64,000 bases of DNA from Selaginella moellendorffii (GCF_000143415.4 NW_003314265.1:386405-450404), one strand, 5' to 3'; positions 1-64,000 are shown, counted from the first letter of the stretch. Made by a program: numbers and translations. The notes: generated from the sequence alone by a model not told the origin.

Positions 1-540
1 GCGGTCAAAAAGAATTCTTTCCCTCGATCGCTCCCAGGAATGCGATCGCGCAGAGCTCCAATGCCGCGGCGAGAGAGGAAGAGAGGGAGGGACTGGACCT
101 TTCCTTCTAGAGCCCTCTTTCCGGATTACCGGAATGTACCACCAGATAAACGATGGACGGACAGGGATTCGCGATCGGACGGCCGCCAAGAAATATCTAT
201 CTCCTAGAACCCTAAACCCTACCCTCCTACGTAGAAAATTTTGCCTCAAAAAAGAAGCAAAACGTAAATTTATGGATTTTTGTTCTTCAAGTTTTGATGT
301 TCTTCAACACGGCCAATTCAATCTTCTTGAGCGTGGATTGAGCTGCAACACATTCCAATCGATCCAGAGTGAAAAATCCTTCTCAAACACGAAGCTACAA
401 ACTAAAATGTCTGATGCAAAACCTGGAGATCTAGGGCAGTATCATATAGAGAGGAGAAAAGAACTGTAGAAAAAGGAAAAAAGAGAGTGTGTGGATTCCA
501 AGCAAAGGTAAATACCTGAAGAATCCAGCCGCCGCGATGA

Positions 541-777
541 TCAAGGCTTCTTTTTTACAGTCTTCTCCTCGCTGGGAGCAACGCTTTGATAGTATGCAAA
601 CGTGATCACGCCCGTGACGAGCAAAACTCCAGCAAGAAACGCCGGATACCTCCCCGATTTCTTCAACGTAACCCCGCCCTCCTGGTGTAGAACTTGCCTG
701 GATTCGTGAGCAAACATCTCCCGGTGCGCCGTATCTTTCGCTGCCCCGTCCACATCCTTGCCGCCGCCGCCAGCCAT
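541..777 (-). CDS. Small (78 aa) single-pass membrane protein of unknown function
   Basis: ATG at 777 in GCC-rich context, intronless ORF MAGGGGKD...KKKP, one hydrophobic segment FLAGVLLVTGVITFAYY. Confidence 0.55.
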   Translation of the reverse strand: MAGGGGKDVDGAAKDTAHREMFAHESRQVLHQEGGVTLKKSGRYPAFLAGVLLVTGVITFAYYQSVAPSEEKTVKKKP

Positions 778-1190
778 GGATTTGGAGATCGGATCGCTCG
801 CGCTAGGGATTCCCCAGGGGAAGAGCACGAGAAAGAGCCCTAAATTTTTTCTACCCCAAATTCTGTGCCCTGGCCTGTTCTTTCTTTCTCGTGGTGTGCT
901 GTCACCTTGCCAACGGCCTATGCTGCCACGTCGACACACTTTATTAATGCACAGTAAAGGGGTCGGGGGATCGAATCCTGGGAGATGGCCTCGACATGAA
1001 AGTAGAAAGTTTTTGACTTCTCGCGAAAGATTATAGGGTTCTTATTGGATTTGTTGCTCCTAGGTCAGCTGGATCGATTTCCCGGTTCCTCGAGCTGGAT
1101 GACGCATCACAATGGATAATGCGATAGCGCAGGTACGAGAAGGGATAGCGCTGCAGCGAATTCGGCTCGTAGAGTAGAGGAATTTAGGGA

Positions 1191-2326
1191 ATGGCGTGGG
1201 CCGTGAGGAAATCAGGGGTTCGTAGCTTGAATAAGATCTATGCGAATTGGGAGAATGCGAGAGGATTTCAACCGCTTGGTGAGTTGAGGAACAGATTAGA
1301 GAATGGAAGCTCGAGGAACTACTACAGGACGAACTCCTCGAATCAACTCGTAGTCCAGCCATCGTACAATGGGAAAAGAGCGTTTCTTGTGGACACACTC
1401 CAATTGGTATCGTATAGTTTTGTGTGTTGTTTTTTTGGATTGGATGGCTATCTAAGCTGTGGTTCCATTTAAAACAGGTAAGGCGGCTTGAGAAGCAGGG
1501 TCTAACCGATAATCAAGCTGAAGCTATCACCGCTGTGATCACCGAAGTGCTCAATGATAGCTTGGAGAATGTTGCTCAGTCCTTCGTTTCCAAGCCAGAG
1601 ATGCAGCGTGTAAGTGATCGCTTGACGTCTTCGTCACTCACCCGTGCTTTTCGTGTTAGAAAGAGTTGATGCAAGAGGCAGTCCTTTCGAAGTTGAGAGC
1701 AGAGATCGTCAGCCAGCTCGTGAGCTATTTCATTTTCTCGATTTTTTTCAAGTGTCACTTCTGGCTTTTCATCGCAGGAGCATCATGTGTCTACCTCACA
1801 GCGGGAATCAGAACGACTACGGACAGATCTTGACAAGCTGAAAAGCGAGTTGAAGTAAGTCGTAAGTAAAGTCCTGAGTTCCTCCTCAACCACTGTTTTC
1901 CGCTTGTAGATACGAGATCGACAAGGTTACAGCAGGCCAGCGCCTTGATCTCAACCTTGAAAAGGGGTAGGCAAACTCTCCGCGATTTTGGTTTTCTAGA
2001 ACTTTGTCACTCTCTCTCCAGGCGCATCAGGGATGTCCTCGCGAATCAAAGCACCGAGACAGCGAATCTGACAAACAAGCTGGATAGTGTAAGCAATCAT
2101 TTTCACTCAAAAGAATTCTCTGAACGCACCATCTACAGGAGATCCACACTCTCAAGACCCAGCTGGAAGTTGCCAAGTATGATGTGATCAAGTACTGCAT
2201 TGGTAAATCTTTTACACTTCTAAAGCACACCGATAAGATCTCTAAAAGAAAATCTCTTGCGCTGTGACAGGTTCCATCGTCTCCGTAACCGCGGTTGGCC
2301 TTGGTCTACTACGTATCATGATGTGA
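1191..2326 (+). CDS. DUF1640 / FMP32 / CCDC90 (MCUR1-like) mitochondrial coiled-coil protein, multi-exon
   Basis: Spliced motifs AFLVDTLQL|VRRLEKQGLTDNQAEAIT, YEIDKVTAGQRLDLNLEKG|RIRD, AKYDVIKYCI|GSIVSVTAVGLGLLRIMM*; short GT-AG introns. Confidence 0.88.
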
Positions 2327-3193
2327 AGAAAAGAAAACGTCCAAGAGTTCGTGAATAAAAAAAAACTAAAAAAAAAATCAAAGAGAAACGAAGAACATAG
2401 AAGATGGTGATCACGTCGCATTCTTTTTTAATCTTTGCCTTGAAGCGAAACAATAGTGGAAGGATCGCTCACTGCCCAAGGTTGGAGCTTGCATTGTATT
2501 CAAGCCATTTGGACATGGCACACAAGGAAGGATCCTATTAAGCGTAGTTTGGTGGAAAGAGGGAAGAAGCCATTAAAAAATTCCTTGTTGTCCGTTGGAT
2601 GAATTAAATAAAGAAAGGTGAGAAAGATGGTAGCTTTGACGAGTGAAAAAGATGACAAAAACGCAAAAGCGAGGAACTTCACGATCCCCAACGTCTTTCT
2701 ACCGCGGCCCCGTGATTTTACTGGACTTTTTGACCCGGGTCCCCGTGGTAAAAACGCTCGCACGGTTCGAAACCGCGCGTGAAAACGGAGCGCCGGACCG
2801 GAAAGCCAAACGCGGCCATTGAGGTGTCGCCAGCTGGCAGCACAGTGACGTGGAGAATATGACGTGCTGACGGCCGCTTTGACGGGCGGCAAGGACACTA
2901 TGAAAAAGGACAAGCTAGAGCGCAGTGTAAGGCATCGTTTTACCTATAGAGTGCATTGGAAGGTTCAGGACAACGAACAGGCTAGGGTTCTTGCTCTTCT
3001 TGGAGGCGTAAGCGCGTCTACGCGATCGATAGCTATCGCGCATTGCCGGTGGGCGCGCATTTGGGGAAAAATCTGCCGCGCTGGAGTGGATCGATGCGAC
3101 GGCAGCGGCTCGGGGATGAGATAGCAGGATTTCGCGAAATGTAGGCGAGGAGGTCTCGGGATTTGGATTTCTTGCTCGCGCCGGAGCTGGATT

Positions 3194-5733
3194 ATGGCGA
3201 CATTCAAGAAAGCGGCGACAACGCAGCAGCGATGGCGAAATTTCGGATGCCGCAAATCTGTCGCGGTCTCTCTCGTTGTTTCTGTGATCGCTCCCCTCCT
3301 CTTCCTGGCCGGGCGAGCGGGGAGCTTCACATCAGCGTTTGGTGAGGTTTGCCACGGTTTTCGTCCAGGACCCTGGAAATCCTAACGCATTGAATGCTTC
3401 GCGCAGGTCACAAGGAATTCACCACCGACTGGGCATCGACTCTTGTGAGTAAAACCTCGCTAACTAGTCCATTTGTCCCTTGCGTGCGCTCACTCTCCCA
3501 CCCTCTCTCGATTTTTCCAGAGCCACAGCGAAAGCACGAGAAAGCTGAGCGCATTAGAGCAAAACTTTCCTCAAGAGGTTTGCTTGATGGTTTCTCACCG
3601 GCACTCATCCGAATTTCCGTGACCCTGGCAGGCCCTTAAAGCAGCGTCTACCGATCCAGAGCCCTTGAATCTCAACATCGTTGGCCAGGATTTGTCATCC
3701 TCATTGATTCAAGAAGAAACAATTGATGTCAGCAGGACAGATGCCACCTCTTATCAGGTACAGATTAGCTCCTTTTGCGATTGTCAAGCAGCAATTTTTC
3801 GGGTTTTGCAGCAAGAGGATCCGGCAGAGCACACTGCAGACAAGCTGGAAGAACAAAAATTGGCACTGAGAACTAGCAGCTCAGAGGAGCAGCGAGATAC
3901 GCCTGGTATGCTGTCATGGCTTCGCATTGCTTGTTAGTGCGTTCGTTTGTTTAATGGCTCTCCGTACAGACAATTCTGTTGTTGGTGGACAGCACGATGG
4001 ACCCCAACTCCTTCAAGTTAAGGTACCTTGTTTCCTTTCCATTTTAAGCTGTGCCGTTAAGATAGCTAGAACGTCAGGTGTCGGACTCGGGTGCGGACCA
4101 GATTGGAAAAGAGGAATCCAATGCCAAGGAAAACCCCGTCCCCGAACCAAATCGAAGGAAAGAAAAGAAAGGCAGCATTCACGATTCTTTGATTCGAGCA
4201 TTGCGAGACCAGCTTATTATGGGGAAGGCATACGCAACGCTGGCGCAGGCTCAAAACAACTTACGGCTGCTACAGGAGTTGAAAGTTCAAACCAAAGAAA
4301 TTCAGGAGATTCTTCTCGAGGCAGAGACAGATTCTGAGCTCCCAAACAGGTTCGTACTCATGCATGCTGTTTGCGTTTGCATCTCAACCTTTCTTCTTTC
4401 GGTGCAGTGCTCGCTCAAAGATCAAGTATATGGGGGAAATACTGGAAAGAGCAAAAGCTCAACATTATGACTGCACGGCCATGGTTAAAAAGCTTCGAGC
4501 AATGCTGCACGCCACTGAGCAAGAAGGACGTATGCTCAAGAAACAAAGCGTGTTCCTGAGTCAGCTAGCTGCGAAGACAATTCCCAAGGGCCTTCATTGC
4601 CTTTCGATGCGGTTGAGCGTGGAGTTCTACTCCCTTCCTCCTGAAAGCCGGGAATTACCTCACCAGGAGAATTTGGAAGATCCAAACCTCTACCATTATG
4701 CGCTGTTTTCTGACAACGTATTAGCGACATCAGTGGTGATCAACTCGACTGTTTCTACTGCGAAGGTACGGAATGTTTTCTCGAGACAACGACAGGATGT
4801 TCACATGCGAGTTTGCAGGATCCCAGAAGGCACGTATTTCATCTGGTAACAGATAAGCTCAACTACGGTGCTATGAAGATGTGGTTTCTGGCAAATCCGC
4901 CGAAAGGTGCGACAGTAGACGTCCAGAACATCGACGATTTCAAGTGGCTGAACTCGTCGTACTGCCCGGTTCTTCGTCAGCTCGAATCGGTGACGATGAA
5001 AGAGTACTACTTCCGCTCAAACAATCCTTCGGTGGCAACTGGTTTGAAGTACAGGAATCCCAAGTACCTCTCCATGCTCAACCACTTGCGCTTTTATCTC
5101 CCGGAGATTTACCCCAAGCTGGACAAGATTCTGTTCCTGGACGATGACATCGTGGTCCAGAAAGACTTGACACCTCTCTGGTCCATCAATCTCCGCGGCA
5201 ACGTCAACGGAGCGGTTGAGACGTGCGGGGCCAGCTTCCATCGCTTCGACAAGTATCTCAACTTCTCCAACCCGCTCATCTCCAAGAGCTTCGATCCCAA
5301 CGCGTGCGGCTGGGCCTACGGCATGAACATCTTCGATCTGCGCCAGTGGAGAGACAAAGACATCACTGGCATCTATCACAGATGGCAAGACATGGTTCGT
5401 CTTTTGCTCTTCACGGGACGTTTGTTAATACCCGGTGTTTGTTTTTGTTTCGCACAGAACGAGGACAGGACGCTGTGGAAGCTGGGGACCCTTCCACCAG
5501 GCCTCATTACGTTCTACAACCTCACGTACTCGCTCAACAAGCACTGGCACGTACTGGGGCTGGGCTATAACTCGGAGGTGAAGAGCAAGGACATCCACAG
5601 CGCGGCGGTTATACACTACAATGGCAACATGAAACCGTGGCTGGAGATCGGCATGGCCAAGTACAAGCACTACTGGAGCAGGCACGTAATGTTTGATCAC
5701 CCCTACTTGCAGCAGTGCAACATCAACGAGTAG
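3194..5733 (+). CDS. GAUT: Galacturonosyltransferase (GAUT, GT8 family), multi-exon
   Basis: N-terminal TM anchor; AAKTIPKGLHCLSMRL, YHYALFSDNVLA, YLSMLNHLRFYLPE, LFLDDDIVVQ (DxD), LWKLGTLPPGL, IHYNGNMKPWL. Confidence 0.95.
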
Positions 5734-6076
5734 AGAAAGTTTTGGTTGAGAGGGTCGCGCGGTCGTTTTCGTAAAAGAGGCTGGCGAAGCAAAGCGCGCA
5801 GGGGGTTTTTTCAGAGAGACATGGTCCAATCCAATCTACTAACCAGGAATTCTTCATTCAAGATTTTTCATTCTTTTTTGTTGTTTTCTCTGAAAGCCGG
5901 GTTTTCAAATTTGTAAAATATATCCTGAAAATAAAAGCATGAAATCCAAGAGATATAATACACCTGGAATATTTAAGAACTTCCAGACCATGAGAATGGT
6001 AAAGTTGTGATATTGGGAGGGTAAAGTGATTAATAACGCTGTTTAAAAACTAAACCGCTTTGTACAGGAGAATCAA

Positions 6077-8039
6077 TTATCTCACACGTCGCTCTTGCGG
6101 ACCAATCTTTTTGTTTAGAATACCAGGCTCGTCACAAGCAGCTGCTTGCATGGCGGCTTCTTTTGCTGCCTTCACCACATCGTCGGATGACTCCTGAAAC
6201 ATGAGACAAGCAAACGAATCAGACGAAGTCTTGGATTTGTGAATGACCCACCTGAGCCCACAAACCGCAACGATTGCAGCTGCGACAGGACTTTCCTGGT
6301 TCTCGAGCGTGCTAAACATAAGACAAGAAAGGAAGCAGGAAGCAATTAAGTTCGCTAAGATGTTTGGAAGCCACACCTGACAAAAGTGCGAATAGCCGGC
6401 CGAGATTTTCTGTCGACAAACATAGCACATCATCTGGCCACACCTACACGTGATCTGCGCAACAAAAAGAACCGCAAAAGCGCAAGTTTTGATGGGAAAA
6501 AAGAACTACCAGAAAGAGCCAAACCTTATTGCAACCATCGGTTTTCACAAGCTCGGCTTTGCACGAGAGGCATTCTCTCACGAGAGCCTTTGTCATGAGC
6601 TGCAACAAAGACATTCTGTTTAGCTACAAACCCCTGCGTAAGATTTTGCTTTTCTCACCTCTTCCACTTGCCGTCTCAACGAGGTTTCAGTTTTCTGCCA
6701 AGACCTTGAGTGATTAGATCACGAGCAAGAACTCAAGACTTACTTTCTCAACCTCGTGGCACTCTAGCGGCAGATGATTCGGCTCCTTGCATTTCACGCA
6801 CGAACTCTGGGAGATAACCAAGCCGTCATGCCTTCACTTCAACTTGCAAGGAAAACAACCTTCGCACACATTATGTTTGGACAATCTAGCACTCGAAATC
6901 CGGGATCCAACTCACACGGGAAATTGCAGAACGGACAATACACCTGCACAATAACTTGGATCAATCAACACGGCGAGACGATGATACGTACTAAACCCTC
7001 TAGTCTGGCTCGAGCAACCGATTCCTCGGCCAGCCTTCTCTCATACTTGGACAAGACGTCAGCAGGGAGTGCTCTTGATACCTGGCATGAGATGACTTAG
7101 TGGAAAACTATTAGAGGAAATTTAAAAACCTCAGAGGCGGGGAAAAAACCCGAGCATCCAGCAGTGTCCATGCATGACAAGACTGTGTAACTCTGTCCTC
7201 CTCCGAATGTGGCTTCCTCTACATGGCGCCTCAAGCAGCTAAAACAGAACAGATGGCCATCTACACACTGCAAACACACATTTTACTTCAAAGAAGAACT
7301 CGAGGAAATATGAAGCGAGTACCTGCGCGAGCTGCTCGAACGAGCACTCGGAAAAGCAGCACCCACACTCAAAACTGGCCTCCTTCTCTTCCTTGGCAAT
7401 GCGTCTCTTTACAATCTCAAACTCCCGATCAAAGAGCGGGCAGGACTTTCGAGGACGAACCAATCTTCTCGGAGATTTATTGAGCTTGAATCCCTCTGCC
7501 GGGAGCCAGCTCGAGCTCTCGTTCTCACCACCGTGGTTACCATCCCGCTCTCTTGCCAGTGCCTTGTGATACTCGCTGCGAAGGGCCGCGTAAGAAGGCC
7601 CCAGCTTCCTCATATGCCGCTTTAGAGCCTGCCTCACGCAGAGCACGGTTGCTCGCGGGAATTCGCTACACAGCGTGTAGACACACCACTCCTGGTAAAT
7701 CTCCCCAGCCTCCGGCGGCGGCGGCTTCATCTCAAACACATTCTCGTCCTCTTCTCCCGCCGCCGCCACCGCCACCCCCACCGCCGGTGATCGCGATGAT
7801 CCGCTGGGAGTGGCCCTGGATCTCGCACTTCGACACCTCATCCGCGAGGCTAGCACTGCCGCATCGAATTCCTCCTTGGAGACCGCTCTTACCTGCAATG
7901 CGGTTTCCTCCTCCTCTTCCTCGAGCTGCTTGCCGCGGCAAGCTCGATACGTGTGAGCTCTCTTGGGAGGCAAGAGCGGTGCACCGGAGTCGCCATCGTC
8001 GATCGTGATCGGTCGCTGCGCGGGGTTCCGTTTCCTCAT
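6077..8039 (-). CDS. RBR (RING-IBR-RING) E3 ubiquitin ligase, RNF216/TRIAD3-like, multi-exon
   Basis: FECGCCFSEC..QCVDGHLFCFSCL..LSCMDTAGCSG (RING1), CPFCNF (IBR), MMCYVCRQKISAGYSHFCQ (RING2 end); start MRKRNP inferred. Confidence 0.85.
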
Positions 8040-8355
8040 GGAGAGAACCCTCAGAACCCTAATCCAAACATTCTCATGTATACTTGAAATTTTTCCCATG
8101 CTGTAGACATAGAAGCCAGGCATCTCTTAAACCAGTAGACTGATATTTTGCCCGAGGATTTGTTCACCAAAGACAACCGGCAGGGGAAACATGTGCCAGA
8201 GACGGAAGGCGGGCCTGTCGCTGAATCCCGGCGGACACTGAGAAGTGTTGACTGAGCGCTCTAACCTTGTCAATCCACTTTTCGAGTGATATAAATAGAA
8301 AATAATAATAATAATACAAAATCGAAAATTATTGCAGATATGAGATAAGGATCTA

Positions 8356-8359
<4 letters not shown>

Positions 8360-8393
<34 letters not shown>
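8360..8393. repeat. (TA)n microsatellite
   Basis: Direct run of alternating TA. Confidence 0.95.
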
Positions 8394-8397
<4 letters not shown>

Positions 8398-9510
8398 GTT
8401 CTAGCTTTGGCTTATATTTAGAAACTTATACCACACATGACATATACCAATTACAACACATTTTTTCGAACTATAAAAAGCTTCAATTTATCAGTATCTC
8501 TGTAGCTCTTGAGCTTGCAATGAACCTTTAGATTGTACATCTTTGATTGAATAGAGTCCATTATAGTTGAATCATCATCTTATAGCATAGCCAGCTTACA
8601 TTCAGGCATCCCTACACTTTAATTGGCAGCATCATCAAATGCAACAGCCCATATGTGTCCAGTGCTATCCAGAATACACAAGCTCAATGCATAATATCTC
8701 CAAAACCAATGTCACAAGAGTTGTAATGCCACATGCCTTCTGAAACCTGAGTAACCTTCTTGCTGCATTGCCTTGCATTGACAGCCTTCACACATGCTAG
8801 ATAATAGAAGTCACTAGTCTGGATTTCTTTCACTGACTCAATAATAGGAAAAATATCAGAGTATGCAGAAACCTTTAGGGTGATAGGCAATATCGCAGAT
8901 ACAGTCTTTGTACTGGAAATCACTGCTTTAGAAGACAAGTTGGTCGCACAGAGAAAATTGGTTGTGTCATAGCTAGCAACCATTCATTCATGCAGCTATC
9001 AAACATCTTCTAATTCAGGATCAACCAAAAGTGTAGAGCTACCTATGACTGAAATGTACTTGCCATTGTATTACAAAGTATTACTGGATGCTATGGCAGA
9101 AGAGTATCCAGCTAGGAATACAACAACACCTTACCATCCACATTTAGCAATGTGTCAGCTCTTATTAAAATCTTTAAGGAGTTTGATGAAGTTAGCAGTC
9201 ACTTTTAGCATATCACAAAAAACCTTGTCCATCATCTGCTGGAAAGTTGTTGAAGCATTGTTCAAACTAAATAACATCACCAAGAACTCGTATAAACCAA
9301 ATAGTATACGAAACGCAGTTTTAGGAATATCTTCTTTAGCAATTAGTACTTGTCAGTACCCAGAAGCAAAATCTAACTTGGTGAATTAACAACTTTACTT
9401 TAAACGATCTAAGAAATCAATAGTGTGAGGAAGAGGGTATACATTTGGGATTGTCACTACATTTAAGATGTAGAAATGAATACTCCTATCAGGTTTCGTC
9501 ACAAGATGAA

Positions 9511-10624
9511 TGTAAGCGACTAAATTTTCCATTCTACTTTAGTCACTTAACCACACCTCCGACCACTTGGAGGAGTCTCATTCGCAACCTCCATAAGTCC
9601 AACTCAGGACTTGGGGCTTGCTAGCCCCGAGAATGGCATCCATGCCACTCAACCTTAGCACGTGGTCCAAGTGCTCCACGTGTCCGATCCCATGATCGAC
9701 ACCCCAAGGTACCACCGACGTATCGGCCCGTTACGCTAAGGCCATGCCCATTTACCTTGGTCACACTGGTGGTCCAACACCACCTACATTCCAATCCCGT
9801 CTCTCCAAGACTGGGTCATCCGTCCATGAGTGATCATCCCAGATCCACTCCTTAACATCCTTAGGATGCCTACAGACATGGGGAATAGCCTTCCCCAATA
9901 ACTCTGTTCCAGTCCCCACCAAGTCCCTTTCTGTCCTTGGCTGTGTTTGCCAACACTGCCACTGGATCAAGGCCCACCGGCCCAACCACTAAGTCCCACT
10001 ATCCTCTAGGACTTCCTCACCATGTGACCATATCCTTGGTCTCTACATTAGAGGCCTACTCCTCTTCCTTTCCACAGTCTGGGCCTTTGGGACAACATTT
10101 CGGAACACCGTGGCCTTACGCGAGCCACCTGGGTACTCTCCTCGCCTTCTGCCCTTGGGTGCTCTAGCCATGGGCTTAGAGCGGGTTCCGTTGAGCCACA
10201 CCAGGTATCCAAGTAGGTAGTGCCACCCACACTTGGACTGGGAGCATCGGCCAGTCGATCTCCCGGGGGAACTAGAGCCGGCTCTTGAACACTTCACCAA
10301 GCTACCCCGCTTGTCGGTCCGTGTTCACTCTAGTCTTGGACTTCCCAGTGGGCAGCTCATCACCCAACACTGGGTCCGGCCTTCCTGGGCCAAACTGGCC
10401 TTTCCTGGCCAAACTGGCTCCACTGCAGTCCTCCCCCTACTATACTTTTGGAGCTCACCAAACCCCCCAGGGTCTGGGAGACGAACGCTTTGGGCTTTCA
10501 CCCTCTCAGGCTCCGGACTCGGACTCGGACTCGGACTCGGACTCGGACTCGGATTCGGACTCGGACTCGGACTCGGGCTCGGTCTCGGCCTCGGCCTCGG
10601 CCTCGGTCTCGGTCTCGGTCCCGA

Positions 10625-10656
<32 letters not shown>

Positions 10657-11240
10657 CCGGTCTCGGTCCCGGTCTCGGTCTCGACTTCGGACTCCATCTC
10701 GGACTCCATCTAGGACTCCATCTCGGACTCCATCTCGGACTCCATCTCGGGTCCATCTCGGGTCCATCTCGGACTCCATCTCGGACTCTATCTCGGGTCC
10801 ATCTCGGACTCCATCTCGGACTCCATCTTGGGTCCATCTCGGGTCCATCTCGGACTCCATCTCGGACTCCATCTCGGGTCCATCTCGGACTCCATCTCGG
10901 ACTCCATCTCGGACTCCATCTCGGACTCCATCTCGGGTCCATCTCGGACTCCACTTCGGACTCCAACTCGGGTCCATCTCGGACTCCACTTCGGACTCCA
11001 ACTCGAGTCCATCTCGGACACTCCCACGTGTCATGTGTTGGTCCCTTTTTGGAGCCTCACCTTTTGCCCACTTCGTGCTCGTTCCTCGAGCACTTCGTTG
11101 GGAGTTCCACTCCCGCTCTTGACTTTTCAAGTCGGAGCTTTTGGTCCAAACGTGTTACGCTCGTTTGGCTCTCGCTTCGGCCACTACCATGTGGCGCCCT
11201 TCCGGCTCCACTTTGGGGCCTAGGGATTTTGTGTCTCACA
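9511..11240 (-). repeat. 3' LTR of family A (1730 bp) with internal 6-nt and 12-nt tandem arrays
   Basis: TGTAAGCGAC...GTGTCTCACA; (GGACTC)n, (GGTCTC)n and (GGACTCCATCTC)n at ~10515-11015. Confidence 0.93.
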
Positions 11241-11361
11241 ACTCCACCACCCATAGACGAAGTTCGATGTCCTCATCGAACGGTGAACAATTTTATAAAG
11301 TAACACCCACATGTGTTACCATTTCCATCCTTGGCGCGTAGCCAATATTTGTAAATGGTGT

Positions 11362-11475
11362 GACATTGAAGGCTCACCATGCCTTCTCTATATTCGTCAA
11401 TGGTTGGACATTGAAGGCTCACCATGCCTTCTCCATATTCGTCAATGGTTGGACATTGAAGGCTCACCATGCCTT
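11362..11475. repeat. 46-bp tandem repeat, ~2.5 copies
   Basis: GACATTGAAGGCTCACCATGCCTT repeated three times at 46-bp spacing. Confidence 0.85.
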
Positions 11476-14400
11476 TTGCATATCCTCTAAGGAGGGTAGT
11501 CTCTCCAACTTAGAGACTGATTGGACCACATATAGTGGTTCTCTCCTTTTATTGGTTTAGTTCTCGCTAAACTTTTTAGAGACCCTTCTCTAAGTCAATC
11601 CCACTACTCCTTCTCGAGTAGTTTCAATTTCCATCTATTGAACGTTTGCACCTTGGAACTTTTACTCTTTTGACTTTTGGAAGTCAATTTCCTAGGTGTC
11701 TCCAACACCTTGCATTGCACAGATTGTGCAACTCCACTTCCCCATCCTAGGAAGCTCATTACTTGAGGGCACCATCATCCTCTCTTCTATTTCGTGCCAC
11801 CTTGGGCACTAAGTTCCATTTATCATACTTTGTGCTAGGGCTGTCCATGGCCCTATCATTTGGCTACCTTACCGCTCCCTCCCTTGGAGCTTCCACTTTC
11901 GCCAAATCAGAGCAATTCGGAATTCATCCTTGGAAACACACTTCCTTTTCCGGAATTTGTTAGCGTCCAACACATTAGTGTTCCTCGCCTAACTTTGTCA
12001 CTTGGATTCCTTCCAAGGGATTCCACGGCCCTATCTTGGCCACTCATCTTTTGCTCCTATCCGTTGATTGTTGCACCAAGCAACATCGAATTTCTACCTC
12101 CCTCTTTGAGGTATTCTTGTGATTCCATAGCAAAGGCTCTGCTTTTCCAAGATTAGGGTGTTCGCCCCTAGTAAGTCTCTTTAGCATCTTCTTCTGTGGG
12201 CTCTATCCACGGCCCAACTTTGTGACCCTCCCATGGGTCTCTTTAGAGACTACTTTCCTTGGACACACTATGCCATCGCAATGACATAGCTCATTTCCCT
12301 AGGGTGCTTTTCCCACTTGGTCACCTTGACCAAGCCACACCATCATCAATAGTTCAAATCAACACTTTGAACTAGGAACCTTATTCCTTAACCCAAACAA
12401 GGACCTTGTCCTTATTTAGCCACAAGATCACCTAGTGATCTCACCTCGGCACCTTAACAGGTTTGCCAATAGGTACTAGGTCTTCCAGACCTTTAATTTG
12501 TTAACTACGACCCCGGGGGCATCCCCCACACTTGGCGGTGCGCCCAAGCCAGCCCTTCCGGACAAGGGTCCATAGCAACTGAGATTAGGTGTCCCCATCT
12601 CACTCACCACGTCCTTGGTGCCACTCGCACCAAAGCGTTCAAGTTAGATATGCCGAGCTTTCACACTAAGCAATCTAACTGTGCATCACGACTCCGAGGC
12701 ATCCCTCGCTTGGCGGTGTGCCCAAACCAGTCTCCCCACTGAGAGTCCATGACCACCGAAATATGAGTGTCCTCATATTCCAAACCATCACCACGCCCTA
12801 GTGATTTGGGACTCGAACCCAAGCACTAGAGGGTCGGGACTCGAACCCAACCTCCGTATATGCATCTACGGACGGCATCACACAAGATGCCTGGCGTGAC
12901 TCCCCACGCCGGTGCACCAACTTATTTTTAAAGCGCGCTACAGATCACAGCTTAGGAACCTAGTTCCTCCACACTGCCAAGTCCTCTCACTTGACATGTC
13001 TGTGATCATGCATGGACTCCTCCATGCTCGGCCCCATGGCCCACCCTTTTTGAAGTTATCACCTTCAACTAGGGTATTTGTTCCCCCGACGTGCCAATCT
13101 CGCTTGGCAAGTCCTCCGACCACTGTAACATGGTTCCTGCATAAGCGTGAAAGTCTTTGACCATCGACTTTCGTTCAAAGCCCTCTCTTTGAACACTCGG
13201 GAACTACTTCCCTAACCTTGATAGCCTTGCCTCATGGCAAGCTTCAAGACCACGCTTTTGCTGCGCCACTCTGATTTCGCGCGTTCCATGAACCATTTAC
13301 ACTTGGCCTTTCTAGGTACTAAGCTACCTAGAATCGTCTTTGGGAACCTTGAAGGAACTCTGTCCCTTAGCTTGCTAAGGCCTCCCTTTTGCAAGCTTTC
13401 CAAATGCCACATAGTCTAACATAGACAATTCCATATTTTAGACTCTCCATGGCATCATGGTTGCTAGCGGCAACACCTTCGAGCCCCCACTTGATTCTCC
13501 ACTCCCAGCTGGCATAACCAACCTTGGTTATGCCCTTTGATTCCTACGGTTCGGTTCTATCCCTTTACTTCTTGCTTTTTGGCTTCACACCTTTCCTTTG
13601 GTCATTCTCCTCTAGACCAGGAGGATAGCTTTGCACTTTCTATCATGCTTTAGCAAGTATTTTTAGGGATGAACCTACCCAATAGCCTAGGGAGTGGTTC
13701 CTCAATCCGGGTATGCTCACCTTATAATCCCACACACTGGGATTACCTTGTTCCTTATGGGCCTTTACATGCCCATCACTAGCCTTGCCAAAATTCCATT
13801 TTTGGCTTTGTCCAACTCGGGTAGACAGTCCTCTCCTGTCTCCGCAACCTTGGACATTTGGATAGCACCTTCTATCCATCATTCGCTAGGGACTTAGTCC
13901 CTTGGGCTTTATCCATTGCCCTCGCGACATCAAACACCACCTTCTGGTGTTCTAGAGTGTTCGGGTGTCCCAATGATGGCTTTCTTGACAATGAGTATTT
14001 CCTTTTATGACATTGACTTACTATATCGCAACACAAGCAATTTATCCCCCGTAAGGGTATATCCAACTTCCCTATGCTATTAAGAAGTCTTGGGTAGCTA
14101 CCTTCTACCCGTTTAACCAGTTATTTTGCACCTCTTGCTTAGTTGCCTCATAGTTGTCAAGTCTTACAACTCATTGCTTGGTGCTTTCACACCTCCATCA
14201 TTATCTGGGTCACCACACTCCAACTGCATGCTCTGCAGCTTAGGCTATGCTATTCCTATTTCCATTGGGATTCCTTTGGCAAGGGGTTCTCATGAACCCA
14301 CCAACATAGCCTTAAGGTATCACACCTTGGCACATTTGGTGTCTCCACACCATCGGCTCCACGAGCCTACCTCTATGACATTTCCCCTTCGTGTCTAAGT

Positions 14401-15380
14401 CTTTGCCAAGATCAACACCGCTCTTTCTCATGCCAACCATCCGTTAGCACTGCACCATAGAGGTCACACACAACTTTATGTCAAAGTTGTTTTCTTCTGG
14501 GAACACCTTTCCCATAACTTTAGCATGGCACATTTTGCCATCGATGAGATACCCTCTGTTCTCATCCTTGGATCCTATGATCCCCCCCCATCCTTTGTGG
14601 GGTACAACACACCTCAGTCCAAATGCTTCCATCAGTCCTTTTAGGACCATCCGTTGACTCTACTTGAGTCATCCAGCAGTTTTGGACTTGGTTAATCCAC
14701 AGACCCGTAAGGTCCTACTTGTGAGGCACTAGCTCACTGGAATACACTTCTTGCATTCCTGTCCTACTCAAAATGACTATTTTCACAAGTGTTACTCCGA
14801 CACTTGATTTTGTTCTCTGGGGGCAACTTTTGCCCCTTAGGACTACTTGTCCATGTGATGAGAACACCAACTCATCCACTTAATACACCCCCAACTCCTT
14901 GGGTTGTTCCAGCATTTATTAGAGGTAGCCCCGGCTACCTTTTCAAGGACTTGAGTCCTCTTCCGTATTTGACCTTCCATGGTCATTACTTCTGGTCTCA
15001 CATTCATGAGCACCAACCTCAACTATATGAGGAAAATCTTGTGACTCCTTTATTGCTTTGGAGTCTTTATCTTTCCCGTGATCCCAACTGTAGTTGTTTA
15101 CCAGTTTGCTAAGTCAAACGCTCATCTGGATCACATCCTCAACTCTTTGAGGAAAACCATATACTGTTCCCAAGATCCCAAAGTCGTTCCATTATTGGCC
15201 CTTTTCTATCCACCACCTCGTCTACAAGTTCACACATGAACTGTAATGGAGAGCCATGTCTTCCCGACTTGCTACTCCTCAAGGATAGGCCCACTCCTCG
15301 GACCTTCCGATGCCAACACTAGTGGTGATATACTTGAGCACCAATAAAAGTCGGACTAAGGAACAACTCCGATACCAAGT

Positions 15381-16506
15381 TGTAAGCGACTAAATTTTCC
15401 ATTCTACTTTAGTCACTTAACCACACCTCTGACCACTTGGAGGAGTCTCATTCGCAACCTCCATAAGTCCAACTCAGGACTTGGGGCTTGCTAGCCCCGA
15501 GAATGGCATCCATGCCACTCAACCTTAGCACGTGGTCCAAGTGCTCCACGTGTCCGATCCCATGATCGACACCCCAAGGTACCACCGACGTATCGGCCCG
15601 TTACGCTAAGGCCATACCCATTTACCTTGGTCACACTGGTGGTCCAACACCACCTGCATTCCAATCCCGTCTCTCCAAGACTGGGTCATCCGTCCATGAG
15701 TGATCATCCCAGATCCACTCCTTAACATCCTTAGGATGCCTACAGACATGGGGAATAGCCTTCCCCAATAACTCTGTTCCGGTCCCCACCAAGTCCCTTT
15801 CTGTCCTTGGCTGTGTTTGCCAACACTGCCACTGGATCAAGGCCCACCGGCCCAACCACTAAGTCCCACTATCCTCTAGGACTTCCTCACCATGTGACCA
15901 TATCCTTGGTCTCTACATTAGAGGCCTACTCCTCTTCCTTTCCACAGTCTGGGCCTTTGGGACAACATTTCGGAACACCGTGGCCTTACACGAGCCACCT
16001 GGGTACTCTCCTCGCCTTCTGCCCTTGGGTGCTCTAGCCATGGGCTTAGAGCGGGTTCCGTTGAGCCACACCAGGTATCCAAGTAGGTAGTGCCACCCAC
16101 ACTTGGACTGGGAGCATCGGCCAGTCGATCTCCCGGGGGAACTAGAGCTGGCTCTTGAACACTTCACCAAGCTACCCCGCTTGTCGGTCCGTGTTCACTC
16201 TAGTCTTGGACTTCCCAGTGGGCAGCTCATCACCCAACACTGGGTCCGGCCTTCCTGGGCCAAACTGGCCTTTCCTGGCCAAACTGGCTCCACTGCAGTC
16301 CTCCCCCTACTATACTTTTGGAGCTCACCAAACCCCCCAGGGTCTGGGAGACGAACGCTTTGGGCTTTCACCCTCTCAGGCTCCGGACTCGGACTCGGAC
16401 TCGGACTCGGACTCGGACTCGGATTCGGACTCGGATTCGGGCTCAGGCTCGGTCTCGGCCTCGGCCTCGGTCTCGGCCTCGGCCTCGGTCTCGGTCTCGG
16501 TCCCGA

Positions 16507-16538
<32 letters not shown>

Positions 16539-17202
16539 CCGGTCTCGGTCCCGGTCTCGGTCTCAACTTCGGACTCCATCTCGGACTCCATCTCGGACTC
16601 CATCTCGGACTCCATCTGGGGTCCATCTCGGGTCCATCTCGGACTCCATCTCGGACTCTATCTCGGGTCCATCTCGGACTCCATCTCGGACTCCATCTCG
16701 GGTCCATCTCGGGTCCATCTCGGACTCCATCTCGGACTCCATCTCGGGTCCATCTCGGACTCCATCTCGGACTCCATCTCGGACTCCATCTCGGGTCCAC
16801 CTCGGACTCCATCTCGGACTCCATCTCGGACTCCATCTCGGACTCCATCTCGGGTCCATCTCGGACTCCACTTCGGACTCCAACTCGGGTCCATCTCGGA
16901 CTCCACTTCGGACTCCAACTCGGGTCCATCTCGGACTCCACTTCGGACTCCAACTCGAGTCCATCTCGGACACTCCCACGTGTCATGTGTTGGTCCTTTT
17001 GGGTCCCTTTTTGGAGCCTCGCCTTTTGCTCACTTCGTGCTCGTTCCTCGAGCACTTCGTTGGGAGTTCCACTCCCGCTCTTGACTTTTCAAGTCGGAGC
17101 TTTTGGTCCAAACGTGTTACGCTCGTTTGGCTCTCGCTTCGGCCACTACCATGTGGCGCCCTTCCGGCTCCACTTTGGGGCCTAGGGATTTTGTGTCTCA
17201 CA
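15381..17202 (-). repeat. 5' LTR of family A (1822 bp)
   Basis: Same termini as 9511-11240; differs by a few transitions and by array copy number. Confidence 0.93.
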
Positions 17203-18728
17203 ATGAAGTTCACATGCCTAAGAACTCTACAACTTCCGAATAACACCTTTCTCCAACATTTTTTTGACGTTTGCATGTAAAATCTTGATCTCTTTGAATG
17301 ACCAACAATGAACAAGAACTTTGATTGGATGAACATCCCCAATTAGAATTAGATGACATGTGGCAATCTTGGCCAAGATTGCCACATTCAAAAAAATCAG
17401 AATACTCCTTTATGAACTAGTCAACCACTGTAACACAAAGATTGTTAGAGGGATTGGAAAAGGAAAAAGTAGAATAAGATGGAAATATAAGAAGAAATAG
17501 TGGGGGGATAACAATAATAGAAGTAGAGGTAGAAGTAGAGGGACAAAAAAGTATGAAAATGAGAGGAATAGATGAAATATAAAGAAGTATAAAACAAAGG
17601 GAAAAAGCCTCAAAATCACACTTGGCATGATTGCGCTGCAACCAATCTATACCAAGGATGAGGTCAAAAGTTTGACCCGGCACCACCTACAATGATTGTA
17701 ACCCAAGCTTGAGATCGCCCACATGCACAACCAGGTCCACCTCATCCCGTGCACATGCATGTGTACGGCCGTTACCATAAAGAATGAAAACTAGTTCCAT
17801 TTCAGGATGCAAGTGTAGATAACAATGTGTGGTAATAAGTCGAGCAATAGAAAATAAACTCGATTTTGTATCAACCAACACGAAGAGAATAATAGGAAAC
17901 CTTTTGTTATAAAAACGAGCTTGGAAAATAAACACTTGATGAATCGGTGCCAAATGAACCCCTTGATGACAGAAAGATGGAAGGGTTACTAACTTATTCG
18001 CACAAGGTCCTTCTGTTACTTGTGTGACTCCTTGTTTTCTAGATGAATCTCGGTGTCCAAACCTTTCACTGTAGTAGCACCAACAAAACGTTATTGACGC
18101 CAAAGTCTCCACCCAGGAAATAGAGGTCCCCAATCTGGAAAATGCCGACAACATCGATAAGTGTAACTAACTTCATCACATGCCTAATAGCAAACGTCAT
18201 GGACACGACCACGTCCTCGCCCTTGTCCTTGGACTCAAGCAGCAGCAACATCAACCTCCATTAAAATAGAACTATTGCCTATAGAAAGTGGAATGGATCT
18301 TGATTCAATGATCCATATTTATGTTAGAGTGTTCTCCTAGACATTTTCAAATGCATATTCAGATATGCTGACGATTGTGATAATGTCTTCTAACAATTGC
18401 ATTGTCTTCGTCAAAGGTTATCTAAGTTGGTAATGCAATTTGGTGTTCATTTCCGAAGCCTCTTGCTTCGTGCAGAGCCAAATATGTCGAAGCGGATCAA
18501 GCTAAAAATGTTATAGCCAACACTTCGTCAAAATCTTGTCGGACTTGTGCATAATCACCCTTGACGATACTCTCTGCTTGGCACAACGTTATGAGATGTT
18601 GCATCTTCCACTTCTTGCTGCATATCCTTCCGTTCCTAGAGTACTATGAGACCACAATACAATGCATGTAAATTGATTTCCTTATCATTTTTGGTCCCTC
18701 TAAGATTACTTTTGCTATATGTATGTAA

Positions 18729-18737
18729 AGAGAGAGA

Positions 18738-18768
<31 letters not shown>

Positions 18769-18787
18769 CACACTCTCTCTCTCTCTT
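18729..18787. repeat. Compound (GA)(TG)(TA)(CA)(TC) microsatellite, self-complementary
   Basis: Read directly from sequence. Confidence 0.85.
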
Positions 18788-19380
18788 TATTTAAAGTTGT
18801 TATTTTAGCATTGGTGTCATTATAAGAAGTTTTAGTTATGGTAAATGCTTAAAAACATGTATAAAAAAATAGGAATATAGACTCATTATTCTTCAAACTG
18901 AACTAAATGCTTGATATGATGTTAATATTAAATTAGTTCACTCCAAGTTGGCTGCAGACAAGCTCTATTCATTGTTATTCAGCTAAGTAACCTCATATTA
19001 TAGAGAGATAGAGTGACCTTCAAAAGTGGTCCTTGCATCTGGAACTTGCCTTGGAGTCTGCCCTAGGATGAACACTTTGTGTTATACTCCATCTCTTTCA
19101 AAAGCCATACTCTTGTCTAAAATTTTTCTCCTGACCCCATCAAAGCCAACTGAGCTTGATCCTTACTAGAGCCTTATCCTGGATGAGAGCAAAATCCTTG
19201 CCAGAGCCTTATCCTGGATGAGAGCAAAAGTAGGCATTCTTGGCCTCCTGTTGTATTCTTGGCCTACATTCTACTGTAGATATAAAGAGTAATCTACATT
19301 AAATTAATATTAATTACAATACTAATTATAATAAAAGACAGCACCAAAAATATTCATTCAACCAAAAAATAAAAGCAGGC

Positions 19381-22022
19381 TCACGCATTGTACGTCTGTA
19401 CTACAACCATTGGAGAGATCGAGACTGGTGCAATTGGAGCAATGTAGTCTCCGCCATCTCTCGCTACCGCTGCTGCTCCAGGAGGACCAGGCTCGACGTT
19501 TTCCTCGCGCGACGATGTTCCGGCGTCGATAACTCTCGCCGGGAGAAGATCATCGTCTGCAGTCACTGGAGCTCGGATCACCAGCGTCTCTGCTTCCTTC
19601 GCTGCTGCTGCTGCCGCCTCATCTCCATCCTCTTCTTTTTCTTTGACTCGCTCAGCCTTGCAGTTTACGTTGATCATTGGCGATGAAACCTCGTCGTCCC
19701 CCAGGTCCGTAGCAGCGGCGTCCAGGAACTTCAGTCCACTGCTCGCAGCCTCCCCAGAGAGTCTCCCTATTTCCCTGCGGTGGCCTGCCCCCATGCTCGA
19801 GCTCCTCCTCAGGGCCTCCGACGAAGGCATGCTTCTTCTCAAAACTATGCTTCGCAGCCTCGCGTTCTGTGAGCGAGCGTCGTCCTTCTTCAGATTTGCC
19901 TTCGTGGCGATGGCCTCCGGTTTCTCTTGCTGGACTTTTCTAGGATTGTCCAACGTCGGGGCGGGTTTGCGGCCTCTGCTGCCCTGAGAATTGCTGCTCT
20001 GAGTTGTGCTTGCTCTTTGAAAAGTTGGCAATAGTCCTTTGCTCGACGTGGCTTTCGCTGGTAATCTTGGAGTAGAAGCACCTGAATGCGGGGAGCTTGG
20101 AGCAACTTTCTTCTGTAATCTTTGCAAGCGAAGCTCTTCCAAACGCTTCCGTTCTTCCTCTTCCTGGTTTTAAAAAAGAACGAAAACGAAAAACAGTTCA
20201 GAACTTGAAAACGGAGGTGATAGAAAATTTACCTTTGCTCTCTTCAACTCCAGGAGACCAGCTTTGAATGCTCGTATTTTTTCCGCTCGTAGTCGTGCCT
20301 CGGCCAACGGATCGTTCTTACTTGACCTCAAGGTTTTGGCTACCTCTGCTCTCCTTTTATTCAGACTCTCCTGCATAACTTTCAGCCTTGCTTGCTTCTC
20401 GGCTTTCTTTGACGTCCCTTCTTTGAGCTTAGCGTCCCTACGCTCGCGGTACGTGTCATACAGCCTTCCCTTCGTATCCTTCAAGGACGGTGTTTCGCTC
20501 AAGACGCTCTTTTGATCGTCGCTAGGCTCTGGCTCTTGCAACAGCGGTCCGGCGTTTCCTGTCGTAGACACGTTCTCAATCGCACCAGTAGCCAAATCTT
20601 CTACAAGACTGCTATCTACAGGTCCCTCTAATTCCTGCTTTATCTTTCCTCCCATTGAAGACTGGTTCAAGCCTTTTCCCTTTTCCACTGGCTCCGACGG
20701 TTTTCTACCAAGCTTATCAGCAGCTAAACTCCACCTCCGCAAGACTGGTTTTTGTGTATCTGTCCGTTCAATATCAGCTACCGACACTCGACGCCTATCT
20801 TCGATCTCTTGTTTCTTGCTTTCGAACATAGTTATCTTTTCTTGAACACTCGTCCTTCGTCCCGAGGCTTCCTCATGATCGAGAATGACCTGTACGCCCC
20901 TTTCTGATTCCGCTGCGGCTTCCTTACTGTCGCATTCCTTACTGTCATTAATGAAGTCTCCAATGGAATGACTCGTCAGGTCGAAGTTGGGACCGTCTTC
21001 TACGTCACCACGAGAATGCGACTGCATTCCCTCCAACCATATCTCAGTTTCCCGCTTTTTCATGCAAAATCTCATATAGCTTTCACATGCATCACTGCGA
21101 AAAGGCAAAAAGAGAAATCAAACTCTCTAACAAGGCTTGAAGAAACTTACCTTAAACGGCTTGCCCCGAACTGTTGGGCGAACCTCATCAAATCTGACGT
21201 ATTTTTCGCACTGAATCCAGCAGCCTCTGCTCTCGCAAAAGCCATGGACTTCTCCTTCTGCAATATTGCCCGACGAGCTTCCAACGCTTTCAACAACTGT
21301 AAGCTGCAGATTTATAACATCAGAAAATGCTGCATTTTTATGAAGATGCCGCTTACTTCGAATTCTCTTGTTCACCAGCCGAAGAATTCTGCATCTTCAA
21401 AGTTAGCAGCTAGTCATATTCACGAAGAAGTACCTGCAAATTTTCAAGATGGCCTTGCGATGCTTCCCCATTGACAGATACTGGAGTTTCGGGTCCGCTC
21501 TAAACAGAAGGAAGATTCATTAGCCACAACAATGGGCTTCCGCGAAAAGTACCACAGAACCGTCATTGTGTCTGCTTAAAGTTTCTTCCAGTTGAGACAG
21601 TTCATTGTCCACGCTATCCACGCGCTCGAGCACTTCGGGAGTACTCACAAACCTTACAAATCTACAGCCAAATAGAATAAGAGTTCAATCCATGATAGTC
21701 TGATAGATCGCAAATCGTACCTTTCCATAGTACCTTTAGTAAACCAAGACGCAGCATCGTCTCCAGATGGCTCTAGTTTGATCGAGCAGCCACCCTTGTC
21801 GATCTCCTCGTTCACCGCCTTGATGTGCGACGAGAAAGGCTGCAGCAATCCCGACGCTAGCTTTTCCGTCTGATCGCCAGAGGAAACCACAAGCTCGCAT
21901 CTACACCCCGCAGATAGACAGCGACAAGTTTTCTTTAACCAAAATGCTCGATCGAATTCCCACCTCGTGCGCGTGGGCGTGAGCAGGAAGTGAGCGCAAT
22001 CCAAAGGCGCATCCGCCTCCAT
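19381..22022 (-). CDS. COP1-interacting protein 7 (CIP7)-like, multi-exon
   Basis: MEADAPLDCAHFLLTPTRTR|CELVV..EKLASGLLQPF..WFTKGTMER|FVRFVSTPEVLER; GRLYDTYRERRDAKL; EELRLQRLQK. Confidence 0.85.
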
Positions 22023-22508
22023 TCTCGGCTGGAGCAGCGCAAATGCACCGCCACCGGTGGACGCGATCGGCTCCCAGATATCGATCGATCGCGCAAAACC
22101 CTACCCGATCAGCCGCGCGGCGCGCGGCAGCTAGATCCAATCGCCGATTTGCCAGAATCACCTTACGCTGCTAGCGGATCAGCTGCTCTCCATCCCACCA
22201 GAGAATCCCACCGCCTAGCGCATAACCCTCGCTCCATGACGCTACCCGTCCAGGTAGAAACTTTTATTCTGCCATAGCTTTCTTATTTACAAACTCGTCG
22301 CTTCCACCTGGCCGTCCGATCGATTCCATTTAGACATTCTATTTGGGGTATATATCAAGAATATCTTCCTTTCTTTATAAATTAACTGGGATGATTAGTA
22401 TCATCTGACAATACTAAATATTATTTAAGACAAAATGATAAGCTTGTAAAATTTCCTATGCTACATTTTCAGTTTGGAAACACAAGACTCAAGAGAGAGC
22501 TAGTACCT

Positions 22509-23500
<992 letters not shown>

Positions 23501-23718
23501 TTAGGGCTCTTCTAGGGCTTTTGACAAATTATTATGCAGTATGCCATTTAGTGTTTGATTCTGTCGCCATTTTATTTCTTCATTCATTCATTGTTTACAT
23601 GATTTTGCAGAGCCCCCCCCCATAAAGCACAAGACCAATCGGTTAAAATGTGTTGAAACAGTCCTAACCTGGTGACTCTCAGCAAGCCATCTCCCACCGA
23701 GAGGAATGCGAAGACGCC

Positions 23719-23829
23719 ATGGAGGACAAGTTCGACCACGCCAGCGGCCACCCCCAGGCCATCTTCTTCGTGTTCGTCAGCATAAGTGCTGCCATCCTCT
23801 CGCTGGTTCTCATCGTGCTCGTTTCATAG
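23719..23829 (+). CDS. Putative 36-aa hydrophobic micropeptide or gene fragment
   Basis: GCCATGG start; MEDKFDHASGHPQAIFFVFVSISAAILSLVLIVLVS*; GC3-rich codons in an AT-richer context. Confidence 0.35.
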   Translation: MEDKFDHASGHPQAIFFVFVSISAAILSLVLIVLVS

Positions 23830-24273
23830 AGAAGGAACAGAACTCACTCGAGCAAAGGCATTAGTGCTAATATTACCCAGGCTTCCTTGTAAGCTGGGTT
23901 TGTCCCTCCTAGCCTCTATTATCTTGTGCTCATGCTTGTTTTTCTTTATTCTAAAGTAATATGATGAGTGCTACACCTTGTTTATAATAGAATCAAATTC
24001 TCATCTGGACAGTTAGTATGTAGTGGCTGTTATATAATTTTCCAAATGGCAACCTGAAACAATGGTATGACATAACAACTCCTTAATACTTCCCCAGTAT
24101 TTTCCTCATCGAAATCTTAATTTATTTTTCTTATTGGTATATAATATATTCAAGTATCTACATAACAATAATAATAATTTAATAAAATTAATAACTATAG
24201 TATAATTTAGTATAATTTTAATTTAGTAAATATATAATAAGATTATATATATATAAATAAATAATTTATATGT

Positions 24274-24696
24274 TTAACAGTTTTCGTCTTGTAATATTTT
24301 AAAAGTATGGAGTTCAGTAGATATAATCTCTACTGACACAATTAATGATCTATCTAGTAATCGAACTTGACCACCCATATGACGCCTTATTAGACAATTC
24401 CGTCTTATAAATCTAAAAGCTTGTACTATATCAGCTTCTGCTAATGCTATATTCCTAGTTCTCCTTTCACGTATGTTTATAGTAGTTCTTAAATTTCCAT
24501 TAATATTTCTATATATCCTTTGAAGGGGATTTCTATGCCATTCATTTAATATATTTGTTATTGAAGAACAATAATCAGCATTAGAAATTCCTAACCGTCT
24601 ACCATTTGTAAAACAAATTTCAGTAGCAGGACTTGAATAACAAAGGCATTTGGAAACTAAAACGAATATAATAAAAAATTGTAAGTAGTAAAACAT
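24274..24696 (-). CDS. Small secreted Cys-containing protein (140 aa), intronless, AT-rich
   Basis: Signal-peptide-like N-terminus MFYYLQFFIIFVLVSKCLC; 423-nt open frame in very AT-rich DNA; TATA-like TATATATAAAT about 35-45 nt upstream. Confidence 0.6.
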   Translation of the reverse strand: MFYYLQFFIIFVLVSKCLCYSSPATEICFTNGRRLGISNADYCSSITNILNEWHRNPLQRIYRNINGNLRTTINIRERRTRNIALAEADIVQAFRFIRRNCLIRRHMGGQVRLLDRSLIVSVEIISTELHTFKILQDENC

Positions 24697-25123
24697 TTGA
24701 TAATAATAATTTTTTATTTCATAGATTTATATATAAATAGAAATAGAATATTATTAGTTATGACTATATTCTGTTTGTTATATAAGGGTGCTCCACCACA
24801 CTCTCATACTTCCACTTTCCTTCCCATCTTTACTTGACCTCCACATGGCAAAACTGAAGATAGTCTCTATCCTTGCTCACATCCTTACCACTATTCCCTA
24901 TATTATTTTATTAATATAAAGACATAATAGATAGATATATATAAAATAATATATATAACTTGTATTTGTAAAATGTATAGGGAATAGTGGCAAGGATGTG
25001 GCAAGAATAGAGATGCATGCCTCATCTTCTCTCATGTGGCATGAGAAAACTATTTATTATCACAAGGATGACTACAATTGAAAGAATATAATCAAATGTA
25101 AAAACACTACAATAATATTACAA

Positions 25124-38354: not shown

Positions 38355-39536
38355 TGTAAAAAACCAATTTGCCGAGGTGTCGTAGGCTAAAGGATCCCTG
38401 AAAGCATGACCAAAATGACAAAGAGTTCATCGGATGGGACCGAGTCGAAGATCGAATCCAAGACCAACTCTGAGACCAAGTTCGAGATAGAGTCCGGGAT
38501 TGAGTCTAAGGTCGAATCGGAGACCGAGTTCGAGACTGAGTTCGAGATCGAGTTCGAGACAGAGTCCGAGATCCAAATCGGGTCCGAGACCGAGTCCGAG
38601 GTCGAGTCCGAAGTCGAGTCCGAGATCGGGTCCGAGATCAAGTCCGAGACCGAGTCCGAAGTTAGGTCCGAGATCAAGTCCGAGACCAAGTCCAAGTACT
38701 AATACGGGTCAAGGGGTGAAAGCCCAAAGCGTGTGTCTCCCATGGGGGGGGGGCTGCAGGGGGTTCCAAAAATATAATAGGGATAGTGAGGTCCAGGAAC
38801 CAGTTTTGAAGGAACTCTCCAGTGGGGCTTCTAAACTGACTTGAGGTTGAAACTGGGACCGAGGGGCCTTGGGTGGGAGTGAGCAAGTACTTGATTGGTG
38901 CCTGAGGGGCCATCCAAGGAAGTGCTCAAGAGCAGCTCCCACTCTCGAAAGGGAAACCGACTGCGGTGTTCCCGGCTCATGTGGAGTGGCGCCCCACTTG
39001 AGTACCATGCGGCTCATTGGTCCTCACCCTTCCTAGGGGCTTGGGCCTTCCTTCGGGATGAAAGTGGGGGGGTAGAGGTACCCATACCAGGCCGTTAGGC
39101 CACGGTGTTTCGCCTTGGTGTCCTGAAGCAAATGTTGCACCCAAGACTTGGGATTTAGAGGGTCCCATGATCAAGTCTTGTGGTACCAAGGGGTGTTAAG
39201 AACCTGGAGGCTTGGTGTGCTTGGCTGCTTGTGCCTGCAGGGAGTGTAGCCGAACCTTAAATCTAGTTTAACCCAGGGAGGGGGATTGAAAGAGATTTGG
39301 GAATCCGTGGATGGATGGCTAACGCTCTGTTGTTCGTGCAGTGAGTAACTGAAACCAAGTAGGACCAAGTAGGAGCTGGTACCATAGGCGGGAACCTTGG
39401 CAAGGGAACTTAGCAAAAGCCAAAGTGAATAGACGAGGTAAGCTGGCAAATTGGAAAGGAAAAATTTGTGGCTTACAATTTGGTATCGGAGCCTTTTCCT
39501 CAGTTCTAGCAAAGGATAGAGGCAGATTGCTGAGAG

Positions 39537-41435
39537 ATGGCAAAAGCAGGGCGGAAACGAACCAAGGCGGAGATGGAACCTCCTCCAGAGCTAGAGCCTC
39601 CGGTCGAACAAGAGGCTATGGATGAGGAATCCTTGCATGAGGAGGACTCCAGTGAGGAAACTTCCAAACAGGAGTCCGATGGTGAGGTGCGGTCGTCCAA
39701 GGCTCGATTGGACGTTCTAGAAGGACAATTGGCACAGACCAATGCCCTGCTGGAGACTCTCGTATGCAAGCTAAAGCATGACGAGAAGTGGAAGAAAAAG
39801 CGAAAGACTGCGGATGCTGGCAACGCAAAAGGTGTGGACCCTTCGGTAGAGATTGAGGTAGAACCAAACAAGGTCGAACAAACCAAAGTGGAATTAGTCC
39901 TTTAGGCAGTTCCCAAGTACAAACCAAAGCCCCCACCGGTCTTCAAGGGAGTGAACGACTATAAGGTGGTGGAGGATTGGTTTTATGATATGGAGGATTA
40001 CTTCTGAGCATTGCGATTACCGAGCTCAGAGAAGGTCCCATGTGCAAAACCATACTTGGCAGATAATGCCAAGTCTTGGTGGAGAACGACGGAGGCCAAC
40101 GAAGGACCGGTGGCCACTTGGGACATGATGAAGGTGAGGATCCGCGTGACTTACGTTCCTCCAAATGCTACTCTGCATCTAAGAGACGAGCTGAGTAGGC
40201 TGAAGTAGACTGGAATCATTCAAGAGTATGTGAATGGGTTTATGGCAAAGAGGATACTTGTCACAGACATGGGGGATATGGATGCGTTCCATGCCTTCAT
40301 ATCAGGCTTGCAAACTTGGGCTCACGGCGAGGTGATGTGTTGAAACTCGACCAATTACAAGGAAGCGTTGGATGCGGCTATCAAGGTGCATTTCAACAAT
40401 AACCAACAAAAGGGGAACACGACGGGGTCGGGGTCCATGTTTAGCAAAGGGGCCAAACCAAGGGGAACATTTAGCAAAGGGAAATTCAAGAAGAGTTTCT
40501 CTAAAAATGAGTCATCGGGGTTCCGGAAAGGCAAATCCGGTGGCCAGCGAGCAAGTACGTGGTGGAGTCAAGCAAAAAAAGACAAACCCACGGATAATAA
40601 GGTCAAGTCGTTTAGCAGCATGGGAAACAACGTATGCTACAACTGCGGTGAAGCGGAACACTTTTCGAGGGAATGTCCCTACCCGAAGAAGGCCAGAGCC
40701 AATATGGCCATTAAGTCGGGTGAAGTCCAAACTGAGGTATGTGATCTAGTCCCTAGCTCAAAGTTACTCATTACACGAGCAACTTTGGTAGAGAGTCGTT
40801 CGCGACATCTACTAGCCCTCCGAGGGAAGCTCGGAGGTAGCTTTGTTAAGATCCTTATTGACACGGGTGCTTCAGATAATTTTGTGGCTGCAAACATAGT
40901 CCGGCAAACCAGACTAACAGTGCAGCGGCTGGGTGAACCAAGGACTATAGAGTTTGTTCAAGGTAGCCAAAGCACCGATGAGGTATTTTGACAAGCGAGA
41001 GTCGAAGTAGGGACTTGGAAAGTAGACATGGATTTCACCGTGTTGGACATAGTGGGATTTGACGTGATCTTCGGGATGGATTGGTTCAATCGGTTCGTGG
41101 TAGCCCTACATGGACAAGGTAGGAACCTTGTGGTACTAGCGAATGCCCAAGGAAGAAGATCTAGGGTGGAGGCTCAAGATCTAAAGGTAGGGCAATGCAA
41201 GGCCAAAGATTTGTGCCTAAACTTGGTGTCCACGAGAGGACAACTCACTAAAAGGACCAAGGCTGCATTTTTGTGCTTATTCTCGGTGAAGAGCGACAAA
41301 AAGACGGGAATAGAAGAAGTACCTTTAGTGATCCAATGGGTGTTGGACCAATTCCAGGATACCATGCCAGAGGAGCTACCGGCGGGGTTGCCCCCCGCAC
41401 GACCGATAAAACATAAGATTGAGCTGGTCGAGGAT
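39537..41435 (+). pseudogene. gag-protease of element B with premature stops; RT/RH/INT deleted
   Basis: AKSWW..TW gag motif, zinc knuckle CYNCGEAEHFSREC, protease LIDTGASDNF, FDVIFGMDW; ends at LPPARPIKHKIEL. Confidence 0.9.
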
Positions 41436-41495
41436 GGAAGTGGGGGGGTAGAGGTACCCATACCGGGTCGTTAGGCCACGGTGTTTCACTCCGGC

Positions 41496-43123
41496 TGTAA
41501 GCGATTAATTTTTCCATTCTACTTTAGTCACTTAACCACACCTCCGACCACTTGAAGGAGTCTCATTCACAACCTCCATAAGTCCGATTCAGGACTTGGG
41601 GCCTACTAGCCCCAAGAGTGGCATCCATGCCACTCAACCTTAGCACTTGGTCCAAGTGCTCCACGTGTCCGATCCCATGATCGACACCCCAAGGTACCAC
41701 CAACATATCAGCCCGTTACACTAGGCCCTGCCCATTCACCTTGGTCACATCGGTGGTTCAACACCACCTACATTGCAATCCTGTCTCTCCAAGACTGGGT
41801 CATCCGTCCATGAGTGGTCATCCTAGATCCACTCCTTAGCATCCTTATGATGACCACAGACATAGGGAACCGCCTTCCCCAATATCTCCTTTCCAGTCCC
41901 CACCAAGTCCCTTCCTGTCCATGGCCGTGTTCACCAACACTGCCATTGGGTCAAGGCCCACAGGCCTGACCACTAAGTCCACTATCCTCTGGGACTTCCT
42001 CACTGTGTGACTGTGTCCTTTGTCACCACACCAGAGGGCTACTCCTCTTCCTTTTCACAGTCTGGGGCATTGGGGCAACATTTCGGAACACCGTGGCCCT
42101 ACACGGGCCTTGTGGGTACTCTCCTCACCTTCTGCTTTTGGGTGCTCTAGCCATGGGCTTAGAGCGAGGTTTCGTTGAACCACACCAGGTATCCAAGTAG
42201 GTAGTGCCACCCACATTTGGACTGGGAGCATCGGCCAGTCGATGTCCCCGGGGAACTAGAGCCGACTCTTGAACACTTCACCAAGCTACCCCGCTTGTCG
42301 GTCCGTATTCACTCTAGTCTTGGACTTCCCAGTGGTCAGCTTATCACCCAACACTGGGTATGGCCTTCCTGGGCCAAATTGGCCTCTCCTGGGCCAAATT
42401 GGCCTTTCCTGGCCAAACTGGCTCCACTGGGCTCCAACCCCCACACTCTCCCTACTATACTTTTGGAACCCCCTGCAGCCCCCCCCCCCCCCCCCTGGGG
42501 GACGATCGCTTTGGGCTTTCACCCAACTGCCTATATTAGTATTTGGACTTGGACTTGGACTCGAACTCGGCCTCGGTTCCGGTTTCGGACTCGGACTCGG
42601 TCTCGGTCTCGGTCTCGGTCCCGGTTCCATCTCGGATCCATCTCGGGTCCATCTCAGACTCCATCTCGGGTCCATCTCAGACTCCATCTCAGACTCCATC
42701 TCGGGTCCATCTCAAACTCCATCTCGGTTCCATCTCGGGTCCATCTCGAACTCCATCTCGAACTCCATCTCGGGTCCATCTCGGACTCCATCTCGGACTC
42801 CATCTCAGGTCCATCTCAGGTCCTTCTCAAGTCCATCTCAGACTCCATCTCGGACTCCACTTCAGACCCCAACTTGGGTCCATCTCAAACACTTCCACAT
42901 GTCATGTGTTGGTCCTTTTTGGGTCCCTCTTTGGAGCCTTGCTTATTGCTCGCTTCATGCTCGTTCCTCGAGCACTTTGTTGGGAGTTCCACTCCCACTC
43001 TTCACCTTTTCAAGTCGGAGCTTTTAGTCCAAACGTGTTACGCTCGTTTGGCTTTCGCTTCAGCCACTACCACATGGCGCCCTTTCGGCTCCACTTTGGG
43101 GCCTAGGGATTTTGTGTCTCACA
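41496..43123 (-). mobile_element. Solo LTR of family A inserted in the 3' LTR of element B
   Basis: Diverged copy of the 9511 LTR, TGTAAGCG..TCTCACA; imperfect TSD CCGGC / CTGGC. Confidence 0.9.
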
Positions 43124-43496
43124 CTGGCATCCTGAAGCAAGTGTTGCACCCAAGACTTGGGATTTAGAGGGTCCCATGATCAAGTCTTGTGGTACCAAGG
43201 GGTGTTAGAAACCTAAAGGCTTGGTGTGCTTGGTTGCTTGTGCCTACGGGGAGTGTAGCCGAACCTTAAGTCCAGTCTAACCCGGGGAGGGGGATTGGGA
43301 GAGATTTGGGAATCTGTGGATGAATGGCTAACGCTCCGTTGCTCGTGCAGTGAGTAGCTGAAACCAAGTAGAACCAAGTAGGAGCTGGTACCATAGGCGG
43401 GAACCTTGGCGAGGGAACTTAGCAAAAGCCAAGGTAAGGTAGGACGAATAAACAAGGTAAGCTGGTAAATTGGAAAGGAAAAATTTGTGGCTTACA

Positions 43497-43950
43497 ATAT
43501 CCCAAGATCTTTAACCGATTGAAAAAGGGGGTGCACTCTTGTTCATAGGCCCTTTCCCTCTATATTTAAACCCTTATGGATCATCTCTCAAGTTATTCCA
43601 TTTGGTTGCTTACAGTAGAGTGTCAAGAGAGTAAAGCTTTTATGAGAGCTGTAGCTTTTAACTTCCGTTTATGAGGATGTGAATTTACAAGGAAGTGTAC
43701 AACTCTTAGCTTCTGTTCATGAAGGCATGAACTTGCAAAAAAGCGTTGTAAATTGTAAACACAAGGAAACATCATAGATTGTAAATAACTAAAGAGAATA
43801 ATTCGAAAGATAATCTATAATGGTTCAAATATAGAGGGAAAAGACTCATAAATAAGAGTGCACCCTCGTTTTCAATCAATTAAGGGTCCTTAGGATATAA
43901 TAATACTAGCCTATGTGACCTTCTAGGAAGTCTAAATCCAAGAGCTTACA
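43497..43950. repeat. Remainder of the interrupted family-C LTR plus an inverted second copy
   Basis: 43502-43613 continues 38273-38354; 43780-43950 is its reverse complement. Confidence 0.7.
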
Positions 43951-44961
43951 ATTTAAACTCTATTAATCATTTCTCAAATTATTTCTTTTGGTTGCTTACA
44001 CTAATGATAAATTATAATTAGGCAAAGTTAGATGGATAATGTTTCTATGTTGCAAGCCACAAAATACTCACATATCACACAAAGAAAAAGAAATGAATAA
44101 AGCTTGTCATACACATGTCAAATGATTTTGTTAAAGCAATGCTTCATCATAAAAAGAAATGAACAAAGTTTGTTATACATATACACAATGATTTTGTTAA
44201 AGCAATGCTTCATCATAGTAATTCTTAAACAGCTTAGAAGTGTTATTCTCTTCTAGAGTTTCAAAATCTACTAGAGTGATAAAGGAAGTTTGAATACTTC
44301 TATGAAATATCTCCAAACTTAGATATCAAAAACCAAAAAAGAGCACCACCACAATGTGATGTGCTCTACCATCAAAGTCATAATCATGGCTATGCAATCT
44401 GGTTATTTCAGCTTTCAATCCTCCAAGTTGAAGTAACATAACTATGCTAGTTGATATAGTGTTGTTATTCTTGTTAACCCTCTTGACTAAATAAGATAAC
44501 TGTGTGTTGCATTTCAGCAATGGTTAATTTGCTTCATTGGGAGCTTTTATCATGCCTCAAAGATGATGGAATAAAGTAATATATAGATAAATTAGTTTTT
44601 CAAAATTTCACAAGATTTATGAATATAAAGATTTTTGCACTAATGAATTCCTTATAATCTTATTCTATTCCAAATGAATTCCAATAGTGCCCTAACATCT
44701 GCGGCTGGGATTGCTCGGACATGTACATCGGTACCTCAGCTAATATGAAGAATATTCTAACTGTAATAACATTTAAATAAAGCTTTTAATTAGAAACTTT
44801 AAACCTAACCTAATTCTTTAGCCAGTTAGGGTGTATTCTGTAAAAGAGTGTCCAAGAACGGTGCCGCTGAAGGCTATTCGGCTCGCTGCTCCTCGCTTCC
44901 CTGTAGGATTCTCACGCGCCCTAGTTTCTTGCCCGATTCTTGGGCCTGGTCGAGCGCCGCG

Positions 44962-46364
44962 ATGCCAGATAACCGGGAGCTGTACAAGACGAAGCTGTGC
45001 AATCTCTTCCAGAGAGGGAATTGCCATCGGCAGACATGCTCCTTCGCCCACGGGGAGGAAGAGCTCCGCCGGGTGCCTGGTACTGTAGCTATTCCTTTTC
45101 CCTCTGGAAATTTTGGAGGAGATTTGACTCTCATCCCCGTGCATTGTGGCCTCCAGGTCGATCGGGATATTACAGCCGCAGAAGCGAGGACCGCTTCTAC
45201 AACAGGCGCACCTACGACAGGAGGGGCTCTTACGATCGAGGTGAAAAAATCTCGAGAGATCTTTTGTTTGATTTTGTTGGCTTTTTTGTGTTCTTGGCAG
45301 GAGGTAGCCGCTCGAGGTCGCCGACTAGGCAGCGAACCAGTCGGTCCTTATCGTCTCCAAGATCTACGGGACAAAAGAGATCGGGCTCGAACCTGTAAGA
45401 CGAGCTTTTTCCTTCTTTTCCTTCTTTCGTGGCTGGATTTTGCTAAATCTAGTTTCCGTGATAGAGATAGAGATGGCGATGGAAAGAGGATCAAGGGCGA
45501 TCGTGTGAGCGAGCTGTCGGAGGTGAGGGCGCTCGGGGACGGTCAGTCCGATGGAAAAGAGGTGCAATCCAGCTCTCTAAACGAGCAGGTTGGTCCACCT
45601 TCTCGTTTTCTCCGACCACTTCGTTGTCGATAGTTTGCTTCGTTTGTTTTACGATATCTACGCTGTTCTCTCTTTTTGTTTTTTAAGCTCAGGAATTGAG
45701 ATAGTGTGAACTGTTGCAGCTGCATGAGGTCGGGACTGACTTGGACGCCCTCGACAAGCAGAAGTCGCAGCTCGAGGTGAGGATTTCATTTTTTCCTTTG
45801 GTTTCTTAAGCTTTGACTCTCGTTTCGTGATTGTCGTTAAGTCTTCTTTGCAGAACGCTTTGCTAGAGAACTCGCGGATGGCATCCAGGAATTCGGAAGC
45901 CGAGTCAAAGATCGGTAACCTGACCTTCCAAGTGAAGAGGTACTGCTTCGTCTTCCACTTTTATGAAACTGACAGTTGTAATTAATTGTCACAGCTTTGA
46001 AAGGCTCCGAAAGTCAATTGTACGTGTCTTCCGTCTTCGCGAGGAGCTCAAAATGTGGGTACTGGGATCAGATATGTTCGAATCTTTCACTTACATCAAT
46101 GCAGGGCGGAATCGAGGCTGGACAAAGAAGCTTCGGAGCTGGCTAGAAGTGAAGACATCAGGATGTTTGATCCGCCGTATGATGGAGACTATTCCAACCA
46201 TAGCAGATGGAATCGCTCGAACGGAGATATACCACCACCACCTCCTCCACCGGACAAATACAGGATGAGTACGTGTTTTTCTTGAAGTTTATTTTCAACG
46301 ATCGTCACACTTTGTGTGTGCAGATGATATTGCTCCCGAACCTCCCCATTATGATAACCATTGA
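44962..46364 (+). CDS. CCCH zinc finger protein with RS-rich and coiled-coil regions, multi-exon
   Basis: LYKTKLCNLFQRGNCHRQTCSFAHGEEELRR; RSRSP tract; last exon inferred as ..DIAPEPPHYDNH*. Confidence 0.82.
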
Positions 46365-46602
46365 CTCTGTGACTGCACTGAAGGTATGCCTTTTAAGGAA
46401 GTGGTGCTTGGTTTTTCCATTTCGCGTTTACTACTGTATTCTCTTCCAGATTTCTTTTATTTTATACTGATTATCACACTTTGCTTTGGCGAAAATTTTC
46501 CCTTTATCGATGCTGTTTTGCAGCTTCTCTTGAAATTTGTATAAAAATATGGAGCTGCGTTTATTTCCGCAAAGTTGTAAATACAGTCAGTCGGCTGTCT
46601 AT

Positions 46603-47533
46603 CTATATGATAGCACGACGAATGGTGCGGCGAGCAGAGGGAACAGGAACTGTGTCCTCTGGACAAAATGTAACGACGTAAGTGGCAGCCATGGCGCAAA
46701 CTTGAACACTATCTCGATCAGCCGGATAAGTTGTGGCGTCCTTGCACGACTGTTTGAAGTATCTCGAGTACTCGGTGGCCTGGCAAGCCGAGCCTGTGAA
46801 GTTCCCTCGGCAGCAGTGCCTTTCATCTCCAAACTTCTCACAGGGACTTTGGCAGCCGACCTTCTTATCACCCGACATGACAACCAGTTCGCTCGGGCAC
46901 GACTCCATGGTCTCGAAACAGGGGCAGCTCAAGTGAGTGCAGTTGTAGCCGTGGTGCTCGGAGATTTCTATCGGGACGTTGAAGCCGTGGAGGAACGAGA
47001 TATGGTACTTCATGGTGCCGTTGTTGCGGTTTGGCAAGAACTCGGCGGTGGTGAAGGGTGACTTTCCGGGAGCTTTGCACCCCAGGCTCTCGTTGCAGCC
47101 GCCGGTGTCGCAGGGTCCGTGCCCTGTGGTTTTGTTGAAGGAGCAGCCAGTTCGGGCCCAGAAGTAGCCGGACCAGAGAGCCGACGGGAAGAAGCTATAC
47201 TCCTGCGTTGGCTCGAGCAAAGTGCCTCCGGGACATATCTGGCTTTGGTTCCCCGAGTGGAACCACGCAGGCCAGACCGAAAAGCCACAGTTGTTGACGA
47301 GACGTATGTGGTACCGCCCGGCTGCATCAGTTCCTGCAAAGTTATCACGAGTTAGTCTCGGAGAGACAACGCTGCGAGTTATGACAGGGGAAGCCAAGGG
47401 AAGCGAAAAGAGAAAATGGAGAGAACTTGTTCTCCGGGTATATCATACTCTGCTGCAATCCTATACCAGAGATTGTGAGCACGACGAGGACGAGTGCCGG
47501 GAGTATTACGTTGCGATTGGCCAGCGGTGACAT
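46603..47533 (-). CDS. Thaumatin-like protein (PR-5), 2 exons
   Basis: Signal-peptide exon; NNCGFSVWPA, WSGYFWARTGC, CDTGGC, CQSPC, YSRYFKQSCKDA, YVVTFCP. Confidence 0.92.
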
Positions 47534-47835
47534 TGTTGTGTTCAGTGAGGGAACACAGTGGCTGCTGCCTTCGTTTATAAACGCGTGCTGCTCTCCCGGG
47601 TAAAACTCTTGTGCTTTAACGATTTTACCCGTTTCAGGTTCATGTGAAAACGCGAGCTTTGCGTAGAGAGCACTCGGGAGCATGTGAAAAACGAAGCGAA
47701 TTTTCGCTTTTGCAGTGTAAGGAGCATCGTTTCTTTGCTGCTGTCTCAAGCTACGATCATGCAAGCGGTACTGCCTGGCTTGCTTCTCAAGATCCGGACG
47801 GTGGTTTCCCTCTTGGGCTCGGTTCTACGCAAGGC

Positions 47836-48648
47836 ATGATCATGGAAGTTCTCGGTGGATTCTATCTGCTGCTACTGCTATCGAGCTCGTCCTGGATGAA
47901 CGGTAGCTTGTTCTTCTACCATTTCTAGATCGATCTAACTCTTAAGTTTCCAGGTGCTCAAGCCACCAAGATCCGACTCTACAACACTTGCCCGTTTACG
48001 ATCTGGCCGGCGTGGCTGCCGAGCGACGGGCATCCGCAGCTGGGAGTTGGAGGCTGCCGACTCGACTCCTGGCAAGTCATGGACGTGCACGCCTCGACTC
48101 GGTGGTCTGGCAAGTTCTGGGGCCGAACAAACTGCCAGTTTGACACCGTCCTCGGCACCGGGTGCTGCGAGACGGGCGACTGCTCGGGCAACCTCGGCTG
48201 CAACTCAACTTTCTCGCCGCCAGCGACCATCGTCGAGTTTGATCTCCACCACAACAACGTCCTCGACCACTACCGCGTCTCGCTGCTGGCCGGCTACAAC
48301 CTCGAGGTCCGGGTGACGAGCAGCAACCTCGGCTGCGGCGTGGCGGGGTGCTCCGCGGATCTAAACTCCAAGTGCCCGCCGGAGCTGATTGCGTGGAACC
48401 CGAGAGGCATGGCGGTGGGATGCAGCAGCCCGTGCGTGGCTTTCGGCGCGGACGAGTTTTGCTGCGAGAAGGAGCACTTTGGAGCGGACAAGTGCCACCC
48501 GAATGTCTTCTCGGTGCTGTTTAAGTCGTGCTGCCCGGCCGCCGCCACCTATCCTTTTGATTCGTGGAAGTCGGCGTGGAATTGTAGCGCGGGGTCGGAC
48601 TATACTATTACCTTTTGTCCATCGTCGTCTTCGTCTTCTAGCCTTTAA
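47836..48648 (+). CDS. Thaumatin-like protein (PR-5), 2 exons
   Basis: Signal-peptide exon; NTCPFTIWPA, WSGKFWGRTNC, CETGDC, DLNSKCPPEL, YTITFCP. Confidence 0.92.
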
Positions 48649-48738
48649 TAAAAAGGAGGATCGTTTTGTGGGCATTGTGCCCAAGAACCCTAAATTCCCG
48701 ATTTAGGGTTTTCTGGTTTGTGGGCAGCGCCTTCCTTG

Positions 48739-50913
48739 ATGGCGAGGCAGGCGGCCGCGGATCAGCTCAATCTCTGCGAGTCGCCGTCGTGGGGTTCGCG
48801 CAGCGTCGAGTGCTTTGAGAAGCTGGAGCAGATTGGCGAGGGGACTTATGGGTAAGACTTTCCTTTCGCAGCCTGGGGATTGCGATTGATTGCGGTGTTC
48901 TTCGTTTTTGGGGCGCCTTGCCAGGCAAGTTTATATGGCTAGGGAGAAGGATACGAATGAGATAGTTGCGCTTAAGAAAGTTAGGATGGACAATGAAAAG
49001 GAAGGGGTAAAATGTTTGCTCTCGTCTTGCCCCGCTCGCTCTTCTGACTCTAGGCTGTTGCTAGTTTCCTATAACTGCTATCAGGGAGATTAAGATCTTG
49101 AAGAAGCTCCAGCACGAGAATGTGATCAAATTGAAAGAGATCGTCACTTCGACTGGTAAGTAAATTGCCCCTCTTTGGATTTTTTTTGCTCCTTGTTCAT
49201 GCTTGTTTGTTCTTTAGGACCTGAGCAAGATGACCCCAAGGAAACGCAGAAGGATGCGCCAAAAGGAGCCAAAGAAAAATCTCCTTCTCCTCCAGACGGG
49301 AATATATACAAGGGAAGTATTTATATGGTGTTTGAGTACATGGACCACGACCTTACAGGCTTGTCTGATCGGCCTGGCATGCGTTTTACTGTCCCACAAA
49401 TCAAGGTAGAGTTTCACAGCTGCGGTGCTCCCGGGTTCTCAACATAACACGGTGCTTTTGCAGTGTTATATGAAGCAGCTTCTCACCGGCCTTTACTACT
49501 GTCATATCAACCAAGTTCTTCATCGGGATATCAAAGGTTCTTGAGTTTATTCTTGTCAGTGCCTGGCTGAAGTTTTGTGGATTTGCGCAGGCTCGAATCT
49601 TTTGATTGACAACAAGGGGAATCTCAAGCTGGCTGATTTTGGCTTGGCTCGCTCGTTTTCTAATGATCAGAACGCGCAATTGACCAACCGAGTCATAACG
49701 CTTTGGTACAGGTACCTAGTCCGTGCTTTGCAGAATGTTTCTGGTTACGGCCGTTTGTTATAGACCTCCTGAGCTACTTCTTGGCTGTACAAAGTATGGG
49801 CCAGCAGTAGACATGTGGTCTGTGGGCTGCATCTTTGCAGAGCTTCTCTACGGAAAGCCAGTGTTAACGGGAAAAAATGAGGTGAGCGGCGAGTCTCTCG
49901 TATATGAGTTTTCTGACTCTTTTTTCTCTCGCTTCCAGCAAGATCAACTGGCTAAAATCTTTGAGTTTTGTGGAACCCCGGACGAGACAAACTGGCCGGG
50001 TGTGTCAAAGCTGCCGTGGTATAACATGCACAGACCAAGCATATATTACAAGAGGCGTGTGAAAGACGTCTTCAAACAGTAAGTGCCAGTGTTCTTTCTA
50101 GTAGACTCACAAAATTGTGTCTTTGTAGATTTGATCGGCATGCGTTGGATTTGGTTGAGCGTATGCTCACACTGGACCCTCTTCAGGCAAGTGTTCGTCA
50201 TAGGTGTAGCAGTTTTCACCAATGTTTGGTTGCAGAGGATAATTGCCAAGGACGCCTTGGACGCTGAATACTTCTGGACAGATCCTCTTCCTTGTGATCC
50301 CGCGAGGCAAGTATTTTCCATACACTTGTGCCTTTCATTTCCTCCAACTGAGATATGAACTTGTTCCAGCCTTCCGCGCTACGAGTCGTCTCACGAGTTC
50401 CAAACAAAGAGGAAGCGGCAGCAGCAGAAGGACGACATGGCCAAGCGGCAGAAGCCGAATCAACACTACCACCACAACAGTCGGCCACCGCCGCCGATCC
50501 AACAGCAGCCGCCCGTCCAAAACATGAGGCCGGTTCCGGGCCAAGCTGTCCATCCATCGGCACACACTGGAGGAGCTCACCAAGGACACTACGCAGGCGG
50601 CGGCGGCGGCGGCGGCGGTGGTCGCGGTCCTCCTGGAAACTCCAACCGGCATCCCCAAGCGGGGGGCCGGCCCGGTGGTAGCGGAGGTAGTGGTGGTAGT
50701 AGCGGCGGAGGCTACCAAAACAGGAACCAAGGTGGCTATGGTATCCAACCGCCGCCAGGAGCTTACGGTGGTCCTCCTCCCGCCGGTGGACGAGGAGGCT
50801 CGTATCCCATGCCTCCACCGGGAGGCTATCCACAGGGTCCTCCCTATGGCGGTGGAGGACGAGGACCGCCGCCTATGGGAGGAGGTGGCCGTGGTGGCCA
50901 GCAATACGGGTAA
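48739..50913 (+). CDS. CDKC: Cyclin-dependent kinase C (CDK9-like) with Gly/Pro-rich tail, multi-exon
   Basis: [28 protein letters not shown] cyclin-binding motif, [31 protein letters not shown]. Confidence 0.95.
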
Positions 50914-51440
50914 AAGCTTTTCTTGTGGCTCGCGGTGTTCTTCAAAGTGGTTTACAAACAGGCCTTCAAATTCTCTGCCTGGACAATATAGTGGCCAGCC
51001 TTATGGACAGCCAGTAAGTTTTCTCTCATAGCTTTTCTTGCTTGCTTTTAGAGTTCCAGATCTTCTCCCTTGCTTTGTAAATCTTGGAACGCTTGTTCAC
51101 TGACTGTGGGTTCTAGATTGGAGTTACTTGTTCTAGAGATTTTTTTCTTTCGCTTTGCGTTGCTAATCACTCCTTTTCTTGTTCCAGCCACAACAATACA
51201 TGGACATGGACGGGAACTACAGGAACTATTAAATCCTTTCACGAAACAAAGGGTAGTTGCTAAGCATGAGGAGTTTTGGATGTAAATAATGTTTTCTTGT
51301 ATCAAAGAAAATTTGTTGTAGATTAGCTAGGCTGATTTAATTCAAGCTAATAGCCTTTAATCCGTTATCGTAACCGTTGATCCTGACTTCGTAAGAGCCC
51401 TAGATCTGACGGCGTGGCATGAAACCCTAGCTCTCTGGCA

Positions 51441-52416
<976 letters not shown>

Positions 52417-53128
52417 AGCTGTCTCGTGTTTCCAAGCTAAATGAATTTTTGCTTTTGACTTTGCGCCTCAAATGTAGCCCTTCCGCGTGAAATGCGGTTC
52501 TGTCAGATTTACCTGCTGAAATATGTATGTAGGGGTGCCCATCGAAAAGCATGAAATGGACTGGGGTTAGAATGGTGCCTTATCAAAAACTTTCTGGCCA
52601 TTTCACACGATCAGCCAGGAGATTTTCCCTCTTTGGCAATTTTGACGGCATTCTTGAGAATCATGGGATAATCCTGGGATGTGAAGACAGACGGTGTAAT
52701 TCTGTGTGGGAACTTGCTAGATATGGCGTGCAATTCGTAAAAGGGTGAGTGTTACTGCGATAGATTTCACTCACAATATTAGTGTCCATGTGGCAGTTTT
52801 CTATTGGTTCGGCATTAAATGTCATTTGGATGCCTCATGGATGCCCCATGGATGCTGGCCGATGGGTCAATGATGTCCCCATAATATGAACAATGTGTTA
52901 CACATAGATGCCACATATCATCAAGTTTGACCCCATGACATGGGGATTCATCAGGTCATAGGGTTTAGGAGACGCTTCCTTGCCTTAGCGCCTTGCTTTA
53001 GTGCTTTGTTATTCGGCATGTTTCTTGGTAGCAGATGTGGAAGGTAACTTGGTTTGTTAGTGAGTGGTTTGAAATGTTTTTGTGGGCAGTGTTGGAAGTG
53101 ACTTTGATTTACTACTCAATTGTTCTCT

Positions 53129-54885
53129 ATGGACTTTCAAGTTCCTACCATGAGTATAATTCTCTCCCTAGTTTACTTCAAATTTGTGTCACTGAAACTT
53201 TTTCTTCCAGGTTTACTGGAAGATGTGGAGGAAGATGAGGTGGATGGCCTTCTATCCAATTTTAGTGATTCGGACTATGGTTCCAGTATGGATAGTGACA
53301 ACGATGCTCTCCCAGAGGTTTGCTTAGTTTCCAGCCTTCTAGATTCATGATTTGCACATTTCTAGGCCTTCTATAATTTTTTGCAATCGAGGGGATTCGG
53401 TAGTCCAGCTGCATTTGGCACTTGGATGCACCTGAAGATCCTCGAGACTAAGACTACTGCTTACCTCGCATGCTATCTTAGAATTTCCAAGCCAACACTG
53501 TACAAATACATGCGGCTTGTCAATCCAAATTGGAGAGGTGTATATTATAGAGTACCACCCGAAGAGGTACTTCATCACGTTCGAACTAACAATGCCATGA
53601 ATCGAGGTGGCACAAACTGGGGGATTATCAATTCCCGATCTAGCTGTAGAACTGGAGGATACCGATTTAGCCGACGCCAAATTCGTGAGGCCTTAGCCAC
53701 TCACGATCCAAGTAGGCTGGAACAGAGGCACATGACAAGGATTCGACGACGGATTTACAGGAATGAGGAGGCTTATGCACTTTGCCATATGGATTGTGAG
53801 TATTCTTTCATTTCTACTTTTTTTTCAGCACATGTGGTAACATGTTTATTGTAGCATATTGCAAGCTCATAAGCTATGGTTTCTATGTACATGCCATTAT
53901 TTGCGGGGCAACTCATTATATTGTAGCTTGCGAGCTAGCTACCTCCAAAGAATCCCATACAATATTTAACACATATGCGCAGACTGTTCGTCGATTTGGA
54001 AGGCCCAAGCGCATCCAGAGCGACAATGCTCCAGAGCACAATGAGGTTGAGAGGGACATGATCCGCTGTTGGGGTCCTGCAGCTAGGAGCTTCATACGTG
54101 GGACATCAACACGTAACCAGGTACTCACAGCGTTAGAGTTTTTCCAAATAAGGACTCATAGGACTAAATCAAATTTGTTTTACAGCGCATAGAGCATTTG
54201 TGGAGAGAGCTCTTTGAGCGCGTGGTGTGGTTTTATAAACACCTTTTTGAGTCCATGGAAGATATAGGAATTCTCGATGTATCTAATCCATGGCACAACC
54301 AAAGTCTACGTTGTGTCTTTGCTCCGTACCTCAAGAAGGATATTTCACACTGGGTTGCAACCTGGAACCTCCATGAGGTCCGTTCGTATCGATGTGGTGA
54401 TTACTTCAGACCATCTCATGTTCCTGCAAACTTATTTCAACCGATGGAACAAGAGCTTGGGTAACAATTTTGGTAATGTTACAGAATTCCTAATAAAATG
54501 TGCTTTTGTAGGATTATGCCGGCTGTTGGTGGAAAAGATATTGAAGACCTTCCCGGACCATTTCTCTCTAATGTCAAAGGTGCAACTTTGTCAGAGGTAA
54601 TCTTTAGAGCAAGAATACAACAATTTCTTTAAATCTATTTTGTTGTGCTTGGCTACCTTATAGGCTCTTGGCACTGTTCGAAACCAGGCATTTTTGATGC
54701 ATCGGGAGGGACTCAACTTAGACGAGCAATATCTACTTCATTTAGATCTAACAATGGAGTGTGCAATGGCTGATGTTGCGGGTGTAGATCTTCCACTTTA
54801 CATCGAGAGTGCCTTGCCTACAGCAACACTAGTGAAGCGACGAGCTTTGGAAAAATTATACTTGGCCATACTCGGAGAAAATTGA
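53129..54885 (+). CDS. Integrase-core (IS3-like) DDE transposase, 7 exons, frame open after splicing
   Basis: RIRRRIY..CHMD|SYCKLISYGFYVHAII; FGRPKRIQSDNAPE; FIRGTSTRNQ|RIEHLWR; WVATWNLHEVR; start exon inferred. Confidence 0.85.
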
Positions 54886-55208
54886 GTGTTCTTTAGTGTA
54901 CATTTCAAATTTAAATTCAATTTTTGATTTGTTCAATTTTAGGGTTCCCACGCTTGGGATTAGGGTTTTCACCAAGTCCCACCCATATTAATTGTGCCTT
55001 GGATACGGGGCAATTTCATTTTATGACATGATTTTGTCGATGGTTCGTTCGGTCTTCCAATCGATTCGTGTCATCTAACCGGAGGCAAGGCTTCTAGTGC
55101 ACACTCCCCCGATCGCAAGACCACCGCCCAAGCGAGAGCGCCATAGCTGCGATGGTGGGTAGCTTCTCCTCGATCAGGTTTGCATAACCAATCCTTTGTG
55201 GTTTCTAG

Positions 55209-58200
55209 GCTCGAAGCAAGAATTCCGCACGCCTCAACAGCAGTAGACACTATGGAAACACCTCGCGAGCACGCAGCCAAGCACTCGATGTTCCGCAATC
55301 GGTACAGCCAACAGTCCCGCGAGACACATGCCAGCCACTTGATCTTCCAAGCTCCGTAGCAGGGACATCAACTCCAACAGCATCCCATCCACAGCTCCCG
55401 ACTGCATTTGAGCAAGCAGAGCGCCGCCTAACATTGCATACATTGCAACATATGCGGAACCTCCAGCATGTTTCATTCTCCTCACCTTCCTTGGAAAGTA
55501 GCAGCCCGAGCATTCGAAATGAGCAAGTCCGGACACCTCATGCCCACGGTGTTGTCCAATCTGGAACGCTGCCACCAACACCAACACCAACTAGAGGACG
55601 TGCTCACGGAATCCTATATAGTGCCACTGCTACCAGCCCCGCAACTCCACCAACCGCTACTACTCTCGCAACTCCATCTACCGATACAAGTGCCAGTACC
55701 TGGCCATCTACCTCCCGAAGCAACAAGCGGTCTAGCTCGGTAAGTTTTTCATTTGTACCCGTTTTTTTTCCATGTGTTTTTCTGTGTAGGGTGAGTTGAC
55801 AATGCCTCCACACCAACGAGCTTATAGTTCCCCATCAACATTCCACAACTACTCCCAAGGATCGACATCATCATCTAGTGGAGCTTCGACATCCAGATAT
55901 GTTCAAGCTGACCCTCAAGGCGGGCTGCCATGTGAGCCACAGGTATAACATGACCCCATGCATTCTTCTTTTTTTTCTTCTTTGGATTTGTTTAACTCAT
56001 TTTTGTTTCACTGTGCTAGACTCTCTCACCGCTTGTGGCTGCAGTGCACACCTATGCCGATAACAATCGGCAGTCCTTATGTTGTCGTCGTGGACGTCGT
56101 GGCAGTCGATCTAAAGTCATTGGTGGGATGTCGTCTACGACACCCTTGGTCCCCCGGCCGTTCACCACAGTTCTTGTCACCAAGTGGATTGCAATCCCAA
56201 AGACTTAGCATATGCACTTATATGGGCGGAAAAGAGAGCCATCTGTGAAGGTGACGGAACTTGACGAGCTGGCAGTGGACCTCCCAGAGTGTCTCATATG
56301 GGGTGGCTTATACTCCAGTATTCCTTTCCAGCCCGGCACAGCCCAACATGCAATTCTACTATCACTCCAAGCCTCGGGAATCCAACCTTCATCCATGACC
56401 AACCCAGGAGCATTTGTCTGGCGTGCAAGGCAGTCCAATGGTGGTGAGGCCCATGCCGAGTCTGCAAAATTTGGCCTCAGCTCTATCCGGCCTTGCTACT
56501 GGCCTCCTCAAACATCATGGGGAGCTATAGCAAACAAGGCCAATGGCAATCGGGCAATAGTTATATATTTATACAATGTTATGGAGCATCTTACTGACAA
56601 ACATTGGCTAAGTTATCAAAAACAGGCCCGAGCACTCGAGGAGAAGGATGTTCGTGAATGTAAGTCATTTTTTTTTTAAGTTCCCTCCTCACAAATATAT
56701 GTTGTGGTCTTTGCAGTTGTAGCTGCTACAAATACCTTGACTGCAAATGATGATCCAAGGCCAGCCACGCAGGAATCAAACCCTTGCGAGAATAATGAAG
56801 AAGAAGACTCTGCGGATGAAGAGGACATTCTTCCATTACCGGTAGAAACTCTCCCCACACAAGACAACATGGACATTAGCGGAGTCGAAGAACAAGGTGA
56901 TGGTGGGGATGAACCGCACCAAGGATCTCCGGAGACATCCTTGTCACCAGAGATAGTGGCTCCAGGCCATGCGGCTGGTAAGAAGCATTAACATAAATGA
57001 ATATTTTCTTCATTTTCTAATTTCTGAGTGCAGATAGGCTAATGGTAGTGTATGACAGTGATGGCGGAGGCCTTGAAGACCATGGTGTGCCTCCACCCCC
57101 CTTTTTAGAGGGAAGTAGCTCCACTCCGTTTACGCTTATGGAGTTGCTTGACAACTTTTCTACAGTAGAGTAAGATAATTGAAAATTGTGCTATTCAAAA
57201 TTGAACTAATGTTTGTATGTAGATTGTTGGAGCGTCAACAAAGATGGATTGATGCCACCAATGCATTTAATGAAGCTGTTCAGTTAACCACTCAGGATAG
57301 TGCCAACTTCATCATGCTGCAGATTGAGGAGGTTTCTGCCTTATAGGATGCCACCACAACCCTTGAGGTGAGGGCACAGAGGGATGCTGAAGTTCTCTCA
57401 CAGGTGCAGTGGCTGAAACACAAGCTTCTTGGTTGCTTTGCCGTGGAGAGCACAAGTGACGAGGAGATGCTAGACGCTATTGCTAGACACCCTGAATTCC
57501 ATTGGGCTGGCGGTGAAATATTTCTGCGGCGCGTGCTTTTCAACCAAGCTATGCCTCATTGGCAAGATTGGGAGAGTCTTCTCCTTAAGCTTGGCCTTTC
57601 AGAAGCACAGTACGAGGATGTGTTTTGTGACAACACAATCCAACAGCTCCTTGCTGAAGTAAGTATTAATGTGCCTCCTTCAATTCTTGAGTCCACAATA
57701 GCATGGTTCATTGAGAAGAGGTACGTGTATCTATTTCTTAGCACTTAGTACCATCTTATGGTTTTGTGCAGGGACCTACGTAGGAATTGGGCGGCTGCAC
57801 AACAATTGAGAGAACTATTTAACACTGCTGAAACACTGTATTGTAAGTTCTCTCGTTTTTGCATCGAGAAGGCCATGCTTCTGCCATACAGACTTGCTCG
57901 TACACGTTTGAGGCCGTCTCGCATTCTGGTAAGCAATGGATTGCCTATGAATTGGAGTTACCTCACTTGTCCTTCTAGATTGCACCAAACAATGAATTCA
58001 GTTGTTTCCAATTCGCCTTCAATACTAATCTCCGCACACCAAATTACAAAGTGGTCTATGCGTCTGAGATTGGAGGAGCTTTGGTGTGGGAGGAATCCAC
58101 AATAGATGCGGGTGGGCCACATGCAAAAGCCATTAGGGAGGCTGTTCGCCAGATTCCAGGATCAGTAAGTCTAATTTTCACTTGGCTCACTAGAGTAATT

Positions 58201-59284
58201 TTGTGTTACAGACGCGTGGACTGTTTGTGCTTAGGGAAGGAGCCACATATTGGCATCCCAGGATGCCAGTGCATTCTAGGACGTTGCGACAAGAAGAGCG
58301 GGATGTGGTAAGTTAAGTTTAAAGCACAAGTTTTATATGCTCCTCACTTTTATATGCACAGGCTATCTTTGTGGGATGGTTGCTATTCCAAGCATTCGAA
58401 TGTAATGCACAGGTTTCTCGCGGGTGTACAATTGCAACATTGGCAATTGCAGCTGGAGAGGTTCCAAACGAGGATGACCGACGACTTGCCCGAGGAGGAC
58501 TATATGAGATGGACCTCAAGGCATGCGCGCCGCATATCTGGAATGCACTCAACCAATTGCGAGGTGCATCAAGCCTAAAGGAGGAGGGCGATCGGCGCAA
58601 GTCTGTGGATTCCATCCTAGAGAACCCTGCAATTACTGACTACAATGCAGTGCTTGAGTCTAGACTCACCGAACTTGGTGAAGGTTATGAGCAAGCTGTG
58701 GAGGCATGCGTGGCTGCAGTGGTTTGGCGTTACCTATTCATCGAGCCAAACGTAGTGGGAGACTTACTCCGAGATGGCTTCCAACACTCAATGCGCACGG
58801 AAGCTCGTCAAAGGCCTTACAAGAGTCCAGCATTGCTAGGTGGGCTTTCACTCATTGGGACAGATGCTTTGTTACAGGTCTTCCGGGTAAGGACGATCAT
58901 TCCTCCTGCGGAGTTCATCAACTGCCTGATCTTTGATCAGGACTTTGGAGAGAACTTCCGCAGCTGGATTGTGGACATCATTCGAGGTAACTATTTACTT
59001 TCACAAACAACTAAAACTCTTGTATGTTTGAACATTTTATAGATATGAGCCCGAAAGAGTTATCCAAGTTCCATCACTTTGCGGTTGATTCTCTAGAGTT
59101 CCGACCGGGAGAGCCTATTTGGATCCAAGTTGAGAGACAGAGTACATCATCTACTCGATTTCCCAGGTTCTCCACATGCACACGAGAAGTTTTCTTCCCT
59201 TTAACATACCCGTCAAAGGAGTGGACCAAACACAAGATCCACCGGGCACTCCAAAATCCAGAGAGCTTGTATGGATTGGGCTGA
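55209..59284 (+). CDS. HECT-domain E3 ubiquitin ligase-like cargo gene, multi-exon, probable single premature stop; true start upstream and unresolved
   Basis: N-lobe IDAGGP; C-lobe ELSKFHHF..RFPRFSTCTREVFFPLTYPSKEWTKHKIHRALQNPESLYGLG*; in-frame TAG at 57344-57346. Confidence 0.75.
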
Positions 59285-59424
59285 TGTTGTGGAAGTAATG
59301 TAGACACTTTCACAATAAAAATAGATAATTGTCTTGAAATATGTTTCACACTTTGAAAGAGACTCTTTCCAGTTCATTGGCAAAGTTAAAGGTAAGAATA
59401 TTCAAAATATTCCACAAATGCCCA

Positions 59425-60012
59425 TTATAGGCACTTGCGGCCCTTGGTACCCTTTTGGCTTATGCTTGTCTCACCAAGGGTAATCACTATAGCTTCCAAA
59501 GCAACTCCCAATTTAGGTTCTGGGTCAAAACTATCGAGCTTGGGTGCTACATGATGCCCATCCTCGCTTGAGGAACTCTCAACCTGTTTGGTAGAACCAA
59601 AATCACCCTCTGGGTCTGTGAACTCGTCCTCGCTTGCATCTCGAGCAGTAACATATCCCTCGCTGTCGCTTTCTTCAGCTGGACCTTTCCCCTCGGTGAT
59701 TGGCACAAGATTAGTAGTCTTGGGCTGCCTTGTCAAAGGGATTGTCGAGCCTTGAGAGGAGGAGGCATCATATAGAATCCTCGGTCCTGTCCCCTGTTGG
59801 ATCCATTGTTGTGCCTCAAAGAAGTCATAAAATCCTCTCCAGTTTGCCATGCCAGGAGGAAACCCAGAAACCTCAAACATTGCAAAAGGGTTACACCATA
59901 TAGGAAACTATTACAAATCTACTCTTACCAAAGTGAGCACGAGCTTCTAATCCCTGAAAACTCCAGTCCTTCGGCCGCAGTGCACGGCATACATTGGATA
60001 GTTTTGCCCCAT
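59425..60012 (-). pseudogene. RNase H1 N-terminal hybrid-binding domain (Cauli_VI-like) protein with acidic tail, one stop
   Basis: MYAVHCGRRTGVFRD*KLVLTL|VSGFPPGMANWRGFYDFFEAQQWI; TAG at 59947-59949 replaces the conserved Trp. Confidence 0.72.
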
Positions 60013-60057
60013 GCTTGGAAACCCTTTTTACAAATTTCAAAATTTGAAACGGTTATG

Positions 60058-60310
60058 ATTGGAAAATATTGGAAGTGTCCATTGTCATTGCTCTTCTCAC
60101 CTAAATGTTACTACATGCAATTGCAACTTCCATATTCTCAAATCTCCTTCAGCATGCTCCTCTTGAGAGAACTCCAGGTCCAATTTGAAACAATTATAAT
60201 TGGAAAATGTTGAAAGTGTCTATTGTTATCCTGAATGTTACTACATGCAATTACAACTTCCACATTCTCAAATTTCCTTTAGCATGCTCCTCTTGAGAGA
60301 ACTCTAGGTC
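60058..60310. repeat. ~140-bp imperfect tandem duplication inside the transposon
   Basis: ATTGGAAAAT..AATGTTACTACATGCAATT..CTCTTGAGAGAACTC occurs twice. Confidence 0.8.
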
Positions 60311-61916
60311 TAAACATCAACACTATGCACCTTTGCATAGTACACAATTGAAGTATGAGCCCCACCAATTCATCGAATTGGTTAGACTTCAACCTACTTT
60401 TGAGTCATATGCAAATCTTCTAAGCATCATGTTACAAAACTCAAGTGTTGAGAGAGCTACACTGGAAATCAATTGCAACGAAAGATAAACTCAATGGGAT
60501 CTATTAAAGACATGACTCCAGATAGTATATATCCATGGCTTTGCAATGGAGCTAGATGGAGTTCACTTACGTTTGTTATGAACACTATGTTAAAAGAGGT
60601 GTGCCCAGGTGTGACTCAATTTCCAACATTTTCCAGCTATGAGAGCCCAGGAGTTCTTCACGTCCATAGTGAATACACCTCAAGAATCACAATGCAAGAC
60701 AGAGGAAGCAAGAGGATTCAACGATTGCCTAGACGCTGTGGCGGGTAACAATGGGAGCATCAATGATTGCGAGCAGCACAGCGGCGGTCGGCAATGTGGG
60801 GAGGACACGGCGATGGCTGTTGATGACGATCAAGGCTGCCATACTCCCAAATTCTAGATGGAGTTCACTTACGCTTGCTATGACACTATGTTAAAAAAGG
60901 CATGCAATTTGTAAATGCATTGCAACGAAAGATAAACTCTTGCCATGAGCGCCAAGAGCAAGACGTGAGAACATAGTGCTCTAGATAAGGTAGTATGGTA
61001 TGCAATTTAGTCGATTGTCCATTTGGTTTGCAACATTAACAACTTGCTCAAATGCATGGGATGAATGGGTCTATGGGCCATGAATGGCTCCATTCCATAC
61101 ATAGCATGGGTCATTGCTATGGGCATGATGCCCCATCCGGGGCATAAGGATTGGATATTCGTAAAATATTCTATGCCTGTGTTTTTTTCACACTCATAAT
61201 ACACGTGGACCAATAGCAAGCATACACGTGGTGTGAGTAAAATCCACCGTTGTAAAATCCACCCTTTTACGAATTGCACGCCATACTAGATGGAAGTTCA
61301 CTACAATCTTCCCAGAATTTAATTTCTCGTGTATATTTTGTTTAAATTGTAAACATTAAGTTAAAGATTTCAGTTTATCCTCAGAAATAAATAAGCAAAC
61401 TCTAATATTTATTTTATTTGTATTCCTATTTTTCATTAAAAATATAAATACTGAAGAAAATATTAAATTAGTGTTTTAAAATAAAATTATAAGCATAAAT
61501 AGAAATATCCATTAACCCAAAAAAGCCTTAGTTTTTAGCTTTTGCAGTCTAGATTGAAATCAATTTGACGGCTATCAAAATTTGATTATGTTAATTTTAA
61601 TGTATGGCTGTTAATATTAATATACAACATTGTAGCTTTATACTTAGACCTTATAACTTTTAATAAAATAATTGCACAAAATGAAAAAGTTTATAATTTA
61701 TAAAGACAAGATTAATATCAAGATTAAATATCAAAATATAAAAAAGAGACCGTGGGAAATATTCTTAGAATATTCTATGGTTATCATGATTTTCTTAGCT
61801 TTAAATAGAGCCAGAGAATCCTTGTGCTTTCTTCCCTGATATGGAGTTCAGAGAACAAGAGTAAAGAAAGACGAGTCACACTACAAATTTTGGAGGATGG
61901 ATCGTGATATCTTACA

Positions 61917-62738
61917 TTATAGATTCTGGTAAATTTTGCAGACAGAAGGTAATCCATAATCAATCTTGAAGCAGTCACTAGGTATGATTTTTTTATCCTT
62001 CATTTTCTGGATCCACAAGCAGATGGACTTCTCGGTGTTCCTGAAGCCGTAGTCTTTGCTCTTGTTGATGATAAATTGCGGCAACTTCATCACCAGATCA
62101 TAAAGCCACCACGTTTCAGGTTGAAGGTCAGACTCTAGGAGTCCACATTTGGTTGTAATATCCTTCCCGATTGTCTCCTTACCATGCATCATTCACTAAG
62201 CTCTTACCACCACCGTCGTACTCCTGTGGAGCTTCCGCATGAAGATTAAGTTCCCTGGCCAGTAGGTTCCACAGCCTCTTCCAGCTGATGAGATCCCCGT
62301 TATCGATGTTAAAGGCTTGATTATGAGCATTTGGATTCATGCAACTCTTGCTCGGCTATCAAGCCCGCATCCAATAAATTCGTGAAGCTGTTCCATTTGT
62401 TCAAGTCGCCAGGGAAGACGAAGTTGAGACCTTCTTTCTTGCAGATTGCAGCACACACTGCTAAACGTCCCAACATGTTAGCGTAGTCTCTAGGTGCAAA
62501 TCCGATGATGATATTCGCACGATGAACAGACCAAGTCAGATTGGCAGCTTTGCATGCCTCCCAAAGGATATCCTCTTGCGTGTAAAAATTTGATATTCCA
62601 TGTATCCTCGGCATATCTTCTGTAAACGGTGGCTCGTTGACTTGTAAGCCAATCATATTAGAGGAAGGTCCTAAATAGTGCTTGGTTCCAGTCTGCAAGC
62701 AGACATGCTTGATCTTTTTTGCGACTGGGATGATCGTT
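61917..62738 (-). pseudogene. PRISE / VEP1 (progesterone 5-beta-reductase / iridoid synthase-like) pseudogene, 5'-truncated and frameshifted
   Basis: KHVCLQTGTKHYLGP, PPFTEDMPR, NFYTQED, TWSVHR, DAGLIAEQ, AFNIDNGD, NKSKDYGF, KIIP spread across different frames; no N-terminal Rossmann GxxG. Confidence 0.85.
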
Positions 62739-63186
62739 TAGCGTCTGCATTCAGTCAGCGACAATTTGGATCCTTTAAGTTATACCTCCTTTTGGAGTGG
62801 TAAAATTGTCCGGCTGGAAACTTCATCTTGTCTGGAACTTACTATCAGCGAGAGACAGCCATTATCCGTCTCAGACCTCACACACCTTCCTCCACACAAA
62901 CACTTAAGAAAGAAAATATTTCCTTGCACTGCTGCTTCTTGTTGTTTTGCTCAACCTTTATGTGTTCATAGAAAGAACCTTTGGTCATTTATATCTACTC
63001 TTGTTGCAAAATCTATTTTATATATTTGATCACAAAAATATCTAACTTTCCTAGTTCCTACAAACATTGTAAACCTCAAACTACCGATTTAATTATTAGA
63101 ACATTAGAGTGCCTCCCACGAACCTTTTCCATCTTCAACACCGATGATCCCTCGAGGTTGGGAGTTGTTGCCACGGAATCTTAATC

Positions 63187-63210
63187 CGCCGTTGCCGGGG
63201 ATCGAACCCG
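63187..63210 (-). other. 3' fragment (T-arm and acceptor strand) of tRNA-Asp
   Basis: CGGGTTCGATCCCCGGCAACGGCG equals the plant cytosolic tRNA-Asp 3' end as recalled; 5' half absent. Confidence 0.6.
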
Positions 63211-63270
63211 CGGACATGCAACCACGTAATATATGGTTTGTTTACAGGAAGAATAAAAAACTTACTGACG

Positions 63271-64000
63271 TCAAGACTTTGGTGGACACTGGTAACACCT
63301 CGCAAAAAGCCCAAAAGTTCGCACTTGTCTTGTCAGGTTGGAAATCGTTGCCCATCCTCCAATCCCAACACCCACCACCACCACCCACAAAATCACTCCC
63401 AGATTGATGCAATACATTCCAGCCCAGCTGCGTATCCAGAATGGAGGTTGCTCAAATGAACTCTATTAAGAAAACAAAAAGCCATTGTTAAGTTACCAAC
63501 ATGCAAAGGGAAACAAAAACCATTTACCTTGCGTGCCTTCTCACTTCTGAAGACGATCATATGCGTAAGGCATGGAAGGAAGTAAACAGCGAGCGTTGTA
63601 AAGAAGGAACCGTTGAAGGAGTCGATGGGACCAAAGAAAGGCAGCATAATCGCACAAAACCATATGAGGAGAAAAACCGGTATCCTGGCAGCCACTTTTA
63701 ACAGGTAGTAATTCGAGTGGTGAATCCCAAAAAGCTTCTCACACATAATGAAGAATGGCAACGCTACGAGACCAAATTCAAAGAACTGCAAGATAAAAGA
63801 GTTAGAGCAATGGCACACACAAAGAAAAAAGGATAAACACTCTTTGACAAACCTGGTGGATGATAATCAGTACTACCGCGGCATCGCGGAACTTCGTCCT
63901 GGGAAGAACAGCGAAGGCGTTAGCGTTGTGCAGCATCCTATCGCCAAAAGCCCAGTATACAGTTGATGCAGATGGTAGCGTCAAGGTGAGAGTATATAAG
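63271..64000 (-). CDS. AUX1/LAX-family auxin influx carrier, last three exons (5' part outside window)
   Basis: TLPSASTVYWAFGD..NANAF..FRDAAVVL..IHQ, PFFGPI, EQPPF, GIGGWA, TFGLFARCYQCP*. Confidence 0.9.

What the first reader, a model, noticed from the sequence alone, without database searches (positions are those of the whole stretch)
52722..61285. Complete IS3EU-like DNA transposon in a land plant, with three genes
Seen: perfect 26-bp TIRs (TAT..ATA), a 5-bp TSD, CCCCAT-type subterminal repeats and a spliced transposase with an open frame and the D(HMD)-D(SDN)-E(RIE) triad. Established, from recall: IS3EU elements have TAY..RTA ends and 6-bp TSDs and are described mainly from animals and fungi. 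Inference: a young plant lineage with a 5-bp TSD that carries a ubiquitin ligase and a hybrid-binding protein. This is the strongest candidate novel system in the window.
Basis: partly seen in the sequence, partly recalled or inferred. Interest (0 to 1): 0.88.

Follow-up and report, generated by a model that had tools for sequence, protein, structure and literature searches.

The report
GingerRoot/IS3EU transposon copy in Selaginella
This is a structurally complete but decaying copy of a GingerRoot/IS3EU DNA transposon in a Selaginella clubmoss, a superfamily already described in that genus; it makes 5-bp rather than 6-bp target duplications, and its ubiquitin-ligase-like second gene looks like a widespread partner of this transposase family rather than plant-specific cargo.

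Summary
An 8,564-bp element (52722-61285) has perfect 26-bp TIRs (TATGG..CCATA), a 5-bp TSD (CTAGA), CCCAT/ATGGG clusters near both ends, and an intact six-exon, 481-aa DDE transposase (D199, D256, E291).

The transposase core is 54% identical to the published GingerRoot SL_GR-020 of Selaginella lepidophylla, and GingerRoot has since been merged with IS3EU. So "IS3EU in a land plant" is already known.

Six more copies lie in the S. moellendorffii assembly (five full-length copies are 91-98% identical). Every copy with both ends intact, this one included, has a perfect 5-bp TSD (five in all). The 5-bp TSD is therefore a real departure from the usual 6 bp.

This copy is the least decayed, but it is not pristine:
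- It has 64 private substitutions, 70% of them C>T/G>A.
- R254Q sits two residues before catalytic D256.
- There is one nonsense codon in the HECT-like gene and one in the hybrid-binding-domain gene.

The HECT-like gene is probably not lineage-specific cargo. HECT genes sit beside rva_4 transposase genes in a green alga, a whitefly and a sea cucumber, and HECT-like ORFs do so in 15 of 27 metagenomic loci. I found no paper describing this link.

The parts
52717..52721 (.). Left target-site duplication, CTAGA
   Evidence: The 5-bp length is supported by four other copies.
52722..52775 (+). Left terminal inverted repeat: perfect for 26 bp (52722-52747), 85% over 54 nt. Begins TATGGC.
   Evidence: The same TATGGC terminus is found in a basidiomycete element in L012.
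52844..52945 (.). Left subterminal cluster of CCCAT/ATGGG motifs (5 copies); candidate transposase-binding sites
53150..54885 (+). Transposase gene, 481 aa, intact. Exons: 53150-53317, 53366-53795, 53855-54120, 54186-54460, 54512-54596, 54664-54885. HTH at about 53450-53515. D199 = 53792-53794, D256 = 54022-54024, E291 = 54192-54194.
   Evidence: Pfam rva_4 (PF24764) scores 52.8 and 53.1 bits on two exons.
55209..59284 (+). HECT-like gene, 10 exons: 55209-55739, 56332-56659, 56717-56977, 57034-57169, 57223-57720, 57772-57928, 57979-58164, 58212-58307, 58362-58986, 59043-59284. The start is uncertain; the first in-frame ATG is at 55452. One in-frame TAG at 57344-57346. IDAGGP motif at 58102. 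Putative catalytic Cys at 59177-59179.
59425..60012 (-). Small gene of 176 codons in 2 exons (60012-59929, 59871-59425). It has an N-terminal RNase H1-type hybrid-binding domain (Pfam Cauli_VI) and an acidic, Ser-rich tail. In-frame TAG at 59947-59949, at the conserved Trp.
61056..61136 (.). Right subterminal cluster of CCCAT/ATGGG motifs (6 copies)
61232..61285 (-). Right terminal inverted repeat: perfect for 26 bp (61260-61285). Ends CCATA.
61286..61290 (.). Right target-site duplication, CTAGA

Best explanation

Shown here:
- The ends, the TSD, the gene structures and the other copies.
- The state of decay of each copy.
- The domain matches.
- The linkage between transposase and HECT genes in other organisms.

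Inferred mechanism:
- The 481-aa transposase has an N-terminal helix-turn-helix and an integrase/IS3-like DDE core (D199, D256, E291).
- It recognises the TATGG.. inverted repeats and the CCCAT subterminal repeats.
- It moves the element and joins it to target DNA cut with a 5-bp stagger, which leaves the 5-bp duplication.

Two further genes travel with the transposase.
- A very divergent HECT-type ubiquitin-ligase-like protein. HECT genes sit next to this transposase family in green algae, insects, echinoderms and many metagenomic contigs. I infer it is an old accessory gene, perhaps ubiquitinating a host silencing, chromatin or repair factor, or the transposase itself.
- A small protein with an RNase H1-type RNA:DNA-hybrid/dsRNA-binding domain. 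I infer it is a helper, possibly against RNA-directed silencing. So far it is seen only in Selaginella.

This copy is the least damaged of the seven examined, but it is most likely an inactive relic under C-to-T mutational decay.
For: Superfamily:
- Pfam rva_4 outscores rve on the core exons.
- The core (aa 195-300) is 54% identical to published GingerRoot SL_GR-020, 44% to SL_GR-005 and 33% to the Acropora GingerRoot sequences. It shares the blocks HMDSY.KL, R.D and NQRIE.
- The termini TATGG..CCATA match the TAYGG..CCRTA reported for IS3EU (PMC12730594) and the TATGGC ends of a basidiomycete element.

Host:
- The nearest proteins are all from S. moellendorffii.
- Six other copies lie in GCA_000143415.2; the five full-length ones are 91-98% identical.
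- A flanking thaumatin gene is 94% identical to S. moellendorffii P21.

TSD: five of five copies with intact ends have a perfect 5-bp duplication.

Decay:
- There are 64 private substitutions in 7,786 aligned sites, 70% of them C>T/G>A.
- Private changes in the transposase are 11 non-synonymous to 6 synonymous, and include R254Q.
- The accessory genes carry Q460* and W22*. The residue changed by R254Q is invariant Arg in 15 diverse relatives.

Hybrid-binding domain: Pfam Cauli_VI scores 27.7 bits against a cutoff of 21, covering the whole domain.

HECT:
- Pfam matches the C-lobe at 21.4-23.3 bits.
- The Cys aligns with the stretch of HUWE1 that holds its catalytic Cys (that assignment is from prior knowledge).
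- A C-lobe profile built from transposase-adjacent ORFs picks out the last exon of this gene, and no other ORF in the 64 kb, at E=1.6e-4.

Linkage:
- PF00632 genes lie 2.4-5 kb from rva_4 genes in Coccomyxa, Bemisia and Apostichopus.
- 15 of 27 metagenomic loci of 6 kb or more have a HECT-like ORF, mostly tail-to-tail just downstream of the transposase. Two of these ORFs pass Pfam's HECT cutoff.
Against: - The TSD is 5 bp, not the 6 bp given for GingerRoot and 'usually' for IS3EU. The TIRs are 26-54 bp, not 100-150 bp.
- The HECT assignment for the Selaginella protein rests on the C-lobe only, just below Pfam's cutoff. The PDB sequence search was not significant (E=1.2), hhalign against the Bemisia HECT was not significant, and the AlphaFold model failed (pLDDT 30).
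- HECT neighbours in other taxa were not shown to lie inside the same TIR-bounded element. Two fungal loci (L012, L013) showed no HECT gene.
- No tree with labelled Repbase references or outgroups was built.
- No transcript or activity data are available.
- dN/dS of 0.45-0.8 among copies is only weak evidence of selection on any of the three genes.
Confidence: 0.85

Rival explanations
1. This is a young, currently active autonomous element: an intact three-gene unit able to move itself now.
For: - The TIRs (26 bp) and the TSD are perfect.
- It is the only one of six full-length copies with an uninterrupted transposase frame.
- It has the fewest private substitutions, 0.82%.
Against: - It still carries 64 private substitutions with a deamination spectrum.
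- Private changes in the transposase run at a near-neutral 11 non-synonymous to 6 synonymous.
- R254Q hits a position that is invariant Arg, two residues before the catalytic D256.
- Both accessory genes carry a nonsense codon that the other copies lack.
- No two examined copies are closer than about 98%.
Confidence: 0.12
2. The HECT-like and hybrid-binding-domain genes are host genes captured recently by a Selaginella-specific lineage, that is, true cargo rather than ancestral accessory genes.
For: - GingerRoot elements are known to pick up host gene fragments (PMC6839031).
- Fungal IS3EU elements carry other cargo, TET/JBP and alpha-kinase genes (PMC12730594).
- The hybrid-binding-domain gene was not found in the six more distant loci searched.
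- The Selaginella HECT-like protein has no significant direct similarity to the animal or algal neighbours beyond the tip of the C-lobe.
Against: - HECT genes lie beside the transposase gene in three distant taxa, and HECT-like ORFs do so in 15 of 27 metagenomic loci.
- In the tree, the transposases with HECT neighbours fall in three separate clades, on both sides of the midpoint root.
- The only homologues found for the Selaginella protein were other copies of the same element, not a host parent gene.
- Both genes are complete multi-exon genes present in all six full-length copies.
Confidence: 0.2
3. The element belongs to a different integrase-bearing group, such as Ginger1, Ginger2/TDD, Polinton or a derivative of an LTR retrotransposon. 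The 5-bp TSD is typical of LTR elements.
For: - The 5-bp TSD.
- Pfam rve also matches.
- GingerRoot's first-published best Repbase match was Ginger2 (PMC6839031).
Against: - The ends are inverted, not direct, repeats.
- Pfam showed no RT, gag, protease, HHCC zinc finger or chromodomain.
- rva_4 clearly outscores rve.
- The core is 54% identical to a published GingerRoot sequence.
- The termini are TA..TA, not TG..CA.
Confidence: 0.03

Closest known systems
GingerRoot elements of Selaginella lepidophylla (Cerbin et al. 2019, PMC6839031)
   Same: - Same genus.
- Same transposase family: 54% identity over the DDE core to SL_GR-020.
- TA..TA termini.
- Element size of about 8.6-8.9 kb, against 8.56 kb here.
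- Multi-copy family at 92-99.9% identity.
   Different: - The TSD is 5 bp here against 6 bp.
- The TIRs are 26 bp perfect (54 nt at 85%) against 100-150 bp.
- The published description does not mention HECT-like or hybrid-binding-domain genes. 'HECT' and 'ubiquitin' do not occur in its main text.
IS3EU superfamily of Repbase (animals and fungi; Kojima and Bao 2023, PMC10045372; Kojima 2025, PMC12730594)
   Same: - DDE core blocks WH.D..KL, R.D and NQRIE.
- Termini TAYGG..CCRTA.
- HTH-type N-terminus without an HHCC zinc finger.
- Multi-gene elements.
   Different: - The TSD is 'usually 6 bp' there.
- The cargo described in fungi is a TET/JBP dioxygenase plus an alpha-kinase, not a HECT gene plus a hybrid-binding-domain gene.
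- The Selaginella family has Cys in place of the otherwise invariant Asp of the IDG.SR block.
Bacterial IS3 family insertion sequences
   Same: - Related DDE transposase fold.
- TSD length varies between subgroups (3, 4 or 5 bp; IS2 gives 5 bp, from the Figure S1 labels), so a 5-bp variant is in keeping with the wider family.
   Different: - IS3 elements end TG..CA, are about 1.2-1.5 kb, have frameshifted orfAB and carry no accessory eukaryotic genes.
- This element has introns, is 8.6 kb long and ends TA..TA.
HECT-domain E3 ubiquitin ligases (Pfam PF00632; for example the HUWE1 C-lobe, PDB 6fyh)
   Same: - A C-terminal segment with Cys about 35 residues from the end aligns with the stretch of the HECT C-lobe that holds the catalytic Cys.
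- An IDAGGP motif sits where the HECT N-lobe begins.
- The region is about 350 aa long.
   Different: - The match is below Pfam's cutoff, and neither Pfam nor PDB searches recognise the N-lobe.
- No ligase activity or fold has been shown.
- The gene is encoded inside a transposon.
RNase H1 N-terminal hybrid-binding domain / caulimovirus P6 (Pfam Cauli_VI, PF01693)
   Same: Full-length match to the 44-residue domain, above the cutoff.
   Different: - No RNase H catalytic domain follows, only an acidic, Ser-rich tail.
- In this copy the conserved Trp codon is a stop.

Membership tests
IS3EU/GingerRoot superfamily | DDE transposase of the IS3-like/rva_4 type with the blocks WH.D..KL, R.D and NQRIE | tested here: met
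   - Pfam rva_4 scores 52.8 and 53.1 bits on two exons.
- The core is 54% identical to published SL_GR-020 and 33% to the Acropora GingerRoot sequences.
- D199, D256 and E291 are in place.
IS3EU/GingerRoot superfamily | Termini 5'-TA..TA-3' (TAYGG..CCRTA) | tested here: met
   TATGG..CCATA in the window and in the other copies whose ends are intact.
IS3EU/GingerRoot superfamily | 6-bp target-site duplication | tested here: not met
   - The TSD is 5 bp in five of five copies with intact ends: CTAGA, TTTTT, GAGAG, GCTCA and GAATG. The sixth base never matches.
- The literature says 'usually 6 bp' (PMC10045372), so this is a variant rather than an exclusion.
IS3EU/GingerRoot superfamily | Monophyly with reference IS3EU/GingerRoot transposases, separate from Ginger1/2, Polinton, LTR integrases and IS3/IS481 | tested here: inconclusive
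   - Only pairwise identity to published cores and a tree of unlabelled rva_4 relatives were obtained.
- In that tree the window protein groups with Coccomyxa (SH-aLRT 97, long branches).
- Repbase references and outgroups could not be loaded.
GingerRoot as described in S. lepidophylla | TIRs of 100-150 bp | tested here: not met
   - The TIR is perfect for 26 bp and 85% over 54 nt.
- Beyond that, only the CCCAT motif clusters are shared by the two ends.
IS3EU/GingerRoot (against Ginger1 and LTR integrases) | No HHCC zinc finger, GPY/F or chromodomain; HTH-type N-terminus | tested here: met
   Pfam finds only a weak HTH_17 match plus rva_4/rve on the transposase exons, with no zinc-finger or chromodomain match.
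HECT E3 ubiquitin ligases | HECT domain (PF00632) above the curated cutoff, covering both the N- and C-lobes | tested here: inconclusive
   - Only the C-lobe matches (profile positions 213-301 of 306), at 21.4-23.3 bits against a cutoff of 23.9.
- A profile built from transposase-linked C-lobes hits the last exon at E=1.6e-4.
- An IDAGGP motif was seen by eye at the start of the N-lobe.
HECT E3 ubiquitin ligases | Catalytic Cys about 35 residues from the C-terminus, in a HECT fold | tested here: inconclusive
   - The Cys (59177-59179) aligns with the stretch of HUWE1 that holds its catalytic Cys, but at E=1.2.
- The AlphaFold2 model was unusable (pLDDT 29.8), so no fold search was run.
RNase H1-type hybrid-binding domain (Cauli_VI) | Match to PF01693 above the cutoff over the whole domain | tested here: met
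   - 27.7 bits against a cutoff of 21, profile positions 2-44 of 44, with X placed at the stop.
- The other copies have Trp at that position.
LTR retrotransposon or solo integrase derivative | Direct long terminal repeats, TG..CA ends, RT/gag | tested here: not met
   - The terminal repeats are inverted.
- Self-BLAST shows no direct repeat flanking the unit.
- No RT or gag domains were found.

The most novel reading that the evidence does not exclude
A divergent HECT-type ubiquitin-ligase gene is an ancient, conserved second gene of IS3EU/GingerRoot transposons across green plants, green algae and animals. These would then be two-component elements in which a transposon-encoded E3 ligase is needed for transposition or for evading host silencing. 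In addition, the Selaginella lineage has shifted the integration stagger from 6 to 5 bp and added an RNA:DNA-hybrid-binding protein. I found no paper describing the HECT link. One recent paper states that IS3EU structure and function are largely unexplored (PMC11934779).
Probability: 0.45. Interest if true: 0.65.

Novelty: new variant of a known kind. Interest (0 to 1): 0.45.

Why it matters
As first stated, an IS3EU-like transposon new to land plants, the finding does not stand: GingerRoot was described in Selaginella in 2019.

Three points remain useful:
1. This is a clean, multi-copy demonstration that an IS3EU/GingerRoot family can make 5-bp rather than 6-bp target duplications. That matters for how these elements are annotated and for how the transposase measures its stagger.
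2. It gives a full exon-level description of a three-gene GingerRoot element.
3. It gives a testable lead: HECT-like ubiquitin ligases travel with this transposase superfamily in very distant eukaryotes. A transposon-encoded E3 ligase would be an unusual accessory function for a DNA transposon and a possible counter-silencing device.

Tried and rejected
- The AlphaFold2 model of the HECT-like C-terminal 418 aa, built on a shallow alignment of Selaginella paralogues, gave pLDDT 29.8. No fold search was made.
- PDB sequence searches found nothing with the whole P0151 or with its profile. With the last 148 aa, the only relevant match was to the HUWE1 C-lobe, and it was not significant.
- hhalign of the Selaginella profile against the Bemisia HECT protein was not significant.
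- An HMM of the Selaginella protein found no convincing ORF in the distant loci.
- The word-based homology search on the HECT part returned only S. moellendorffii copies. The search with the Bemisia HECT exon returned only itself.
- No TIRs could be found around the Coccomyxa or Bemisia transposase+HECT pairs. In Bemisia and Apostichopus the HECT gene runs off the fetched locus. So whether both genes lie within one element there is unproven.
- The flanks of the window element show no BLAST similarity to the element or to other copies, so it is not a nested insertion.
- dN/dS among copies (0.45-0.8) and the comparison of exon with non-exon divergence gave no clear signal of selection.
- The 6-bp TSD reading (CTAGAT) was considered and rejected, because it needs asymmetric ends and fails in all the other copies.
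- An endogenous pararetrovirus reading, prompted by the Cauli_VI domain, was rejected because there is no RT or capsid.
- Nothing in the window or in the fetched loci was taken to be human, a toxin or effector gene, or an animal or crop virus.
Full report

Yes.

- The 26-mer TATGGCGTGCAATTCGTAAAAGGGTG occurs exactly twice in the window, at 52722-52747 (+) and 61260-61285 (-). None is expected by chance.
- The inverted repeat extends to 54 nt at 85%.
- The flanks read GCTAGA|TATGG... and ...CCATA|CTAGATGG. This gives a 5-bp duplication, CTAGA.
- A 6-bp repeat (CTAGAT) exists only if the first T of the TIR is counted, which would make the ends asymmetric.
- CCCAT/ATGGG motifs occur five and six times between 100 and 235 bp from the two ends. 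These are the only two places in the 64 kb that reach five per 135 bp, against a background of 0.22. The clusters are kept in the other copies.

**2. Gene models**

Transposase (+):
- Six exons, all with GT-AG introns: 53150-53317, 53366-53795, 53855-54120, 54186-54460, 54512-54596 and 54664-54885.
- They give an uninterrupted 481-aa protein.
- It has a weak HTH match, and Pfam rva_4 (PF24764) scores 52.8 and 53.1 bits on the two core exons. Pfam rve is weaker at 34 bits.
- The catalytic residues are D199 (HMD), D256 (SDN) and E291 (RIE), spaced D-56-D-34-E.

Gene 2 (+):
- Ten exons between 55209 and 59284, guided by the S. moellendorffii models P0151 to P0153.
- The frame is open except for one TAG at 57344-57346.
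- The start is uncertain; the first in-frame ATG is at 55452.

Gene 3 (-):
- Two exons, 60012-59929 and 59871-59425, 176 codons.
- There is one TAG at 59947-59949.

**3. Whose genome is it, and are there other copies?**

- An exhaustive HMMER search with the core exon found its only close relatives (78-89% identity) in Selaginella moellendorffii.
- Fetching the loci of those proteins gave six more copies in GCA_000143415.2:
  - L007: 97.9% identical to the window element.
  - L006: 97.7%.
  - L004: 95.9%.
  - L001: 94.7%, with the right end truncated.
  - L003: 90.8%, with a 1.9-kb insertion.
  - L002: an internally deleted and rearranged copy.
- A flanking thaumatin gene is 94% identical to S. 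moellendorffii P21. Other flanking genes, a GT8 glycosyltransferase and a CCCH zinc-finger protein, are plant-like.
- The host is therefore S. moellendorffii or a very close relative. Nothing here is human, viral or a toxin gene.

**4. TSD length**

- Every copy with both ends intact has a perfect 5-bp TSD, and the sixth base never matches:
  - window: CTAGA
  - L004: TTTTT
  - L002: GAGAG
  - L006: GCTCA
  - L007: GAATG

- The old copy L003 has four of five bases matching.
- The 5-bp TSD is therefore a property of the family, not an accident of this copy.

**5. What superfamily?**

- IS3EU has TA..TA ends and 'usually 6 bp' TSDs. It forms one lineage, with 99% bootstrap, with GingerRoot (PMC10045372).
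- GingerRoot was discovered in the clubmoss S. lepidophylla and is also present in bryophytes. Its published features are a 6-bp TSD, TA..TA ends, TIRs of 100-150 bp and elements of 3.9-12.9 kb, averaging about 8.6-8.9 kb (PMC6839031).
- Fungal IS3EU elements end TAYGG..CCRTA (PMC12730594).
- The published core alignment lets the window protein be compared directly. Residues 195-300 are:
  - 54% identical to SL_GR-020,
  - 44% identical to SL_GR-005,
  - 33% identical to the Acropora GingerRoot sequences.
- All three catalytic blocks line up.
- A basidiomycete relative (L012) is bounded by TIRs that begin TATGGC, like this one.
- Named relatives are from Bemisia, Apostichopus, a jellyfish, chytrids, basidiomycetes and the green alga Coccomyxa. 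This is the distribution described for IS3EU/GingerRoot.
- In a quick maximum-likelihood tree of 45 relatives, the window protein groups with Coccomyxa (SH-aLRT 97, long branches).
- Membership is therefore well supported, apart from the TSD length and the TIR length.

**6. State of this copy**

Among the six full-length copies, only the window's transposase frame is uninterrupted. The others have 2-18 stops or frameshifts. Even so, the window copy is decaying:

- It has 64 private substitutions in 7,786 aligned sites (0.82%). Of these, 70% are C>T or G>A. The same spectrum dominates in every copy (70-89%), as expected from deamination of methylated cytosines.
- Private codon changes in the transposase are 11 non-synonymous to 6 synonymous, which is roughly neutral.
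- One of them is R254Q, two residues before D256. That position is Arg in all published cores and invariant in 15 diverse relatives.
- Gene 2 has Q460* and gene 3 has W22*. The other copies read CAG and TGG at those positions.
- dN/dS between copies is 0.45-0.8 for all three genes, and exons are no better conserved than non-exons.

This fits a family whose copies have mostly drifted since insertion.

**7. The accessory genes**

Gene 3:
- Its N-terminus matches the whole RNase H1 N-terminal hybrid-binding domain (Pfam Cauli_VI) at 27.7 bits against a cutoff of 21. The query had X at the stop.
- The stop replaces the conserved Trp.
- The rest of the protein is an acidic, Ser-rich tail.

Gene 2:
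- It matches Pfam HECT only over the C-lobe (profile positions 213-301 of 306), at 21.4-23.3 bits against a cutoff of 23.9.
- UniRef names the S. moellendorffii paralogue P0151 a 'HECT domain-containing protein'.
- Its Cys aligns with the stretch of the HUWE1 C-lobe that holds the catalytic Cys, but at E=1.2.
- An IDAGGP motif sits where the HECT N-lobe should start.
- The structure prediction failed.

**8. The HECT gene is linked to this transposase far beyond Selaginella**

In annotated genomes, the gene next to the rva_4 transposase gene carries PF00632 in three distant taxa:
- Coccomyxa subellipsoidea: 2.4 kb upstream, same strand.
- Bemisia tabaci: 5 kb downstream, opposite strand. The protein, P0158, scores 43.8 bits on HECT.
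- Apostichopus japonicus: 5 kb downstream, opposite strand.

Two fungal loci showed no HECT gene.

A scan of metagenomic contigs with a profile of 15 transposases returned 80 loci.
- Of the 27 loci that are 6 kb or longer, 15 contain ORFs recovered by iterated searches seeded with HECT exons that pass Pfam's cutoff.
- These ORFs usually lie tail-to-tail 0.2-3 kb downstream of the transposase.
- Two of these ORFs pass Pfam's HECT cutoff on their own (L048 at 29.8 bits, L081 at 39.1 bits).
- The C-lobe profile built in this way hits exactly one ORF among all six-frame ORFs of the 64-kb window: the last exon of gene 2, at E=1.6e-4.

Because HECT genes make up a tiny fraction of any genome, this repeated adjacency is very unlikely to be chance.

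What is not shown is that the HECT gene lies inside the same TIR-bounded element in those organisms.

I found no paper that links HECT with IS3EU or GingerRoot. One recent paper notes that IS3EU structure and function are largely unexplored.

**9. Mechanism**

- Shown: the anatomy, the 5-bp duplication, multiple dispersed copies, and the DDE triad.
- Inferred from the integrase/IS3 family: the transposase binds the TIRs and the CCCAT repeats, and inserts the element at a 5-bp staggered cut. Whether it moves by cut-and-paste or by copy-out-paste-in, as bacterial IS3 does, cannot be told from sequence.
- Inferred with low certainty: the HECT-like protein ubiquitinates a host silencing, chromatin or repair factor, or the transposase itself. 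The hybrid-binding-domain protein binds RNA:DNA hybrids or dsRNA, for targeting or to blunt RNA-directed silencing. The heavy C>T decay of all copies shows that the host does silence these elements.

**10. Verdict**

- The element is a member of a known superfamily, already reported in this plant genus.
- It has a variant TSD length and a three-gene content that has not been described in print.
- The most interesting lead is the widespread linkage between transposase and HECT genes.

Noticed in passing
window 61286-61302, compared with 60549-60564 and 60855-60870: The reconstructed empty-site sequence CTAGATGGAAGTTCACT (TSD plus right flank) matches 16 of 17 bases of an internal motif, CTAGATGGAGTTCACT, which occurs twice inside the element's duplicated 3' region. 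No longer similarity was detected. It is either chance or a hint of target preference.
   Followed up: partly
window 60041-60313 and about 60470-60940: There are internal tandem duplications in the non-coding 3' part of the element. A 318-bp segment (about 60605-60937) is present in the younger copies (window, L004, L006) but absent from the older L001 and L003.
   Followed up: partly
window 32500-32791 (+): An isolated fragment of eukaryotic large-subunit rRNA (Rfam RF02543, 119 bits, model positions 2419-2818 only) lies inside a low-GC block at 24-38 kb.
   Followed up: no
window 9511-11241, 15381-17203, 41496-43123: There are three copies (83-97% identical) of another repeat with an internal short-period tandem array and long overlapping ORFs on both strands. 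Pfam finds no match.
   Followed up: no
window 22507-23478 and 51437-52418: A 984-bp inverted repeat pair (96% identical) has one arm ending about 300 bp to the left of the element. It is not part of the element.
   Followed up: no
L005 10110-10768 and 18824-19326: This is a second, much more divergent GingerRoot-type transposase family in S. moellendorffii (45-62% aa identity). It is riddled with stops and split by an insertion of about 8 kb. No HECT-like gene was detected nearby.
   Followed up: partly
window transposase residue about 216 (about 53890-53900), and all S. moellendorffii copies: The otherwise invariant Asp of the IDG.SR block is Cys (IICGATHY) in this whole family and Tyr in the L005 family. 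The S. lepidophylla sequences SL_GR-020 and SL_GR-005 keep Asp. The family still transposed, so either the residue is dispensable or the copies were mobilised in trans.
   Followed up: partly
L012 5520-5560 and 14797: The basidiomycete (Ephemerocybe) IS3EU element has about 31-bp TIRs that begin TATGGCACGAATA. At its left end, another element's terminus abuts it tail-to-head, separated only by CC. The element holds three genes, two of them without any Pfam match.
   Followed up: partly
L003 5979-6004 and 19108-19133: Two right ends of the element are followed by the identical flank CAAACAAAATTG. This suggests a duplication of the locus together with the element's end.
   Followed up: no
L009 18621-19682: In Bemisia, the last 35 codons of the HECT gene (the tip of the C-lobe) are repeated four more times, at intervals of about 314 bp, just beyond the gene.
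   Followed up: no
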